NCBI RefSeq assembly: GCF_039541115.1
Contig: NZ_BAABFP010000004.1
Coordinates: 248,001 to 312,000, forward strand
DNA: 64,000 bases
Direction of reading: 5' to 3'
Source: Angustibacter luteus
GTDB taxonomy: Bacteria; Actinomycetota; Actinomycetes; Actinomycetales; Angustibacteraceae
Part shown: positions 1 to 64,000 of the stretch, piece after piece
Position numbering within the stretch: position 1 is the first letter of the stretch
Layout: the number at the start of each line of letters is the position of its first letter
Notes under the pieces: model-generated
Databases searched by the model: none
What the model was told of the DNA's origin: nothing
What the model saw: the letters and a program-made list of their open reading frames with translations, nothing else
Translations under genes and position numbers: made by a program

Positions 1-422
1 ACCGTCTGCGCCTGGTACAGGTCGTTCGACGAAACGTGGGCGGAGGAATTGTTCGCCTTGCGGGTGACGTACGTGTCAGGGTCGAAGTCGACGAGGATCG
101 TGACAGGTCCGTAGTGGTAGATCCCGACGAACCGCACGGTCAATCCGTCCTCTTCTGCTCGGCTGTAGACGTCCAGCCAGGTCTTCGGGATCTGGATCCG
201 CTTTTTGTACGCCGGCCAGGGAACGCCCAGGTAGGTGACCTGCTTGCTCAGGATGATTTGACCCTCGATGGACACGACCCAGACACCGGCGTACTTCTGG
301 AGCGTCGCGCTAGGTAGCGCCGCGAGCAGGAGCTCGGCTCGACCGCGGCTGGAGAGGGTGGTGTCGACATCCTGAAGCAGGGCGCCACTCGGCCCGATCT
401 GATCGACAACGACGTTTCCCAC
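1..422 (-). CDS. Hypothetical protein running off the window start; candidate restriction endonuclease partner of the adjacent C5 methyltransferase
   Basis: Hand translation of the minus strand from GTG at 422 has no stop down to position 3 (VGNVVVDQIGPSG...KQVTYLGVPWPAYKKRIQIPKTWLDVY...FVGIYHYG...NNSSAHVSSNDLYQAQT). Globular composition; same strand and directly downstream of dcm. Function inferred from context only. Confidence 0.6.
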   Translation of the reverse strand, partial: MGNVVVDQIGPSGALLQDVDTTLSSRGRAELLLAALPSATLQKYAGVWVVSIEGQIILSKQVTYLGVPWPAYKKRIQIPKTWLDVYSRAEEDGLTVRFVGIYHYGPVTILVDFDPDTYVTRKANNSSAHVSSNDLYQAQT

Positions 423-553
423 GCCACCATTGGTATCAGCCGGTGTCCCTAGGGTCGAGCGAGCGCAATGCCCTAGCCCATTCGGCGGATGGGGCCCAAA
501 GGGCGCGTCTTGGCTGGCAGCCTCAGGGCACGGCTGCTCTGGGTGGGAGGGGC

Positions 554-1963
554 TTAGCCAACTGCCGCCTCCGGTGCGACAGCCCTGGCCTCGTGAGCTT
601 TCGCGCCGTCGGCCAACGCATCGCCTGTCGGATTGAGAGGCGATGCGAGGACGGCGCGCACAAGGCGACGGGGCAAGTCGGACGCATCGCGCTCAACGTG
701 TGTGCGGAAGACATGCCAGGCCGCCCCCACTGCGACACCATTACCTACCTGCTTGTACGACGCGGAATCCCGTTGGCCAGCGAAGGAGAGGCTTCGACTG
801 AAACCCTGCAGGCGCGCGGCCTCGTGAGGAGTGAGCCGGCGGCGGCGGCTGCCCATGACCGAGGTTTGCGTAATGGCCACGAGAGCGGGAAGGTACGTGG
901 GCGCCTTTGCGCGGATCCCAGAGGGGCGGAAGTGCATGACCGTTTCCCAGAGCGAGGCGGTGTCCTGGGCCTGCCACTCGAGCTTGCGACGGGAATCTGG
1001 GAACGAGGCGAAGGTGGGGTTCGCATGCTTCCATTCGCGGATCACGTCTCGGTGGTCGTCGTAGAAGCGGGCGTTCTTGATCAAGATCTGGGACTTCCAC
1101 CGGGGCAGTGCTTCCAACTCGAGCGGATCTAGGCCACGCTCCGGAATCCAAGCGTCGGCCCACAGGGGGAAGCCGGGGAGGCGGACGCCGCGGGCTGTCC
1201 ACATTCTCTGGACAAGGTCATCCCAGACGTTCACCCAAGCAGTCTCGTCAGCCGTGAGCTGGTACTTCTGGATGTTGTCGATATCGACGTCGTCATCCAG
1301 GATCCACTCGGCGTTCCAGTCCGCCGCGTTCCACCCATCGACAGGGCCGCGGACCACGGTCGGCGGAACGTCGACCTCCGCCAGCGCCCGTTGGGGGCCA
1401 ACGTAGGTGCCCAGGATGAAGACGCGGTCCCGGACTTGCGGTGTTCCTCCAAGAGAGGGGGGGAGAAAGTGCGGCGAGAACACAGACGGGGTCGACGACA
1501 CGCGGTAGCCGATCTCTCGCAACGTCTGGATGATCACGTCCCATTCGTGCGTGTGACGGGGACCCGCGATGTTCCGCACGTTCTCGAGCAGCACAACCGC
1601 CGGCGTTCGGTCCTCGAGTATGCGGGCGATGTTCCAGAAGAGCGTTCCTCGCGCCTCGTCCATACCACGCTGGCGCCCGGACTTCGAGAACGGCTGGCAC
1701 GGAAAGCCGGCCGCGAGCACGTCATGGGGCGGAACGTCGACCGGGCCGTCATCGGGAGTCGCCATGGTGATGTCGGTGTTGACGATGGGGCGCCTGGACG
1801 CCGGCAGCGGGTCCACCCAGTTGCGTAAGTAGGTCTGGCGCGCCTCGCGGTCGATCTCCGAGACGTAGACGCAGCGTCCGCCGGCGTGGTCGAGCATGGC
1901 GTGGAAGCCGCCGATGCCTGCGAAGAGATCTGCGTACTTGAACGCTGCAGAGTCCTTCGCCAT
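554..1963 (-). CDS. dcm: DNA (cytosine-5)-methyltransferase
   Basis: Motifs FAGIGG (I), GFPCQPFS (IV, catalytic Cys), ENV (VI), QVRDRVFI (VIII), RRLTPHEAARLQGF (IX), YKQVGNGV (X). Start placed at ATG 1963, 7 nt after a TAAGCT -10-like hexamer. Confidence 0.95.
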   Translation of the reverse strand: MAKDSAAFKYADLFAGIGGFHAMLDHAGGRCVYVSEIDREARQTYLRNWVDPLPASRRPIVNTDITMATPDDGPVDVPPHDVLAAGFPCQPFSKSGRQRGMDEARGTLFWNIARILEDRTPAVVLLENVRNIAGPRHTHEWDVIIQTLREIGYRVSSTPSVFSPHFLPPSLGGTPQVRDRVFILGTYVGPQRALAEVDVPPTVVRGPVDGWNAADWNAEWILDDDVDIDNIQKYQLTADETAWVNVWDDLVQRMWTARGVRLPGFPLWADAWIPERGLDPLELEALPRWKSQILIKNARFYDDHRDVIREWKHANPTFASFPDSRRKLEWQAQDTASLWETVMHFRPSGIRAKAPTYLPALVAITQTSVMGSRRRRLTPHEAARLQGFSRSLSFAGQRDSASYKQVGNGVAVGAAWHVFRTHVERDASDLPRRLVRAVLASPLNPTGDALADGAKAHEARAVAPEAAVG

Positions 1964-2106
1964 GCCAGCAAGCTTAGCTGAACCGACAGCTAAGTCAAGC
2001 TCCCGCGCGGACTGATTGAAGTGGAGCGGCAGGGCATCGTTCATGGGGCAGGTTCCTCTGGTCGTGCGCATCCCACAGGGTCGACCCGATGCGCCAACGC
2101 GAAGCA

Positions 2107-2586
2107 TCACCTCGCAAGAGGTACTCCATCAAGAGGGTCCGACAGGCCGCCAAAGGCCGGGTCTGGGTCGGGCCTCCGCGGACTCAAGACCCTGTCGGCT
2201 ACGGCGCCCGGGTCCCGACGTACCTGGCACTCCCAAACCCTCAAGACGTGCCATCCGTGATGTTGTGCCAGTTGCGTGGACCGCCTGTCGCGTTCCGCGT
2301 TCCGCTCCATCTTTTGGGCCCAAAGCGCCGCGTTAGGTCCGGTCCATGGCGTCTTACGGCCGTGTTCGGGGCACCCGTGCCAGAAGCATCCGTCCACGAA
2401 TACGGCGACGCGGCGCGACGGCAGGACAAAGTCAGGGGTGCAGCCCTTCGCGATCTGTCGGTGAAGTCTGAACCGCCCGCCGGCTGCATGCACCGCCTGG
2501 CGCAGCAAGACCTCAGGAGCCGTGTTGACCTTGCGACGCCCAGCGAGGTGCGCGCCTGCCTCAGTGCTGACCCACCGCTCTGCCAC
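2107..2586 (-). CDS. vsr: Very short patch repair endonuclease
   Basis: NTAPEVLLR, PDFVLPSRRVAVFVDGCFWHGCPEH, GWHVLRVWEC motifs; adjacent to a C5 methyltransferase. Confidence 0.93.
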   Translation of the reverse strand: MAERWVSTEAGAHLAGRRKVNTAPEVLLRQAVHAAGGRFRLHRQIAKGCTPDFVLPSRRVAVFVDGCFWHGCPEHGRKTPWTGPNAALWAQKMERNAERDRRSTQLAQHHGWHVLRVWECQVRRDPGAVADRVLSPRRPDPDPAFGGLSDPLDGVPLAR

Positions 2587-2733
2587 CGTGCCAACTTACG
2601 TCGGTCGCACTCAGATTCGTACTTCGAGAGGGAAGCAGCCGCACTCCCTGAGTCCACGGCGCTTGACGCGATGAGGCGCTGGCGACCTACACGAGGGCGA
2701 GGCCCACGGGCCAGCGCTCGCTGAGGCAACACG

Positions 2734-3213
2734 CTAGAGGTCTACCTGGACCCGGCGGTCGATGCCGGTGCCGTGAACAGGGTCGCTGCCGCGCACGTGC
2801 ACGTCGTGCTGCACCACCCGCAGGCGGTACAGCCGAAGCTCGGCCGCGCCGGACAGCTCCTCGGGCGTGAACGGCTTCGCGGCGCCGCTGAGTTTCGCGA
2901 AGGCCCGCGCACAGGCAGACTCGAGCTCGTCGTCCGGCACCTGAGCGGCCGTCCCCGTCAGGTACACCGCACTGCCCTGGCCGACCTCCGCAGTGCTGTC
3001 GAACACCACCGCCGCGACGTCCGGACGAGCCGCGACGTTGTGCGAGTGGGCCGAGCCGGGCGACGAGACCCAGTAGACGTCGCGATAGCCGTCGTGCGTG
3101 AAGTACACCGGCGAGACACGTGGCTGACCGTCGTCCTCGGTCGTCCCCAACGTCAGGTACTGGTTGGTGTCCAGCACCTGACGCGCCTCCTCCGCTAGGT
3201 CGTCCGTGCTCAT
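2734..3213 (-). CDS. Pyridoxamine 5'-phosphate oxidase-like flavin-binding protein
   Basis: YLTLGT..DGQPRVSPVYF...YWVSSPGSAHSHNV..RPDVAAVVFDS split-barrel pattern. Confidence 0.8.
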   Translation of the reverse strand: MSTDDLAEEARQVLDTNQYLTLGTTEDDGQPRVSPVYFTHDGYRDVYWVSSPGSAHSHNVAARPDVAAVVFDSTAEVGQGSAVYLTGTAAQVPDDELESACARAFAKLSGAAKPFTPEELSGAAELRLYRLRVVQHDVHVRGSDPVHGTGIDRRVQVDL

Positions 3214-3322
3214 GGGTCCACTGTCCACAGTCGAGGTGTGGAAGCGCTCACCCAGGACGGGTGAAGCGGCTGTCTCACCTCCGCCTCCAAGATCGCGTCA
3301 GGGCCACGGGTCGGGAGACGTC

Positions 3323-3691
3323 ATGATCACAGTCATCGAGCGGATGCCAGTCGGCACGATCGGTCTGAAGGCCAGCGGCAAGGTCACCGAGGACGACTAC
3401 CGCGACGTCCTCGTGCCGGCGGTCACGCTCGCCCGCCAGCAGGGCAAGGTCCGGCTGCTCTACGTGCTCAAGGACGGCTTCGACTCGTTCTCCGCCGGCG
3501 CGATGTGGGCCGACGCCAAGGTCTGGGCGAAGAACATGGACGGCTTCGAGCGGATCGCCCTGGTCGCCGACGCCGACTGGCTCGAGCACGCAGCCAAGGC
3601 CGTGAACCTGGTGGTGTCGGGCGAGATCAAGGTCTTCGAGTCCGACGACGTGCGCGACGCCAAGATCTGGCTCGTCGGCATCGACGACTGA
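3323..3691 (+). CDS. SpoIIAA-like (STAS/SEC14) protein
   Basis: GKVTEDDY...VRLLY...GAMWADAK...FERIALV..ADW...EIKVF...AKIWL pattern; GGGAGA RBS before ATG 3323. Confidence 0.8.
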   Translation: MITVIERMPVGTIGLKASGKVTEDDYRDVLVPAVTLARQQGKVRLLYVLKDGFDSFSAGAMWADAKVWAKNMDGFERIALVADADWLEHAAKAVNLVVSGEIKVFESDDVRDAKIWLVGIDD

Positions 3692-3705
3692 GGGATACCA
3701 ACGCC

Positions 3706-4626
3706 ATGGCCCGTCACGAGCTCCGCATCCGACTGAACCGCTCCACGCTCGCCATGGCTGCGGTCGCCGCGGTGGCGGGAACAGCGCTGCTGGCATCCTG
3801 CAGCACGGATGACGGTGCGCGCCCCGGCCTCAGCCCCACCCGCTCCGTGTCAGCCAGCATCACCGCCACCGTTCCGACACCGACGGTCACGCTGCCGACG
3901 CGCACCACGACGGCCGAGCCCTCTAGCTCAACGACGTCCAGCACGGAGCCCACCAGCGAGCCCACCAGCGAGACCACGACAACCACGTCCGAACCCGAGA
4001 CCTCGACCTCCACGACGACGACCACCAGCACGACGTCCACGACAACTACCACGACGACGGAACCAGAGACGCCCAGCGAGACCACCACCACGACCACGGT
4101 CACCGAGACACCCACCGAGTCGGCTACGTCGAGCCCGACCACCTCCAACCCGGACGCCGCCCCGATCGCGGAGGACTCGCTACCCGTCGGAGTGTGGTGG
4201 CTGATCGCGGCCTTGCTGCTCGCGGCGCTGGCTATCGGCATCCCGCTGCTGATCCGGAGTCGCCGTCGCGCCGACTGGCTGGCTGAGCTGGACACCGCTG
4301 AGGCTGAGGCGATCTGGTTCGCTCGAGCGCTGATCCCGGAGCTCAAGGCCGCGGGCAGCCATGAGCGCGCGGCCGGAGCCTGGGGCGTCTCGTCGGCCAG
4401 GGTCGTCGCCACCGAGGACGCGCTGACCGGTCTGGAAGCCTCCGCACCGGACGACGAGTCCCGCATTCGAGCCACGACGTTGCGCGACGCCGTCCGCAGT
4501 GGGCGCGGGCAGGTCGAGCAGCTGGTCCGGGTGGGCGCCGACGCGACCCTCGGGTTCGGGCTGGAGGACGTCGCCGTCGAGCTCGAACGGGTCTTGCCGC
4601 CGGCGCCACCGCCCGGATCCCCGTAG
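3706..4626 (+). CDS. Putative lipoprotein with Thr/Ser-rich stalk, one TM helix and a C-terminal helical domain
   Basis: Signal peptide ending in lipobox LLASC, long T/S/P/E-rich region, hydrophobic VWWLIAALLLAALAIGIPLLI followed by RSRRR. Confidence 0.7.
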   Translation: MARHELRIRLNRSTLAMAAVAAVAGTALLASCSTDDGARPGLSPTRSVSASITATVPTPTVTLPTRTTTAEPSSSTTSSTEPTSEPTSETTTTTSEPETSTSTTTTTSTTSTTTTTTTEPETPSETTTTTTVTETPTESATSSPTTSNPDAAPIAEDSLPVGVWWLIAALLLAALAIGIPLLIRSRRRADWLAELDTAEAEAIWFARALIPELKAAGSHERAAGAWGVSSARVVATEDALTGLEASAPDDESRIRATTLRDAVRSGRGQVEQLVRVGADATLGFGLEDVAVELERVLPPAPPPGSP

Positions 4627-4817
4627 GCCGACCTACTCGGCCGAGCAGACCCCAAGTGGCCAGGTTTGCGCTCCGTTAGGGATATGTCCGATCCCCGGCG
4701 CGACGTCCCGACGCACGAGTACGCTGAGTGACGAAATCGCGATCACCCCCGGGCGTTCCGTCTGCTGTGTATCTGGCGTGCCCGTTCGGTGCTCCGATTC
4801 AGCGACAGGGGGTCGCC

Positions 4818-5273
4818 ATGACCGAAGCCACTTCGCCGCCCGCCGGCGGTGACGCCGACGTCCTGCTCCTGCACGTCCGGCCCGACACGCTGGAATGGGG
4901 AACCGAGGACGACGACCGCTGGCGGTCCGACCTCGCCGAGCTGCAGCACCTGTTGCGTCGCGAGCTGCGCGACGAGACGCAGGAGCCGCCGCCCGCCGCA
5001 GGCAACCGGGGCGCCGCGGAGATCAGCGACGTCATCGTCGCCCTGGGCAGTGCGGGAGCGATGACGGCGGCGGTCGAGGTCTTCAAGAGCTGGATCAACG
5101 CCCGACCGGGCCGGCGCCAGGTCACGGTCACCATCGAGGGTGCCGGCGTCGAGCAGCGCTCCGTCTGCGTCCAGGCCGACGGGCTCGGCGCGGCCGAGCT
5201 GCGCGACCTTGCCGCCCAGGCGCTAGGTAGCGGTCCGGGGACACCCCCGGCAGGCGAGGCAGAGGCGCGGTGA
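4818..5273 (+). CDS. EACC1-like (effector-associated constant component) small protein
   Basis: 151 aa; GNRGAAEISDVIVALGSAGAMTAAVEVFKSWINARPGRRQVTVTIEG matches my recollection of EACC1 (glycine-rich hydrophobic segment, W, then beta strand). Sits 4 nt upstream of a caspase gene. Confidence 0.7.
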   Translation: MTEATSPPAGGDADVLLLHVRPDTLEWGTEDDDRWRSDLAELQHLLRRELRDETQEPPPAAGNRGAAEISDVIVALGSAGAMTAAVEVFKSWINARPGRRQVTVTIEGAGVEQRSVCVQADGLGAAELRDLAAQALGSGPGTPPAGEAEAR

Positions 5274-5277
5274 GGAC

Positions 5278-7233
5278 GTGGGCTTCCGGGCACTGCTGAT
5301 CGGGAACTGGAAGTACGCGCACCCCGACGGAGGCATGGCAGAGCTCAGCGGCCCGCGCCACGACATCCAGGCCCTCCGGTCCGCCCTCGTCCACCCCACG
5401 TTCGGGCTGTTCAAGACCGAGGACGTCGTGGTCAAGGAGAACCTCACGGCCGACGGCCTGTCCGACGCCCTCGCGCTGGCCGCGGACCAGAGCACGCCGG
5501 ACGACGTCCTGCTCATCTACTACTCCGGGCACGGCGAGCGCCTCGGCGCCGAGCAGCAGCTGGGACTTCTCGGCGTCGACGTCCCGTACGAGCGGCGGAT
5601 GAACCGCGCCCTGCACACCCGGCTGCTCCGCGACTGGCTCGACGGCGCCCGCGCCAAGTCGACCATCCTCGTCCTGGACTGCTGCTACGCCGGTCAGTAC
5701 CGCGCCGACGAGCTCGTGGACGACGACCTGCTGGCGACGTTCGGCCGGGGCACCGTCGTGCTCTCCAGCGGTGGCAACCAGGTCGTCCCCGACGAGGGCG
5801 AGGCCGACGGTCCGAGCGCGTTCACCGCAGCGCTCGCCAAGGTGCTGGTCGACGAGAACCTGGTGGGTACCAACGGAGTTCTGACGGCCGAGGACGTGTA
5901 CGCCGCCCTGGACCGCTTCGAGCCGCGGCTCAAGCCGCGGCCGCACCGCAACCTCGCGGCCGAGGGACGGATCGGCCTGGCGATGCGGCCGCGACCGGAG
6001 CCCTCGGCCAGCCCGATGGTCCTGCGTGGGTGGCCGAAGAACCTGCGAGTGATCGACGTCGGCATCACCTTCGCCGGTGAGCTCGTGGTCGCGACGTGGG
6101 ACCGCGACGGCAACGGCCGGATCACCAACGACGAACGTGATGTCACGGCCCTGGACCCCACCCGGCTCGCTGCCATCCGTCGGCTCTGCCAGCTGGCGGA
6201 CGCGGTGATGCGCGCCAAGGACTACAGCGACCCGCCGTGGCAGAAGCGGGCTCGTCGCGCGCTGGAAACCGCTGGTGCCAACCTGTTCCAGGCCGCCCTG
6301 CCCACCCCGATCCAGAACCTGCTGCACCAGGCCGAGGACGAGGCCGACGTGGTCGTCCAGCTGAACCTCACGTTCGAGCCGCCGTGGACGAGCCTCGCGG
6401 AGTACCCCTGGGAGTTCATGCACGTGCCGTCCGACCAGGGTGTCGACCCCACCGGTCTGGCGCAGCGCAAGCTGGTCGTGACCCGCGCTGGTCGATCGAC
6501 CGACCGGCCGGGCCGGGACTCCGATATCGCGGACGTCGCGGTGGTGAGCAGCGTCGTGCACCCGTACACGCGGCTGTCCAGCCGCCTCGGTGCCGAGCTG
6601 GTGGCGATGCCGTCCGTTCGAACGCTCACGACCGCGGACGACGGCAGGCCGGCGGACTGGGCGGACCTGATGGACGCGGTCGACCAGAAGCCGGAGTACC
6701 TCGTGATCTGCGCTCCGCTGCTGCGCTCGACGCGCGATGGCATCCCTTCTGCCAAGCTCGGTTTCCGCGGCGCTCGCGAGACCGACTGGCGCACAGCGGA
6801 ATCGCTGGCCGACGAGCTGCGCAGCGCAGGTGGGCTCAGTGCCGTCGTGGTGGCGTCCGTCGCGGCCGAGACCGGACTCGACGCGATCCGCGCCGCGCCC
6901 AGTGCCGCCGCCGCACTCAACGCCGAGCTGGGCGTCCCAGTCGTGTTCATCTGCCACACGCCAGGCCTCGAGGGTTACGTCGATGACGCCGATCCGGAGG
7001 AACCGAAGACGTTCGTCGGTCTGCTGCTCGCGGCCCTCACGAGCGGTCACGACCCGGTCCGCAGCATGTGGTTCGCCCGGGACCGAGTGCTGCGCTACAT
7101 CCCGTCCCACCTGCAGCCGACGTTCGGCGTCCCTGGGGTGTTCTACGGCGCAGGGCAGCGTCGCCGTGCCGGCGGTGCCGGTGAGCGGCAGCCCGGTCGG
7201 CTGGGCAACCGGTCCAGTCCAGGGAAGGGCTGA
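5278..7233 (+). CDS. Caspase-like peptidase (C14) fused to a degenerate CHAT-like domain
   Basis: N-terminal RALLIG, YYSGHG (His85), VLDCCYAG (Cys136), SAFT. C-terminal half keeps CHAT landmarks (GANLFQ, LAEYPWEFM, AESLADEL, GVPVV, AALTSG...AR...PGVFY) but has no His-Gly or Ala-Cys catalytic motif. Confidence 0.85.
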   Translation: MGFRALLIGNWKYAHPDGGMAELSGPRHDIQALRSALVHPTFGLFKTEDVVVKENLTADGLSDALALAADQSTPDDVLLIYYSGHGERLGAEQQLGLLGVDVPYERRMNRALHTRLLRDWLDGARAKSTILVLDCCYAGQYRADELVDDDLLATFGRGTVVLSSGGNQVVPDEGEADGPSAFTAALAKVLVDENLVGTNGVLTAEDVYAALDRFEPRLKPRPHRNLAAEGRIGLAMRPRPEPSASPMVLRGWPKNLRVIDVGITFAGELVVATWDRDGNGRITNDERDVTALDPTRLAAIRRLCQLADAVMRAKDYSDPPWQKRARRALETAGANLFQAALPTPIQNLLHQAEDEADVVVQLNLTFEPPWTSLAEYPWEFMHVPSDQGVDPTGLAQRKLVVTRAGRSTDRPGRDSDIADVAVVSSVVHPYTRLSSRLGAELVAMPSVRTLTTADDGRPADWADLMDAVDQKPEYLVICAPLLRSTRDGIPSAKLGFRGARETDWRTAESLADELRSAGGLSAVVVASVAAETGLDAIRAAPSAAAALNAELGVPVVFICHTPGLEGYVDDADPEEPKTFVGLLLAALTSGHDPVRSMWFARDRVLRYIPSHLQPTFGVPGVFYGAGQRRRAGGAGERQPGRLGNRSSPGKG

Positions 7234-7238
7234 CGACC

Positions 7239-9683
7239 GTGACCACGTGGGATGCGGGAGTCCGCGAGGCGAGGATGCGCCTCGCCCGCGCCCTGATCGG
7301 GCCGGGGGCCACGGACCGGGCGATCCGTGAGGCCGAGAAGCAGGCATTGCGAACCCTCGACTCGATCGAGGCGGACGGGCGTGCCGGGCGGGACGTCGAG
7401 GGTCCCGCGAAGTGGGAGGTCCTGGAGGAGCTGGCCGGGATCGCTCGCCTTCGCGGCCAGGCTCAACCGGAGATGGAGCGGCTGGTCGAGGCCGTCATCG
7501 CCGCACCGCCCGACCCGGCGGCGCGGCTGGCGGACCAGATCGTGCAGCTCCTCGAGAGCTCCGGTGATGGGAGCCTGGTCGAGGGGCTGCCGAACGAGGT
7601 CGCGTCCCGACTCTGGGAGGCCGCCCACGACGACGAACGTCCGGACGCCGTCGTCCAGCTGGCCGCCCGGCTCGCCCTCGCGCGCGGGCACGTCACCGCA
7701 GCGAGCGAGGTGAGCCGCCAGCGCGACTCCGTCGCCTCCGCTGGCGCTGAGCTGCACGCCGTCAGCGTGGTCGCCGCGGTCCTCGACCTCCTCGCCGAGG
7801 GCGACACCGGAGCGGCCGAGGCGCGGTTGGCCGAGGTCGGCCACCTCGACCGTGAGCCGTCCGTGGTGCTGGCCGACGCGCTGCTGCGGTACGCCCGGGG
7901 CGATCTCGAGGGTGCCCGCCGCCTGGCTGAGGACTGGTCCGGCGCGGGCGACGTGGGGACGGTCGCGGTGATCGCGCTGCTCCGGCAGGCGGTGGACGAG
8001 GCGGACGCCGCGGGGATCTTCAAGGCGGCGCGCAGTGCCGCGACCCGTACGGTCCGGCACGACCCGTCGTCCGGGGAACCGGTGCTGCTGCGGGCCCAGG
8101 TGCTGCTCGAGGCCGGGGTGGAGCTCGAGCTCGGGCGCGAGCTGCTGGCCACCGCCGTGACCCGGCTCGGCTCGCCGTACGCGCTGCCGTGGTGGCGGGT
8201 CCAGGACCGGGCCCGTGACGACCACCGGTACACCTACTTCCGCGTCGAGGTCGCCGCGGCGCTCGAGAACCCCGGCGAGATCCCCGGCCTGGCCGCGTCC
8301 TTCGAGGCGACCAGCCTCACGACGTACGCGCAGGACGCGAGGTTGCGCGAGCTCTGGGGCGGCGCCGCGGACGACCCGGACGAGGCTTTGAGCCTGCTCC
8401 GCGCCGCGGCGTCCGACTACCGGAACGCCGACGACATGCCCGCAGCGGTGCGGTGCCTGCGCGCCGTCCGAGACCGCGATCCCGACGCCAGGTCGGGCTT
8501 GGAGCTGGTGGATGCGCTGTGGGCCGCCTCGTTCGCCACGACGCCGGAGGTCGGCGACAAGCTCGTAGCCGAGGGGCTCGCACTGATGGGTGCGCTGGAG
8601 GGGCAGCACGGACCGGACGCGATCGGTCGGGCGAGCCTGGTGTGGGGGCTGTTGCTGGCGCGGGCGGACGCGATGGCTGCCGCTGATCACCCGGTCCGGA
8701 CCAGCCAACGGTGGCGACCGCTGCCGCACCTGCTGCTGGCGGCGCTGCTCGACACCGAGGCTTCGTACACCTGGGCGCACCTGGCCTGGGCGTGCGTGGA
8801 TGCTGATCTTCAGTGGCCGGCCGCGTGGTCCGGTCGGCGGGCGCTCGACCTGCGTCCGGGCGACAACTGGCTGATCGAGACGCGCGTGGTGTCCGAGACG
8901 AACTGGTGCGGCGTCCTCGACGACGACCTGCGGGACTGGTTGCAGCAGGTGCCGTCGGACGTCGCCGCCCCAGGCTGGGTGGCCACGGTGCAGGCGTACG
9001 ACCTGCTGGTCCGCGAGCTGGCGCCCGACGCTGCGGACCTGGTGCCGCAGATGGACTTCGACGCCTGGTGGGCCCGCGAGATCCGGGTGCAGTCCCTCGC
9101 GCTCGGCCAGTCCCTGTCGGCGGCCGTCCGCGACCTGCGCGACCTGGTCCAGGAGGCCGAGAGGCGCGGTCAGCTGGTCGACGCGGCCTGGTACTGCCTG
9201 CTCGACGACCCCGAGCGAGGGCGAGTACTGGCCGAGGAGGTGGACGCCGGGGGCGAGCGAAGCCCCAGCGCGGAGCTCCGGCTGGCGGCCATCCAGATCA
9301 TGACGTCCGCTGGGACGGCGGGCGCCGACCGGTACGCGGCGACCCTGCGGCGAAGCCGCCGACCCTCGCGGCTCGTCCAGGAGAGCACGATCGCGCTGCC
9401 GCTGCTCACCCTGGCCCAGCAGGACGACGAGCCGTTGTCGGTGTTGCGATCGCTCACCGACCTGGCGCGCTCACTGGCTGACGACGTCGAGCGGGCTCCT
9501 GCCCTGACGGTCGAGCTGGAGTCGCAGGAGGCCTGGTGCGACGACAGCGAGCTGGCCGCTCTCGTGCGTCGCCTGCTCGACGTCGCGGACTCCGGGTCAC
9601 CGGACGACGGCGCGCCGCCCGACCTCCCCTGGCTGCCGGGTGCGGCGACGGTCGCCGCCGCCTGGCAGGCCCTGAAGCCGTAG
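7239..9683 (+). CDS. Large alpha-helical TPR-like protein
   Basis: 814 aa, A/L/E/R-rich with TPR-like segments (DPSSGEPVLLRAQVLL; EASYTWAHLAWAC...RRALDLRPGD). Starts 5 nt after the caspase stop. Confidence 0.65.
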   Translation: MTTWDAGVREARMRLARALIGPGATDRAIREAEKQALRTLDSIEADGRAGRDVEGPAKWEVLEELAGIARLRGQAQPEMERLVEAVIAAPPDPAARLADQIVQLLESSGDGSLVEGLPNEVASRLWEAAHDDERPDAVVQLAARLALARGHVTAASEVSRQRDSVASAGAELHAVSVVAAVLDLLAEGDTGAAEARLAEVGHLDREPSVVLADALLRYARGDLEGARRLAEDWSGAGDVGTVAVIALLRQAVDEADAAGIFKAARSAATRTVRHDPSSGEPVLLRAQVLLEAGVELELGRELLATAVTRLGSPYALPWWRVQDRARDDHRYTYFRVEVAAALENPGEIPGLAASFEATSLTTYAQDARLRELWGGAADDPDEALSLLRAAASDYRNADDMPAAVRCLRAVRDRDPDARSGLELVDALWAASFATTPEVGDKLVAEGLALMGALEGQHGPDAIGRASLVWGLLLARADAMAAADHPVRTSQRWRPLPHLLLAALLDTEASYTWAHLAWACVDADLQWPAAWSGRRALDLRPGDNWLIETRVVSETNWCGVLDDDLRDWLQQVPSDVAAPGWVATVQAYDLLVRELAPDAADLVPQMDFDAWWAREIRVQSLALGQSLSAAVRDLRDLVQEAERRGQLVDAAWYCLLDDPERGRVLAEEVDAGGERSPSAELRLAAIQIMTSAGTAGADRYAATLRRSRRPSRLVQESTIALPLLTLAQQDDEPLSVLRSLTDLARSLADDVERAPALTVELESQEAWCDDSELAALVRRLLDVADSGSPDDGAPPDLPWLPGAATVAAAWQALKP

Positions 9684-9705
9684 CAGCCGGTCCCCCACCA
9701 CCCCT

Positions 9706-9776
9706 TTCCGCCACTCAGGCCGGTTTCCGCCGACCGAAAGCGGTCTGAGTGGCGGAAACCGGCCTGGGTGGCGGAA
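9706..9776. repeat. Long inverted repeat (REP-like element or bidirectional terminator)
   Basis: 26-nt arms 9706-9731 and 9751-9776 with one mismatch, inner hairpin GACCG-AAAG-CGGTC; between convergent genes. Confidence 0.8.
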
Positions 9777-9793
9777 GCGGGTGGGGCAGGGGG

Positions 9794-10624
9794 TCAGTCG
9801 AGGGGGTCGGTGAGCGGGTCCTTCTTCGAGGACGCCTTGCCGTTGGCCTCGGCGGCGTCCGTGATGGCCTCCTCCGCCGCCGCGCTGTCCGCGGTCAGAC
9901 CGGGGACCTCGGCGTCGTCCTCGCCCGCACCGTCGAGCGCCGCCTCGGCGGCACCGGAGTCCAGCGAGTCACCGGCGGACGTGGCGGACGTGGCGGACGT
10001 GGCGGCCGGCGTCGACCAGCTGTTCGCCCCCGGGTAGGTGCCCTCGGGAATGGCCCACGGGTCCTCGGCCGGGCCACGGCTCTGCAGCACCGCCCGCGCC
10101 GCTGCGGCGCCCGCCGCGATGGCGGCGAAGAACAGGAACACCTTCTTCTTGCTGCGCTTCTTCTTCGCGACTTTCTCGCCCTTGGCGACGGCCACGGCGT
10201 CCGCACCGCGGCTCTTGGCGGTGTCCGCGACGTCCGATGCCTTGTCGGACGCCTTCGCGGCGCCGGCCGCACCCGCGGCGGCAGCTGCAGCGGCGGCCGC
10301 GTTCACGGCCTCCACGAGCCGGGGCAGCAGGTCGTCCACGATCTTGTCGCGGGCGGCCTCAGCAGCCGGCGGCACGCGGTCGACCGCGGCCTCGACCTTC
10401 GGTGCGGCCGCCTCGACGGCCGCCGAGGCCTTCGGTGCCGCCCAGTCCCGCGCGTCCCGGGCCTTCGCGGCGGCAGCCGGAGCCACCGTCTCGCGCAGGG
10501 CGTGGCTGGCGCTCGCCACGGCGTCCTGCACCTGGGACTTGGCGTCCTTGGCCTTGTCGGCCGCAGAGTCCTTGACCGAGCTCGCCTGGTCCTTGGCCTT
10601 GTCGGTGCGGCTCTTCGTGAACAC
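9794..10624 (-). CDS. Alanine/lysine-rich membrane-anchored protein (DUF5324-like position next to ppiA)
   Basis: GGGAGG RBS then GTG 10624; KKKRSKKK followed by a TM segment and DPW motif; divergent from ppiA. Confidence 0.7.
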   Translation of the reverse strand: MFTKSRTDKAKDQASSVKDSAADKAKDAKSQVQDAVASASHALRETVAPAAAAKARDARDWAAPKASAAVEAAAPKVEAAVDRVPPAAEAARDKIVDDLLPRLVEAVNAAAAAAAAAGAAGAAKASDKASDVADTAKSRGADAVAVAKGEKVAKKKRSKKKVFLFFAAIAAGAAAARAVLQSRGPAEDPWAIPEGTYPGANSWSTPAATSATSATSAGDSLDSGAAEAALDGAGEDDAEVPGLTADSAAAEEAITDAAEANGKASSKKDPLTDPLD

Positions 10625-10733
10625 GGGCCCTCCCTGGTGATGGTCTGTCGACGTCCCATCCTGCCCTGATGTGGGCAATCTCGCCTACCCAGGGGTAGGC
10701 ACCGGATTCGCCCTCCGTGCGAGGATGTCGCGC

Positions 10734-11258
10734 ATGGACGTCACGCTGCACACGAACAAGGGCGACATCAACATCACGCTCTTTCCCGACCACGCGCCCG
10801 AGACCGTGCGCAACTTCGTCGGCCTGGCCGACGGCACCAAGGAATGGAAGGACGCCGAGACCGGCGAGACCAAGACGGAGCCCTTCTACAACGGACTCAC
10901 GTTCCACCGCATCATCCCCGGCTTCATGATCCAGGGTGGCTGCCCGCGCGGCGACGGCCGCGGTGGCCCCGGCTTCACCTTCGACGACGAGATCGCACCC
11001 GAGCTCGCCTTCGACAAGCCCTACCTGCTCGCCATGGCCAACGCCGGCAAGCAGGGTGGCAAGGGCACCAACGGCTCGCAGTTCTTCATCACCGTCGAGC
11101 CCACCGGCTGGCTGCAGGGCAAGCACACCATCTTCGGTGAGGTCGCCGACCAGTCCAGCAAGGACGTCGTCGACTCCATCGTCGCGGTGCCCACCGGCCC
11201 CGGCGACGCCCCGCGCGAGCCGGTCGTCATCGAGTCCGTCACCACCACCGCCGCCTGA
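10734..11258 (+). CDS. ppiA: Cyclophilin-type peptidyl-prolyl cis-trans isomerase
   Basis: APETVRNFVGLA, FHRIIPGFMIQGG, LAMANAG, TNGSQFFIT, WLQGKHTIFGEV. Confidence 0.96.
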   Translation: MDVTLHTNKGDINITLFPDHAPETVRNFVGLADGTKEWKDAETGETKTEPFYNGLTFHRIIPGFMIQGGCPRGDGRGGPGFTFDDEIAPELAFDKPYLLAMANAGKQGGKGTNGSQFFITVEPTGWLQGKHTIFGEVADQSSKDVVDSIVAVPTGPGDAPREPVVIESVTTTAA

Positions 11259-11295
11259 CCGCAGCACCACCACCAAGGCAACAGGGGACCGACCG

Positions 11296-12174
11296 GTGAG
11301 CACCTCGGCTGAACCGCCGTCCGGCTCACCGGTCGATCCGTCTGCGGAGCCCGTCTGCCCCCGCCACCCCAACCGGGTGAGCTACGTCCGCTGCCAGCGC
11401 TGCGAACGACCCACCTGTCCCGAGTGCCAGCGGCAGGCCGCGGTCGGCATCCAGTGCGTCGACTGCGTGCGCGAGCAGGCGAAGACCGTCCGCTCCGGTC
11501 GCACCGCCTTCGGTGGCCAGATCCGCGACGGCAGACCCGTCGTCACCTTCGCGATCATCGGCATCTGCGTCGTCGTCTACCTGCTGCAACGCCTGCCGGG
11601 CACCGACATCACCGACCGGTTCGCCTTCGTGCCGGCGCTCGCGGACGCCGAGCCGTACCGGTTCATCACGTCGGCCTTCCTGCACTCCCCGGGCTGGCCG
11701 CTGCACATCCTGTTCAACATGATCGTGCTCTACCAGGTGGGCCCGTTCCTCGAGCAGCAGCTCGGTCGGGTGCGCTACCTCGCGCTCTACCTGGTGAGCG
11801 CCCTCGGCGGCTCCGTCGGCTTCCTGCTGCTGGCCAACCCGCTGAACCCGTTCTCGTGGGGCGCCAGCGTCGTGGGCGCGTCCGGGGCGGTGTTCGGCCT
11901 CTTCGGCGCTCTGCTCATCGTGCAGCGCCGACTCGGCCAGGAGTCCGCCGGCGTGATCGTCTTCATCGTGATCAACTTCGCGCTCGGTTTCGTCGTCCCG
12001 AACGTCGCCTGGCAGGGTCACCTCGGCGGGCTGATCACCGGCGCTGCGGTGGGCCTGGTGATGGCGGCGCCGGTCAAGCAGCACCGGACGGCCATCCAGA
12101 TCGCCGGCACCCTCGCGATCGTGGCCGTCCTCGTCGTCCTGTCGGTGTGGAAGCTGTCCACGGCCGTCTTCTGA
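11296..12174 (+). CDS. Rhomboid family intramembrane serine protease with N-terminal B-box-like zinc finger
   Basis: CPRHP...CQRCERPTCPEC...CVDC; HILFNM; GASG; WQGHLGG. Confidence 0.93.
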   Translation: MSTSAEPPSGSPVDPSAEPVCPRHPNRVSYVRCQRCERPTCPECQRQAAVGIQCVDCVREQAKTVRSGRTAFGGQIRDGRPVVTFAIIGICVVVYLLQRLPGTDITDRFAFVPALADAEPYRFITSAFLHSPGWPLHILFNMIVLYQVGPFLEQQLGRVRYLALYLVSALGGSVGFLLLANPLNPFSWGASVVGASGAVFGLFGALLIVQRRLGQESAGVIVFIVINFALGFVVPNVAWQGHLGGLITGAAVGLVMAAPVKQHRTAIQIAGTLAIVAVLVVLSVWKLSTAVF

Positions 12175-12177
12175 CGG

Positions 12178-12198
12178 TTGTCCACAGGGTTGTCCCCA
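12178..12198 (+). promoter_or_regulatory. DnaA box pair
   Basis: TTGTCCACA at 12178-12186 (actinobacterial consensus) and TTGTCCCCA at 12190-12198. Confidence 0.65.
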
Positions 12199-12252
12199 CC
12201 CTGGGGATGGAATCACACCTGTGTAAGCAGCACCCCGACGATCAGCGGGGGC

Positions 12253-12501
12253 TCAGCGCCAGCGGGTCGCCATCACGAAGCCGACCATGATGACGCCGAA
12301 GCCGAGGATGACGTTCCACGGGCCCAAGGCCTCGATCGGGTAACGACCCTGGCTGATGTAGAACGTGACGATGTACGCCAACCCGATCACGAACAACGCG
12401 CACATCACGGGGGCGTACCACGACGGGCTCTGCTTCGGCCCGGCCGACTTCGCCGGCGGGGGCGTGTAGGCGGCCTTCTTGCGGGCCCTGGATTCGGGCA
12501 C
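12253..12501 (-). CDS. crgA: Cell division protein CrgA
   Basis: MPESRARKK...SPSWY...GPWN..LGFG......MATRWR; two TM helices; conserved synteny. Confidence 0.95.
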   Translation of the reverse strand: MPESRARKKAAYTPPPAKSAGPKQSPSWYAPVMCALFVIGLAYIVTFYISQGRYPIEALGPWNVILGFGVIMVGFVMATRWR

Positions 12502-12542
12502 GGCGACTCCTCAGGTTGCTGTGGTCGTCTAGCGTAGTGGTC

Positions 12543-13286
12543 ATGTTCACCCGCCTGCGCCAGTTGCGGCTGACGCGGTGGGGTGTCGCCGCGCCGGTCG
12601 TGTTCGCCATGGCCGGGCTGCTGGCCACGACGAGCGCCGCGACCGCCCGCGGGACGGACCTGCGCGCCGAGGGCCGCACCAACACCGCGGACCTCGTCCG
12701 TGAGCAGGAGCACCGCGCGCAGGTGCAGGAGAACCAGGTCGCGCAGCTGCGGGCCCAGGTGCAGGAGCTGAGCCGGGCCGGCGCGCCGTCCGGCTCCCAG
12801 CTCGAGTCGCTCACCAAGCAGGTCGTCGCTCTCGGCCAGGCCGCCGGCACCCGTCCGGTCCGCGGGCGCGCCCTGCGGGTCTCGCTGGACGACGCCCCGC
12901 ACTCCGACCAGGTGCCCGACGGCTTCGAGCCGGACGACCTGGTCGTGCACCAGCAGGACGTCCAGGCCGTGGTGAACACGCTGTGGGCCGCGGGCGCCGA
13001 GGCCATGATGCTGATGGACCAGCGAGTGATCTCGACCAGCGCCGTCCGCTGCGTCGGCAACGTGCTGATCCTGCAGGACCGCGTGTACTCCCCGCCGTAC
13101 AAGATCACCGCCATCGGTGACCCGGCGAAGATGGAGCGCGCGCTCGAGGACTCCGAGCAGCTGCAGATCTACCGGCAGTACGTGGACGCCGTCGGGCTGG
13201 GGTACAAGGTCGAGCGCCTCGGCCTCACGAAGCTGCCCGGGTACGACGGCTCGCTGCTGCTCGAGCACGCGACAGCGATCCGGTGA
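12543..13286 (+). CDS. DUF881 family protein
   Basis: VSLDDAP...VVHQQDVQAVVNTLWAAGAEAM..MDQRVISTSAVRCVGN...YSPPYKITAIGD; divergent from crgA. Confidence 0.9.
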   Translation: MFTRLRQLRLTRWGVAAPVVFAMAGLLATTSAATARGTDLRAEGRTNTADLVREQEHRAQVQENQVAQLRAQVQELSRAGAPSGSQLESLTKQVVALGQAAGTRPVRGRALRVSLDDAPHSDQVPDGFEPDDLVVHQQDVQAVVNTLWAAGAEAMMLMDQRVISTSAVRCVGNVLILQDRVYSPPYKITAIGDPAKMERALEDSEQLQIYRQYVDAVGLGYKVERLGLTKLPGYDGSLLLEHATAIR

Positions 13287-13966
13287 ACGCGGTGCGGGTC
13301 GCCGTCCGGGGGGTCGGCGAGGTCTTCATCACGGCCGGGATCGTGCTGCTGCTGTTCGTCGTCTGGCAGCTGTGGTGGACCGACGTCACCGCCACCCGCG
13401 TGCAGACCCAGCAGACCCAGGCGCTGCAGCAGCAGTGGGACGACCAGCCCCCGCACCCCAGCGCCTCGGCCGAGCCGAAGACGATCACCAGCGTCCCCTA
13501 CGGCAAGGCGTTCGCGCTCATCCACATCCCGCGGTTCGGCAAGGGCTACGCCCGCCCGATCTTGGAGGGCACGTCGCTGGAGGTGCTCGACCGGGGCGTC
13601 GGCCACTACGTCGGCGCCGCCTTCCCCGGGCAGGTCGGCAACTTCGCGGTCGCCGGGCACCGGGTCACCTACGCCAAGCCGTTCAACCGGGTCGACGAGC
13701 TCAAGGTCGGCGACCCGATCGTCATCGAGACCTCGAACGCCTGGTACGTCTACCGGGTCGTCTCGCACCGGATCGTCACCCCGGACCACACCGAGGTCAT
13801 CGCGCCGGTGCCGAACCACCCGGGCCAGCAACCGACGGACGCCATGATGACCATGACGGCCTGCCACCCGAAGTTCTCGGCGCGCCAGCGGTACGTGCTG
13901 TTCAGCAAGCTCGACCAGACGATCGCGAAGGCGCCGGGCGTCGTCCCGGACGTCCTGAGGGGGTAG
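13283..13966 (+). CDS. Class E sortase
   Basis: N-terminal TM, GVGHY, GNFAVAGHRVTY, TMTACHPKFSARQR (His/Cys/Arg triad). Confidence 0.92.
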   Translation: MNAVRVAVRGVGEVFITAGIVLLLFVVWQLWWTDVTATRVQTQQTQALQQQWDDQPPHPSASAEPKTITSVPYGKAFALIHIPRFGKGYARPILEGTSLEVLDRGVGHYVGAAFPGQVGNFAVAGHRVTYAKPFNRVDELKVGDPIVIETSNAWYVYRVVSHRIVTPDHTEVIAPVPNHPGQQPTDAMMTMTACHPKFSARQRYVLFSKLDQTIAKAPGVVPDVLRG

Positions 13967-13968
13967 CG

Positions 13969-14127
13969 GTGTACGGCTGGATCTGGCGCCACCTGCCCGG
14001 GCCGACGTGGGCGAGAATCGTGCTGTCCGTCGTCCTCGCGTTGGCCGTGGTGGCGGTGCTGTTCGTGTGGGGCTTCGACCTGCTCGCCCCCTACATGCCC
14101 TTCAACGACGGGACGGTGAACGAATGA
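13969..14127 (+). CDS. Small conserved membrane protein (52 aa)
   Basis: MYGWIWRHLPGPTWARIVLSVVLALAVVAVLFVWGF...; fills the sortase-trpG gap and has an ATGA overlap with trpG. Confidence 0.75.
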   Translation: MYGWIWRHLPGPTWARIVLSVVLALAVVAVLFVWGFDLLAPYMPFNDGTVNE

Positions 14128-14756
14128 GCGAAGGCCCCCGCGTGCTCGTCGTGGACAACTACGACAGCTTCGTGTTCACGATCATCGGCTACCTGACCCA
14201 GCTCGGGGCGGTCTGCGACGTCGTCCGCAACGACGCGCTGTCCGTCGAGGACGGCGCCGGTTACGACGGCGTGCTGCTCTCCCCCGGCCCGGGCACCCCC
14301 GAGGACGCCGGGATCTGCGTCGACATGGTGCGCGCCTGCGCCGACCGGGGCCAGCCCATGCTCGGGGTCTGCCTCGGCCACCAGGCCCTCGGCGTCGCCT
14401 TCGGCGGCGTGGTCGGCCGGGCGCCCGAGCTGTTGCACGGCAAGACGAGCCTCGTCGAGCACGAGGGCGCCGGCGTGCTGGCCGGCCTGCCGACGCCGTT
14501 CACCGCCACCCGCTACCACTCGCTGACCATCGAGCCCGAGACCGTGCCGGACGAGCTCGAGGTCACCGGGAGCACCGCGAGCGGCATCATCATGGCCGTC
14601 CGGCACCGCGACCTGCCGCTCGAGGGCGTGCAGTTCCACCCCGAGTCGGTGCTCACCGAGGGCGGGCACCTGCTGCTCGCCAACTGGCTGACCACCTGCG
14701 GGGACGACGGAGCCGTCGCCCGCTCTGCGGGCATGGCGCCGCTGGTGCGCAGCTGA
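14124..14756 (+). CDS. trpG: Aminodeoxychorismate/anthranilate synthase component II (glutamine amidotransferase)
   Basis: VDNYDSF, LSPGPG, LGVCLGHQ, RYHSL, GVQFHPES. Confidence 0.95.
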   Translation: MSEGPRVLVVDNYDSFVFTIIGYLTQLGAVCDVVRNDALSVEDGAGYDGVLLSPGPGTPEDAGICVDMVRACADRGQPMLGVCLGHQALGVAFGGVVGRAPELLHGKTSLVEHEGAGVLAGLPTPFTATRYHSLTIEPETVPDELEVTGSTASGIIMAVRHRDLPLEGVQFHPESVLTEGGHLLLANWLTTCGDDGAVARSAGMAPLVRS

Positions 14757-14766
14757 TCCCGACGCG

Positions 14767-16551
14767 CTAGGGCGTACTCGTCGGGGTGCCCGTCGGGGTG
14801 CCCGTGGGCGTCTCGGTAGGCGTGGCCGGCGCCTTGGCGATCACCAGCTTGATCGTCGTCCCCTGGTCGACGGTCTTGCCGGCGTTCGTCTGCGAGATGA
14901 CGGTGCCCTCGGGCTGGGTGCTCTCCTCGTACTGGGTCGCGTCGACCTTCAGGTTGGCGTTGGTCAGCGTGGTCGTCGCCTCGGACACCGTCTGGCCGCG
15001 CACGTTGGGCACGGTGACCTTGCCGTTGGCGATCTCGACGGCGACCGCAGTGTCCTTGGCCACGGAGTCACCGGCGGACGGGTTGCTCGACACGATGTGC
15101 CCCGCGTCCTGCTCGGTCGACTCGACCTCGGTGACCTCCCCGAGCTTGAGCCCGACCTCCTTCAGCGCACTGGTCGCCTGGCTCTTGGTCAGCCCCTCGA
15201 GCTTCGGCACCTCGACGGCGTCCGGCCCGGACGAGAGCACCACGTTGACCGCCGAGGCCGGTTCGACCTGCGCGTTGGCGCCGGGGTCCTGGCTGATGAC
15301 CTTGCCCTCGTCCACCGTGTCGCTGGCTGCGGTCTCGTGGGTGCCGAGCTTCAACCCCTTGGCGGTGAGCGCGCTGACCGCCTGGTCGGCGGTCATCGAC
15401 GTCAGGTCGGGCACCGCCACCTTGGTGACCGGTGGCGTCTCGTTGCCGCCGAGCATGCCAGGCAGCACGAGCACGGCCACCGCGATCAGTGCCGCGGCCA
15501 GCAGGCCGAGCAGGATCCACAGCCCGGTGCGGTTGGGCTTCTCCTCCTCGCCGGCGTCCGGCAGCATGTCCGCCTCGGGCACGGCCGGCGGCAGCGCGGT
15601 GGTCGCGGCCGTCGTCGGCACGGTGCCCATCGCCTCGGTCGCCAGCGCCGCACCGGCCAGCGCACCGGCGGCGACGGAGCCGAGCGCGGCGTTGCTGATC
15701 CGGCGGCCGGCCAGCGCGGCCTCGACGTCCTCGCGGAAGTCGTCGGCGGTCTGGTAGCGGCTGCCGCGGTCCTTCTCGAGCGCGTGCAGCACGATCGCGT
15801 CCACAGCCGGCGGGACGTCGTCCGCGACCGTGCTCGGCGCGATCGCCGCCTCGCTCACGTGCTGGTACGCGACGGCGACCGGGGAGTCCGCGATGAACGG
15901 CGGCCGCAGGGTGAGCAGCTCGAAGAGCAGGCAGCCTGCCGAGTAGAGGTCGCTGCGGGCGTCGACGGTCTCGCCGCGGGCCTGCTCCGGTGAGAGGTAC
16001 TGGGCGGTGCCGATCACGGCCTGCGTCTGGGTCATCGTCGCCGAGGAGTCGGCGATGGCCCGGGCGATGCCGAAGTCCATGACCTTGATGTCACCGGACG
16101 GCGTGACCATCACGTTGGCGGGCTTGATGTCGCGGTGCACGATGCCGGCGCGGTGGCTGTAGCCGAGCGCGGCGAGAACCCCGCTGGTCACCCGGAGCGC
16201 CTCGCGCCAGCCCATGGGCTGGCCGGTGCTGACGAGCTCGCGCAGCGTGCGGCCCTCGACGTACTCCATGACGATGTACGGCACCGCGACGCCGCCCTCG
16301 ACCGCGGGCTCCTCGCCGCTGTCGTAGACCGCCACCACCGCGGGGTGGTTGAGCGCTGCCGCGGACTGGGCCTCGCGACGGAACCGGGCCTGGAACGACG
16401 GGTCGCGGGCGAGGTCGGAGCGCAGCATCTTGATGGCCACGGCACGACCGAGCCGGGCGTCCCGGCCGAGGTGCACGTCGGCCATGCCGCCGCGTCCCAG
16501 CAGGTCGCCGACCTCGTAGCGTCCGCCGAGCAGGCGGGGTGTCGCGTTCAC
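14767..16551 (-). CDS. pknB: PASTA-domain Ser/Thr protein kinase PknB
   Basis: LGRGGMADV, VAIK, HRDIKPAN, DFGIARA, TQTQAVIGTAQYLSPEQ; TM and three PASTA repeats. Confidence 0.96.
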   Translation of the reverse strand: MNATPRLLGGRYEVGDLLGRGGMADVHLGRDARLGRAVAIKMLRSDLARDPSFQARFRREAQSAAALNHPAVVAVYDSGEEPAVEGGVAVPYIVMEYVEGRTLRELVSTGQPMGWREALRVTSGVLAALGYSHRAGIVHRDIKPANVMVTPSGDIKVMDFGIARAIADSSATMTQTQAVIGTAQYLSPEQARGETVDARSDLYSAGCLLFELLTLRPPFIADSPVAVAYQHVSEAAIAPSTVADDVPPAVDAIVLHALEKDRGSRYQTADDFREDVEAALAGRRISNAALGSVAAGALAGAALATEAMGTVPTTAATTALPPAVPEADMLPDAGEEEKPNRTGLWILLGLLAAALIAVAVLVLPGMLGGNETPPVTKVAVPDLTSMTADQAVSALTAKGLKLGTHETAASDTVDEGKVISQDPGANAQVEPASAVNVVLSSGPDAVEVPKLEGLTKSQATSALKEVGLKLGEVTEVESTEQDAGHIVSSNPSAGDSVAKDTAVAVEIANGKVTVPNVRGQTVSEATTTLTNANLKVDATQYEESTQPEGTVISQTNAGKTVDQGTTIKLVIAKAPATPTETPTGTPTGTPTSTP

Positions 16552-16582
16552 GTCGTGCCCTTCGTGTCGGTGCGGTCGTGGA

Positions 16583-18067
16583 TCATCCTGCCGCCTCGGT
16601 GCTGATCGGGTCCCCGGGGTCGCCCGTCGCGTCTGCGGTGCCGGCCGCGTCCCCGGTCGGGGAGGTCGCCGGGGTCTCCGGGGTCGTCGTGGTGGTGGTC
16701 GTGGTGGTCGTCGTGCTGGTGGTCGATGTCGTCGGGGTGTTCGTGGGCTCGGACTTTCCCTTCGCCACGTCGAGGGTGACGGTGTCGCCCTCCTGCAGCC
16801 CGGACGTCGGCGAGAGCGCGACCACGGTGTTCTGCTCCGCGCCGGTGTCCTTCACCGGGTTCTGCGTGACCTCCAGCCCCATCGCCTTGAGCTCGCGCTC
16901 GACGTCCTTCGCCGGACGCCCGACGTAGTCGGCGGGGTCGAGGGTGATCTCGTCCGGGCTCGAGGTGGTCTGCGAGGTCGTCGGGGCGGAGGTCGTCGGG
17001 GCGGACGTCGTGGCCGTCGTACCGGGGGTGGGGTTGGTGGTGTCATCGCCCAGCTGGTGCACGGCGAGGGCGACCAGCGCGGCGACGAGCAGCACGCCGA
17101 GGACGGCCAGCAGGACGTTGCGCGTGCGGTGGTCGGCCGGCACCGGGCCGGACGCGGCGGTGACCGTGGTCGGCGGCCCGGTGACCGGCACGGGGGCGAC
17201 CACCGCGGGCATGACCTGGGTGCCCGACGGCGCCGTGTCGACGCCCTGCATGGCGCCGCCGAGGGCCTGCCCGAGCTCGGCCGCGCTCTGCGGGCGGTGC
17301 GCCGGGTCCTTCTCCATCGCCCACAGGACGACGGCGGCCACCGACGCCGGGACGTCCGGCGGCAGCGGGTCGGGCGCGTCGTTGACCTGAGCCATCGCGG
17401 TGGCCACGGCGGTGCCGTGGTCGAAGGGACGACGTCCGGCCAGGGTCTCGTACGCCACGACGCCGAGCGCGTACACGTCACTCAGCGGGGTGGCCGGCTG
17501 GCCGATGGCCTGCTCCGGGGACAGGTACTGCGCCGTGCCCATCACCTCGCCGGTGCGGGTGATCGGCACCTGGTCGCCGGCCCGGGCGATGCCGAAGTCG
17601 GTGATCTTGAGCGTCTCGTCGTGGGTGATCAGCAGGTTCGCCGGCTTGATGTCGCGGTGCACCACGCCGCCGTCGTGCGCGGCCTGCAACCCGGCCGCCG
17701 CCTGCTGGATCAGCGGCACGGCGGTCGCGGCGGGCAGCGCGCCCTGGCGGGACAGCCACGCGGACAACGGCTCGCCGTCCACCAGCTCCATCACCAGGTA
17801 GGCGGTGCCCAGCGTCTCCCCGTAGTCGTAGACCGAGGCGATGCCGGGGTGGCTCAGGGACGCCGTGTGCCGGGCCTCGGCGCGGAAGCGGGTCAGGAAC
17901 ATCTCGTCCTGGGCGAACTCGCGGCGCAGCAGCTTGACCGCGACCTCCCGGCCGAGGATCTCGTCCTGCGCGCGCCACACCTCGCCCATGCCGCCGACGG
18001 CGATCCGGGAGGTCAGCTGGTACCGGTCGGCGACCCGCAGGCCGGGCTCGGGGTGCAGGTCGCTCAT
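16583..18067 (-). CDS. pknA: Ser/Thr protein kinase (PknA position)
   Basis: IAVGGMGEVW, HRDIKPAN, DFGIARA, GTAQYLSPEQ; TM; between pbpA and pknB. Confidence 0.9.
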   Translation of the reverse strand: MSDLHPEPGLRVADRYQLTSRIAVGGMGEVWRAQDEILGREVAVKLLRREFAQDEMFLTRFRAEARHTASLSHPGIASVYDYGETLGTAYLVMELVDGEPLSAWLSRQGALPAATAVPLIQQAAAGLQAAHDGGVVHRDIKPANLLITHDETLKITDFGIARAGDQVPITRTGEVMGTAQYLSPEQAIGQPATPLSDVYALGVVAYETLAGRRPFDHGTAVATAMAQVNDAPDPLPPDVPASVAAVVLWAMEKDPAHRPQSAAELGQALGGAMQGVDTAPSGTQVMPAVVAPVPVTGPPTTVTAASGPVPADHRTRNVLLAVLGVLLVAALVALAVHQLGDDTTNPTPGTTATTSAPTTSAPTTSQTTSSPDEITLDPADYVGRPAKDVERELKAMGLEVTQNPVKDTGAEQNTVVALSPTSGLQEGDTVTLDVAKGKSEPTNTPTTSTTSTTTTTTTTTTTPETPATSPTGDAAGTADATGDPGDPISTEAAG

Positions 18068-19515
18068 CGCAGCACCGCCTCCATCACGGACTTGGCGATG
18101 GGGGCGGCGATCCGGCCGCCGAACGCCTCGTTGCCGGCCTTGCCGCCGTCCTCGACGACCACGGCCACGGCGACCTTCGGGTCGTCGGCGGGCGCGAAGC
18201 AGATGAACCACGCGTGCGGCGGCTCGCCCTTGGCGTGCTGGGCCGTGCCGGTCTTGCCGGCGACCTTGATGCCGGGGATCTGCGCGCGGGTGCCGGTGCC
18301 GGACTCGACGACCTTCTCCATCATCCGGGTCAGCTGGTCCGCGACGCTCGAGTCGACGGCGCGGCTGAGCTCCTGCGGCTTCGCCTGGTCGAGGACGTCG
18401 AGGTCCGGGCCGCGCACGGTCTTGACCGAGTAGGGCGCCATCACGACGCCGTCGTTCGCGACGCCGGCCGCGACCATCGCCATCTGCAGCGGGGTGACCC
18501 GGACGTCGTACTGGCCGATGGCGGCCTGCGCGGTCTGCGGCTTGTTCATGTCGGCCGGGACGATGCTGGGCGCGACCGGCATGGGGACGCCGATCCGGTC
18601 GCCGAACCCGAACTTCTCGGCCTGCGCCCGGATCGCGTCGTCGCCGAGGGCCAGGCCGAGCGAGGCGAACGCCGTGTTGCACGAGATCTGCAGGGCGCGG
18701 GTCAGGTCGACCTTGTCGTTCGGCCCGCAGCTGCCCGCGAAGTCGTTGCGCAGGTTCGCCGTGGTCTGCGGCAGGTCGAGGACGGCCGGGCCGGGCACCA
18801 CGGAGTTCTCGGTGTACCTGCCGCTGGACAGGGCCGCTGCCGCGGTCACCACCTTGAACGTCGACCCCGGCGGGTAGAGCGCCTGGATCGACCGGTTGAT
18901 CAGCGGGTCGTCGTCGTCCGCGAGCAGCCGCTTGTAGTTGGCCTGCACCGTGGTGAGGTCGTGGCCGGCCAGCTCGTTCGGGTCGTACGTCGGGTTGCTG
19001 GCCATCGCCAGGATGGCGCCGGTGCGCGGGTCGAGGGCCACGACGGCGCCGCGCTGCTCGCCCAGGCCGTCCGCCGCCGCCTTCTGCGCCGCCGGGTCGA
19101 CGGTCAGCTCGACCGAGGCGCCCTGCTGCTCTCGGCCGGTCAGCACGTCGACGACGCGGCGGTAGAACAGCTGGTCGGCCTGGCCGGAGAGCAGGTCGTT
19201 CTCGGAACGCTCGATGCCGGCGCCCGCGCCGTACACGAACGAGTAGTACCCGGTCAGGTGCGAGTACAGCTCGCCGTTGCTGTACTGCCGCACGTACTTC
19301 AGCTCGTCGTCGGTGGCCACCGACCGGGCGACCGGCTTGCCGGTGATCAGGATCGGGCCACGCTGGCGGGAGTAGTTCTCCAGGAGGGTGCGACGGTTGT
19401 TCGGCTTCTCGCGCAACGACGACGCCTGCACGAACTGGATGTACGTGGACGACAGCAGCAACGAGCCGAAGAGCACGAGCACGAGGACGGAGAGCCGCCG
19501 GATGGGTGCGTTCAT
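18064..19515 (-). CDS. pbpA: Class B penicillin-binding protein PbpA
   Basis: PGSTFK (SxxK), SCN (SxN), AGKTGTA (KTG); start ATG 19515 (MNAPIRRL). Confidence 0.94.
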   Translation of the reverse strand: MNAPIRRLSVLVLVLFGSLLLSSTYIQFVQASSLREKPNNRRTLLENYSRQRGPILITGKPVARSVATDDELKYVRQYSNGELYSHLTGYYSFVYGAGAGIERSENDLLSGQADQLFYRRVVDVLTGREQQGASVELTVDPAAQKAAADGLGEQRGAVVALDPRTGAILAMASNPTYDPNELAGHDLTTVQANYKRLLADDDDPLINRSIQALYPPGSTFKVVTAAAALSSGRYTENSVVPGPAVLDLPQTTANLRNDFAGSCGPNDKVDLTRALQISCNTAFASLGLALGDDAIRAQAEKFGFGDRIGVPMPVAPSIVPADMNKPQTAQAAIGQYDVRVTPLQMAMVAAGVANDGVVMAPYSVKTVRGPDLDVLDQAKPQELSRAVDSSVADQLTRMMEKVVESGTGTRAQIPGIKVAGKTGTAQHAKGEPPHAWFICFAPADDPKVAVAVVVEDGGKAGNEAFGGRIAAPIAKSVMEAVLR

Positions 19516-20894
19516 CGCAGCTTCACCACCTCGGTGGGCGCGTCGTCCAGCCCGAGGTTGGTGGGCTCGATCGCCGGGGCCGGACGTCGGGCCTGGTCGC
19601 TGATCCGCAGCAGCAGCCCGAGGATGGCCCAGTTGGCGACGAGCGAGCTGCCGCCCGCGGACAGGAACGGCATCGTCAGACCGGTCAGCGGGATGACCCG
19701 GGTGACGCCGCCGACGACCACGAAGCACTGCAGCGCAACGGTGAACGCCAGGCCGCTGGCCAGCAGCTTGCCGTAGCCGTCGCGCACCCCCAGGGCCGTG
19801 CGCAGGCCGCGCTCGACGAAGATCAGGTAGAGCAGCAGCAGGGCGAAGACGCCGACCAGGCCGATCTCCTCGCCGAACGACGGCACGATGAAGTCGCTCT
19901 CGGCGTAGTAGGTCAGGTCGGGGTGACCGCGTCCGAGACCGGTCCCCAGCAATCCGCCGTCCGCCATCCCGAACAGGCCTCGCACGAGCTGGTCGCTGAC
20001 CTCGAGAGCCTTCTGCGAGAACGGGTGCAGCCACAGCAGCACGCGGCGCTGCACGTGCCCGAACATCAGGTAGGCGAGGTAGGAGCCGGCGACGAACAGC
20101 ACGAAGCCGATGAAGATCCAGCTCTTGCGCTCGGTCGCCACGTACAGCATGGCGACGAAGAGCCCGAAGAAGAGCAGCGACGAGCCGAGGTCGCGCTCGA
20201 AGATCAGCACGGCAAGGCTGGCGAGCCAGGCCACGATGATCGGGCCGAGGTCGCGGGCCCGCGGGAACGAGATGCCGAGCACCTTGCGACCGACCAGGGC
20301 CAGGGAGTCGCGGGTCTGCACGAGGTAGCCGGCGAAGAAGATCGCCAGCAGGATCTTGGCGAGCTCACCGGGCTGGAACGACAGCGACCCCACGCCGATC
20401 CAGATCCGCGAGCCGTTGATGTTCTTGCCCAGCCCGGGGACCAGCGGCAGGAGCAGCAGGCCGAGACCGACGAGCATCGCGGTGAACGTGTAGCGCTGCA
20501 GCATCCGGTGGTCGCGGATGACGTAGAGGATCGCCAGGCAGATCGCGACGCCGATGGTCATCCAGATCAGCTGCCGGGCAGCCATTCCGCCGCCGCTGCG
20601 GTCCTCCGCCAGGTCGAGGCGGTGGATCATCACGAGGCCGAGACCGTTGAGCAGCGTGGCGATCGGCAGCATCACGGGGTCGGCGTACGAGGCCTTCCAG
20701 CGCAGCATCAGGTGCACCGCGCCGACCAGCACGATCAGCCCGACGCCGTACGAGACCATGCTCGGCGGCAGCTCGCCGTCCACCGCCAGGCCGACGTTCG
20801 CGTACGCCACCAGCACGATGCCCACCGCGAACACGAGCAGCACCAGCTCGACGCCACGGCGGGTGCGCGGGACGACCGTCGTGATCGTGGCCAT
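19512..20894 (-). CDS. rodA: SEDS family peptidoglycan polymerase RodA
   Basis: INGSRIWI, FQPGELAK, ERDLGS, ESDFI, IPLTGLTMPFLSAGGSS. Confidence 0.94.
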   Translation of the reverse strand: MATITTVVPRTRRGVELVLLVFAVGIVLVAYANVGLAVDGELPPSMVSYGVGLIVLVGAVHLMLRWKASYADPVMLPIATLLNGLGLVMIHRLDLAEDRSGGGMAARQLIWMTIGVAICLAILYVIRDHRMLQRYTFTAMLVGLGLLLLPLVPGLGKNINGSRIWIGVGSLSFQPGELAKILLAIFFAGYLVQTRDSLALVGRKVLGISFPRARDLGPIIVAWLASLAVLIFERDLGSSLLFFGLFVAMLYVATERKSWIFIGFVLFVAGSYLAYLMFGHVQRRVLLWLHPFSQKALEVSDQLVRGLFGMADGGLLGTGLGRGHPDLTYYAESDFIVPSFGEEIGLVGVFALLLLYLIFVERGLRTALGVRDGYGKLLASGLAFTVALQCFVVVGGVTRVIPLTGLTMPFLSAGGSSLVANWAILGLLLRISDQARRPAPAIEPTNLGLDDAPTEVVKLR

Positions 20895-22249
20895 CAGCCC
20901 GCGCTCCCGCAGTCGGTCGTCGTGCCCGTCGTGGGGGTCGGGGTGGGCGTCGGGGTGGGCGTGGCCGTGGGTGAGGCGGTCGGGCTCGCGCTCGCGCTCG
21001 GACTGGGGGTGGTGGTCGGGCTGGGGGTGGCGCTGGGCGTCGGGGTCGCACACACCTGGGTGCGCAGCTCGTCGACCTTGGCGTGCGCGGCGCTCAGGTC
21101 GTCCACGGTGATCGCGTCACGGACCCGCTCGGCCGTGTACTCCGGCAGGTCACTCAGCGCCAGGTCCTGCGCCTCGTAGACGTGCGAGAGGCTGATCGGG
21201 CCGAGGTCCTGGGGCAGCCCGCGGTAGATGGCGACGTTCTCGCCGTCCGCGCCGACGTAGTACTGCTGCTGGCTCCAGGCGTAGGCCGCGTAGCCGCCGG
21301 CCACGAGCACGCCGACCACGAGCAACGCCGCGACGGCACGCATCGCCCGGCGCGCACCGGACACCGGTCGCGCGGTGGGCGGCTCGTCGTCCGGCTCGGT
21401 CGGGTCGGGACGGTCGAGCGCGGCGGCCTTGGCGGCGGGCGTGCTGGGCGGGGTGACCGGCGGGACCGTGCCGCGCACCGCGGCCGAGCCGACGACCTGC
21501 GGAGCCGAGCTCGGGGCGGCCGACCCGGGGTCGACCACGTGCGCGACCACGCAGGTGATGTTGTCGGCACCACCGCCACGCAGCGCGAGGTCGACTAGGG
21601 CCTGTGCGCAGGTGCCCGGGTCGTCCTGCTCGCCGAGCACCTCGGCGAGCGTGTCGTCGCGGACGACGCCGGTGAGGCCGTCGGAGCAGACGAGGTACCG
21701 GTCGCCCACCCGGGCCTCGCGCACGGACAGGTCGGGCTCGTCGTCCGGGTCGCCGGTCAGCACCCGGGTGATCACCGACCGCTGCGGGTGCCGCTCCGCC
21801 TCGTCCTCGGTGATCTTGCCCTCGTCGACGAGGCGCTGGACGAACGTGTGGTCGTGCGTGAGGCGGGTGATCTCGCCGTCCCGCAACAGGTAGCAGCGTG
21901 AGTCGCCGATGTGCGCGAGCGCGATCCGCTGCCCGTGCAGGACCAGTGCGGTGGTCGTGGTGCCCATGCCGGCCAGGTCCGGCTCGGCGCGGACCCGCGC
22001 CTGCAGGGCCGCGTTCGCGGCGTGAATCGTCGCGTCGAGCTGCTGCAGCGCGTCGCCGCCGTGGGACTCGCCGTCCAGGGCGACCAGCTCGCCGAGGGCG
22101 ACCGAGCTCGCGACGTCCCCCGCGGCGTGCCCACCCATGCCGTCGCAGACCGCGAGCAGGTGCGGCCCGGCGTACCCGGAGTCCTGGTTGTTCTTGTAGC
22201 GACCCAGCCCGATGTCCGAGCGGGCCGCGTAGCGCAGCGCGACAGCCAT
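20894..22249 (-). CDS. pstP: PP2C-family Ser/Thr phosphatase PstP
   Basis: NNQDS, VCDGMGGHAAG, MGTT, HIGDSRCY, CSDGL, GGADNIT; TM and extracellular domain. Confidence 0.94.
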   Translation of the reverse strand: MAVALRYAARSDIGLGRYKNNQDSGYAGPHLLAVCDGMGGHAAGDVASSVALGELVALDGESHGGDALQQLDATIHAANAALQARVRAEPDLAGMGTTTTALVLHGQRIALAHIGDSRCYLLRDGEITRLTHDHTFVQRLVDEGKITEDEAERHPQRSVITRVLTGDPDDEPDLSVREARVGDRYLVCSDGLTGVVRDDTLAEVLGEQDDPGTCAQALVDLALRGGGADNITCVVAHVVDPGSAAPSSAPQVVGSAAVRGTVPPVTPPSTPAAKAAALDRPDPTEPDDEPPTARPVSGARRAMRAVAALLVVGVLVAGGYAAYAWSQQQYYVGADGENVAIYRGLPQDLGPISLSHVYEAQDLALSDLPEYTAERVRDAITVDDLSAAHAKVDELRTQVCATPTPSATPSPTTTPSPSASASPTASPTATPTPTPTPTPTTGTTTDCGSAG

Positions 22250-22255
22250 CCGGCG

Positions 22256-22741
22256 CTACCTGCGCAGCTCGAGGACGGTGGTGCCGATCCGCAGCGTCGA
22301 TCCCACCGACAGCTGCTGCGGCGCGGTGAGCCGGTCGTTGCCGAGGTAGGTGCCGTTGGTCGAGCCCAGGTCCTCGACGAACCACTCCTCGCCCTCGGGG
22401 TAGATGCGCGCGTGCCGTCCGGACGCGTAGTCGTCCTCGAGCACCACGGTCGAGCCCGGGTTGCGACCGATCAGCACGGACTGCTGGCCGAGCGAGATCG
22501 TCGTGCCCTTGAGAGGTCCCTCGGTCACCAGGACGTGGGACGGCGTGCGCCGGCTGGTGCGGGCGGCCTTCGGGGGCTTGGCCGGGGCCGGCTCCTTGCG
22601 CGGGGCGGGCGTGGTGGCGGCCCGCTGGGTGACCCGGGTGCCGAACAGGTCGCCGCGCAGCACGCCGACCACCGAGAAGACGAACACCCACAGGACGGCG
22701 AGCAGCCCGAGCCGGATGATCGTGACGGTGAGCTCGCTCAT
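22256..22741 (-). CDS. fhaB: FHA domain protein FhaB
   Basis: N-terminal TM; IGR...DDYASGRHA...EDLGSTNGT. Confidence 0.92.
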   Translation of the reverse strand: MSELTVTIIRLGLLAVLWVFVFSVVGVLRGDLFGTRVTQRAATTPAPRKEPAPAKPPKAARTSRRTPSHVLVTEGPLKGTTISLGQQSVLIGRNPGSTVVLEDDYASGRHARIYPEGEEWFVEDLGSTNGTYLGNDRLTAPQQLSVGSTLRIGTTVLELRR

Positions 22742-23523
22742 CGCGCTCCGCTGCGGTAGACGGCGCGGGTCCGTCCGATGGTGATCGTGGACCCGTTGCC
22801 GAGCTCGGCTGCCCCAATGCGCTGCGCGTCCAGGAAGGTGCCGTTGGTCGAGCCGAGGTCGCGCAGCGTGGCCACCAGGTGGGGGCCGTCCGTGGTCACC
22901 CGGATCTCCGCGTGCTTGCGGCTCACGCCGGGGTCGTCGATCACGATGTCGGCCTCGTTGCCGCGGCCGATGACGGTGCTGGACGACGTCAGCGGGTAGG
23001 CGTGGCCGTCGATGTCCAACCAGGGGCGTCGTCCAGCCTCGTGGCTCTGCTGGCGCTCGGCGTGCAGCTCGCGGGCGTGCAGGACGCTCGGGCCCGGGGT
23101 CTCGGGGTCGCGCGGGATGGGGGCCGGCGCCGGGCCCGCCTCGGGCTGGCGGCCCTTCACCGTGGCGGTGCGAACCCGGAACAGTCCGGTGGCCAGGTCC
23201 GGGATCTCCTCGAACTCCACCGACACCGGTCCGACGAACGCGTAGCCCTGCTGCTCGGCGTGCGCGCGCAGGTTGTTGGCGAACTCCTTGGACAGCTCGT
23301 CCTCGTAGTCGTAGAGCCGGTCGTGGTCGGTCGAGCCCAGCTCGACGACGAAGGCGTTGGGGACGAGGGTGCGGCCGCGGCCCACGACGGCGGCCTTCTC
23401 GTCGGCGGCGCGACGGAGCTGGCTGGCGATCTCGACGGGCTGCACCTCGGACCGGAAGGCCTTGGCGAAGGCGCCGTTGACGGCGCGCTCGATCCCCTTC
23501 TCGAACCGGTCGAACACTCCCAT
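22738..23523 (-). CDS. fhaA: DUF3662 and FHA domain protein FhaA
   Basis: MGVFDRFEKGIERAVNGAFAKAFRSEVQPVEIA; IGRG...DPGVSRKHA...DLGSTNGT; GGGAGG RBS. Confidence 0.93.
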   Translation of the reverse strand: MGVFDRFEKGIERAVNGAFAKAFRSEVQPVEIASQLRRAADEKAAVVGRGRTLVPNAFVVELGSTDHDRLYDYEDELSKEFANNLRAHAEQQGYAFVGPVSVEFEEIPDLATGLFRVRTATVKGRQPEAGPAPAPIPRDPETPGPSVLHARELHAERQQSHEAGRRPWLDIDGHAYPLTSSSTVIGRGNEADIVIDDPGVSRKHAEIRVTTDGPHLVATLRDLGSTNGTFLDAQRIGAAELGNGSTITIGRTRAVYRSGAR

Positions 23524-23697
23524 GTGGCACCTCCCTCGGGTGGGTCGTGCGTGGCTCACGTCCGTGCTGGCACAGCGGGCACCCAACGGCCGCTCGCTGG
23601 CCAGCCGTCATCGTAACGGTGGACGGAGCAACCACCAGCCCGTGCTAGCCTTGTGCGCGAACTTCGGGGGCACTTCTGGGTGTCTGCCGAGGTTCAC

Positions 23698-23780
23698 GCG
23701 CGAGTGGCGGAATGGCAGACGCGCTGGCTTCAGGTGCCAGTGTCCGAAAGGGCGTGGGGGTTCAAATCCCCCCTCGCGCA
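23698..23780 (+). tRNA. tRNA-Leu (anticodon CAG)
   Basis: Acceptor GCGCGAG/CTCGCGC-A, D-arm TGGCGGAATGGCAGACGC, anticodon arm CTGGC-TTCAGGT-GCCAG, long variable arm, T-loop GTTCAAATC; CCA not fully encoded. Confidence 0.96.
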
Positions 23781-23790
23781 CCCTTCACGA

Positions 23791-23825
23791 AGAGCCCCCG
23801 AGACCTTCACGGTCTCGGGGGCTCT
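23791..23825. terminator. Hairpin terminator between tRNA-Leu and the convergent SDR gene
   Basis: Perfect 15-bp stem AGAGCCCCCGAGACC / GGTCTCGGGGGCTCT with TTCAC loop. Confidence 0.8.
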
Positions 23826-23846
23826 CGCGTACCCACCGGCGCACGC

Positions 23847-24626
23847 TCACCAGGTCGGGACGAGCCCGCCGTCGACGGTGAAGTCGGCGCCCGTGACGTT
23901 CGCCGACCGCTCGCTCGCCAGCAGGAGCACGAGGTCCGCGACCTCGTCGGGCGTCGTGAACCGACCGGTCGGCGACTGCCGGGCCGCCTGGTCGACGACC
24001 TCCTGCGCGGTGGCGCCGCCCGCCGCGGCGAACGTCTCCGCCACGCCGCCCGCGCCCAGCCACAGCGCCGTCGACACCGGCCCGGGCGAGACGGTGTTGA
24101 GCCGGATGCGGCTCGGAGCGAGCTCCTTGGACAGCGCCTTCGAGGCGTTGGCGAGCGCGGCCTTGGCCGCCCCGTAGTCGAGCACCGCCGGGTCGGGCAG
24201 CACCGCGTTCACCGACACGACCGTGACGACGGACCCGCCGCCCCCGGCGATCATCACCGGGACCGCGCTGCGCAGGATCCGCACGGCGCTGAGCAGGTTC
24301 AGGTCCAGGCTCTGCTGCCACTGCTCGTCGGTGATCGCCAGGAAGCCCTCGGTCCGGGCAGGGGCGTGCCCGACGTTGTTGACCAGGACGTCGATGCGCC
24401 CCGCGGCGGCGTCGACGAGCGTCGCGGCCGCCTCCGGACGGCCGAGGTCGACGGCCACGAACTGGACGTCGCCGCCGGCCACCAGCGAGTCGAGCTCGGC
24501 GGACGTCGTCCGCGCACCCGCGACGACCCGGGCTCCCTCGCGCACGAGGGCCTGGGTGATCGCCAGCCCGATCCCGCGGCTCGCGCCCGTGACCACCGCC
24601 GTCTTGCCGTTCAGCTGCAGGTCCAT
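23847..24626 (-). CDS. SDR family oxidoreductase
   Basis: VTGASRGIG, LVNNVG, YGAAK, VSPGPV, VDGG. Confidence 0.93.
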   Translation of the reverse strand: MDLQLNGKTAVVTGASRGIGLAITQALVREGARVVAGARTTSAELDSLVAGGDVQFVAVDLGRPEAAATLVDAAAGRIDVLVNNVGHAPARTEGFLAITDEQWQQSLDLNLLSAVRILRSAVPVMIAGGGGSVVTVVSVNAVLPDPAVLDYGAAKAALANASKALSKELAPSRIRLNTVSPGPVSTALWLGAGGVAETFAAAGGATAQEVVDQAARQSPTGRFTTPDEVADLVLLLASERSANVTGADFTVDGGLVPTW

Positions 24627-25249
24627 CACGGGCTCCTCGTCGTCGGCGTGGGCCCGACGCTACTCACCGCCGGCCCGCGGCGGGCGACGGCCAGTCCCGC
24701 CGTCCAGCCGGGTGCGCGCCCGCCCAGCGGGGGCGCGACGTCGTCCGTGCCGATGCCGGCGCTCGCGATCAGCCACGACGTCAGCGAGTTCGAGTTCCAC
24801 ATGTCGCCGGTGCCGAGCTCGTCCCGGCCCCAGGTGGCGGTCGGCACTGTCGAGACGAGGTCGAGCACGCGTCGCGCGACGTGCGGGTCCGTGCGCAGGG
24901 TCCGTCGTCCGCCGGCGGCCTCGGCCAGGTCGGGGATGCTTCCTCCGCGCCAGCACCGCACCTCGTAGCGGAAGAACCTCGAGCGACCCAGTGCGCGCAG
25001 GCCGACCGGACCGGTCGCCACGACCCCTCGGTCACCAGAACCGTTGCCCCACACCGGAGTCATCTCGATGGTGAACCGGACGTCGTCCAGGTGGATCTCG
25101 AGCGCCGAGTGGTAGAGGTCGGACGGCATCCGGCGTGTGCGCCTGGCCACGATCGACTCGAACAGCCGGCCGTTCCAGCGCACGCAGCCCGAGCGCTCCC
25201 CCGCCCCGAGGGGCAGCCAGTAGAGGTCGACCTGCCCGGTGCTGGTCAC
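24626..25249 (-). CDS. Hypothetical protein (possible permuted papain-like fold)
   Basis: GTG 25249 overlaps the upstream stop; VDLYWLPLG...LYHSALEI...MWNSNSLTSWL. Confidence 0.65.
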   Translation of the reverse strand: MTSTGQVDLYWLPLGAGERSGCVRWNGRLFESIVARRTRRMPSDLYHSALEIHLDDVRFTIEMTPVWGNGSGDRGVVATGPVGLRALGRSRFFRYEVRCWRGGSIPDLAEAAGGRRTLRTDPHVARRVLDLVSTVPTATWGRDELGTGDMWNSNSLTSWLIASAGIGTDDVAPPLGGRAPGWTAGLAVARRGPAVSSVGPTPTTRSP

Positions 25250-26121
25250 GAGGCGCGCAGCAGCGGCCGGTACGCGACCGCAGTGAGGGACGCGAACAGG
25301 ACAGCGAAGGCGGCGAACCCGCAGAGCAGGGCGACCGAGGCGTCCGGGTCGCCCCGCAGCACCATCACCAGCGCCATCGCGGCGACGGACGTGGCCAGGC
25401 AGGCGTAGGCGGTCAGCAGCGGGTACATGACGCGAGGCGCCCAGTCGGCGCCGCGCAGCATGCCGATGCCGGTGACGACGGCGACCGGTACGACGATGCC
25501 GAGGTCCATCAGCTTCACCATCCAGAACGGCGTCGGGCTGGGCGCGTACTGGGGCATCGAGGTCGGGTCGCGCCAGGCGGTCAGCATCGTGGGCAGGTGC
25601 AGGCCGACGAGGACGAACGCCGCCACGCAGAGCAGGACGACGCCCAGGGTGCGCCCGACCCGCGGCGACAGGGCCGGCAGCACGGCGGGGGTGAGTCGTT
25701 GGCCGAGCACAACGGCCGCCCCGCCCAGGACAAACACCGCCAGCAGCAACGGGAAGAACCGCTCGACGTTGCCGGGCAGCCGCAGGTACTCCTGCCCGAT
25801 CACGACCTGGGCGTACGTGTAGAGCGCGTACGCCCCGAGTCCGGTCGCCAGCAGCGGGGACGCCGGGTGCCGGCGCCACGCGAGGGCGGCGGCTGCCAGG
25901 GTCAACGGTGCGATGAGGAACAGGGTTGCCGCGTCGCTGCCCCTGAGCTGGTTCAGCGAGGTGGACGACGTCCGGTACGCCATCGCCCCGAAGCCCACCG
26001 GCCCGAGCAGCGAGCAGGCGACCATCCCGCTGGCCAGCAGCACCAGCACCCACGCCAGGGCCCGGCTCGCCCGAGCTGCTTCCGGGGCGCGCGTGAGGGG
26101 TGGGGAGTCGAGGAGCGTCAT
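25246..26121 (-). CDS. Multi-pass membrane protein
   Basis: About eight hydrophobic segments; start ATG 26121; coupled to the downstream gene. Confidence 0.75.
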   Translation of the reverse strand: MTLLDSPPLTRAPEAARASRALAWVLVLLASGMVACSLLGPVGFGAMAYRTSSTSLNQLRGSDAATLFLIAPLTLAAAALAWRRHPASPLLATGLGAYALYTYAQVVIGQEYLRLPGNVERFFPLLLAVFVLGGAAVVLGQRLTPAVLPALSPRVGRTLGVVLLCVAAFVLVGLHLPTMLTAWRDPTSMPQYAPSPTPFWMVKLMDLGIVVPVAVVTGIGMLRGADWAPRVMYPLLTAYACLATSVAAMALVMVLRGDPDASVALLCGFAAFAVLFASLTAVAYRPLLRAS

Positions 26122-26307
26122 GGCTCGAGCGTGGTGGGTACCGCGCCGTCGCGGCAGTGCCGAACGTCCCCCCCGGTGGCACTGGCCCGGCCGGGTGAAC
26201 GTCGCCTCGGTGGTCCGCCTGGCCTGTCCGGATGTGGCTAGCATCCGCGCGCACCGTTCGTCCGCCCGCGCCGATCCGGCGTCGGCCAACCTCCCCCAGG
26301 AGCCTTC

Positions 26308-26913
26308 GTGACCACGCCGGACCAGTCCGCGCCCGAGCCCTCCCCCGAGCCCGCGTCCGAGGCCTCCCCCGAGCCCTCCCCCGTGGTGTCGCCCGGGTAC
26401 TACTCCGGGACGCCGTTCTTCAGCGAGGGGCCGGTGGCGGCGGCCGCCGCGCCGATCGAGCTGCCGCAGGAGGAGCTGGTGTCGCGCGGGCTGGCGTTCT
26501 CGCTGGGCGCGATCCCGGTCGGGATGTTCCTGGCGGTGGTGATCTGGAAGCTGGGGTTCGTCGGCGCCATCTCCAGCTTCGTGATCGCTGGCGGCGCGGT
26601 GTTCCTCTACTCCAAGGGCGCGTTGACGCCGCCGAAGCGCGGGCTCGTCCCGTTGGTCGGCGTAATCATCGTGGGGGTCGCTGCCTCGTTCCTGGCGATC
26701 GTGGCGTCCGACCTGCTCGACTACTACAAGACGCCGTCGGGCCAGGCGCTCGGCTACCCGTCGTCGTACGAGTTCGTGAAGACCAACCTGTTCAACATGG
26801 ATGTGATCACGTCGTACGGCAGCGACCTGGCGATGTTCGGCGTCTTCGCGCTGCTGGGCATCTTCGGGACGCTGCGCCGGCTGATGACCTCCGCGAAGGG
26901 CGCCCCCGCGTAG
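26308..26913 (+). CDS. Membrane protein
   Basis: P/E/S-rich N-terminus then about four TM helices; CAGGAG RBS. Confidence 0.75.
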   Translation: MTTPDQSAPEPSPEPASEASPEPSPVVSPGYYSGTPFFSEGPVAAAAAPIELPQEELVSRGLAFSLGAIPVGMFLAVVIWKLGFVGAISSFVIAGGAVFLYSKGALTPPKRGLVPLVGVIIVGVAASFLAIVASDLLDYYKTPSGQALGYPSSYEFVKTNLFNMDVITSYGSDLAMFGVFALLGIFGTLRRLMTSAKGAPA

Positions 26914-26925
26914 CTGGTCGAGGTT

Positions 26926-26969
26926 TACGTCCGCTTCTCGAGGGTCCTTCGCCTCGAGAAGCGGGCGTA
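26926..26969. terminator. Inverted repeat between convergent genes
   Basis: TACGTCCGCTTCTCGAGG ... CCTCGAGAAGCGGGCGTA, 18-nt arms with one mismatch. Confidence 0.75.
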
Positions 26970-27001
26970 CACCCACTGAACGTGATCAACGGCGGGAGGC
27001 G

Positions 27002-28669
27002 TCAGCCGGAGCCGCGGCCGGTCGAGGTGGACGCCGCGGCGACCTCGGCGGTGGTGCCGGCCTTGACGACGGTGTCGGGTGAGCGGCCGCTGGACCAGAT
27101 CGGGTCGGCGATCGCCTTCGTGAAGGCGGCGAGCGACGCCGGCGAGCTGTCCCACTTGTTGTCCGTGGTGATCTTGACCCCGTCGACGGTGTGCACGTCG
27201 ACCACGGTGTTGTTGAACCACACGAACCCGACGACGCTGGGGTCGGCCGCGAAGCCGGTCAGGCTGTCGGTGATCCACGACGCCTTGCGCGCGGTGTTGC
27301 TCACCGCGCCGGTGTTCTCCGCGGCGCCGGTCTCGGCGATCAGGATCGGCTTGCTCGGCGCGACGGCCTTGAGCTGGGTCAGCGACTTGCTGAACGTCTT
27401 GCTGAAGGACCAGCTGGTTCCCTTGTAGGAGTAGCCCGACATGCCCACCCAGTCGACGTACTGGTCGCCCGGGTAGTCCTCGGCGATCGACGTCATCCCG
27501 TAGGTGACCTGGGAGGTGTTCGTGGTGTTCGGGGTGATCCCGTTGGAGGACACCGGGGTGTAGGCCCAGATCGCCTCGTCGTTCGCGCCGACCTTCTCGA
27601 ACAGCGACCAGACGTGCTGCCAGGCCGCCCGGTACAGCGCGGGGGTGTTGTAGAACTTCTCGGCTCCGTTGTCTCCGCGCTCGAAGCGCCGGTTGCCGCC
27701 GGCGGACCACGGGTACCAGTTGCCGTTGGCCTCGTGCGCGAACCGGATCACGACCGGCTTGCCCTCGCCGACGACGTCCCCGGCGTAGCGCAGGATGTAG
27801 TCGTCCCACTCGCCGTCCACGATCTTCTGCAGCGAGGTGTCGGCCGGGTTCTTGTTGCCCTTGTGCGCGGGCATCCAGGTGATGACCGGCAGGGCGCCGC
27901 GGGCCCAGGACGCCTGCACCTTGGTGGCGTTGAAGTCCTCGTCCCAGGTGCCGAACCACTCGACCATGCTCGGCGCCTTGCCGACCTGGGTGGACAGCTT
28001 GTTCATCAGCGCCGTGTCGCCGGGGACGCCGTCCTCGGCCACCCCGAAGTACTTCGTGGCGGGCGCGACGAGCTGGGCCTTGGTCTTCACCGAGGCCGCG
28101 GGGGCGACGTACGCGCCGACCGGCTTGGACGCCGCCCGCGACGGGTCGAGGGGCAGCTGCGTGCACGCCAGGCCGTCCCCGTTGAACGGGCCCTTGGCCC
28201 CGTCCAGCCCGAGCGGGTCCGACAGGTTCTTGGCGTAGGCGGCCTGGGCGTCCTGCTGGTACGTGAAGCTCCAGCAGCCCTGGACCTTCGGCTTGCTGGC
28301 GGGCTTCACCGCGGGCTTGGCGGCGGCCGTCACGGTGGTGCGCACCGTGGGCCGGACGACCGTCGTGCTGGACGACGCCCCGGCGGTGCCGCCGTGCCAG
28401 GAGACCCCGGCGGCGCGGACGGCGGACCCGGTGCCGGCACCCGGCTTGGGCGCCGGCGTGGTGGTCGACCCGGACGGCGGAGCCACCGGCGTGGTGGTCG
28501 GCGTGGTGGTCGGGGTGGTGGTCGGTGCCGGCGCGGCGCTCGACCGCGGCTTCGCGGCGCCCGCCGACTGCGCGTCACCGGCCGGGGACAGCCACAGCGC
28601 CGTCCCGGTGCTGACGATCGCGAACGAGAGCAGGACGACGTTCAGCTTGCTAGACGAGTTGCGCGTCAT
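27002..28669 (-). CDS. Secreted glycoside hydrolase family 26 protein with Excalibur-like motif
   Basis: Signal or anchor, P/T-rich linker, PVITWMP, IRFAHEANGNWYPW, YPGDQYVDWVGMSGY, KPILIAETG, GFVWFN. Confidence 0.87.
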   Translation of the reverse strand: MTRNSSSKLNVVLLSFAIVSTGTALWLSPAGDAQSAGAAKPRSSAAPAPTTTPTTTPTTTPVAPPSGSTTTPAPKPGAGTGSAVRAAGVSWHGGTAGASSSTTVVRPTVRTTVTAAAKPAVKPASKPKVQGCWSFTYQQDAQAAYAKNLSDPLGLDGAKGPFNGDGLACTQLPLDPSRAASKPVGAYVAPAASVKTKAQLVAPATKYFGVAEDGVPGDTALMNKLSTQVGKAPSMVEWFGTWDEDFNATKVQASWARGALPVITWMPAHKGNKNPADTSLQKIVDGEWDDYILRYAGDVVGEGKPVVIRFAHEANGNWYPWSAGGNRRFERGDNGAEKFYNTPALYRAAWQHVWSLFEKVGANDEAIWAYTPVSSNGITPNTTNTSQVTYGMTSIAEDYPGDQYVDWVGMSGYSYKGTSWSFSKTFSKSLTQLKAVAPSKPILIAETGAAENTGAVSNTARKASWITDSLTGFAADPSVVGFVWFNNTVVDVHTVDGVKITTDNKWDSSPASLAAFTKAIADPIWSSGRSPDTVVKAGTTAEVAAASTSTGRGSG

Positions 28670-30107
28670 AGAGCACTCCCAGGGTCACGGCGGCGACGGC
28701 GATCAGGTAGGTCACCAGGGCGCGGGGGTCGCCGGGTTGGCTGCGCGGAGAACGCAGTGGGGACGTCGGTAGGCGGGCGGCGAGGGCCGGCGAGCTGGTC
28801 AGACCCTCGGGGTGCTCGCGACCAGGTCGGACGTCGGAGCCAGACGTCGCCTCGCCCTGGTCCGCGACGTAGGCGTCGGCCCTGGTGCCCCAGCCGCCGA
28901 TGTGCCCGAGTCGCAGGAAGCCGTACATCCGCAGCGGCATCAGGAACACCGAGCTGAACACCGTGTAGACCGGCATCAGCAGCAGGTCGACGGGACGTTC
29001 CTCGATGTGCCGGATCTGCCGCAACGCCATGGACAGCGTGGACATCAGGATCGTCAGCAGCACGATCGCGACGATGGAGACCCAGCGGTCGTGCAGGTGC
29101 AGCAGGCCGACGTACAGGTTCTGCCCGGTGTGGGTGGCCAGCCGGACGCCCCACGCGATGACGACGACCAGCAGCAGGAACGGCAGGATGATGTCGGCGA
29201 GGAAGAAGAACGCCAGGAACGGCGTGTGCACGAGCATCCAGGGCAGCATCCGCAAGGTGTTGTACTGGCTGCCGCGCGACCACCGCAGCTGCTGCTTGCG
29301 CATCTTGCGCAGCTCGGTGGGGGCGTCGGTGTAGACGAGGCTGGTCGACTGGTAGACCGTCTTGAACCCGCGCTTGAGGGCCAGGTTGGTCAGCGTCCGG
29401 TCGTCCGAGACCTCGAGGAAGACGCCGAGGAACTGCTGCGTCATGAAGTCCTGCATCGAGTCGAGCAGCACCGTGCGGCGGAAGGCGATCGTGCGTCCGG
29501 GCAGGCAGCCCACGGACCCCAGCACGCTCTGTGCGGGCATCGAGTACAGCGCGCGGCTGTTCTCCATCCAGTCCGCCCAGCGGGTCAGGAAGCCGCGCTC
29601 CGGCTCGAGGATGCGCTGGCGGGTGGTCACGCCGCCGACCGCCGGATCGGCGAACGGCTTCACCAGCTCGGGCAGCGTGTCCGTCGTCCAGATCGTGTCG
29701 CTGTCGACCAGGACGACGACGTCGCCCACCGAGGCCTCGGTGCCGAGCAGGACGGCGTTGCGCTTGCCCGCAACCGGCGTCCAGGTCCACTGCACGAGTG
29801 GCGCGAACTGCTCGCAGACCTGTTCCAGCACCGGGTTCCGCCGCCCGTTGATCACGACGATCACCTCGGTCGGCTGCTGCTCGACGATGCGCGTCAGGAC
29901 CTCGGCGAACAGGTCGACGGGCTCGTCGACCACGGGGATCACCACCGAGGTGCTGACCTCGTAGGGTGCGATCCACGGCCGGTAGCGCCACGACAGCGCG
30001 ACCTTCAGCGCCCAGATCGCCCAGGTGAGAGCGACGAACGCGCTGAACAGGTACAGGTGGCCGTGGTCGGTGATCGTGTGCCGCATCTCGAGGATCGCGA
30101 TGAACAT
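28650..30107 (-). CDS. Processive GT2 glycosyltransferase (hyaluronan synthase/NodC-like)
   Basis: GKRNA, LVDSDT, VGCLPG, SDDRTLTN, QQLRWSR (QxxRW); N- and C-terminal TM helices. Confidence 0.9.
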   Translation of the reverse strand: MFIAILEMRHTITDHGHLYLFSAFVALTWAIWALKVALSWRYRPWIAPYEVSTSVVIPVVDEPVDLFAEVLTRIVEQQPTEVIVVINGRRNPVLEQVCEQFAPLVQWTWTPVAGKRNAVLLGTEASVGDVVVLVDSDTIWTTDTLPELVKPFADPAVGGVTTRQRILEPERGFLTRWADWMENSRALYSMPAQSVLGSVGCLPGRTIAFRRTVLLDSMQDFMTQQFLGVFLEVSDDRTLTNLALKRGFKTVYQSTSLVYTDAPTELRKMRKQQLRWSRGSQYNTLRMLPWMLVHTPFLAFFFLADIILPFLLLVVVIAWGVRLATHTGQNLYVGLLHLHDRWVSIVAIVLLTILMSTLSMALRQIRHIEERPVDLLLMPVYTVFSSVFLMPLRMYGFLRLGHIGGWGTRADAYVADQGEATSGSDVRPGREHPEGLTSSPALAARLPTSPLRSPRSQPGDPRALVTYLIAVAAVTLGVLYDAQLV

Positions 30108-30112
30108 CCGGC

Positions 30113-32227
30113 TCACCCCTTCGTCGTCTGCAGGACGGACCTGGCCAGCGGCGCCAGCCAGGTGCTGTACGGCACCGTCATGTGCGAGTCGTCGCGGTAG
30201 ACCAGGACGTTCCCGACGACCGGCGGGCACTCACTCGCGGTGCAGAACCACGGCTGGGTGTCGATCGTGCGGACCGACAGCGCCTTCATCGCGGGGGCGA
30301 TGGCCGCGTGCCGGTGCGGGTAGCTGTAGGCCTTGCCCGCGCGGTAGGTGCAGGAGTCGACGGCGTCCAGGTTGCTGGCCACGCACTCCGGCAGGTTCTT
30401 GCCGGGGATCGGGATGTCCTGCAGGTAGGCGACCTCACCATCCGTCGCCGCCTTGATCCGGCTGACCGTCGTGGCGGTGGCGGCGGCGAAGTCCTCCGGT
30501 GACACGTCCCCGGGTACGACCGTCTCGGACTGGCTGACCAGGACCAGGTCCGGTTGCAGCGCACCGATCCTGGCGATCGTCTGACGACGCCACTGGTCGC
30601 ACTCGGTGTACGTGCGCTGCAGGCTCGAGTTGCGCACCGTGATCGCCGCGGCCGGGCAGGCGGACTTGGTCCAGCTGACCACCCGCCAGTGGTCGCGGTC
30701 GGCGGCGGCGACGAAGGCGGGCAGCCACTGCTCCATGTGCGAGTCGCCGAACAGCACGACCGTGCGCTTGGCGCTCGCGTCGCCGAAGACGCACGCGCCC
30801 TGCTGGACCTGGGTGAACTCGGCGTGGCAGCCGGTGCCGCGGTCGCCGGGCAGGCTGTCGGCGGCCGCGGCGGGTCGCGGGGTCAGGTTCCGCGGCGCCT
30901 GGGTGGTCTTCGTGCCGGCGGCGATGGCGTCGCGCATGACCGCGGGCACGGTGGATGTCGCCGAGTCCGACGCCGCCAGCGTGACCGCAGCGCCGTTGCC
31001 GGTCGAGCTGGGTGGGAACGCCAGGACGACGACCGAGGCCGCCACGATGGCGGCGCTGAGCCCGGCCCCCACCCCGAGCCAGGCCACGCTGGGCAGCCGG
31101 AGGGTGCGGGTGGGTTGTTCCACGAGCACGTAGCTGAGCAGCGCGGCGACCAGGGAGAGCCAGACGACGCCCGCCCGCTCGATCCAGCCGAGCTGGTGCC
31201 CCAACCCCATCGGGATGATGACGAGCATGGGCCAGTGCCACAGATACCAGGAGTAGGAGACCCGGCCCAGGCACTGCATCAGCGGCTCGGACAGCAGCCG
31301 CTCGGCGCCGACCCGGGTGCCGCAGCCCGCGGCGATGACCAGAGCCGTGCCGCCGACCGGGAGCCACGCCGCGTAGCCGGGGAACGGGGTCGAGTCGGTG
31401 TAGGTCAGGCCGGCGAGCAGGATCGCGGCCAGGCCGAGCACCGCGGCGCCGCCCCGGATCCGTTGCGGCACAGCGGTCAGCGACCGGGCGGTCAACGCGA
31501 CGAGCGCGCCGAGCCCCAGCTCCCAGGCCCGGGTGTGCAGCGAGAAGTACGCCCACGGGGCCGAGTGCTCGGTGACCGTGACCGAGTACCAGCCGGAGAC
31601 CGCGACCACGGTGACCACGACGGCGACGAGCACCTGGTGCGCCCGGCGACGGGCCACCACCATCAGCACGACGATCAGCAGCGGCCAGAGCAGGTAGAAC
31701 TGCTCCTCGACGCCGAGCGACCAGAAGTGCTGCAGCGGTGAGGCCGCCGCCCCCATGTGCTGGTAGTCCGTACCCAAGGCGGCGAGGCGGTAGTTCAGCC
31801 CGTAGAACGTGGAGTACACCGCGTCGGTCGCGATGCCGGGGACGGACAGCACTGGTGCCCACAGGCGGGCCGCGACGACGGTGGCCACGACGACCACGGC
31901 GGCGGCCGGCAGCAGGCGCCGGACGCGACCGCCGTAGAACGCCGGCAGCGCGCGGATTCCGTTGCGGCTGATGGCTTTCACGAGGTGCCGGGTGATCAGG
32001 AACCCCGAGATGACGAAGAAGACGTCGACCCCGACGTACCCGCCGGGGAAGGCGAGGTGGGCGTGGTAGAGCACGACGAGGACGACGGCGATGGCCCGCA
32101 GGCCCTCGATGTCCGGTCGGAAGCCGCGGGGTTCGCGGCGACGGCTGGGCTTGGTTGGTGCGCTGGGCCTCGCGGGGGTGACCCGGTCGAGGACGTCGAC
32201 GTCTGGAGCACTCTGAACGGTGGTCAT
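30113..32227 (-). CDS. O-acyltransferase (acyltransferase-3 plus SGNH domain)
   Basis: FRPDIEGLRAIAV, GGYVGVDVFFVISGFLIT, HFWSLGVEEQFY, SYSWYLWHWP; SGNH motifs FGDSH and YRDDSH. Confidence 0.93.
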   Translation of the reverse strand: MTTVQSAPDVDVLDRVTPARPSAPTKPSRRREPRGFRPDIEGLRAIAVVLVVLYHAHLAFPGGYVGVDVFFVISGFLITRHLVKAISRNGIRALPAFYGGRVRRLLPAAAVVVVATVVAARLWAPVLSVPGIATDAVYSTFYGLNYRLAALGTDYQHMGAAASPLQHFWSLGVEEQFYLLWPLLIVVLMVVARRRAHQVLVAVVVTVVAVSGWYSVTVTEHSAPWAYFSLHTRAWELGLGALVALTARSLTAVPQRIRGGAAVLGLAAILLAGLTYTDSTPFPGYAAWLPVGGTALVIAAGCGTRVGAERLLSEPLMQCLGRVSYSWYLWHWPMLVIIPMGLGHQLGWIERAGVVWLSLVAALLSYVLVEQPTRTLRLPSVAWLGVGAGLSAAIVAASVVVLAFPPSSTGNGAAVTLAASDSATSTVPAVMRDAIAAGTKTTQAPRNLTPRPAAAADSLPGDRGTGCHAEFTQVQQGACVFGDASAKRTVVLFGDSHMEQWLPAFVAAADRDHWRVVSWTKSACPAAAITVRNSSLQRTYTECDQWRRQTIARIGALQPDLVLVSQSETVVPGDVSPEDFAAATATTVSRIKAATDGEVAYLQDIPIPGKNLPECVASNLDAVDSCTYRAGKAYSYPHRHAAIAPAMKALSVRTIDTQPWFCTASECPPVVGNVLVYRDDSHMTVPYSTWLAPLARSVLQTTKG

Positions 32228-32437
32228 GTCGTCTCCGGAGCTGGGCAGGTGCGGATGGCACGAGGAGCAGCGGCGATCCCGGGGGTCGTCTTCGATGGCG
32301 ACCACCTGGCCGGAGTCTCATCCGGTCCAGGAGCCTCGAACCTAGGCAGCCCATGAGAACGGGACGTGTCCGGGTTTGTCCCTCCGTGTAAAGAGTGGGC
32401 ACCGGGTGATTCGGACAGGAGCGCCTACGCTGAACCG

Positions 32438-32857
32438 GTGCGCACCGTGGGCAACATCCTCTGGCTCGTCCTGGCCGGCCTCTGGCTGGCCATCGGCTAC
32501 GTGCTGGCCGGGATCGTCTGCTTCATCTTGATCATCACGATCCCGTTCGGGATCGCCAGCTTCCGGATGGCCCGCTACGCGTTGTGGCCCTACGGGCGCT
32601 CGGTCGTGCGCCGTCCGACGTCCGGGGCGATGAGTGCGATCGGGAACGTGATCTGGTTCGTGCTGTTCGGCTGGTGGCTCGCCCTGGAGCACGTGCTCGC
32701 GGGCCTGCTGCTGTGCCTGACGATCATCGGCATCCCGTTCGGCATCGCCTGCTTCAAGATGGCCGGCCTCGCCCTGTTCCCGCTGGGCAAGCAGATCGTG
32801 CCCACCAGCGAGCTCCAGGCCGCCGGGGCGCAGGACGCGGTCGTCTCGTTCGGCTGA
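32438..32857 (+). CDS. YccF domain inner membrane protein
   Basis: Two repeats of GN(I/V)(L/I)W...G.WLA......G......IPFGIA.F.MA..AL.P.G. Confidence 0.9.
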   Translation: MRTVGNILWLVLAGLWLAIGYVLAGIVCFILIITIPFGIASFRMARYALWPYGRSVVRRPTSGAMSAIGNVIWFVLFGWWLALEHVLAGLLLCLTIIGIPFGIACFKMAGLALFPLGKQIVPTSELQAAGAQDAVVSFG

Positions 32858-32886
32858 GGTCGGCTGAGGCCGGCCCAGTCGTGCCC

Positions 32887-33891
32887 TCAGGCGTCCGGCA
32901 GCCCGACCAGCTCGTGCGCGGCCCGGTTGCGGCGGATGCTGCCCAGTCCCAACCCGGCGCGTTGCAGGGTGGGGTGGTCGACCAGGGGTCGCAGGTCGGC
33001 GGGCTCCAGGTGCCCGGCCCCGACCAGGCGCAGCACTCGCAGGGCCGGGGCCGTCCGCAGCGGCCCCAGGTCACTCAGCCCGCGCATGGTCTCCAAGTGG
33101 ATGGTGTGCAGCCGGGTCAGCCGGCTCAGGTCGGGCAGCGCGGTCACCTGCCGTAGCGACTCCAGCCGCAGGGTCTCCAGCTCGTCCAGCTCGCCGATCG
33201 CGCTGAGATCGGTCAGTCCACGGACCTGCCAGAGCGCCAGGTGCCGAAGCCGCCCGACCGACGGCAGGGCGCGCAGGTCGTCCGCACTGCCCAGGTTGAC
33301 GACCAGGGTGTCCAGCCGGTCGAGGGCAGTCAGCGGCTCCAGGGCCTTCGCGTTTACCGACCGCAGGGTGAGCCGACGCAGGTCGGGAAGGGTGGCGACC
33401 GAGTCGAGGTTCGCCACGGGACCCTCGACCGACAGCTCCTGCAGGTCGCGGTAGCCGGACAGGAACGACGGCAACCGCCGCTGGCCGCTCACGGCCAAGG
33501 ACCGCAACGCGGACAGTCGGGCCAGCAGGTCGAGGTCGGCGCCCACCGGCGCCCGGACACCCAGCCGCAGCGTGTGCAGGTCGGCCGGGAGGAACCGCAA
33601 CCCCGACAGGTCGACCGGCTCGCGACCCTGCATCGTGTCGATGCCGAAGCCGGTCAGGGCCGGGTACTGCCGCAGGAACTCCAGGTGCTGGATGTCGCGC
33701 CGGTAGTTGCCGAAGACCCGCAGACCCAGCTGTGGCCGGCCGGTCGCCCAGGCGCTCAGCACGGCGTGGTCGTCGGGCCCGAGCGCCTCGTGGAACTGCA
33801 CGCTCGTCACCTCGGGGCCGACGGCCTCCAGCTCGCGCGCGTGCAGCGGCGGCGAGGCCTGGACGCGTCCGGGAGCGACAGTGGTGATCAT
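32887..33891 (-). CDS. Leucine-rich repeat protein
   Basis: Repeated LxxLxxLxL units (LSALRSLAV, LPDLRRLTL, LDRLDTLVV, LDELETLRL, LTRLHTIHL, APALRVLRL). Confidence 0.75.
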   Translation of the reverse strand: MITTVAPGRVQASPPLHARELEAVGPEVTSVQFHEALGPDDHAVLSAWATGRPQLGLRVFGNYRRDIQHLEFLRQYPALTGFGIDTMQGREPVDLSGLRFLPADLHTLRLGVRAPVGADLDLLARLSALRSLAVSGQRRLPSFLSGYRDLQELSVEGPVANLDSVATLPDLRRLTLRSVNAKALEPLTALDRLDTLVVNLGSADDLRALPSVGRLRHLALWQVRGLTDLSAIGELDELETLRLESLRQVTALPDLSRLTRLHTIHLETMRGLSDLGPLRTAPALRVLRLVGAGHLEPADLRPLVDHPTLQRAGLGLGSIRRNRAAHELVGLPDA

Positions 33892-34006
33892 CGACGGCGA
33901 ATGTAGCGGCGGGACGGACGTGCGGTGGGCGAAACGGACCATCTGCACCCGTGCGGCCGCAGCGGGGCCGTCGTGCCAGCATGGCGCGTGTGAACGGGAG
34001 CATGAG

Positions 34007-34369
34007 GTGACCGGACCGCTGACCTTCGTCCTCGCCACGGGGTGTCTGCTGTTCGCGCTGTGGGTGGCCTTCCTGCTGATGCGCGACCGCCAGATCGGCC
34101 GGGCGACCGTGCTGGCCGCCGCGGCGCTCGAGGTCGGGTTCGTCGTCCAGGCGGTGCTCGGGATCGTGCTGCTGATCGGCACCGACCGGGACGTGAACGG
34201 CATCGTGTTCGTGGCCTACCTGATCGGCGCGCTGATCGTGCTGCCCGCCGGGGTGTGGTGGGCGCGGGCCGAGCCGAGCTCGTGGGGCACCGGGGTCCTG
34301 GTCGTCGCGGCCCTCGTGGACGCCGTCCTGCTGGCCCGCCTGCACGACATCTGGAACGGCCGGGCGTGA
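34007..34369 (+). CDS. Small integral membrane protein
   Basis: Four hydrophobic segments; GAGCATGAG before GTG; GTGA overlap with the next gene. Confidence 0.75.
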   Translation: MTGPLTFVLATGCLLFALWVAFLLMRDRQIGRATVLAAAALEVGFVVQAVLGIVLLIGTDRDVNGIVFVAYLIGALIVLPAGVWWARAEPSSWGTGVLVVAALVDAVLLARLHDIWNGRA

Positions 34370-34809
34370 GCGCACCCGATCCGGCCACCCCGACGACTCG
34401 GCGTGGGCCCGGCCGCGTGCTCATCGCGGTCTACGCCGTGTTCGCGCTCGCGGCGACCTCGCGCGCCGTCTTCCAGATCGCCACCCAGTTCGCGGTGGCG
34501 CCGCTCGCCTACGTGCTGTCGGCACTGGCGGCGGTCATCTACATCGTGGCCACGGTGGCGCTGGCCCGCGGCGGCCGGACGTCGGTCCGGGTGGCGACCG
34601 CGGCGTGCACGGTCGAGCTGGTGGGTGTCCTCGCGGTCGGCATGCTCAGCGTGCTGCGGCCGGACGACTTCCCGGATGCCACGGTCTGGTCCGACTTCGG
34701 CGCGGGCTACGGCTTCGTGCCGCTCGTGCTCCCGGTGCTCGGCCTGCTGTTCCTGCGGCGGGTCCGGCACGAGGACGCGTCGGGGGACGACGGGTTGATC
34801 GTGGGCTGA
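34366..34809 (+). CDS. Small integral membrane protein
   Basis: GRVLIAVYAVFALAATSR...APLAYVLSA...FPDATVWS.FG.GYGFVPLVLP. Confidence 0.78.
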   Translation: MSAPDPATPTTRRGPGRVLIAVYAVFALAATSRAVFQIATQFAVAPLAYVLSALAAVIYIVATVALARGGRTSVRVATAACTVELVGVLAVGMLSVLRPDDFPDATVWSDFGAGYGFVPLVLPVLGLLFLRRVRHEDASGDDGLIVG

Positions 34810-34815
34810 CACTGG

Positions 34816-35586
34816 TCAGCGCTTGGTGGCGTACAGGCAGCCGCTGGACCGGCCCAGGTAGTGCAGGCCCGTCCGGTCGCCGGCACCGAACACCGCGGCC
34901 TTGCGGGTCATCGTCGGGTACATGATCTGGTTGCGGTCGGTGGTGTGGTCCAACCCGACGGCGTGCCCGAGCTCGTGCATGACCAGCTGTCCGCGGGTCC
35001 CCTGCCAGCCGGTGGCCGGGCCGGCGCCGAAACCGTGCGCGAAGTGGTAGCCGGAGTTCAGCACCACGTAGCCCTGCAGGAACCGGCCCCACTGCCGGCC
35101 CTGGGCGTCCCAACCCGTCGTCCACGAGCCCCCGCCGTACCCGGCGACGGCGTACGTGCCCTTGCTGGGCTTGGGCAGGAACCGGGTGAGACCGGGCTTG
35201 CTCCAGGCGACGACGATCTGGGTGTCCTTCGGGTACGCCGCGGTCCCCTTGCCGGGCACCACGGAGGTCTGGCCGCGGTAGACCAGCGGGAGCCCCGTCG
35301 CGGCCCGGATCCGCTTGGCGGCCTCGATGACGTCCGCCGTGGCGCCCGCGCCGCCGCCGACCGAGCTGACCCGGTACCCGATCGCCGCGCACGGGTTCCA
35401 CCGGGCCACCGGCGCCTTCGCGTTGACCTGTCGGGACAGGAACCCGTAGTGGGTGGAGGCGGCGGACGCCGAGCTGGCGGCCCCGGTCGACCCGGTCGCG
35501 CCAGTGGGCTGGTCGGCGGTCGGCGACGTGCCGATGCCGCCCAGCACGGCGGCGGTGGCGGCGAGCGCGACGACGAAGGTCTTCAC
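34816..35586 (-). CDS. Secreted matrixin-family (metzincin) zinc metalloprotease
   Basis: HELGHAVGLDH zinc motif, Met-turn QIMYP, RWNPC, N-terminal signal. Start could alternatively be 35640. Confidence 0.87.
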   Translation of the reverse strand: MKTFVVALAATAAVLGGIGTSPTADQPTGATGSTGAASSASAASTHYGFLSRQVNAKAPVARWNPCAAIGYRVSSVGGGAGATADVIEAAKRIRAATGLPLVYRGQTSVVPGKGTAAYPKDTQIVVAWSKPGLTRFLPKPSKGTYAVAGYGGGSWTTGWDAQGRQWGRFLQGYVVLNSGYHFAHGFGAGPATGWQGTRGQLVMHELGHAVGLDHTTDRNQIMYPTMTRKAAVFGAGDRTGLHYLGRSSGCLYATKR

Positions 35587-35745
35587 GCCAGCCCATCGGC
35601 TCGGCGGGCCCGCAGTGTCGAGGTCGCCGCCCTGGTCCAACCGGTTGGCGGCGTGGGTGTTCAGTTGCGTGACCAGCGCGCGGGAGTGCTGGGCCGAGCG
35701 AGTGACACCGTCCGGGTGAGCGGCTCGGGCCAGGGGGGGCCGGGC

Positions 35746-36576
35746 TCAGGGCAGGCGGTCCAGCAGCCAGGTGGCGACGTCGATGTGCCCGGGCAGCACG
35801 GCGCCGTCCTCGGTGCACCAGGCGATCGTCTGGACGATGCTCCACCCGCGGGCCCGATCGGCGTCCAGACCCAGCTCCCCGACCAGCCGGTCGAGCCGGT
35901 ACCGGACGTCGCGGGCGGAGTGCCCGAGCTCGGCCGACCGCACGATCGGAGCCACCGCGAACTCGCGCTCCCCGACCAGCGGGAGGGGGTCGATGACCAG
36001 CCAGGGCTCCCGCTCGGCGGCCAGCACGTTGTCGCCGTGCAGGTCCTGGTTGACCAGCACCTGCGGGCCTTGCGACCCGGGGAGCCAGCGCAGCAGCTCG
36101 GCCGCCGCGTCCACCAGCCGCCGGTCGACGCCGCGGCCGGTGCGCTCCCACATCGGCTCCAGCTGGTCGAACCAGTGCGCGGCCTCGTCCCGCAGGGTGG
36201 TGAAGGGTCGGTCGGTCGACACCCAGGTGCGCGGCAGCAGGCCGACGAGGACGTCCAGGGCGACCTGGCCGCCGGCGCTGGACAGCGGGTGGCCCGGCTC
36301 GCAGCGCTCGAGGAGCATGCCGGCCCCGTCGGGCGTCGACGCCAGCAGCCGGACGGCGCCCCGCCCGTCCAGGGTCGCGAGGGCGGCGCTCTGCAGAGCC
36401 CCCTCCCGGTCGGCGACCGAGACCTTCAGTGCGGCCGGGACCCCGTCCGGCGTCCAGGCGCGGTACACCCGTCCGCCCCAGCCCCGCTCGTACGGCTCGC
36501 CGAGACGGACCTGCCAACGCCCCGCCAGCGCGGTGGCCCGGGCCAGCAGCTCGGCGTCCCCGACGGTCTCGTCCAC
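35746..36576 (-). CDS. APH(6)-like aminoglycoside/hydroxyurea resistance kinase family protein
   Basis: GRGAVRLL...MLLERCEPG, NQDLHGDNVL..EREPWLVIDP.PLVGE. Confidence 0.85.
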   Translation of the reverse strand: MDETVGDAELLARATALAGRWQVRLGEPYERGWGGRVYRAWTPDGVPAALKVSVADREGALQSAALATLDGRGAVRLLASTPDGAGMLLERCEPGHPLSSAGGQVALDVLVGLLPRTWVSTDRPFTTLRDEAAHWFDQLEPMWERTGRGVDRRLVDAAAELLRWLPGSQGPQVLVNQDLHGDNVLAAEREPWLVIDPLPLVGEREFAVAPIVRSAELGHSARDVRYRLDRLVGELGLDADRARGWSIVQTIAWCTEDGAVLPGHIDVATWLLDRLP

Positions 36577-36600
36577 TCGCAGGAGCCTAGGGTGGCGAGC
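36577..36600. promoter_or_regulatory. Overlapping divergent -10 elements for two leaderless genes
   Basis: TAGGGT (+, 36588-36593) 7 nt before ATG 36601; TAGGCT (-, 36584-36589) 7 nt before GTG 36576. Confidence 0.6.
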
Positions 36601-37557
36601 ATGGTGAGCACCCCGGACATGACCTACCGCCCGCTCGGCCGCTCCGGCCTCATGGTCAGCAGGGTGGGGGTGGGCTGCAACGCTTTCGGTGCCCGCATCG
36701 ACGCCGAGCAGACCCAGGCGGTCGTCGACGCGGCCATCGAGGTCGGCATCACCCTGTTCGACACCGCCGACATCTACGGTCGCGGTGAGAGCGAGGAGCT
36801 GCTCGGCCGCGCGCTGGGCGCGCGCCGCGGCGACGTCGTGGTGGCCACGAAGTTCGGCATGGACATGCAGGGCGACAACGGCCCGGACTGGGGCGCGCGC
36901 GGGTCCCGGCGGTACATCCGCAAGGCCGTCGAGGCCAGCCTGCGCCGGCTCGGCACCGACTGGATCGACCTGTACCAGCTGCACGAGCCCGACCCGGTGA
37001 CGCCGATCAGCGAGACGCTCGCCGCGCTGCACGAGCTGGTGCTGGAGGGCAAGGTCCGCACCGTCGGCTGCTCGAACTTCGCTGCCTGGCAGGTCGCGGA
37101 CGCCGACTGGACCGCCCGCACGTCCGGCTACGAGCGCTTCATCAGCGCGCAGAACAAGTACTCGCTGCTGGATCGCGACGTCGAGGACGAGCTGGTGCCC
37201 GCGTGCGAGGCGCTCGGCCTGGGAGTGCTGCCGTTCTTCCCGCTGGAGTACGGGCTGCTCACGGGCAAGTACCGGCGCGGCCAGGCCGCGCCGGACGGGT
37301 CGCGCCTGCAGCAGCAGACGGCCCGGCTGGAGTCCGCCGACTGGGACGCGATCGAGGCCGTCGAGGGGTTCGCCGGCGAGCGCGGGGTGAGCGTGCTGGA
37401 CGTCGCCATCGGTGGGCTGGCCGCGCAGCCCGCCGTCGCCAGCGTGATCGCCGGGGCGACCCGCCCCGAGCAGGTCTACGCGAACGCCGCCGCCGGCGCC
37501 TGGGAGCCGACGCTCGAGGACCTCGCGGCCCTGGACGCCATCACGACGCAGGCGTAG
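36601..37557 (+). CDS. Aldo/keto reductase
   Basis: LGRSGL, FDTADIYG, VATKFG, SLRRLGTDWIDLYQLH, GCSNF, GLLTGKY. Confidence 0.93.
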   Translation: MVSTPDMTYRPLGRSGLMVSRVGVGCNAFGARIDAEQTQAVVDAAIEVGITLFDTADIYGRGESEELLGRALGARRGDVVVATKFGMDMQGDNGPDWGARGSRRYIRKAVEASLRRLGTDWIDLYQLHEPDPVTPISETLAALHELVLEGKVRTVGCSNFAAWQVADADWTARTSGYERFISAQNKYSLLDRDVEDELVPACEALGLGVLPFFPLEYGLLTGKYRRGQAAPDGSRLQQQTARLESADWDAIEAVEGFAGERGVSVLDVAIGGLAAQPAVASVIAGATRPEQVYANAAAGAWEPTLEDLAALDAITTQA

Positions 37558-37630
37558 TCGGGTATCCGATGTCACCATGGGTGTGACGGGGGCGGCGGCC
37601 GTCCTCGCGTGACCCTCGTGGAGGCCGGCG

Positions 37631-38944
37631 GTGACGGACACGGTGCCGCGCGCCGTCCAGCCGGCCCCTGCCTCGCCTGACCTGCGGACGCCCGCCCCGC
37701 CCCCTCGCCCGTCGTTGCGGACGGCGGCGCACGAGCGCGTCCTGGCCACCTGGGGCCGGTTCCTGACGTGGCCGTCGTGGGTCCAGGTCGTCGTGATCTA
37801 CCTCGGCACCCGGGTGCTCAGCGCGGTCGTCATCGAGCTCGCGGCCCGATGGGGGCAGAACCCCGCCGGGGTCGGCGTCCTGAGCCCGCACTACCTCGAC
37901 ATGGTGCGGATCTGGGACGGCGAGTGGTACGAGCGCATCGCCCGGCACGGCTACCCGCACACGCTGCCGCACGGCGAGGTCGGCACCGTGGACTACAACA
38001 GCTGGGCGTTCTTCCCGTTGTTCCCCATGCTGGTGCGCGGCGTCCTCGTCACCGGGGTGTCCTTCTCGGTGGCCGCCACGGTGGTGAACCTCGTCGCCGG
38101 AACCGCTGCGGCCGTGGTGATCTGGCGGTTGTTCAGCCAGCGCCCGGGGCACGACCGGTTGGCCGTGCTCGCGGTCGGGATCTGGTGCCTGCTGCCCTCG
38201 GCGCCGGTGCTGCAGGTCGCCTACACCGAGGCGCTCGCTGCGCTGCTGCTGTCGGGTGCGTTGCTGCTGCTGGTCCGCCGGCAGTACCTGTGGGCCGTGC
38301 CCGTGGTGCTGCTGCTGGGCCTGACCCGGGCGGTCGCCGCGACCCTGCTGCTGGTCGTGCTCTGGCACGGCTGGCTGCGCTGGAGGGGACGGGCCGGCGA
38401 CCCGTGGCCGGTGTGGCAGCAGGCGTCCTGGGCCGCGCTGGTCGTCGCAACGGGCGTGTCCGCCGTGCTGTGGCCGGTGATCGTCGGCGTGGCCACCGGC
38501 GTCCCCGACGCGTTCCTGCAGACCCAGGCGGCGTGGGGTCAGAAGCCGGCGGACGGGCCGTTCCTGCCCTGGCTGGAGTGGGCCTGGACCGGGCTCGGGC
38601 TGATCGGCGTCGCCCTGCTGCTCGGGGTGGTCGCCCTGTCGGTCCGGGTGCTCGCCGGCCGGCACACGGCGTGGCTGGTGCCCGAGCTGCGCGTCTTCGG
38701 CGTCGCCTACCCGGTGTACCTGCTGGCGGTGGTGCGGCCGATCACCAGCATGTGGCGGTTCCTGCTGCTGGACCTGCCGATCGCGGCGGCGCTGGCCAGC
38801 CTGGCGGCGCGCGGGTCGCGGGACCGGGTCGGCAGCGGCTGGTGGTGGCGGGTCGGGGCGGTGGCCGTGCTCGCGCTGGCCGCGCTGAGCTGGTGGACCG
38901 CCGTGTACCTGACCCGGATCCCGTGGGGCGACTCGCCGCCCTGA
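37631..38944 (+). CDS. GT-C membrane mannosyltransferase (PIG-V-like)
   Basis: WDGEWYERIARHGY, AFFPLFP, AYTEAL, QAAWG; many TM helices. Confidence 0.8.
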   Translation: MTDTVPRAVQPAPASPDLRTPAPPPRPSLRTAAHERVLATWGRFLTWPSWVQVVVIYLGTRVLSAVVIELAARWGQNPAGVGVLSPHYLDMVRIWDGEWYERIARHGYPHTLPHGEVGTVDYNSWAFFPLFPMLVRGVLVTGVSFSVAATVVNLVAGTAAAVVIWRLFSQRPGHDRLAVLAVGIWCLLPSAPVLQVAYTEALAALLLSGALLLLVRRQYLWAVPVVLLLGLTRAVAATLLLVVLWHGWLRWRGRAGDPWPVWQQASWAALVVATGVSAVLWPVIVGVATGVPDAFLQTQAAWGQKPADGPFLPWLEWAWTGLGLIGVALLLGVVALSVRVLAGRHTAWLVPELRVFGVAYPVYLLAVVRPITSMWRFLLLDLPIAAALASLAARGSRDRVGSGWWWRVGAVAVLALAALSWWTAVYLTRIPWGDSPP

Positions 38945-38976
38945 CGTGAGCTGCCCCGCGATGGCAGACTGCGCCC

Positions 38977-39837
38977 GTGCCTGAGTTGCCCGAGGTCGAG
39001 GGACTGGCCGCCTTCCTGCGCGAGCACGCGGTCGGCCACGTCGTCGCGCGGATCGACGTCGCCGCCTTCAACGTGCTGAAGACGTTCGACCCGCCGCCGA
39101 CGTCGCTGCACGGCCTCGAGGTCACCGAAGTCGCCCGGCACGGCAAGTGGGTGGACCTGGACGTCGATGGTCTGCACCTGGTCTTCCACTTGTCCAAGGC
39201 GGGCTGGCTGCGCTGGTCGACGAAGCTCAACCCGACGCCGTTGCGGCCGGGCAAGAGCCCGATCGCCCTGCGGGTCGTGCTGGACGACGACACCGGGTTC
39301 GACCTCACCGAGGCGGGCACCCGCAAGCGGCTGGCCGTGTACGTCGTCCGCGATCCGGCGTCCGTGCCGCAGATCGCCTCGCTCGGCCCGGACCCGCTGG
39401 ACCCTGCCTTCGACCGGGCTGCCTTCGGGGCCCTGCTGGCCGGGCGGCGCACCCAGGTGAAGGGCCTGCTGCGGGACCAGTCCGTGCTGGCCGGCGTCGG
39501 CAACGCCTACTCCGACGAGGTGCTGCACGCCGCCAAGCTGTCGCCCTACGCGCTGGCCGGGTCGCTCGACGAGGGGCAGGTCGACGTCCTGTACGAGGCC
39601 CTGGAGTCGGTGCTGCGCGAGGCCGTGGCCGGGTCGGCCGGGCGGCCCGCGGCCGAGCTCAAGGACACCAAGCGCGCCGGGATGCGGGTGCACGGCCGCG
39701 CGGGACAACCGTGCCCGGTGTGCGGCGACACGGTCCGCGAGGTGAGCTTCGCCGACTCGGCGCTGCAGTACTGCCCGACCTGTCAGACCGGCGGCAAGCC
39801 GCTGGCCGACCGGCGGATGTCCCGACTGCTCAAGTAG
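38977..39837 (+). CDS. Fpg/Nei family DNA glycosylase/AP lyase
   Basis: N-terminal PELPEVE, RHGK, H2TH GVGNAYSDE, zinc finger CPVC...CPTC. Confidence 0.93.
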   Translation: MPELPEVEGLAAFLREHAVGHVVARIDVAAFNVLKTFDPPPTSLHGLEVTEVARHGKWVDLDVDGLHLVFHLSKAGWLRWSTKLNPTPLRPGKSPIALRVVLDDDTGFDLTEAGTRKRLAVYVVRDPASVPQIASLGPDPLDPAFDRAAFGALLAGRRTQVKGLLRDQSVLAGVGNAYSDEVLHAAKLSPYALAGSLDEGQVDVLYEALESVLREAVAGSAGRPAAELKDTKRAGMRVHGRAGQPCPVCGDTVREVSFADSALQYCPTCQTGGKPLADRRMSRLLK

Positions 39838-39898
39838 AGCTGCTCACGGAGTGGTCGCAACAGGCGGGCGCCGCGGCGACCGTGGCAGGATCGTGCGC

Positions 39899-40222
39899 AT
39901 GACTGGTGTGCCCGAGATCTCCGTCCAGGACCTGCCCGCCGACGCGGTGCTGCTCGACGTGCGCGAGCAGGACGAGTGGGACGCCGGGCACGTCGACGGC
40001 GCCGTGCACGTGCCGCTGAGCGAGGTGCCCGCGCGCCTGGGCGACCTGCCCGAGGCCGACCCGCTCTACATCATGTGCCGGTCCGGCAACCGGTCCGGCC
40101 GCGCGGCCGCCTGGCTGAACGCGCAGGGCATCGACTCGGTCAACGTCGCCGGTGGCATGAAGGCCTGGGCGTTCGCGGGCAAGCCGATGGCCGCGGCGTC
40201 CGGCTCCCCCACCGTCATCTGA
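39899..40222 (+). CDS. Rhodanese-like domain protein
   Basis: LLDVREQDEWDAGHVDGA, CRSGNRS, VAGGMKAW. Confidence 0.9.
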   Translation: MTGVPEISVQDLPADAVLLDVREQDEWDAGHVDGAVHVPLSEVPARLGDLPEADPLYIMCRSGNRSGRAAAWLNAQGIDSVNVAGGMKAWAFAGKPMAAASGSPTVI

Positions 40223-40257
40223 CGCCGCCCCCTGCGCCGCCCCTTTCCCGCATGTAG

Positions 40258-40302
40258 CGCGCTTCACGTGGTGATCGCGGCCCCATAGCCACGTGGAGCG
40301 CG
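40258..40302. repeat. Intergenic inverted repeat (terminator or REP-like)
   Basis: CGCGCTTCACGTGG ... CCACGTGGAGCGCG, 14-nt arms with one mismatch. Confidence 0.6.
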
Positions 40303-40392
40303 AATGGTGCGAGGTCGAGGGTGGGCGACACGGTGATCGGCTAGTCTGCGGATGTATCGGCTCAGGGCTAGAGAGCCCGATAGTGTCCGATC

Positions 40393-41595
40393 GTGGACCC
40401 GATCCGGAACCCCTACGCCCCCGGCGCCGGCCAGCGGCCGCCCGAGCTGGCCGGTCGGGACGCCGAGCTGACCGCGTTCGACGTCGTGCTCGAGCGCGTC
40501 GCCCGCGGCCGTCCCGAGCGCTCGCTCGTGCTCACCGGCCTGCGCGGGGTGGGCAAGACCGTGCTGCTCGGCGCGCTGCGGTCGGCGGCGGTCCGAGCCG
40601 GGTGGGGCAGCGGCAAGCTCGAGGCCCGACCGGACACCTCGCTGCGCCGACAGCTCGCCGCCGCCCTGCACCTCGCGATCCGCGAGCTCGGCCCAGTAGA
40701 GGACGCCGACGACGGCACCCGGCACGTCCTCGGCGTGCTGAAGAGCTTCGCGCTGCGGGACGCCGGCCCGACCAGCAAGCTCCGCGAGCGCTGGCAGCCC
40801 GGGATCGACGTCCCGGCCGTGCCCGGACGCGCGGACTCCGGGGACATCGAGATCGACCTCGTCGAGCTGCTCGGGGACGTCGCGGGGCTGGCTGCCGAGC
40901 GCGGCCGCGGGGTCGCGATCTTCATCGACGAGATGCAGGACGTCGGGCCGGACGACGTCTCCGCGCTCTGCGCGGCCTGCCACGAGATCTCGCAGCAGGG
41001 CATGCCGCTGATCGTCGTCGGCGCCGGGCTACCGCACCTGCCGGCCGTGCTGAGCGCCAGCAAGTCCTACAGCGAGCGGCTCTTCCGGTACGTGCGGATC
41101 GACCGGCTCGACCCGCAGGCCGCCGGGCTGGCCCTGCGCTCGCCGGCCCACGAGGAGGGCGCCGACTGGACCGACGAGGCGCTCGCGGCCATGTACGACG
41201 CGACGGCCGGCTACCCGTACTTCGTGCAGGCGTACGGCAAGGCGGTGTGGGACGTCGCTCCGCGGTCCCCCATCACCGCGGACGACGTCCGGGTCGGTGC
41301 ACCCGAGGCCGAGGCCGAGCTGACGGTCGGCTTCTTCGGCTCGCGGTACGAGCGTGCCACCCCCGGCGAGCGCGAGTACCTGCGAGCGATGGCGGACATC
41401 GAGAGTGCGGACGCGGAACCCGCCCAGGCCGGGGTGCCGACGTCCGCGGTCGCCGAGCAGCTGCAGCGCAAGCCGCAGTCGCTGTCGCCCGCCCGCGACG
41501 CGCTGCTGAAGAAGGGCCTGGTGTACAGCGCCGAGCGGGGCCGGATCGCGTTCACCGTGCCGCACTTCGGCCGCTACCTTCGCTCGCACGGCTAG
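40393..41595 (+). CDS. P-loop AAA-family ATPase with C-terminal winged helix
   Basis: NPYAPGAG..PPELAGR, Walker A GLRGVGKT, Walker B IFIDEMQ, GYPYFVQ. Confidence 0.9.
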   Translation: MDPIRNPYAPGAGQRPPELAGRDAELTAFDVVLERVARGRPERSLVLTGLRGVGKTVLLGALRSAAVRAGWGSGKLEARPDTSLRRQLAAALHLAIRELGPVEDADDGTRHVLGVLKSFALRDAGPTSKLRERWQPGIDVPAVPGRADSGDIEIDLVELLGDVAGLAAERGRGVAIFIDEMQDVGPDDVSALCAACHEISQQGMPLIVVGAGLPHLPAVLSASKSYSERLFRYVRIDRLDPQAAGLALRSPAHEEGADWTDEALAAMYDATAGYPYFVQAYGKAVWDVAPRSPITADDVRVGAPEAEAELTVGFFGSRYERATPGEREYLRAMADIESADAEPAQAGVPTSAVAEQLQRKPQSLSPARDALLKKGLVYSAERGRIAFTVPHFGRYLRSHG

Positions 41596-41606
41596 GGACC
41601 TCGGCG

Positions 41607-42860
41607 GTGGCGGAGGTGGCTGGGGCGGCGCTGGAGGACCTGTGGCGCGGGCTGGCGCCCCAGGTGCTCGGCGCGGTCGTGCGCCGGTACGGCAGCTTCG
41701 ACGCCGCCGAGGAGGCCGTGCAGCTGGCCGGCCTGGCGGCAGCGACGCAGTGGCCGGTGGAGGGGGTGCCGGACGACCCGAAGGCGTGGCTCATCACGGT
41801 GGCCTCGCGGCGGCTGATCGACCAGTACCGCAGCGACCAAGCCCGCGAGCGGCGTGAGCTGGAGGCCGTGGCCATGGCGCCGTCCGACACGTTCGTCGCC
41901 CCGGCCGCGGACGCCGACGACTCGGCCGGGCAGGACGACACCCTCACCCTGCTGCTGCTCTGCTGCCACGAGTCGCTCACAGCGCCGTCCCAGGTCGCGC
42001 TGACCCTGCGGGCCGTCGGCGGGCTGAGCACGGCGCAGATCGCCCGGGCGTTCCTGGTGCCGGAATCGACCATGGCGCAACGGATCAGCCGGGCCAAGCA
42101 GCGGATACGGGAGGTCGGCGCGCACTTCACGATGCCGACCGGCGACGCGCTGGCCGAGCGGTTGGGCGCGCTCCTGCACGTGCTGTACCTGGTCTTCAAC
42201 GAGGGGTACACGGCGACGGCGGGGCCGGAGTTGGCGCAGGTCGAGCTGAGCACCGAGGCGATTCGCCTGACCCGGCTGGCCTTCGAGCAACTCCCGGACG
42301 ACGGTGAGGTCGCCGGCCTGCTGGCCCTCATGCTGCTCACCGATGCGCGGCGTCCCGCGCGCACCACGGCGGCGGGCGCGCTCGTCCCGCTCGCCGACCA
42401 GGACCGGTCGCTGTGGCGTCGTCCGCTCATCGACGAGGGCGTCGCGTTGATCACGAAGACGTTGTCCAGCAAGGCCGTGGGGCCGTACCAGGTGCAGGCC
42501 GCGATCGCCGCCGTGCACGACGAGGCGCCGACCGCTGCGGAGACGGACTGGCGGCAGATCGTGGTGCTCTACGACCTGCTGGAGCGGTTGTCGCCCAACC
42601 CGGTCGTCTCGCTGAACCGGGCCGTGGCGGTGGCCATGGCGGGCTCGCCCACGGACGGGCTGGCCGTCGTGGAGGCGCTGGCGGCTGATCGACGACTCAG
42701 CGATCACCACCGGCTGCACGCGGTGCGGGGGCACCTGCTGGAGATGTCCGGTGACCCGGTGGGTGCCGAGGCCAGCTACCGCCGCGCCGCCCAGCTCACC
42801 ACGAGCCTGCCCGAGCAGCGGTACCTCATCGAGCGGGCGGAGCGCCTGTCTCGCAGGTGA
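41607..42860 (+). CDS. ECF RNA polymerase sigma factor with long C-terminal extension (ECF42-like)
   Basis: AEEAVQ, WLITVASRRLID, LLLLCCH, LTLRAVGGLST.QIARAFLV.E.TMAQRISRAK, YLVFNEGY, GPYQVQAAIAAVH. Start approximate. Confidence 0.88.
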   Translation: MAEVAGAALEDLWRGLAPQVLGAVVRRYGSFDAAEEAVQLAGLAAATQWPVEGVPDDPKAWLITVASRRLIDQYRSDQARERRELEAVAMAPSDTFVAPAADADDSAGQDDTLTLLLLCCHESLTAPSQVALTLRAVGGLSTAQIARAFLVPESTMAQRISRAKQRIREVGAHFTMPTGDALAERLGALLHVLYLVFNEGYTATAGPELAQVELSTEAIRLTRLAFEQLPDDGEVAGLLALMLLTDARRPARTTAAGALVPLADQDRSLWRRPLIDEGVALITKTLSSKAVGPYQVQAAIAAVHDEAPTAAETDWRQIVVLYDLLERLSPNPVVSLNRAVAVAMAGSPTDGLAVVEALAADRRLSDHHRLHAVRGHLLEMSGDPVGAEASYRRAAQLTTSLPEQRYLIERAERLSRR

Positions 42861-42869
42861 TCTGTGATG

Positions 42870-43772
42870 TCACCGCTGGTCCGACACCACCGCGGCGAGC
42901 CCTCGGCGGGCGGTCTCGACCATCGACGGGTTGGTGTGCTGGTAGTACGGCAGCGCGATGGCCGCCCCCGACACGACGAGACCTTGCGCGCGGAGCCAGG
43001 TCGCGTCGTCCGGCTGGACGATCTCGCGGAAGGTCCGGCGGCTCGGGCCGTCGAGCACGTGCCAGGCCGCGGTGATGTCGTACGCCGGGTCGCCGGTGGC
43101 CATCGCACCGAAGTCGAGGACGCCGGCCAGGACCCCGTCCCGCACCAACAGGTTGCCGGGCAGCAGGTCGGCGTGCAGCCACACCGACGGTCCGGTCCAC
43201 GCCGGTGCTGCGAGGGCGTCGTCCCAGATGCTGGTGACTCGCTCGACGTCCAGGAGACCGTCGCAGCGCACGATGAACTCACGGAAGGCCGGATCGCGGC
43301 CGACGAGCGGGCCGCCGCGCCCGAAGTCCTCTTGCGAGCCGGGCGGTGGGACGTCGGGGATCGCCTGCAGCTCGAGGACGACCTCGCCGAGCCGGCGGGC
43401 CGTGTCGGCGAGCGACGTGAACTCCTCGGCAAGGGCGTCGTTGCCCGGCAGCCAACGCACGACCGCCCACGGGAACGGGTAGTCCGCGGCCGGCGCGCCG
43501 GTGGCGACGACCTCGGGGACGTCGAGGGTCAGGTGCGGCCCGACGACGGGCAGCCAGCGGATCTCCTTGAGCAGCCCACCCACCGCACCGGGAGTCAGCG
43601 GCAGCCGCAGCGCGAGGTCGTCGCCGAGCCGGAACACCGCGTTCTCCGTGCCGCCGGACGCCACCCGCCGTACGGGCAGCGACGCATACCGGGGCAGCTG
43701 CTCGGCGACCAGCCGCTGCGCCAGCGCGATGTCGATCTCGACCTCGTCGTCGTGCAGGCGGGGCGGCGGCAT
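42870..43772 (-). CDS. Aminoglycoside phosphotransferase family protein
   Basis: GGTENAVFRLG, WLHADLLPGNLL, VLDFG...GDPAYD. Confidence 0.88.
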   Translation of the reverse strand: MPPPRLHDDEVEIDIALAQRLVAEQLPRYASLPVRRVASGGTENAVFRLGDDLALRLPLTPGAVGGLLKEIRWLPVVGPHLTLDVPEVVATGAPAADYPFPWAVVRWLPGNDALAEEFTSLADTARRLGEVVLELQAIPDVPPPGSQEDFGRGGPLVGRDPAFREFIVRCDGLLDVERVTSIWDDALAAPAWTGPSVWLHADLLPGNLLVRDGVLAGVLDFGAMATGDPAYDITAAWHVLDGPSRRTFREIVQPDDATWLRAQGLVVSGAAIALPYYQHTNPSMVETARRGLAAVVSDQR

Positions 43773-43819
43773 CCGCACATGCTCGCGACCTGGGTGGTGG
43801 CAGGCAAGCGGATTGACGG

Positions 43820-43918
43820 CTACCAGATCGTCCGGAGGCCGGTCAGTCCGTGGAATGCCGCATCGCTGGTCACCAGGGTCAACGACTCCACCATGCACTG
43901 CGCCGCCAGCACTCGGTT
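43820..43918 (-). pseudogene. C-terminal remnant of a VapC/PIN-domain toxin gene
   Basis: Translates NRVLAAQCMVESLTLVTSDAAFHGLTGLRTIW*, resembling the PIN toxin C-terminus (DPFDRxLxAQA..E.LTLVT.D......W). No 5' part or start; abuts the aldolase stop codon. Confidence 0.6.
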
Positions 43919-43920
43919 GG

Positions 43921-45036
43921 TCAACCTCGTCGTGCGAGGTCGAGGACCTGTCCCACGCGCGCGGCGGCCTGCTCGGCCGACCAGTCGAGGTGGTCCACGT
44001 CGACGACGAACTCGACCTTGCTCCAGCCCGGCACCGCCGCGCTCGTGGCCCAGTCCAGCACCCAGACCTGCTCGGCCTCGGCGAACGCGATGCAGGCCTC
44101 GCGCAGGGCCTGCGGCTCGACGTCGGCGTAGATGACGAAGGCGTTGGTGTGCGGGGGATCCGGCGTCACGCGCACTCCCTCGAGGGCGCCGATCGCGGCC
44201 GCCCGCTCCCCGGCCAACCGGTGCAGCTCGGCGAACTGCCCGAGCCGGTCGCGCAGCCCCGCGCGGGCGGCGACCGCGTACGGCATGGACGAGAACAGCG
44301 TGCCGCCGTGCCGGTGCCGCCACTGGCGCACCTCGTCGACGACGTCGGACGGACCGGCGAGCGCGGCACCAGCCGGCGCCCCGAGTCCCTTGTAGAAGGA
44401 CACGTAGACGGTGTCGGCCAGGGCGGCGATCTCGGCGAGGTCGCGGCCGTAGAACGGCTGGCTCTCCCACAGCCGCGCGCCGTCGAGGTGCACGGCGATG
44501 CCGCGCTCGCGGGCCGCCCCGGTCAGCGCGACGAGCTCGTCCCAGCTGGGCAGCAGGTAGCCGGCGTCGCGCAACGGAAGCTCGACCACCAGGGCGCCGA
44601 GCGGGCCGGGGTGCCCGGCCAGGTCGTCGGCCACGAGCGGGCTGGGGCCGTCCGCGAGCTCGCGCATCCGGATGCCGTGCAGCTCCTCGAGCGCGGCTTC
44701 CTCGTGCACGACCAGGTGGGACAGGGCGTGCACCCCGACGGCCCGGTGGCCCGTGCGATCCGACCAGACGCGCAGCGCGCACTGCTGCGCCATCGTGCCG
44801 CTGGGGACGAACGCCGCGGCCGGCTTGCCGAGCAGCCCGGCCACCTCGACCTCCAGGGCCGTGACGTCGCCGCCGGCGGCGTAGAAGTCACTGCTCGGCT
44901 CCTCCGCCGAAGCGGCCAGCGCCTCGAGCTGCTCGCGCGGGGTCCGGTGCGGGCGGCCCTGCAGGAAGCGGGTGCACTGCGCGCGGGCGGCGAGGCGACG
45001 CTCGTTCACGGCCTTGAGGTCGTCGGGTCCAGGCAT
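43921..45036 (-). CDS. Threonine aldolase family PLP-dependent enzyme
   Basis: PSGTMAQ, HLDGARLW, YVSFYKGLGAPAGA. Confidence 0.9.
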   Translation of the reverse strand: MPGPDDLKAVNERRLAARAQCTRFLQGRPHRTPREQLEALAASAEEPSSDFYAAGGDVTALEVEVAGLLGKPAAAFVPSGTMAQQCALRVWSDRTGHRAVGVHALSHLVVHEEAALEELHGIRMRELADGPSPLVADDLAGHPGPLGALVVELPLRDAGYLLPSWDELVALTGAARERGIAVHLDGARLWESQPFYGRDLAEIAALADTVYVSFYKGLGAPAGAALAGPSDVVDEVRQWRHRHGGTLFSSMPYAVAARAGLRDRLGQFAELHRLAGERAAAIGALEGVRVTPDPPHTNAFVIYADVEPQALREACIAFAEAEQVWVLDWATSAAVPGWSKVEFVVDVDHLDWSAEQAAARVGQVLDLARRG

Positions 45037-45126
45037 CCCGACACCCTAGGGCCGCCGCCGAGACGAGGACGGCTCGCACCACGAGCCTCTGCCCGGATCG
45101 GCCCGAGCCGTGCCAAGATCGTGCGC

Positions 45127-45939
45127 GTGAACGGCGGCCCCGAGGTGGTGGCGCACCGTGGCTCGAGTGCCGAGAAGCCCGAGCACACCCTCTCCGCGTA
45201 CCTGCGTGCCATCGAGCAGGGCGCCGACGCCCTCGAGTGCGACGTCCGGCTCACCGCCGACGGGCACCTGGTGTGCGTGCACGACCGCAAGGTCAACCGG
45301 ACGTCCAACGGTCGCGGCGTCGTCTCGACCCTCGAGCTCGCGCACCTGGAGCAGCTCGACTGGGGATCCTGGATGCAGGACTGGGACGACGCGGACTCCG
45401 TCGAGACCCCCGACCGCGACCACGGCCGGCTCCTGACCCTGCGTCGCCTGCTGGACGCCGTCCGGGACTGCGGTCGCCCCGTCCAGGTGGCCATCGAGAC
45501 CAAGCACCCGACCCGGTACGCCGGGCTGGTCGAGCGCACGCTGGCCCGGGTGCTGGCCGAGTACGGCTGGGACGGCGCGCACCCGCAGTTCCCGTCGCCC
45601 GTGCGCGTCATGTCCTTCTCGTCCCTGGCGTTGCAGCGGATGCGTCAACGCTCGCCGGACGTCCCGCGGGTGCTGCTGGTCGAGGACCGGATCCCCGTCC
45701 GGATGCGGGACGGAACCCTGCCCAAGGGCGTGGGGACGGTCGGGATCGACGTCCGGCTGCTGCGCCGTCACCAGGGCTTCGTGCGCTCGGTGCAGGGCCT
45801 CGGCGGCAAGGTGCACGTGTGGACCGTGGACCGGGACGAGGACGTCGAGCTCTGCCTCGCCCTCGGGGTCGATGCGATCATCACCAACCGCCCCCGGCAC
45901 GTCCTGGAGCTGCTCGGACGCGGCGTGCACCCGGCCTGA
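45127..45939 (+). CDS. Glycerophosphodiester phosphodiesterase
   Basis: VAHRGSS..PEHT, ECDVRLTADG.LVCVHD, IETK, VWTVD, GVDAIITN.P. Confidence 0.92.
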   Translation: MNGGPEVVAHRGSSAEKPEHTLSAYLRAIEQGADALECDVRLTADGHLVCVHDRKVNRTSNGRGVVSTLELAHLEQLDWGSWMQDWDDADSVETPDRDHGRLLTLRRLLDAVRDCGRPVQVAIETKHPTRYAGLVERTLARVLAEYGWDGAHPQFPSPVRVMSFSSLALQRMRQRSPDVPRVLLVEDRIPVRMRDGTLPKGVGTVGIDVRLLRRHQGFVRSVQGLGGKVHVWTVDRDEDVELCLALGVDAIITNRPRHVLELLGRGVHPA

Positions 45940-46084
45940 CGGGCATTCTGCCCAGAAGGGGTGCACCTTGGCCGTCCTCGGGTTAGTGTGAGCCGGTAGC
46001 AACGGGTGACGCGCCGTGACTCACGGCAATCCAGCACAGTATTTGTCCGTTTTGACGGCGACCGGGGCGAGCAAGGGAGGTTCC

Positions 46085-46519
46085 GTGACACAGGTGGCCA
46101 CGCGCATTCCGACCCGCACGCGCACCTTGCGGGTGCCGCACGCCTTCGCCTCGGTGCCCCGCACCCGGCGAACGGTCGTCGAGGACCTGCGCGGCCGCGA
46201 CGTCCCCTCGGCCGTGGTCGACGAGGTCGAGATCGTGGTCACCGAGCTGCTCGGCAACGCCGTCCAGCACGCTGCCGCCCTACCCGACGGCACCGTGCGC
46301 GTGCACTGGCAGGTCAAGGGCGGGGTCGTCGAGCTCGACGTCACCGACGGCGGGGGCAGCACGACGCCTCGCGCCCAGCAGCCCACGGTGTACGCCACCC
46401 GCGGCCGTGGCCTGCGCATCGTCCGTTCGCTCGCCCACGAGTGGGGTGTGCTGGACGAGGACCGGGGCCGCACGGTCTGGGTCTGCCTCGGTGGACCGTC
46501 CCGCCGCCGCCGTCCCTGA
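46085..46519 (+). CDS. HATPase_c anti-sigma factor-like (RsbW-type) ATP-binding protein
   Basis: VVTELLGNAVQHA, VTDGG, GRGLRIV, TVW; AAGGGAGG RBS before GTG 46085. Confidence 0.88.
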   Translation: MTQVATRIPTRTRTLRVPHAFASVPRTRRTVVEDLRGRDVPSAVVDEVEIVVTELLGNAVQHAAALPDGTVRVHWQVKGGVVELDVTDGGGSTTPRAQQPTVYATRGRGLRIVRSLAHEWGVLDEDRGRTVWVCLGGPSRRRRP

Positions 46520-46558
46520 GCGCCGCCGTCCCTGAGCGAGCGCCTAGAGTCTTCGCCC

Positions 46559-47551
46559 ATGGGCAAGTCCTCGCGCCGTCCCTCGACCACCTCCACCGCC
46601 AGCGCGGTCGCTGACGCCGACGTCCCCGTCGTCGGTCAGCGTGAACCGTGCCCCTGTGGTTCCGGCAAGAAGTACAAGGCCTGCCACGGCCGGGCCCGCG
46701 CCGTCGCGGCGCCGACGCCCACCGGCCGGACGTTCGAGGGCCTGCCCGGCGAGCCCGACTGGGTGGCGCTGCGCGAGGTGGTGCCGGCCGCGACCGCGAC
46801 CCTGACCCTGGCTCCGGCCCTGCGCCGCAAGAAGTCCGGCGACCAACCGGCGTTGAACGAGATCACCGTCGCGACCGTGCTCCCGCTGGCCTGGCCGGCC
46901 ATGCGTCGCGCGGACGGTCGGGTGCTCGTCGGGCTGCAGACCGGTGGTGGCTCCGGCGACCCGAGCCGGGACGTCGGGTCCGCGGCCGCCGCGGCGGTGG
47001 CCGCCGAGCCCGGCACCCCGATCACGCTGACCGACCTGCCGTCCGACGGCCCGCGCCTGCAGGCCGTCGTCGCGCCCGACGCGACCATGACCGTCACCCT
47101 GCACGAGGGCTTCGACTTCTGGGTCGAGGGCGCGGACGACCTCGACGCCGAGGTCCGCGAGAGCCTGGAGCGGGCCAACTCCGCGGTGATCCCGACCGCC
47201 CGGCTGACCGGGGTCGAGGCGGCGTACTGGTGCCAGATCGGCGACCGGACGCACCTGCGCTGGGTGCTGCCGCAGGGCGAGGACGAGCTGCTGGACGGCC
47301 TGGCCCGCCTGCACGCGACCGGCGAGAGCAGCCTCGGCGACGGCACCCGGTACGTCGGGGCGTTCCGCGCGCACGGACTGCTCGTGCCGGTCTGGGACCT
47401 GCCGCAGGAGTGGACCGCCGACGACGTCGAGGGGCCCGCCGCGGCGTTCGCCGAGCGGCTGGCCGAAGCGCTCGCGAAGGACGAGCCGCTGACCTACGAC
47501 GAGCGTCGCGCCCGGGCCGGGGTCGTCAGCCGCCAGCTCACCCTGCGCTGA
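46559..47551 (+). CDS. SEC-C motif protein (DUF5926-like)
   Basis: EPCPCGSGKKYKACHG; FEGLPGEPDWVALRE; FRAHGLLVPVWDL; RQLTLR. Confidence 0.82.
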   Translation: MGKSSRRPSTTSTASAVADADVPVVGQREPCPCGSGKKYKACHGRARAVAAPTPTGRTFEGLPGEPDWVALREVVPAATATLTLAPALRRKKSGDQPALNEITVATVLPLAWPAMRRADGRVLVGLQTGGGSGDPSRDVGSAAAAAVAAEPGTPITLTDLPSDGPRLQAVVAPDATMTVTLHEGFDFWVEGADDLDAEVRESLERANSAVIPTARLTGVEAAYWCQIGDRTHLRWVLPQGEDELLDGLARLHATGESSLGDGTRYVGAFRAHGLLVPVWDLPQEWTADDVEGPAAAFAERLAEALAKDEPLTYDERRARAGVVSRQLTLR

Positions 47552-48494
47552 CCTGCACGGCGCGTTCGGCGGCCAGCCCGACCAGGCCGGACGGCGAGAG
47601 CAGGTCGCGCACGATCGCGAGGGCCTGCTCGCGGTCGCGCGCCGGCAGCCGGACGTCGAGGGCCTGGCGGGTCCAGTCCGTGATGTCCTCGAGCGCTCGG
47701 CGGCAGGCGTAGAAGGCGAGCAGCTCGGGATCGAGGGCCGCGTCGGTGATGCCGTAGCCGGCGTCGAACGCGGTCCGCTGCTCGGTGTCGGCGGGGCCGA
47801 AGAACGGCAGGCCAACCCGCCCGAACATCAGGTCGCACTCGCGTGGGGCCAGCACCGCGTCGTCCCAGTCGATGAGCCAGACCTGGTCACCGCGGACGAG
47901 GAGGTTGCCGCGGTGCGGGTCGGCGTGGCAGAGGACGAGCCGGAACGTCCGGCGGCTCAACCGGTCGGCCTGCTGGACGACGCCGTCGATCACAGTCGCG
48001 AGCGCCTGCGCGGCGGCCGGCCACTGCTCGGCGAGTGGTCGTGCGTCGTCCACCAGCTCGCCGTGCCAGAGGTCCTCCGACCGCAGCACCGCGGCCAGCT
48101 CGGCCGGCACCGGTGCCGCGTGCACAGCGGCCAGCACCCGGCCGAGGTCGGTCCACTGCGCCAGCGTGGGATCGACGTCCGCTGCCCGGTCGCCCGCGAT
48201 CCAGGTCATGACGGACAGGCGTCCACCCGGCCGCTCGCTCCACGGTCGGCCATCGGTGGCCGTCAGGGGTTCCGGGACGCCGGGGACCCCGGTGCCGGCG
48301 AGGTGCTGCGTCACGAGCAGCCCCGCGGCAGAGCCGCCGGTGCTGAGCTTGACCGCGAAGGAGGACCCGTCGTCGCAGGTGCCACGCCAGACCTGGGCCT
48401 GCCGGTCCGCGCCGTGCGGGACGGCGACCAGCGAGGACAGCCGCAAGCCAAAGTCGTGCGCGACCCAGCCCACGACCTCACCCTCGCTGCTCAC
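47538..48494 (-). CDS. Aminoglycoside phosphotransferase/kinase-like protein
   Basis: FAVK, VLCHADPHRGNLL, LIDWDDAVLAPRECDL. Confidence 0.83.
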   Translation of the reverse strand: MSSEGEVVGWVAHDFGLRLSSLVAVPHGADRQAQVWRGTCDDGSSFAVKLSTGGSAAGLLVTQHLAGTGVPGVPEPLTATDGRPWSERPGGRLSVMTWIAGDRAADVDPTLAQWTDLGRVLAAVHAAPVPAELAAVLRSEDLWHGELVDDARPLAEQWPAAAQALATVIDGVVQQADRLSRRTFRLVLCHADPHRGNLLVRGDQVWLIDWDDAVLAPRECDLMFGRVGLPFFGPADTEQRTAFDAGYGITDAALDPELLAFYACRRALEDITDWTRQALDVRLPARDREQALAIVRDLLSPSGLVGLAAERAVQVSAG

Positions 48495-48555
48495 CCGGCC
48501 ACCCTGACACCGCGGCCGCAGCGCGTCCTGTGAATTTCGGACGTAGCCTGGCGCG

Positions 48556-49440
48556 ATGGAGTACCGACGGCTCGGCCGGCTCGGCCACGAGAGCTCAGTG
48601 ATCATCTACGGCGCGGCGGCGCTCGCCGACGTCGACCAGGACACCGCTGACCGCTCGATCCAGCAGGCCCTGGACGCGGGGGTGAACCACCTCGACGTCG
48701 CGGCCAGCTACGGGGACGCCGAGCTGCGGCTGGGGCCGTGGATCCCGCAGATCCGGGATCGGGTCTTCCTCGCGACGAAGACCGGCCTGCGCGAGCGCGA
48801 GGCGGCGTGGGCGCAGATCAACGACTCGCTGGAGCGGTTGCAGACCGACAGCGTCGACCTGCTGCAGCTGCACGCCGTCGGCGACCTGGACGAGCTCGAC
48901 CTGTGCACCCGGGACGGCGGCTCGCTGCAGGCGGCCCTGCGCGCGCGGGACGAAGGGATGGTGTCCGCGATCGGCATCACCGGGCACGGCTCGCAGGCAC
49001 CCGCCACGCACCTGGAGGCGTTGCGGCGCTTCGACTTCGCGACCGTGCTGAGCCCGCTGAACTACCGGCTGGCCAGCGACCCGGCGTACCGCGCGGACTA
49101 CGAGGCGCTCGGCGCCGAGGTGCAGCGTCAGGACGTCGGCCTGATGATCATCAAGTCCGTCGCCCGGCGGAACTGGCCCGGCGTCGGAGCGGGCGAGGAC
49201 CGGGGTCAGCAGGCCTACGACACCTGGTACGAGCCGTTCGACCAGGCCGAGCGGATCCGCGCCGCGGTGTCCTGGGTGCTGTCGCACCCCGAGATCACCG
49301 GACTGGCCAGCGCGGGCGACGTCCGGCTGCTGGCCGACACCCTCGCGGCCGAGGCCGACCGGCTGCCGGTCCCCGAGGCGGAGGCCCTGCTCGCCGGCGT
49401 CGACGACTACACGTCCCCGTTCCTGAACCAGCCCGCCTGA
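48556..49440 (+). CDS. Aldo/keto reductase
   Basis: [42 protein letters not shown]. Confidence 0.92.
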
Positions 49441-49458
49441 CCCCACCGCCCGCCACAC

Positions 49459-49521
49459 CGCAGATGTCCCGCTTTCCGGGCTCACAGCGCGCGGATGGCC
49501 CCGAATAGCGGAACATCTGCG
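49459..49521. repeat. Imperfect long inverted repeat between convergent genes (REP-like or terminator)
   Basis: CGCAGATGTCCCGCTTTCCGGGC ... GCCCCGAATAGCGGAACATCTGCG. Confidence 0.65.
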
Positions 49522-49549
49522 CGGGCCGGGCGAGAGTTTGGGGGCGGGG

Positions 49550-50758
49550 TTACGGGGTGAGGGAGTCGCGCTCGATGGGGCAGGACATGCACCGGGGGCC
49601 GCCGCGGCCGCTGCCGAGCTCGCTGCCCGCGATGGCCACGACCTCGATGCCGGCGGCCTCGAGGCGGGTGTTCGTCTCGCTGTTGCGCTCGTAGGCGACC
49701 GCGACCCGCGGCGCGAGCGCCAAGGTGTTGTTGCCGTCGTCCCACTGCTCGCGCTCGGCGGTGACCGGGTCGAGGCCGGTGTCCAGCACGTGCAGGCGCT
49801 CGATGCCCATGGCCCGCGCGGCGACGTCCAGGAACGGCCCGGCCGCGTCGACCCGCAGCACGTCCTCGCCGTTCAGCGTGATCGCCAGCGCCTGCAGCGA
49901 GTGCGCGACGTTGGGGTACATGACGATCGCGTCGACGTCGACCATCGTGCAGACGGTGTCCAGGTGCATGGTGGCCCGCTCCTGCGCGATCGGCACCGCC
50001 AGCACGGTGTGCGCGAGCCCGGCCCGCAGCAGCCGCCCGGCCAACCGCTCCACGCCGGCGGGCGTCGTCCGCTCCCCGGTGCCGACCGCGACCACGCCGG
50101 ACGCGAGCAGCAGGACGTCGCCGCCCTCGACGTGCTCGAGCTCCGGCTGGTACGCGAGCGGGGTGCCGGCGAACCGCGGGTGGTGCTGGTAGATCGCCTT
50201 GGTCAGCGACGTCTCGCGCCGACGCGCCGGCATGGCCAGGCTGGTGACGGCGACCTGCGGACCCACCCAGGCGCTGGAGTCGCGGGTGAACAGCAGGTTG
50301 GGCAGCGGGTCGATGACGAAGTCCTCGGGCGAGGCCAGTGACGACACCACTCCGGGGCGCAGCATCGGACGCCGGGCCGAGAGCTCGTCGTGCCGCAGCC
50401 CCGAGATGAGCACCTCGGCGAGCTCGGCCTCGTCCAGGTCGCCGAGCAGCGCACGGGCGCGGCTGGCCAGCCGGTCCCCGACGTGCGGCTCGCCCAGCGC
50501 GTACTCGACCGTGTCGTGCCGCGCCTGCGGCACCGTCAGCGCCTCGCGCAGCAGGTCCGCCAGGTAGAGCACCTCGACCCCGCGGTCGGTCAGCGCGGCG
50601 GCGAAGGCGTCGTGCTCGTCCTGGGCGCGGTCGACCCACGGGATGCCGTCGAAGAGCAGGCGGTCGTTGTTCCGCGGGGTGAGGCGGCGCAGCTCGTGAC
50701 CGGGACGGTGCAGCATCACGGTGCGCAGCCGTCCTACCTCGCTGTCTGCTCCTGCCAT
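49550..50758 (-). CDS. arcA: Arginine deiminase
   Basis: [58 protein letters not shown]. Confidence 0.95.
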
Positions 50759-50792
50759 GGCGCCGACCCTACCTGCGGCTAGGCTCCACCGG

Positions 50793-51509
50793 GTGAGCGA
50801 GCAGCCGACGTCCGTCGCCGTGGTGATCCCGGCCAAGGACGAGGCGCAGCGCATCGCGGCGACCATCGCCGCGGCCGCGACCATCGCCGGCGTCGACCTG
50901 GTGGTCGTGGTGGACGACGGGAGCAGCGACGAGACGTCGACGGTGGCCCGCGAGGCGGGGGCCGAGGTGGTCCGGCACGACCGCAACCAGGGCAAGGGCA
51001 AGGCGATGCAGACCGGCGCGGCCTACGTGGCCCGGCACGAGAGCACGCCGCACGCCTTGCTCTTCATCGACGCCGACCTGGAGGGCTCCGCGGTCGAGAC
51101 CGGTGCCCTGGTCGCTCCGGTGGTCAGCGGCGCCGCGGACATGACGATCGCGGTGCTGCCGAAGCAGAAGAGCGCCGGGGGTGGCCGCGGGTTCGTCGTC
51201 GGGCTGGCCAGCCGCGGGATCGAGCGGGCCACCGGCTGGACGCCGACCCAGCCGCTGTCCGGGATGCGCTGCCTGACCCGGCCGGCCTACGAGGCGGCCC
51301 AACCGCTCGCGGCCGGCTGGGGCGTGGAGGTCGGCCTGACCATCGACGTGCTGCGGCGCGGGATGACCATCGAGGAGGTGCCCTGCGAGCTGCACCACCG
51401 GGTCACCGGCACCGGCCTGAGCGACCAGCTGCACCGGCTGAGCCAGTACCGCGACGTCTGGCGCGCGCTCGCCGTCCGGCGCGTGCGCGCCGCCCTGCGA
51501 CGTCCATGA
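50793..51509 (+). CDS. GT2 family glycosyltransferase (polyprenol-phosphate sugar synthase-like)
   Basis: [34 protein letters not shown]. Confidence 0.87.
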
Positions 51510-53035
51510 CGGACGCGCCGTCCATGACGGACGCCGGGTCGCGGCGCCGGGTCTCCCCGTGGGCGCTGCTCGCGGTCGGCACGTCGTTCGTGCTGCTGAT
51601 CGGCACCGCGGCGTTCGGCCCGTCGGCGGCCTCACCGGACCTGGGCGCCGATACCGGTTGGCGCGCAGCACTTCCACCCTGGTCCATCGGCTTCCACGCC
51701 TCGTCCGCGCTGGTGACCGGCCTGGTCGACACGGGCTACCTGATCGGCGGTATCGGCGTCGCGCTCGGCCTGTGGGCGGCGTACCGGGGGGAGCGGGTGC
51801 CCCCGCAGGCCCTCGGGGTCGCCGGCGCCTTCGCGGTGCTGGCCGTCCTCGTCGCCCCGCTCGGCTCCGCCGACCACGTCAGCTACGCGGCCTACGGTCG
51901 GATCGCGGCGAACGGCGGTGACCCGTACGTCGTCCCGCCGCAGAGCTGGGCTGGCGGGCACGACCCGGTGGCCGGCGCGGTCGAACCACCGTGGACGACG
52001 ACCCCGACCATCTACGGGCCGGTGGCCACCGCCATCCAGGCCGTGTGCAGCCTGGTCGGCGGGGACAGCCTGCGACTGACCGTGTGGTGCTGGCAGCTCT
52101 GCTGCCTGGCCGCCTGGCTGACCGTCGGCTGGCTGGTGATCCGATTGTGCCGCAACGCCTTCGGCGCGACGTCGTGGCAGGTGGACCGCGCCGCCTGGGT
52201 GTGGCTGCTCAACCCGGTGCTGCTCGGCGTCCTGTTGGTCGGTGCGCACGTCGACCTGCTCGGCGCGGCGTTCGCGGTCGGTGCGCTGGCGCTCGCCGGG
52301 CGTCGTCCGTTGCTGGCCGGCCTGGCGCTGGGGGCCGCCGTCGGCGTGAAGGCAACGTTCGCGCTGGTGGGCCCTGCACTGCTGATCGCGTTGTGGCGCA
52401 GGGACCGTGGCAGGTCCTGGCGGCCCGCGCTGCTCGGCGTCCTCGGCTCGGCGATCGTGCTGCTGCCGGCGCAGCTGTGGGCGGGCTCGCACGTGTTCGA
52501 CCAGCTCAGCCGGGCCCGGCGCTTCGTCTCGCTCGCGACGCCGTGGCGCCCGTTCGTGGAGTGGGCGACCGGACCGTTCACGAACGACGCGGTGCGCGAC
52601 GCCGTGGTGCTGCTCACCCCCGTCGTGGTGATCGGCCTGGCGGTGCTGCTGTGGTTGGTGATCCGGCCCGGCGCCGGCGAGCCCGTGGCCGACGCGGCCG
52701 ACCAGGTCACCGTCGACGCGGCCGGCTGGGCCCTGGTGCTGGGCGCCGCCTACGTCCTCGGCGCGCCGTACTCGTTGCCCTGGTACGACGCCGTGGCCTG
52801 GGCGCCGCTGGCGCTGGTCGCGGTGCCGGGGGTGGACGCCCTGCTGCTGGTCCGGCTGGTCGCGTACTGCGTGGCCTACGTGCCGGGCCGGGTGATCGGG
52901 TCGAGCCGGCACGTGCAGGACGTCACGCTGGGCTATCGCCGGGGCTGGGCTCCGTGGATCGGGCTGGCGCTGCTGCTGGCGCTGGGCTGGCTCGCCGCTC
53001 GTCGTCCTCGAGGGCCTGCACGCTCGCCGCGATGA
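51506..53035 (+). CDS. GT-C membrane glycosyltransferase (MptA/MptB-like mannosyltransferase)
   Basis: PLGSADHVSYAAYGR...DPY, TIYGP, LNP......GAHVD, VK, PWY; many TM helices. Confidence 0.8.
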   Translation: MTDAPSMTDAGSRRRVSPWALLAVGTSFVLLIGTAAFGPSAASPDLGADTGWRAALPPWSIGFHASSALVTGLVDTGYLIGGIGVALGLWAAYRGERVPPQALGVAGAFAVLAVLVAPLGSADHVSYAAYGRIAANGGDPYVVPPQSWAGGHDPVAGAVEPPWTTTPTIYGPVATAIQAVCSLVGGDSLRLTVWCWQLCCLAAWLTVGWLVIRLCRNAFGATSWQVDRAAWVWLLNPVLLGVLLVGAHVDLLGAAFAVGALALAGRRPLLAGLALGAAVGVKATFALVGPALLIALWRRDRGRSWRPALLGVLGSAIVLLPAQLWAGSHVFDQLSRARRFVSLATPWRPFVEWATGPFTNDAVRDAVVLLTPVVVIGLAVLLWLVIRPGAGEPVADAADQVTVDAAGWALVLGAAYVLGAPYSLPWYDAVAWAPLALVAVPGVDALLLVRLVAYCVAYVPGRVIGSSRHVQDVTLGYRRGWAPWIGLALLLALGWLAARRPRGPARSPR

Positions 53036-55172
53036 TCAGCGGGATGGCCAGGGTGAAGCCGACGGCCGGGATCGCCGTCCCGGAGTCGTTGACCGCGAAG
53101 CCGATGCCGAGCAGCAGCAGCAGGCAGCCCAGGCCCTGGCGCAGGGTGGGGCTGCGGTCGTAGGCCCGTTGCAGCGCACCGGCTCCGACGGACGACGGCC
53201 GCATCAGCACCAGCACCACGAACAGCGCCGCGAAGGGCACCAGGATCGACAGGACGCTGCCGAACAGGATCGACAGGTTCTGCTCGCCCTTGCGGGAGAT
53301 GACCTGCCAGGCGCCGCCGTCGATCACGGTCTGCACGAACCGGCCCAGGTGGGTCTGGCTGTCGGTCGGCCGCAGCCAGTCCAGCACCGAGACCACCGTG
53401 AGCATGGCCACCGTGCCGACGCCGATCAGGATCACCTTGCGCCAGGTCAGCCGGATGCCGAGCACCAGCAGGGTCAGCACCGCGAACGCCGGGACCATGC
53501 CCAGCGGCCCGCCGAAGTCGCTGCCCCACGCGGGGCTCACGTCCAGGGCCGTGGCGATGACGCCGATCAGCGCCACCGCGGCGGCGGCGACCTTGCGGCG
53601 TCCGGACTGGACGAAGTGGTCGGCCACCGCGATGGCGAACAGCATCGCGCCGGTGCCGAAGAGGGCGAAGGCCACGTTGGAGAAGCCGTAGAACCGCCCG
53701 GCCACCACGGGTTGCAGGCCCATCAGGCTCGAGGTCTGCAGCCGCGACCCGGTCACGATGTCGGCGGCCAGCACCAGCGACGTCAGCCCGGCGACCGCGC
53801 CGAACGGGCCGAGCAGCCGGCGGCGCCACGGGCCGAGCTGAGCGACCAGCGTCAGGGCCGTCACGTAGGCCGCGACGACCAGCACGACCATCAGCAGCGC
53901 GTGCTGGTAGCGCCACCACGGCACGGTGTTGGCCAGGTACGTCGACACCGGGACGCACGCGAACACGAGCGCGGTCCGGCGCACCAGCGTCAGCAGCCGG
54001 CGGCGCTTCGACCCGGACGCCCAGCGGTGCCGCAGCACGATCGCGGCGCCGCCGTACAGCAGCAGCTGCGCGATCACCAGGCCGTTGAAGAACGGCGCCA
54101 CCAGCTTCTGCACGCGCTGCGCGGCCTGGTCGAGGTCGCTGACCTTCTCGAGCCGGTCGGCCGCGCTGGCCGGCGCCTGCCCGGAGGCCACCGACCGGTT
54201 CGTGATGGGTGAGCCGACCAGGGTGTTCGGCTCCGGGACGTCGAGCAGGTGCAGCAGGGTCGGCGTCACGTCCGTGGCCTGCACGAGCGCCACCTGCCGG
54301 GTGGACGACGTCCACAGCCAGCCCGGCCCGTAGCCGGGACCGGTCGCCGCGCCCAGCTGCAGGTGCGGCGTCGCCCCCGCGTCAGCCAGCGACAGCACGA
54401 GGACGCGAGCGCCGTCCGGCACGGCCGCCAGCACCTGGCCGACGGCGTCGTCCACGGCCTTCACCTGCTCGGCGCGCGAGCCGTCGGTGATCGCCACGCC
54501 CTGCTCGGCCGGCCCCGGCAAGGGGTCGCCCGGGTCACGCACCGCGCCGACGTCCACGACGGTCAGCGGGCAGTCGGACGACGACAGCGCGCCGCCGAGC
54601 CCGGTCAGCGGGCTGTACCGGGCGACGGTGCCGTCACGGCGCGCCAGGGCGGCCGCCGCACCCGGCCCGACCGCGGTAGCGCACACGTCCGCCGTGGCCA
54701 GGGTGTCGCCGAGCAGACCGGGTGTGGCGTCGAACTTCTCGCCGTCCGCCTCTGTGACGTACCGCGGCCAGGTGGTCACGGTGGCGGAGCCGAGGGGGGC
54801 GACGCCGCCGCTCACCTCGACGGGCCGGCACACCCGCACCGCGGGGTCCTTCGCCTTCGGGTCGCGCTCGTCGGCGGCCCGGCGTCCGGACGAGACCGCG
54901 AGCCAGCCGTCCACCGGGCACGCAGCGGGCTTCACGCTGCGCACGGTCACGTCCCCGATCGAGCCGACCTGCGCGAGCCGCGCCAGGTTGGGGGTCGCTT
55001 GCGCCGAGACGTCCGACCACTGCACGCCGCCGGTGCCGATCAGCACGACCGGGGCGACCGGACCGGACGGCGCCGCGGCCGCGCTCGGCGCCACGGCCGC
55101 GGTCGCGGTCGCACTCAGACCCAGGGCGCTGATCCCCAGCAGAACGGCGACGAGGCGTGGTCGGATCGGCAC
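52923..55172 (-). CDS. Large membrane protein with extracytoplasmic alkaline-phosphatase-like domain
   Basis: Signal peptide, TPNL, VDDAVGQVL, DVTPTLL, then many TM helices with RFYGFSN, GSDFGG, THLGRF, VNDSG. Confidence 0.75.
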   Translation of the reverse strand: MPIRPRLVAVLLGISALGLSATATAAVAPSAAAAPSGPVAPVVLIGTGGVQWSDVSAQATPNLARLAQVGSIGDVTVRSVKPAACPVDGWLAVSSGRRAADERDPKAKDPAVRVCRPVEVSGGVAPLGSATVTTWPRYVTEADGEKFDATPGLLGDTLATADVCATAVGPGAAAALARRDGTVARYSPLTGLGGALSSSDCPLTVVDVGAVRDPGDPLPGPAEQGVAITDGSRAEQVKAVDDAVGQVLAAVPDGARVLVLSLADAGATPHLQLGAATGPGYGPGWLWTSSTRQVALVQATDVTPTLLHLLDVPEPNTLVGSPITNRSVASGQAPASAADRLEKVSDLDQAAQRVQKLVAPFFNGLVIAQLLLYGGAAIVLRHRWASGSKRRRLLTLVRRTALVFACVPVSTYLANTVPWWRYQHALLMVVLVVAAYVTALTLVAQLGPWRRRLLGPFGAVAGLTSLVLAADIVTGSRLQTSSLMGLQPVVAGRFYGFSNVAFALFGTGAMLFAIAVADHFVQSGRRKVAAAAVALIGVIATALDVSPAWGSDFGGPLGMVPAFAVLTLLVLGIRLTWRKVILIGVGTVAMLTVVSVLDWLRPTDSQTHLGRFVQTVIDGGAWQVISRKGEQNLSILFGSVLSILVPFAALFVVLVLMRPSSVGAGALQRAYDRSPTLRQGLGCLLLLLGIGFAVNDSGTAIPAVGFTLAIPLIIAASVQALEDDERRASPAPAAAPARSTEPSPGDSPA

Positions 55173-55211
55173 CTGCACAGAGTAGGGGCCCCATCGGCCA
55201 GACTGTGACCT

Positions 55212-56450
55212 GTGACCCGTGCCCCCCGCCCCGCCGTGCAGGCACTCGTCGTCGTCGCGGTCCTGGTGCTGGCCGAGCTGCCGATCGCCTGGCACTACCT
55301 GGTCACGTGGCCCGGTGACCAGTGGCAGGTGGACGTCGAGGTGTACCGCGAGGCGGCCCGTTCGGTGGTCTACGGCCGGCCCATCTACGAGCAGCTCACC
55401 GAGTCCCCGCAGCTCCTGCCGTTCACCTACCCGCCGTTCGCGGCGCTGGTGTCACTGCCGATGACGCTGGTCTCGTTCCACGCACTGGGCTGGATCTGGA
55501 CGGGGATGCAGGTCGCTGCGACGTACGCGACGGTGATGATCGCCTTCCGCCGGTTGCTCGCTCGGGTCGAGCCGTGGCGGTGGGTGGCCGGCGCCCTGGT
55601 GACGGTGCCGATGCTCTACCTGCTGCCGGTCTCGGACGGCGTCCGGTTCGGTCAGGTGAACGCGTTCCTGGTGCTCGCCTGCCTGGGTGACCTCGCGCTG
55701 CCCCTCGGGCCGTGGCACCGGGTGCGTGGGATCTGGATCGGGCTGGCGACGGCCATCAAGCTGACGCCCGGGGTGTTCTTCGTGCACTTCGCCGTGTGCC
55801 GGCGCTGGCGCGAGCTCGCCGCGGGCGTGCTGGCCGCAGCGACCGCGACCGTGGCGGCCGCGCTGGTGCTGCCGGAGGCGACGGTGGCGTTCTGGGGCGG
55901 CGCGCTCGGCGACCCGAACCGGTTGGGGCCCAACCGCGGCACGTCCAACCAGTCGCTGCGCGGGGTGCTGCTGCGGCTGGGACCGGAGGGTGCGGCCGGC
56001 ACCGCGCTGTGGCTGCTGGCCGTGCTCGTCGTCGGGGTGATCGGCTTCACGTTGGCTCGGCGCGCCTACCGGGCGGGTGACCCCATCGCGGAGGTCGCGG
56101 CCGTCGGTCTGATGGCGGTGCTGCTGTCGCCGGTGGCATGGGTGCACCACTACGCCTGGGTCGTTCTCGTGATCGCCGCGCTGGTCGGTGACGGGCGGGA
56201 CCGGCGTCGGCTCGTCTTCGCCGGGATCATCACGGCCTGGTTCCTGGCCCGGCTGCCCTGGTGGGGGATCAGCTGGGTCGCGAACGATTGGCCCGTCCTG
56301 TGGTTCGGCCGGATCCTGCAGAACTCCTACTGCCTCGGCGGTCTCCTCGCCCTCGCGCTGCTGTGGCGGGTGGTGCCGTCGCCGGGCGCCGCCGGGCGTG
56401 TCGCGCAGGATGTCCGGGACAGCGAGCAGGACATGCCACTCGGGCATTGA
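55212..56450 (+). CDS. GT87 family (alpha-1,2-mannosyltransferase-like) membrane glycosyltransferase
   Basis: DVEVYR, LPFTYPPFAAL, FGQVN, AIKLTP, NQSL, SPVAWVHH. Confidence 0.88.
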   Translation: MTRAPRPAVQALVVVAVLVLAELPIAWHYLVTWPGDQWQVDVEVYREAARSVVYGRPIYEQLTESPQLLPFTYPPFAALVSLPMTLVSFHALGWIWTGMQVAATYATVMIAFRRLLARVEPWRWVAGALVTVPMLYLLPVSDGVRFGQVNAFLVLACLGDLALPLGPWHRVRGIWIGLATAIKLTPGVFFVHFAVCRRWRELAAGVLAAATATVAAALVLPEATVAFWGGALGDPNRLGPNRGTSNQSLRGVLLRLGPEGAAGTALWLLAVLVVGVIGFTLARRAYRAGDPIAEVAAVGLMAVLLSPVAWVHHYAWVVLVIAALVGDGRDRRRLVFAGIITAWFLARLPWWGISWVANDWPVLWFGRILQNSYCLGGLLALALLWRVVPSPGAAGRVAQDVRDSEQDMPLGH

Positions 56451-56502
56451 GGTGCCCGTGCGGCATGGACCGCTCCGACGTGGGCGCTTCCGGCGCGCCC
56501 GG

Positions 56503-57246
56503 TCAGCCGCCGAAGTCCTGCGTCCAGTAGACGCCGTAGCTGCCGCCCCGGGCGACACCGACCCCGAGCTTGCTGAAGCCGCAGTTGAGGATGTTGGCGC
56601 GGTGCCCCGGGCTGTTCATCCACGAGTCCATCACCGCGGCGGGGCTGCGCTGACCGGCGGCGATGTTCTCGCCCAGCAACCCGCCCGAGTACCCCGCGGC
56701 GTGGATGCGCTGGTCGAAGGTCCGCCCGTCCTGGGACACGTGCGAGAAGTAGTCGTGCGTCGCCATGTCGGTGCTGTGGCCGACGGCGGCGCGGGTGAGC
56801 GCGGCGTCCGAGGTGACGGGTCGGCACCCCGCCGTGGACCGTGCCGTGTTCACCAGGGCGAGCACCGCGCTCGCCTCGGACGTCGACGGGGTGGTGCTGC
56901 GCGGCGGTGAGGTGGCGCGGGGCCCGCTGGTGGCGTGGGGCGTGCGGGTGGCCCGCGGCTTGGCGCTGGCTGCGGGCGTGGCAGCGGCGCGGACCTTGGC
57001 CCGGGCCGGGGGCTTCGCCGTGGCGGTCGGGCGCGGGGTCGGTGATACCGACGGGCTGCTCGTCGCCCGGCTCGTCGTGGTCGTGGTCGTGGTCGTGGTG
57101 GCGGCGAGGCGGTCGGCGGCCGGCGCGAGCGCGTCGTCCGGTCGGGTGGCGAGGTAGCCGAGGGACGACGCGACGCACAGCACGACGACGCCGGCCAGGG
57201 CAGCGGCGACGCGGCCACGAGGTCCTGCGGGGGTGTCCGGACGCAT
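56503..57246 (-). CDS. CAP (SCP-like) domain protein
   Basis: TM and T/A/P linker; LVNTARSTAGC, HSTDMA, FSH, GENIA, WMNSPGHRANIL, YWTQDFG. Confidence 0.9.
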   Translation of the reverse strand: MRPDTPAGPRGRVAAALAGVVVLCVASSLGYLATRPDDALAPAADRLAATTTTTTTTTSRATSSPSVSPTPRPTATAKPPARAKVRAAATPAASAKPRATRTPHATSGPRATSPPRSTTPSTSEASAVLALVNTARSTAGCRPVTSDAALTRAAVGHSTDMATHDYFSHVSQDGRTFDQRIHAAGYSGGLLGENIAAGQRSPAAVMDSWMNSPGHRANILNCGFSKLGVGVARGGSYGVYWTQDFGG

Positions 57247-57292
57247 CCGGACGATCTTGCACTACCGGGACAGATCACTCAACCGCAGCGGC

Positions 57293-58090
57293 TCAGGACT
57301 GCTGCCCCAGTGCCTTGGCCTCCTCCTGCTCGGCCGCCGCGTTCCAGTCCCGCTTCGAGGACTGCCAGCCGTCCTCGTTCAGCCCCACGCGCCAGTAGCC
57401 CGAGATGGACTGCTGGGTCCGGTCGATCCCGCGGTCGATCCGCAGGTGGGCGCGCAGCTCCTTGACGAAGGTCGCCTCGCCGTGGACGAAGAACTGACCG
57501 CGGCCGGGTGGGAACGCCGCCGCCTTCACCTGGTCCACCAGCAGCGCACCGACTTTGCGGTCCTCGCGGTGCAGCCACACGACGTCCACCTCGGCGGCCG
57601 ACTCGATCGGCTGCTGGTCGGCGGCGTCCGGCACCTCGATGAAGGCGGTCGCGGTGGCCCCGGCGGGCAGCGCCTCCAGCGCGGCCGCGATGGCCGGCAG
57701 GGCGCTCTCGTCGCCGGCGAGCAGGTGCCAGTCCGCCGCCGGGTCCGGCGCGTAGCCGCCACCCGGACCGTTGAACAGGATCTCGTCGCCGGGCTGCGCG
57801 TTCGCGGCCCACGGCCCGGCGACGCCCTCGTCCCCGTGCACCACGAAGTCGATGGCGAGCTCGCGGCGCTCGGCGTCCCACCTGCGCACCGTGTAGGTGC
57901 GCACGAGCGGCCGCTCCTGCCCCGAGTCGAAGAGCAGCTTCACGTAGTGGTCGGTGTACTCGCCGGCGGCGAACCGGTCGAGGCCGGCGCCGCCGAGGAC
58001 GACGCGCACCAGGTGCGGGGAGACCTGCTCGGTGCGCAGCACCACGCCGTGGTGCGGGTCGGGGCGCGGGCGGCGAGGTTGCTCGGTCAC
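57293..58090 (-). CDS. Siderophore-interacting protein (FAD-dependent ferric reductase)
   Basis: DHYVKL, RTYTVR, IDFVVHG, GPGG, GDESALPAI, SISGYWR. Confidence 0.92.
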   Translation of the reverse strand: MTEQPRRPRPDPHHGVVLRTEQVSPHLVRVVLGGAGLDRFAAGEYTDHYVKLLFDSGQERPLVRTYTVRRWDAERRELAIDFVVHGDEGVAGPWAANAQPGDEILFNGPGGGYAPDPAADWHLLAGDESALPAIAAALEALPAGATATAFIEVPDAADQQPIESAAEVDVVWLHREDRKVGALLVDQVKAAAFPPGRGQFFVHGEATFVKELRAHLRIDRGIDRTQQSISGYWRVGLNEDGWQSSKRDWNAAAEQEEAKALGQQS

Positions 58091-58119
58091 GAGGTTGGAG
58101 CCTTTCGGAGAGTGCGGGA

Positions 58120-58737
58120 TCAGATGGGCAGGTCGACGCCGGCGGCTTGCAGCGCGCAGATCGCGGCCAGCAGCAGGCAGACCCCGCCGCCGATCCGTTG
58201 CACGGTGGCCAGCCTGACCCGGCGGAGCAGCGCCCGGCCGGCGACCGCCCCGAGCGCGGAGACCAGCAGCAGGCCGACCCAGGCGCCGACGAACACCGAG
58301 AGCGGGTCCTTCGTGCGGACCACCAGGCCGGCGGTGAGCAGCTGCGACAGGTCGCCCCACTCGGCCACGAACAGCACGGTGAAGCTCGCCACGACGGCGC
58401 GCCAGCCGGTGGCTGCCTTCGTGACCTTGGCGCCGAACTCGGCCTCGGTCTCGGCCTCCTCCTCGTCGGCCTTCTTCGCCCCGCGCAGCAGGACGATGCC
58501 GCCGATCAGGAACATCACCGCGGCGAACGCCACCACCGGTCGGTGCGGCAGGCGCGAGATCAGCCCACCGGCCGTGACGGCCACCAGGGTCTGCACGAAG
58601 AACGCGAGCCCGACGCCGATCCAGACCAGCAACGGCCGGTACCGGGTGGCCAGCACCAGGGTGGCGACGAAGGTCTTGTCGGGGAGCTCGACGGGCACGA
58701 TGAGGATCAGCGCCGTCAGTGCCACGGTCAGATCCAC
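58120..58737 (-). CDS. TMEM165/GDT1 (UPF0016) family cation transporter
   Basis: Two signature copies ELPDKT and EWGDLSQ; about six TM helices. Confidence 0.9.
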   Translation of the reverse strand: MDLTVALTALILIVPVELPDKTFVATLVLATRYRPLLVWIGVGLAFFVQTLVAVTAGGLISRLPHRPVVAFAAVMFLIGGIVLLRGAKKADEEEAETEAEFGAKVTKAATGWRAVVASFTVLFVAEWGDLSQLLTAGLVVRTKDPLSVFVGAWVGLLLVSALGAVAGRALLRRVRLATVQRIGGGVCLLLAAICALQAAGVDLPI

Positions 58738-58750
58738 GCGGACCAGCCTT

Positions 58751-59923
58751 TCACGCGAGCAGGTCGGTCGCCGCCGCGGTCGCGTGGGCCAGGACGACCT
58801 TGAGCGGGACGCCGGTCGCCGCCGCCACCGCGAGGACGTCGTCGTGCTCGGGCTGGGCGTTGACCACCCGGCCGTCCAGGTGGGCCAGCTTGACCCGCAC
58901 CGGGTGCCCGTCGACGTCCACGGTCGTCTCGGTCCGCGAGAGCGCGGTCTTGCCCACCGGGACGACCCGCAGGCCGATCGCGCTGGTCTCGGTGAAGACG
59001 GTGCGCTCGAGCTCAGCCTGCACGGCAGAGTCGTTCGGGCACAGCACGTGCAGCGTGTGCGCCGGGCGCCCCTTCTTCATCAGGATCGGGGTGAGCCAGG
59101 CGTCGGAGGCGCCGGCGTCGAGCAGCCGGGCGAGCACCTGCGGCCACACCCGCGGGTCCAGGTCGTCGACGTTCGTCTCGAGCACCACGGCAACACTGCT
59201 CACGGACCCGCTGTCACCGCGCACCAACCGCAGCGCGCCGTGCCGGCCGGGGAGCACCCGTGAGCCGGCACCGGCGCCGGTGCCGGTCACCGCCATCGCG
59301 GGCATCGGGCCGTACCCGTCCGCCAACGTGGTGAGCAGGGCCGCGCCCGTGGGGGTGCAGAGCTCGACGTCCACCGGGCCGCCGTGGGCCGGCGCACCCG
59401 CCCCGGTGAGCAGGTGCAGCACCGCCGGCACCGGAACCGGGATCTCGCCGTGCGCGCTGCGCGCCGTCCCACCGCCGAGTGCGATCGGACCCACCGTGAC
59501 CCGGTCGCCGAGCCAGCCGAACCCCGCGCACACCCCGACGACGTCCCCGATCGCGTCGTGCGCGCCGACCTCGTGGAAGTGCACGTCGTCCGCGCCGGTG
59601 CCGTGCACCCGGCCCTCGGCCTCGGCCAGCCGGGCGAACGCCGCGTGCGCGGTGGCACGCACCGCGTCGTCGAGGTCGGCGCCGTCCAGCAGTTCGCGGA
59701 CGTCGGCCCAGGTGCGGTGCGGGACGTCGTCCTCGACCCCGCGCACGTGCGCGCGACCGACCGCGAAGCCGTGCCGCACCTCGCGGTCGAACGTGATCTC
59801 GACGGGCGCGACGGCCCGGGCGGCGTCGGCCATCACCTCGGCCGGGACGCCCAGGTCGTGCAGCGCGGCGAGCAGCATGTCGCCGCTGGCGCCGGACGAG
59901 GCGTCGACCCAGACGTCTCCCAT
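58751..59923 (-). CDS. larC: Nickel-pincer cofactor biosynthesis protein LarC
   Basis: GASGDMLL, AEGRVHG...VHFHEVG..DAIGD, AHGEIPVPVPA, ELCTPTG, ETNVDD, MKKGRP, ETSAIGLR, PEHDD. Confidence 0.93.
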   Translation of the reverse strand: MGDVWVDASSGASGDMLLAALHDLGVPAEVMADAARAVAPVEITFDREVRHGFAVGRAHVRGVEDDVPHRTWADVRELLDGADLDDAVRATAHAAFARLAEAEGRVHGTGADDVHFHEVGAHDAIGDVVGVCAGFGWLGDRVTVGPIALGGGTARSAHGEIPVPVPAVLHLLTGAGAPAHGGPVDVELCTPTGAALLTTLADGYGPMPAMAVTGTGAGAGSRVLPGRHGALRLVRGDSGSVSSVAVVLETNVDDLDPRVWPQVLARLLDAGASDAWLTPILMKKGRPAHTLHVLCPNDSAVQAELERTVFTETSAIGLRVVPVGKTALSRTETTVDVDGHPVRVKLAHLDGRVVNAQPEHDDVLAVAAATGVPLKVVLAHATAAATDLLA

Positions 59924-60645
59924 CAGACGGCGTCCCGGGGCCGCGCGCGCCGGGCGATCCGGGCCGCGTGCACGCCGGCGCCGTAGCCGTTGTCGACGTT
60001 CACCACGGCGATCCCGGGCGCGCAGGAGTTGAGCATGGCCAGGAGCGCGGCCAGGCCGCCGGCGCCGGTGCCGTAGCCGATGGAGGTGGGGACGGCCACG
60101 AGCGGGACGCCGGTCAACCCGCCGACCACGCTCGGCAGGGCGCCCTCCATGCCCGCGACGACGATGAGCGCGTCGGCGTCGTCCAGCCGGTCCCGGACCG
60201 CGAGCAGCCGGTGCAGCCCGGCCACGCCCACGTCGTCCACCCGCTCGGCGCTCGTGCCGTGCACCCGCGCGGTGATCATCGCCTCGGCGGCGACCGGGGC
60301 GTCGGACGTGCCCGCGGCGACCACCAGGACCCGCCCGCTCGGCGTGGGCAGCGGGCCGAGGACGGCGGTGCGCGAGACGTCGTCGACGTCCGCGTCCGGC
60401 AGGGCGAGCCGGATCGCGTCGCGCGCCTCGCCGTCCAGCCGGGTGGCGAGGATGGCGCGCTCGGGGTGGCTGGCGTGCAGCGTGGTCAGGGCCCCGACGA
60501 TCTGCTCCGGCGTCTTGCCCTGGCCGAACACGACCTCGGGGTCGCCCGTGCGGCGGGCGCGGTCGACGTCCAGGCGCGCGAAACCGACGTCGACGTAGCC
60601 GACGCCTGCGGTGGGGGCGTCCTCGTGGGGCGGGTGCTCGGGCAC
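59923..60645 (-). CDS. larB: Nickel-pincer cofactor biosynthesis protein LarB
   Basis: RTGDPEVVFGQGKT, AGTSD, DVGVAGLHRL, AGMEGALPSVVGGL, VPTSIGYG, MLNSCAPG, VVNVDNGYGA. Confidence 0.94.
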   Translation of the reverse strand: MPEHPPHEDAPTAGVGYVDVGFARLDVDRARRTGDPEVVFGQGKTPEQIVGALTTLHASHPERAILATRLDGEARDAIRLALPDADVDDVSRTAVLGPLPTPSGRVLVVAAGTSDAPVAAEAMITARVHGTSAERVDDVGVAGLHRLLAVRDRLDDADALIVVAGMEGALPSVVGGLTGVPLVAVPTSIGYGTGAGGLAALLAMLNSCAPGIAVVNVDNGYGAGVHAARIARRARPRDAV

Positions 60646-60690
60646 AGGCAGAGGGTACGTGGCGCGCCGCTGCCGCGTAGGCTCCGGGGC

Positions 60691-61242
60691 GTGCTCGCCC
60701 TCCCCCTCGCTGCTGACGCCGTGCTCGATCCCGCCCCGACCAGCTGGGTCGCGGTGGCGGCTGCGGTCGTCGCGGTGCTGGCGCTGCTCATCGCGATCGG
60801 GGCGCAGCTGCGGCTGAGCCGGATCAAGCGGGGGCTTCGCGTGCTGCGCGGGCACTCCGGCGAGGGCGACGTGCTCGAGGTCGCCACCAAGCACGCCGCC
60901 GAGGTGAGCCTGCTGCGCGAGCAGGTCGAGCGTCAGCAGGCCGAGCTCGCCCGGATCAGCACGGACGTCGCCGCCAGCCTGCGGCACGTCGCCGTCGTCC
61001 GCTTCGACGCCTTCGGCGACATGGGCGGGCGGATGTCGTTCTCCGCTGCTGTCGTGGACGACGCCGGCGACGGGCTCGTCATCACGGCGATCCACGGTCG
61101 CGGCGAGACGCGCTCCTACGCGAAGGGGCTGGTGGGCGGGGCGTCCGAGCACACGCTGAGCCCCGAGGAGCAGCAGGCGGTCGACGCTGCGCGCACCGAG
61201 AAGACCGAGAAGCAGGGGTCCGACAAGAAGGCCCGCCGATGA
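60691..61242 (+). CDS. DUF4446 family protein
   Basis: TM and coiled coil, then VVRFDAFGDMGGRMSFS...GLVITAIHGR.ETRSYAK...LSPEE. Confidence 0.85.
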   Translation: MLALPLAADAVLDPAPTSWVAVAAAVVAVLALLIAIGAQLRLSRIKRGLRVLRGHSGEGDVLEVATKHAAEVSLLREQVERQQAELARISTDVAASLRHVAVVRFDAFGDMGGRMSFSAAVVDDAGDGLVITAIHGRGETRSYAKGLVGGASEHTLSPEEQQAVDAARTEKTEKQGSDKKARR

Positions 61243-62183
61243 CCGCCGTGCCGGCCGGGGCCGAGTACGGCTACCTCGGTCCCGCGGGCACGTTTACCGA
61301 GGCGGCGCTGCTGCAGGTGCTCCCCGAGGACGCGGTGGCCCGACCCATGCCGAGCGTGGACGCCGCCCTGGCCGCGGTGCGCTCCGGCGACCTCGCCGCC
61401 GCCGTGGTGCCGATCGAGAACTCCGTCGAGGGTGGGGTCAGCGCGACGCTGGACGCGCTCGCGAACGGGTCCGCGCTGCGGGTCACCCGCGAGATGCTCG
61501 TGCCGGTCACCTTCGTGCTGGCCGCGCGCGCTGGGACGGCGCTCGCCGACGTCCGGCGGGTCGCCTCGCACCCGCACGGGTGGGCGCAGTGCCGTGGCTG
61601 GGTGGGCTCGCACCTGCCCGAGGCCGTGTACGTGCCGGCGCTGTCCACGGCCGGGGCCGCGGAGGGATTGGCCGTCGACCCGGACGCCCCGTACGACGCG
61701 GCGCTGTGCGCACCCCTGGCGGCGCAACGGTTCGGGCTCTCGGTGCTGGCCACCGACGTCGGCGACAACGCCGCCGCGGTGACCCGCTTCGTCCTGGTGC
61801 AGCGGCCCGGGGCGGTGGCGGCGCCGACCGGCGCGGACAAGACGTCGCTCGTGGTGTTCCAGCGCGACGACCACCCCGGTGGCCTGCTGGAGATGCTGGA
61901 GCAGTTCGCGACGCGGGGGATCAACCTGTCCCGCATCGAGTCCCGGCCGACCGGGGAGTCGTTGGGGCAGTACTGCTTCTCGATCGACTGCGAGGGCCAC
62001 ATCGGCGAGGCGCGGGTCGGCGAGGCGCTGATGGGACTGCACCGGACCTGCCGCGAGGTCCGCTGGCTCGGGTCCTACCCGCGGGCCGACGCCAAGGCCA
62101 TCACCGTCACGGTCTCGACCACCGACCAGGCCTTCGGCGACGCCGGCGACTGGCTCACCCGGCTCCGTTCCGGCGAGGCCTGA
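61239..62183 (+). CDS. pheA: Prephenate dehydratase
   Basis: YLGPAGTFT, VPIENSVEG, TRF, KTS, INLSRIESRP, LGSYP. Confidence 0.95.
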   Translation: MTAVPAGAEYGYLGPAGTFTEAALLQVLPEDAVARPMPSVDAALAAVRSGDLAAAVVPIENSVEGGVSATLDALANGSALRVTREMLVPVTFVLAARAGTALADVRRVASHPHGWAQCRGWVGSHLPEAVYVPALSTAGAAEGLAVDPDAPYDAALCAPLAAQRFGLSVLATDVGDNAAAVTRFVLVQRPGAVAAPTGADKTSLVVFQRDDHPGGLLEMLEQFATRGINLSRIESRPTGESLGQYCFSIDCEGHIGEARVGEALMGLHRTCREVRWLGSYPRADAKAITVTVSTTDQAFGDAGDWLTRLRSGEA

Positions 62184-62197
62184 CGCAAGGGTGGGGG

Positions 62198-62914
62198 TTA
62201 GGCGCGCTGCAGGGCCCGGCGTGCGATGAGCATGCAGATCAGCCCGTTCAGCATCCCGAAGGTCACGTCGGACGGGTGGTGCATGCCGCGGTAGAGCCGG
62301 GCCGTCGCCACCGCGAACGGGATGATCGCGAAGCCGACCCCGAACAGCACCCGCAGCCACCGCCGCTCGAACTGCGTCGCGCAGATGATGGCGAGCCCGA
62401 AGTACAGGGCGGACGACGCGCCGGTGTGCCCCGAGGGGAAGGACGACGTCGGGGGCGACTCGTCAAGCTTGGGGACGTCGGGGCGCTTGCGGTCGATCAT
62501 GATCGTCACCAGCAGGAACACCAGCGCCTGCATCGAGACACCGACGATCAGCGCCACCGGCTCACGCAGCCGCCCGCTGAGCCGCCAGATGATGAACGCC
62601 GAGACGAACATCCCGATGATGATCGTGCTGGTGTTGCCCAGGTGCGAGACGACGAGCGTGATGTCGTTCCAGCCCGGCGTCCGGTGCGAGGCGAACCAGC
62701 GGTTGACGCCGTCCTCCCCCGAGATCGAGTCCTTCAGCTGGTGGCCGACGAGGTAGCCGACCCCGCAGAGGATGACGAACCAGCCGGCCACCGGCAGCAG
62801 CACCTGGAGGGCGAGCACGGAGGCCAGCCGCCCGGCCGGGGGCAGCGAGCCGTCCGCCGGCTCGAGCCGGGGGTTGCGCGAACGCGTCGTCCCGGGGTCG
62901 ACGAGTCCGGTCAT
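62198..62914 (-). CDS. PAP2 family phosphatase
   Basis: RKRP, SFPSGH, ARLYRGMHHPSDV. Confidence 0.9.
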   Translation of the reverse strand: MTGLVDPGTTRSRNPRLEPADGSLPPAGRLASVLALQVLLPVAGWFVILCGVGYLVGHQLKDSISGEDGVNRWFASHRTPGWNDITLVVSHLGNTSTIIIGMFVSAFIIWRLSGRLREPVALIVGVSMQALVFLLVTIMIDRKRPDVPKLDESPPTSSFPSGHTGASSALYFGLAIICATQFERRWLRVLFGVGFAIIPFAVATARLYRGMHHPSDVTFGMLNGLICMLIARRALQRA

Positions 62915-62926
62915 GGGGGTGCTCCT

Positions 62927-63673
62927 TCAGTCGGTCTGATCTTCGACGGCGCGCTCGGCGCCGCGCAGGGCACGCTGCCGCAGAATCGGCCCGAACGCGA
63001 CCCAGGACGACGCCACGACCAGCCCGCCGACCAGGAACCCGGCGAGGACGTCGCTCGGGAAGTGCACGCCGAGCAGCAGCCGGTCGAAGCCGGTCGCCAG
63101 CACCAGCAGGGCGGCGACGGCCAGCAGGGCCGCCCGCCGGCGGCGCTTCTCGGCCGGTCGCCACAGCAGCACCACCAGCAGCGTGCAGCCGAGCATCGCG
63201 TTCAGCGCGTGCCCGGACGGGAAGCTGTACCCGCTCGCGGACGACACCGGGTGGTCGAGCACCGGCCGGGCCCGGGAGACGCCCAGCTTGATCAGCGCGC
63301 CGAGCAGCGTGCCGACGAGCATGGTGATCGCCGCCCACAGGGCCGCGGTCCGGGCGTCGCGGCGCCACAGCCAGATCGCGGCGAGCAGCACCGCGAACCG
63401 GAAGACGAAGGGGTGCAGCACGTAGCCGCCGATGTCCGCGGCATCGGCCAGCCACTCGTGCCGCAGCGCCCAGCCGGTCGTCGTCGTGACCACCCGCTGG
63501 TCGAACCGGACGACGGGTCCCGACGAGTCGCGCACGAGCAGGGCCAGCACGGTCACCAGGACGGCGCTCACGGCCATCGCCACCACCCCGGCGAGCAGTC
63601 GCGGCCGGGCCCGGCGGGTGTCGACCTCGACCGGGCTGGAGCTGCCGGCGTCGCCGGGACGACCAGCGGTCAC
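62927..63673 (-). CDS. PAP2 family phosphatase
   Basis: KLGVSRARP, YSFPSGH, DRLLLGVHFPSDV. Start approximate (GTG overlapping the upstream stop). Confidence 0.88.
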   Translation of the reverse strand: MTAGRPGDAGSSSPVEVDTRRARPRLLAGVVAMAVSAVLVTVLALLVRDSSGPVVRFDQRVVTTTTGWALRHEWLADAADIGGYVLHPFVFRFAVLLAAIWLWRRDARTAALWAAITMLVGTLLGALIKLGVSRARPVLDHPVSSASGYSFPSGHALNAMLGCTLLVVLLWRPAEKRRRRAALLAVAALLVLATGFDRLLLGVHFPSDVLAGFLVGGLVVASSWVAFGPILRQRALRGAERAVEDQTD

Positions 63674-64000
63674 GAGGAGAGGACCCGGTCCGCGGGCAGC
63701 CGGATCACCAGGGCACCCGGGTCGACCCGGGCCCGCAGCGCCCGCACCTGGCCGACGACGTCGCCGTCCAGCTGCGCCTCGGTCGGCCGGTCCACCCGCA
63801 CCGAGATCTCGTGGCAGCGCATCCGCTCCACCCGGTGGTGGCCGCGGCGGGTGAGCACCCGGACCGCGACGGTCGCCCAGCTGACCAGCCCCTTGGGGGT
63901 CAACGTGACCGCGTCGAGCCACCCGTCGTCCACCTCGGCGTCCGGGATGAGCCGGATGCCGCCGGTCAGGGTCCCGCAGTTGCCGACCAGCAGGGTGCTG
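63670..64000 (-). CDS. Diacylglycerol/lipid kinase family protein, C-terminal part (starts beyond the window end)
   Basis: STLLVGNCGTLTGGIRLIPDAEVDDGWLD...AQLDGD...VDPGAL; frame open to the window edge. Confidence 0.85.
   Translation of the reverse strand, partial: STLLVGNCGTLTGGIRLIPDAEVDDGWLDAVTLTPKGLVSWATVAVRVLTRRGHHRVERMRCHEISVRVDRPTEAQLDGDVVGQVRALRARVDPGALVIRLPADRVLSS

Follow-up and report, generated by a model that had tools for sequence, protein, structure and literature searches.

A three-gene cassette in the Angustibacter luteus DNA analysed here (a stretch of 64,000 nt, called the window below) is best read as a protease-gated cell-death module of the abortive-infection type, a rare three-part form within the EACC1-caspase class. 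We assign this reading as a whole a probability of about 0.68. According to it, gene 1 would encode a latent EACC1 monomer, and gene 2 a caspase for which EACC1 is the substrate. The pseudo-CHAT domain of gene 2 and the solenoid encoded by gene 3 would form the unit that holds the caspase off and switches it on upon a trigger, in all likelihood either a phage protein or some change brought about by infection. The activated caspase would cut EACC1 in the linker preceding its Gly/Ala-rich hydrophobic helix, at or next to Arg64, and the C-terminal fragment would then oligomerise, form membrane pores and kill the cell. In window coordinates, the features are:

4615..9690, + strand: inserted cassette (presumed promoter region and three genes, without a mobility gene), delimited by same-genus genome alignments
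4656..4817, + strand: intergenic region 5' of gene 1, presumed promoter solely from its position between a divergent conserved ORF and gene 1
4818..5273, + strand: gene 1, EACC1 protein of 151 aa (Pfam PF19953), predicted latent pore-forming effector
5001..5021, + strand: predicted cleavage region of gene 1, G62-N-R64-G65-A-A-E68, preceding the Gly/Ala-rich hydrophobic helix
5278..5997, + strand: gene 2 residues 1-240, caspase-fold protease domain with intact dyad (Peptidase_C14, NCBIfam, VIA-align)
5530-5532, + strand: His85 codon, catalytic dyad, in SGHG
5683-5685, + strand: Cys136 codon, catalytic dyad, in LDCC (Cys135/Cys136)
6046..7155, + strand: gene 2 residues 257-626, CHAT-fold domain without catalytic dyad (pseudo-CHAT), from wide VIA-align and profile searches
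6952-6957, + strand: lineage-specific Cys559-His560 codons, in the pseudo-CHAT domain
7239..9683, + strand: gene 3, 814-aa all-alpha TPR-like solenoid (AF2 model and Foldseek), predicted sensor/regulator partner
9706..9776, no strand: large palindrome between convergent genes, a host repeat element outside the cassette, likely bidirectional terminator

The three genes (4818-5273, 5278-7233 and 7239-9683) all lie on the + strand. The gene 1 frame is open from 4728, and its ATG at 4818 stands 5 nt downstream of a Shine-Dalgarno sequence, AGGGGG (4807-4812). The gene 1 stop codon (5271-5273) is followed after 4 nt by the GTG start of gene 2, and the gene 2 stop codon (7231-7233) after 5 nt by the GTG start of gene 3, in agreement with the three closely spaced co-directional genes of an earlier note on this DNA. 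Third-position GC is 0.89 in gene 2 and 0.91 in gene 3, indicating that both frames are coding. The presumed promoter region is bordered on its other side by the divergent ORF at 3714-4655 (-); a promoter scan of 4656..4817 returned no sigma-70-like site, and a terminator scan gave no match. Downstream, a large hairpin had been taken to close the operon. None of 200 shuffles of the segment 9680-9800 folds as stably as the real sequence (-89.7 kcal/mol, z = -8.8), which confirms the hairpin. Yet it does not belong to the system alone: the same palindrome occupies the equivalent place in two same-genus genomes without the three genes, and a 20-nt arm of it is present in 8 copies in this genome.

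Gene 1 is an EACC1 protein, as had been suspected. It matches PF19953 with an E-value of 7.3e-9 and 36 bits, above the gathering cut-off of 23.6, over residues 36-134 (profile positions 6-105 of 107). The Pfam scan gave no gasdermin match for gene 1, and neither gene 1 nor gene 3 matched a PADLOC model or an NCBIfam entry. A single hydrophobic, Gly/Ala-rich helix at residues ~70-92 (VIVALGSAGAMTAAVEVF...) aligns with a conserved segment in 29 sequences; the text of Kaur et al. 2020 (PMC7159879) ascribes to EACC1 a single conserved hydrophobic helix that bears a patch of Gly or other small residues. In a Ktedonobacter member, according to the main text of a recent preprint (10.1101/2025.11.14.688446), EACC1 is cleaved by an adjacent caspase-Avs12 fusion, toxicity is confined to the C-terminal EACC1 fragment, and liposomes are permeabilised by cleaved EACC1 only. 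By analogy with this different member, the only one for which pore formation is known, cleavage would free a pore-forming fragment, and the same activity may be expected of gene 1. The earlier description of the locus as a sensor (TPR), protease and membrane-component module thus named parts that are now identified; its third term needs revision, since the preprint's main text makes EACC1 the death effector and not merely a membrane component.

The N-terminal part of gene 2 is a caspase, apparently an EACC1-associated one, which also upholds the first reading of the sequence. Pfam Peptidase_C14 matches with an E-value of 2.7e-16 and 60.4 bits (cut-off 21.4), the NCBIfam model caspase_w_EACC1 (NF047832, "caspase, EACC1-associated type") scores 139.7 bits, 0.3 bits short of its cut-off of 140, and PADLOC returns just its generic "caspase" model. 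VIA-align shows the caspase-haemoglobinase fold, with matches to MALT1 (Z 23.1, rmsd 2.3, 195 aligned) and metacaspase-4 (Z 20.8-20.9). All 29 aligned homologues keep His85 and Cys135/Cys136 unchanged; the dyad of His85 and Cys136 had been seen as intact from the start.

Both the substrate and the protease suggest a basic P1 residue. The basic residue of a G-x-[KR]-G motif in gene 1 (the R64 column) is present in 29/29 aligned EACC1 sequences. On the side of the protease, HMMER aligns Asp29 and Asp134-x-Cys136 of gene 2 with LRGCVND / DSC in metacaspase-4 and LVD / DMC in MALT1, whose aligned acidic residues we take to be the pocket residues of Arg/Lys-specific enzymes. From this invariance and these metacaspase/paracaspase-type acidic positions, we predict that the gene 2 caspase cleaves EACC1 at or beside Arg64. 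This differs from the cut at an Asp (Asp49) that the preprint gives for EACC1 from an AlphaFold model and fragment sizes (10.1101/2025.11.14.688446), and it yields a testable prediction, namely that EACC1-type caspases prefer a basic, not an acidic, P1 residue.

Residues 257-626 of gene 2 are a CHAT-fold domain that lacks the catalytic dyad and is related to bona fide CHAT proteins. Matches of the full-length family HMM to PDB sequences were confined to the caspase domain, which also filled the VIA-align results on the Foldseek top 1000 chains, and the C-terminal domain became visible only in a wide search. There it matched Csx29 (7y9x_B, Z 17.7, 293 aligned, rmsd 4.0; 7y83_D, 17.3; 7zoq_A, 16.7), separase (5fc2_B, 15.8), SAVED-CHAT (8tl0_A, 15.5) and DdvA (8rot_B, 15.0). 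PF12770 (CHAT) gave no match in 29 gene-2 family members even at E <= 10, and a six-frame PF12770 search of the genome found three other genes, gene 2 not being among them. A profile built from four C-terminal domain sequences nevertheless picked out, at E <= 1e-3, 252 of 1.84 billion proteins, and 24 of the 48 scanned were bona fide PF12770 proteins (for example P0094, E 2.9e-16). ESM Atlas feature matches led to CHAT clusters at 0.95, a lead only. An hhalign comparison of the domain with a CHAT alignment, run with no secondary structure and with an alignment of 18 actinobacterial loci whose frames were picked solely by the absence of stops, gave a probability of 0.4%; its positive control, caspase against CHAT, likewise failed (0.1%).

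At the CHAT catalytic columns, neither His nor Cys occurs in any of the 29 family members or of 38 caspase-fused members, against His in 19/22 and Cys in 21/22 CHAT relatives, the Cys counts being read from alignment windows. The fold and the loss of both catalytic residues agree with the pseudo-CHAT assignment made at first reading. In two TIR-fused members, a His lies two residues off the catalytic column.

Gene 3 had been described as TPR-like, which is correct for its predicted fold and finds no counterpart among the Pfam TPR models, the best being TPR_19 at an E-value of 0.44 and 11.4 bits (cut-off 25). The AF2 model (pLDDT 87.4) consists of helices only, and its best Foldseek matches are Ctr9, Ski3, IFT-A, SPINDLY and APC/C TPR subunits (best E 3.4e-8), with the low TM-scores, 0.13-0.28, that are usual for long solenoids. 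When gene 2 residues 257-630 were modelled with gene 3 residues 130-750, the median complex score was 0.42 (runs 0.42, 0.28 and 0.46) against 0.00 for the best of three controls, to be read against a mark that 116 of 157 solved complexes attain, as do 2 of 215 mismatched pairs; scores of 0.60 or less among those attaining it came from 18 of the 157 solved complexes and from both passing mismatches. At least 90% of contacts are shared between the runs, with partner pLDDT of at least 83. The model weakly suggests that gene 3 may bind the pseudo-CHAT domain. Among proteins of 1426-4070 aa, no fused form of genes 2 and 3 and no longer form of gene 3 was found, which is weak evidence.

Such predicted binding would also suit a guard- or antitoxin-like arrangement, in which the caspase is constitutively competent, the TPR protein and the pseudo-CHAT domain serve solely as its inhibitor clamp, and depletion or displacement of gene 3, for instance by phage-induced shut-off of host expression, leads to death. 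Pseudo-protease partners do regulate caspases, as c-FLIP does with caspase-8, and this precedent lends the clamp some credit. So do the 4- and 5-nt spacers, which couple the genes translationally as in toxin-antitoxin operons, and the behaviour of the EACC1-cleaving protease in the main text of the preprint, constitutively active in vitro and trigger-dependent in cells (10.1101/2025.11.14.688446). A conserved 814-aa solenoid with many invariant Trp and Arg residues is, however, large for a mere clamp, and the TPR arrays of other defence proteins usually bind ligands. We consider this arrangement unlikely.

Several residues of the pseudo-CHAT domain are conserved. All 29 family members keep Arg483, Asp535 and Arg538; among caspase-fused members His560 is present in 38/38 and Cys559 in 33/38, whereas the active CHAT relatives carry an invariant Gln (22/22), followed mostly by Tyr, at these two columns. 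This conservation shows that the "dead" domain is under selection for some function. By the predicted strand order, all five residues would sit at the C-terminal strand ends, that is, in the cleft of the fold. A rewired protease, or a metal or ligand site using Cys559-His560, could be imagined there, making the system a two-protease cascade or a small-molecule sensor. An adjacent Cys-His pair matches no known clan CD catalytic arrangement, though, and Cys559 is replaced in 5/38 members; we hold a working site of this kind to be very unlikely.

A more speculative reading, which we regard as doubtful rather than far-fetched, takes the tandem of caspase and pseudo-CHAT, whether or not a TIR domain precedes it, for a regulatory unit not described before. 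Together with its dedicated TPR solenoid, the dead, re-built cleft would form a substrate-mimicking trap that captures a phage protein or peptide, and occupancy of the cleft would license the live caspase. Prokaryotes would then have their own equivalent of caspase-8/c-FLIP or of the pseudo-protease domain in separase, and the trap would be a type of sensor distinct from those reported so far in EACC1 modules, namely STAND, DGR and chaperone sensors.

The three genes are strictly linked. Gene 1 lies upstream and gene 3 downstream in 9/9 loci with a full-length gene-2 relative (3/3 genome, 6/6 metagenome; 33-79% identity), gene 3 being cut by the contig end in two of the nine, which answers positively the co-occurrence check proposed in the earlier note. 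More broadly, ORFs like gene 1 stand immediately 5' of the caspase in 28/80 loci. The cassette itself is accessory, inserted and island-like, a 5.1-kb insertion relative to four same-genus genomes, none of which has the three genes at this site. One of them, G083, aligns to the window up to 4614 and again from 10010, and alignment resumes at 9702 in G081 and at 9691 in G082. The only candidate for direct repeats at the borders is one 9-nt match, at chance level. The insertion adjoins an MTaX1-Dcm-Vsr module, whose Dcm (554-2110, -) and Vsr (2107-2586, -) genes, noticed earlier at about this distance, are confirmed by Pfam ~2.2 kb upstream.

This distribution bears on whether the cassette serves defence at all. 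Regulated proteolysis or programmed death serving development or a stress response, a role that has been suggested in multicellular actinobacteria, would fit its conserved cell-division surroundings near PpiA/PknB and the lack of a phage, prophage or plasmid context (18 pattern matches on viral contigs included no relative, and tblastn found no gene 3 on plasmids). According to the text of Kaur et al., EACC1 systems are strongly associated with a multicellular way of life, in 650/671 organisms (PMC7159879), and the main text of the preprint, which notes fusions of EACC1 modules to DnaK-like chaperones, brings up the sensing of stress (10.1101/2025.11.14.688446). The cassette was nevertheless not found in 5/5 other same-genus genomes or in 40/40 relatives searched; gene 3 was found in 1/41 relatives, the source genome itself, and the gene-2 C-terminal domain in 1/401 sampled genomes of the phylum. 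Other cargo occupies the same site in relatives, with a PIN-domain gene at this spot in one same-genus genome. Sparse presence and differing cargo are typical of accessory defence genes rather than of a developmental function, which makes the latter highly improbable and a defence role the better candidate. Equally improbable is the model that Kaur et al. themselves inferred (PMC7159879), in which the caspase is activated by EACC1 acting as a sensor embedded in the membrane and autoproteolysis releases the C-terminal region, the variable part of the system and here the pseudo-CHAT domain with its TPR protein, as effector: the later experiments give EACC1 as substrate and toxic part (10.1101/2025.11.14.688446), and no toxic activity is evident in a repeat protein or in a protease domain that is catalytically dead.

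Protease-gated pore formation is now regarded as a widespread logic in bacterial immunity, parallel to animal caspase/gasdermin signalling, and how the protease is switched on is known for few sensor types only. Here the build is compact and free of an NTPase; as sensing could fall only to the dead protease domain and the repeat protein, the cassette could show pseudo-enzyme regulation of bacterial caspase-like proteases. Its practical value is modest pending a trigger.

Among known systems, the two-gene EACC1-caspase core was named "System 4" in the text of Kaur, Burroughs, Iyer and Aravind 2020 (PMC7159879), and EACC1-KrAvs12 of Ktedonobacter racemifer is the tested member, with EACC1 as a protease-activated pore-forming death effector (10.1101/2025.11.14.688446, 2025, main text). 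As in both, a small EACC1 gene of the cassette immediately precedes a gene for a protein with an N-terminal caspase domain and a variable C-terminal region, and the cassette would be expected to follow the logic of EACC1-KrAvs12, with cleavage freeing a pore-forming fragment. The mechanism is thus likely already known, and the cassette likely a rare version of a known bacterial suicide or defence module. It departs from both in that the variable part is a dyad-less CHAT fold, a third, strictly linked gene encodes a TPR-like solenoid, and there is no STAND NTPase. In the main text of the preprint, different EACC1 members have the protease fused to differing sensors; the tested partner is a STAND (Avs) fusion, which oligomerises on ligand binding, and the pseudo-CHAT/TPR pair is a putative route to caspase activation.

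The main text of 10.1101/2025.11.14.688446 names no CHAT or TPR partner for EACC1, with 0 occurrences of either term. The text of PMC7159879 mentions "peptidases" and "superstructure-forming repeats" as partners only generically, and its source data may already contain a CHAT-like or repeat partner; "EACC1" does not occur in the text of two of its supplements. The earlier note had not recognised the combination as a characterised system. Because the core is already named and its mechanism tested, this overstated the novelty, which is confined to the sensor/regulator part: a pseudo-CHAT domain with a separate TPR protein was not found in the literature searched.

Bacterial gasdermins encoded beside a caspase-like or CHAT protease offer a further analogy, a protease-released pore-forming death effector next to its protease, although the effector here would be EACC1, of ~150 aa with a single hydrophobic helix and no gasdermin fold. 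Csx29, the TPR-CHAT protein of the type III-E CRISPR Craspase, gives the C-terminal domain its highest structural score and likewise combines a CHAT fold with a regulatory TPR array. In Csx29, however, TPR and CHAT share one chain, the CHAT is active, and control is exerted by Cas7-11 with crRNA; here the CHAT is dead, the TPR array is a separate protein, and an additional caspase is predicted to cut. A type III-E Craspase was rejected as the identity of the cassette, as no cas gene lies among the 17 neighbouring ORFs scanned and the CHAT dyad is absent. Separase contains pseudo-protease and active protease domains, and caspase-8 pairs with c-FLIP(L). Both appear among the structural matches of gene 2 (separase 5fc2_B; caspase-8/c-FLIP entries 3h11_B and 3h13_A), and although they are eukaryotic and have other partners and substrates, they share with gene 2 an active clan CD domain set beside a homologous inactive one, a possible regulator.

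The core of the three-gene cassette is a member of a known EACC1-caspase system, so the novelty that the earlier note had suggested for the system as a whole was put too high: the core was named by Kaur et al. 2020 (PMC7159879) and partly characterised in a preprint (10.1101/2025.11.14.688446). The accessible text of the former defines the system as two genes, with up to 50 alternative domains fused C-terminally to the caspase, and guesses that EACC1 is a membrane sensor. In the available portions of the preprint, which tested a Ktedonobacter EACC1 member, toxicity is limited to the C-terminal EACC1 fragment, only cleaved EACC1 permeabilises liposomes, and toxicity is abolished by mutation of the catalytic Cys or deletion of EACC1.

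The three co-directional genes read earlier were recovered by an ORF scan as plus-strand frames with spacers of 4 nt (genes 1 and 2) and 5 nt (genes 2 and 3), in a window of high GC content (about 0.65-0.76). The cassette adjoins a three-gene MTaX1-Dcm-Vsr module, whose Dcm and Vsr genes had been noticed nearby and are both placed 2.2 kb upstream of it.

Genes of the cassette and of the adjoining module.
L121:700-1923 (L121, a DNA piece reaching beyond the window start; stretch begins 801 bases before the window), minus strand: MTaX1 (methylase-associated X1), 407 aa
554-2110, minus strand: Dcm-type C5 cytosine methylase
2107-2586, minus strand: Vsr mismatch endonuclease
4728/4818-5273, plus strand: gene 1, EACC1 protein
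5278-7233, plus strand: gene 2, caspase and pseudo-CHAT protein
7239-9683, plus strand: gene 3, TPR-like protein

The most likely start of gene 1 is the ATG at 4818; AGGGGG lies 5 nt 5' of this codon, and the residues preceding it show no conservation in the alignment of homologues. Third-position GC (0.89 in gene 2, 0.91 in gene 3) indicates that both of these frames are coding. The homologue alignment of gene 3 is conserved from about residue 3, and GTG at 7239 is therefore favoured as its start; the sequence-collection copy starts 12 residues later and has 802 aa.

Gene 1 (151 aa) matches the Pfam EACC1 family at E 7.3e-9, and its 36 bits exceed the gathering score of 23.6, which bears out its first assignment. 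The N-terminal domain of gene 2 matches Peptidase_C14 (Pfam, E 2.7e-16), and the gene scores 139.7 bits against the NCBIfam model 'caspase, EACC1-associated type', 0.3 bits below the cut-off. The caspase domain comprises residues 1-240 of the AlphaFold2 model (29 input sequences, mean pLDDT 80.9); over 195 residues it superposes on MALT1 with Z 23.1 and rmsd 2.3, and its Z to metacaspase-4 is 20.8-20.9. The His-Cys dyad had been described as intact, and His85 and Cys135/136 are indeed invariant in all 29 aligned homologues.

A G-x-[KR]-G motif, with a basic residue in 29/29 sequences, marks the EACC1 alignment; the gene 1 version is G62-N-R64-G65, directly N-terminal to a Gly/Ala-rich hydrophobic helix. 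Distant members of this 29-sequence alignment have Asp immediately C-terminal to the motif; in the actinobacterial subgroup, an acidic residue follows 2-4 positions past it (Glu68 in gene 1). HMMER placed two gene 2 elements, Asp29 and Asp134-x-Cys136, opposite LRGCVND and DSC of metacaspase-4 and LVD and DMC of MALT1, motifs whose acidic residues line the pocket of Arg/Lys-specific enzymes. Given the invariant basic residue of the motif and these aligned pocket residues, we predict a cut in gene 1 after Arg64. This basic P1 residue differs from the acidic one (Asp49) that the preprint, as far as its available text goes, proposes for the Ktedonobacter EACC1 from a model and fragment sizes. Since genes 1 and 2 are homologous to that pair, the best reading is that the effector step would be the same, the caspase of gene 2 cutting the EACC1 protein.

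The fold of the C-terminal part of gene 2 could be judged only by a structure search independent of Foldseek.

Structure matches of gene 2 residues 257-626.
7y9x_B, Csx29 TPR-CHAT: Z 17.7, 293 aligned, rmsd 4.0
7y83_D, Csx29 TPR-CHAT: Z 17.3
7zoq_A, Csx29 TPR-CHAT: Z 16.7
5fc2_B, separase: Z 15.8
8tl0_A, SAVED-CHAT: Z 15.5
8rot_B, DdvA: Z 15.0

The next structures below these were unrelated flavodoxin-like folds at Z of about 9. In the ESM Atlas, the feature neighbours for residues 250-630 were CHAT clusters (0.95), which we take as a lead only. With the threshold relaxed to E <= 10, the Pfam CHAT model still missed the domain in all 29 members. A search of 1.84 billion protein representatives with a four-locus profile of the domain retrieved 252 at E <= 1e-3, and a Pfam scan covered 48 of the 150 listed among these 252. 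Half of the 48 (24/48; for example P0094, E 2.9e-16) are genuine PF12770 proteins, 363-579 aa long; in 14 a caspase is followed by the CHAT-like domain, in eight TIR_2 precedes this arrangement (relatives P0096, P0100, P0103, P0104, P0105, P0110, P0116 and P0118), in one DUF4062 does (P0117), and one is without a Pfam family. On this profile evidence, a sequence relationship between the domain and CHAT proteins exists despite the silent Pfam model. Elsewhere, the A. luteus genome also encodes three large proteins with bona fide CHAT domains in open frames of 924-1100 aa (on its contigs, C2:1027303-1028061, C5:623065-623781 and C8:238756-239868).

When 22 active-looking CHAT relatives were aligned with 38 caspase-fused domains, the former showed the motifs HFIGHG, LQACES and AMQY, with the catalytic His in 19/22 and Cys in 21/22; the latter had xxxAPx and ETVAxx at the catalytic places and neither residue (0/38 each), a His standing two residues away in two TIR-fused members. 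An independent alignment that included 18 actinobacterial CHAT pieces likewise showed neither catalytic residue in the gene 2 family (0/29 for His and for Cys); its Cys column lies two positions from that of the first alignment. As aligned, the CHAT-like domain is dead in the canonical catalytic sense, and the pseudo-CHAT label first given to this half of gene 2 is upheld by the fold (Z 15.0-17.7) and the missing dyad (0/38). An invariant Gln of the CHAT relatives (22/22, mostly followed by Tyr) corresponds to Cys559-His560 in the caspase-fused domains, with His560 in 38/38 and Cys559 in 33/38; the TIR_2- and DUF4062-caspase-dead CHAT-like proteins (759-833 aa) carry this Cys-His motif too. 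Because of this replacement and the invariance of Arg483, Asp535 and Arg538 within the gene 2 family, the cleft region of the pseudo-CHAT domain appears to be conserved yet re-built.

Gene 3 (814 aa) has no significant family match in Pfam, NCBIfam or PADLOC (TPR_19, E 0.44). Its model is predicted with confidence (pLDDT 87.4) and consists of paired helices only, and its top Foldseek matches are the long TPR solenoids of Ctr9, Ski3, IFT-A, SPINDLY and APC/C subunits (best E 3.4e-8), with the low TM-scores that are usual among solenoids. The name 'TPR-like', as first given, is thus a fair description of the modelled fold; no Pfam TPR model matches the protein significantly. One source calls P0047, a Cellulomonas alba protein 64% identical to gene 3, a 'flotillin family protein'; gene 3 has no flotillin/Band 7 match in Pfam or NCBIfam, so that this name looks mistaken.

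The three genes occur together, and their family is small. Besides itself, gene 2 has 29 relatives at coverage of at least 78% and 31-79% identity among 5.8 billion clusters, and gene 3 has 10 at 40-71% identity. A one-genome-per-species scan found 546 caspase relatives; among the best 80 of these, three extend across the C-terminal domain, and all three loci have a gene 1 relative upstream and a gene 3 relative downstream. Metagenome contigs yielded 11 loci on scanning, six with a full-length gene 2 relative, all six again with gene 1 upstream and gene 3 downstream (cut by the contig end in two). The order is therefore kept in 9/9 loci, at identities as low as 33% for gene 2, 30% for gene 3 and 28% for gene 1. 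The named relatives spread over different actinobacterial lineages: some are from Actinomycetospora, and others carry the names Jidongwangia, Pseudonocardiales and Cellulomonas. Longer proteins included no fused form of genes 2 and 3, though this counts as weak evidence. When the pseudo-CHAT domain was modelled in complex with gene 3 residues 130-750, the median score was 0.42 (best of three controls, 0.00), a level at which the calibration has 18 of the 157 solved complexes along with the only 2 mismatches (of 215) that passed; runs agreed in at least 90% of contacts, with partner pLDDT of at least 83. These models weakly suggest that the two bind. In the proposed reading of the cassette, the pseudo-CHAT domain together with the TPR protein would stand in for the sensor.

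The window lies in a region conserved among actinobacteria, which carries PpiA, rhomboid, DUF881, sortase, PabA and PknB. Gene 3 was found in one of 41 genomes searched, A. luteus itself, with no match in the 5 other genomes of the genus or the 14 of the family (some incomplete), and the C-terminal domain profile found A. luteus alone among 401 sampled phylum genomes. Four same-genus genomes (G081-G084) delimit the cassette. G083 shares window positions 2733-4614 and 10010-12206, with 3.9 kb of other DNA between them, including a PIN-domain gene; homology resumes just past the gene 3 stop in G081 (from 9702) and G082 (from 9691); in G084, about 10 kb of unrelated genes replace -885 to 9852, including the whole MTaX1-Dcm-Vsr stretch, whose GC (0.65-0.68) is lower than that of the rest of the window. 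By these alignment borders, the cassette is a 5.1-kb insertion (about 4615-9690) of only three genes, without a mobility gene, at a variable spot. At its position in G083 (L117:13813-14462), a small ORF precedes the PIN-domain gene, the two looking like a VapBC-type toxin-antitoxin pair, and the site thus collects different accessory modules. Divergent from gene 1 is a minus-strand ORF (3714-4655, 313 aa) without any Pfam match, probably a real conserved gene since a same-genus genome shares its DNA at 77% identity.

The hairpin once read as closing the operon, a palindrome at 9706-9776 after gene 3, is real by folding (-89.7 kcal/mol, z -8.8). In both G081 and G082 similar hairpins occupy the same site, and the A. 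luteus genome has 8 copies of a 20-nt arm, spread over four contigs; the palindrome thus belongs to the host, not to the cassette, and is apparently an intergenic, REP-like palindrome of the genus.

In the accessible text of PMC7159879 and of 10.1101/2025.11.14.688446, EACC1 is given no CHAT or TPR partner; nor did we find there a dead CHAT domain fused to an EACC1-type caspase, an obligate third gene beside the EACC1-caspase pair, or a wider clade with TIR ahead of the caspase-pseudo-CHAT tandem. The papers listed by a full-text literature search for anti-phage systems of this make-up dealt solely with Craspase, DdvA and unrelated systems. The nearest analogies are a Csx29-type TPR-CHAT protein in a split, inactivated form, and separase or caspase-8/c-FLIP, where an active caspase-fold domain is paired with an inactive one.
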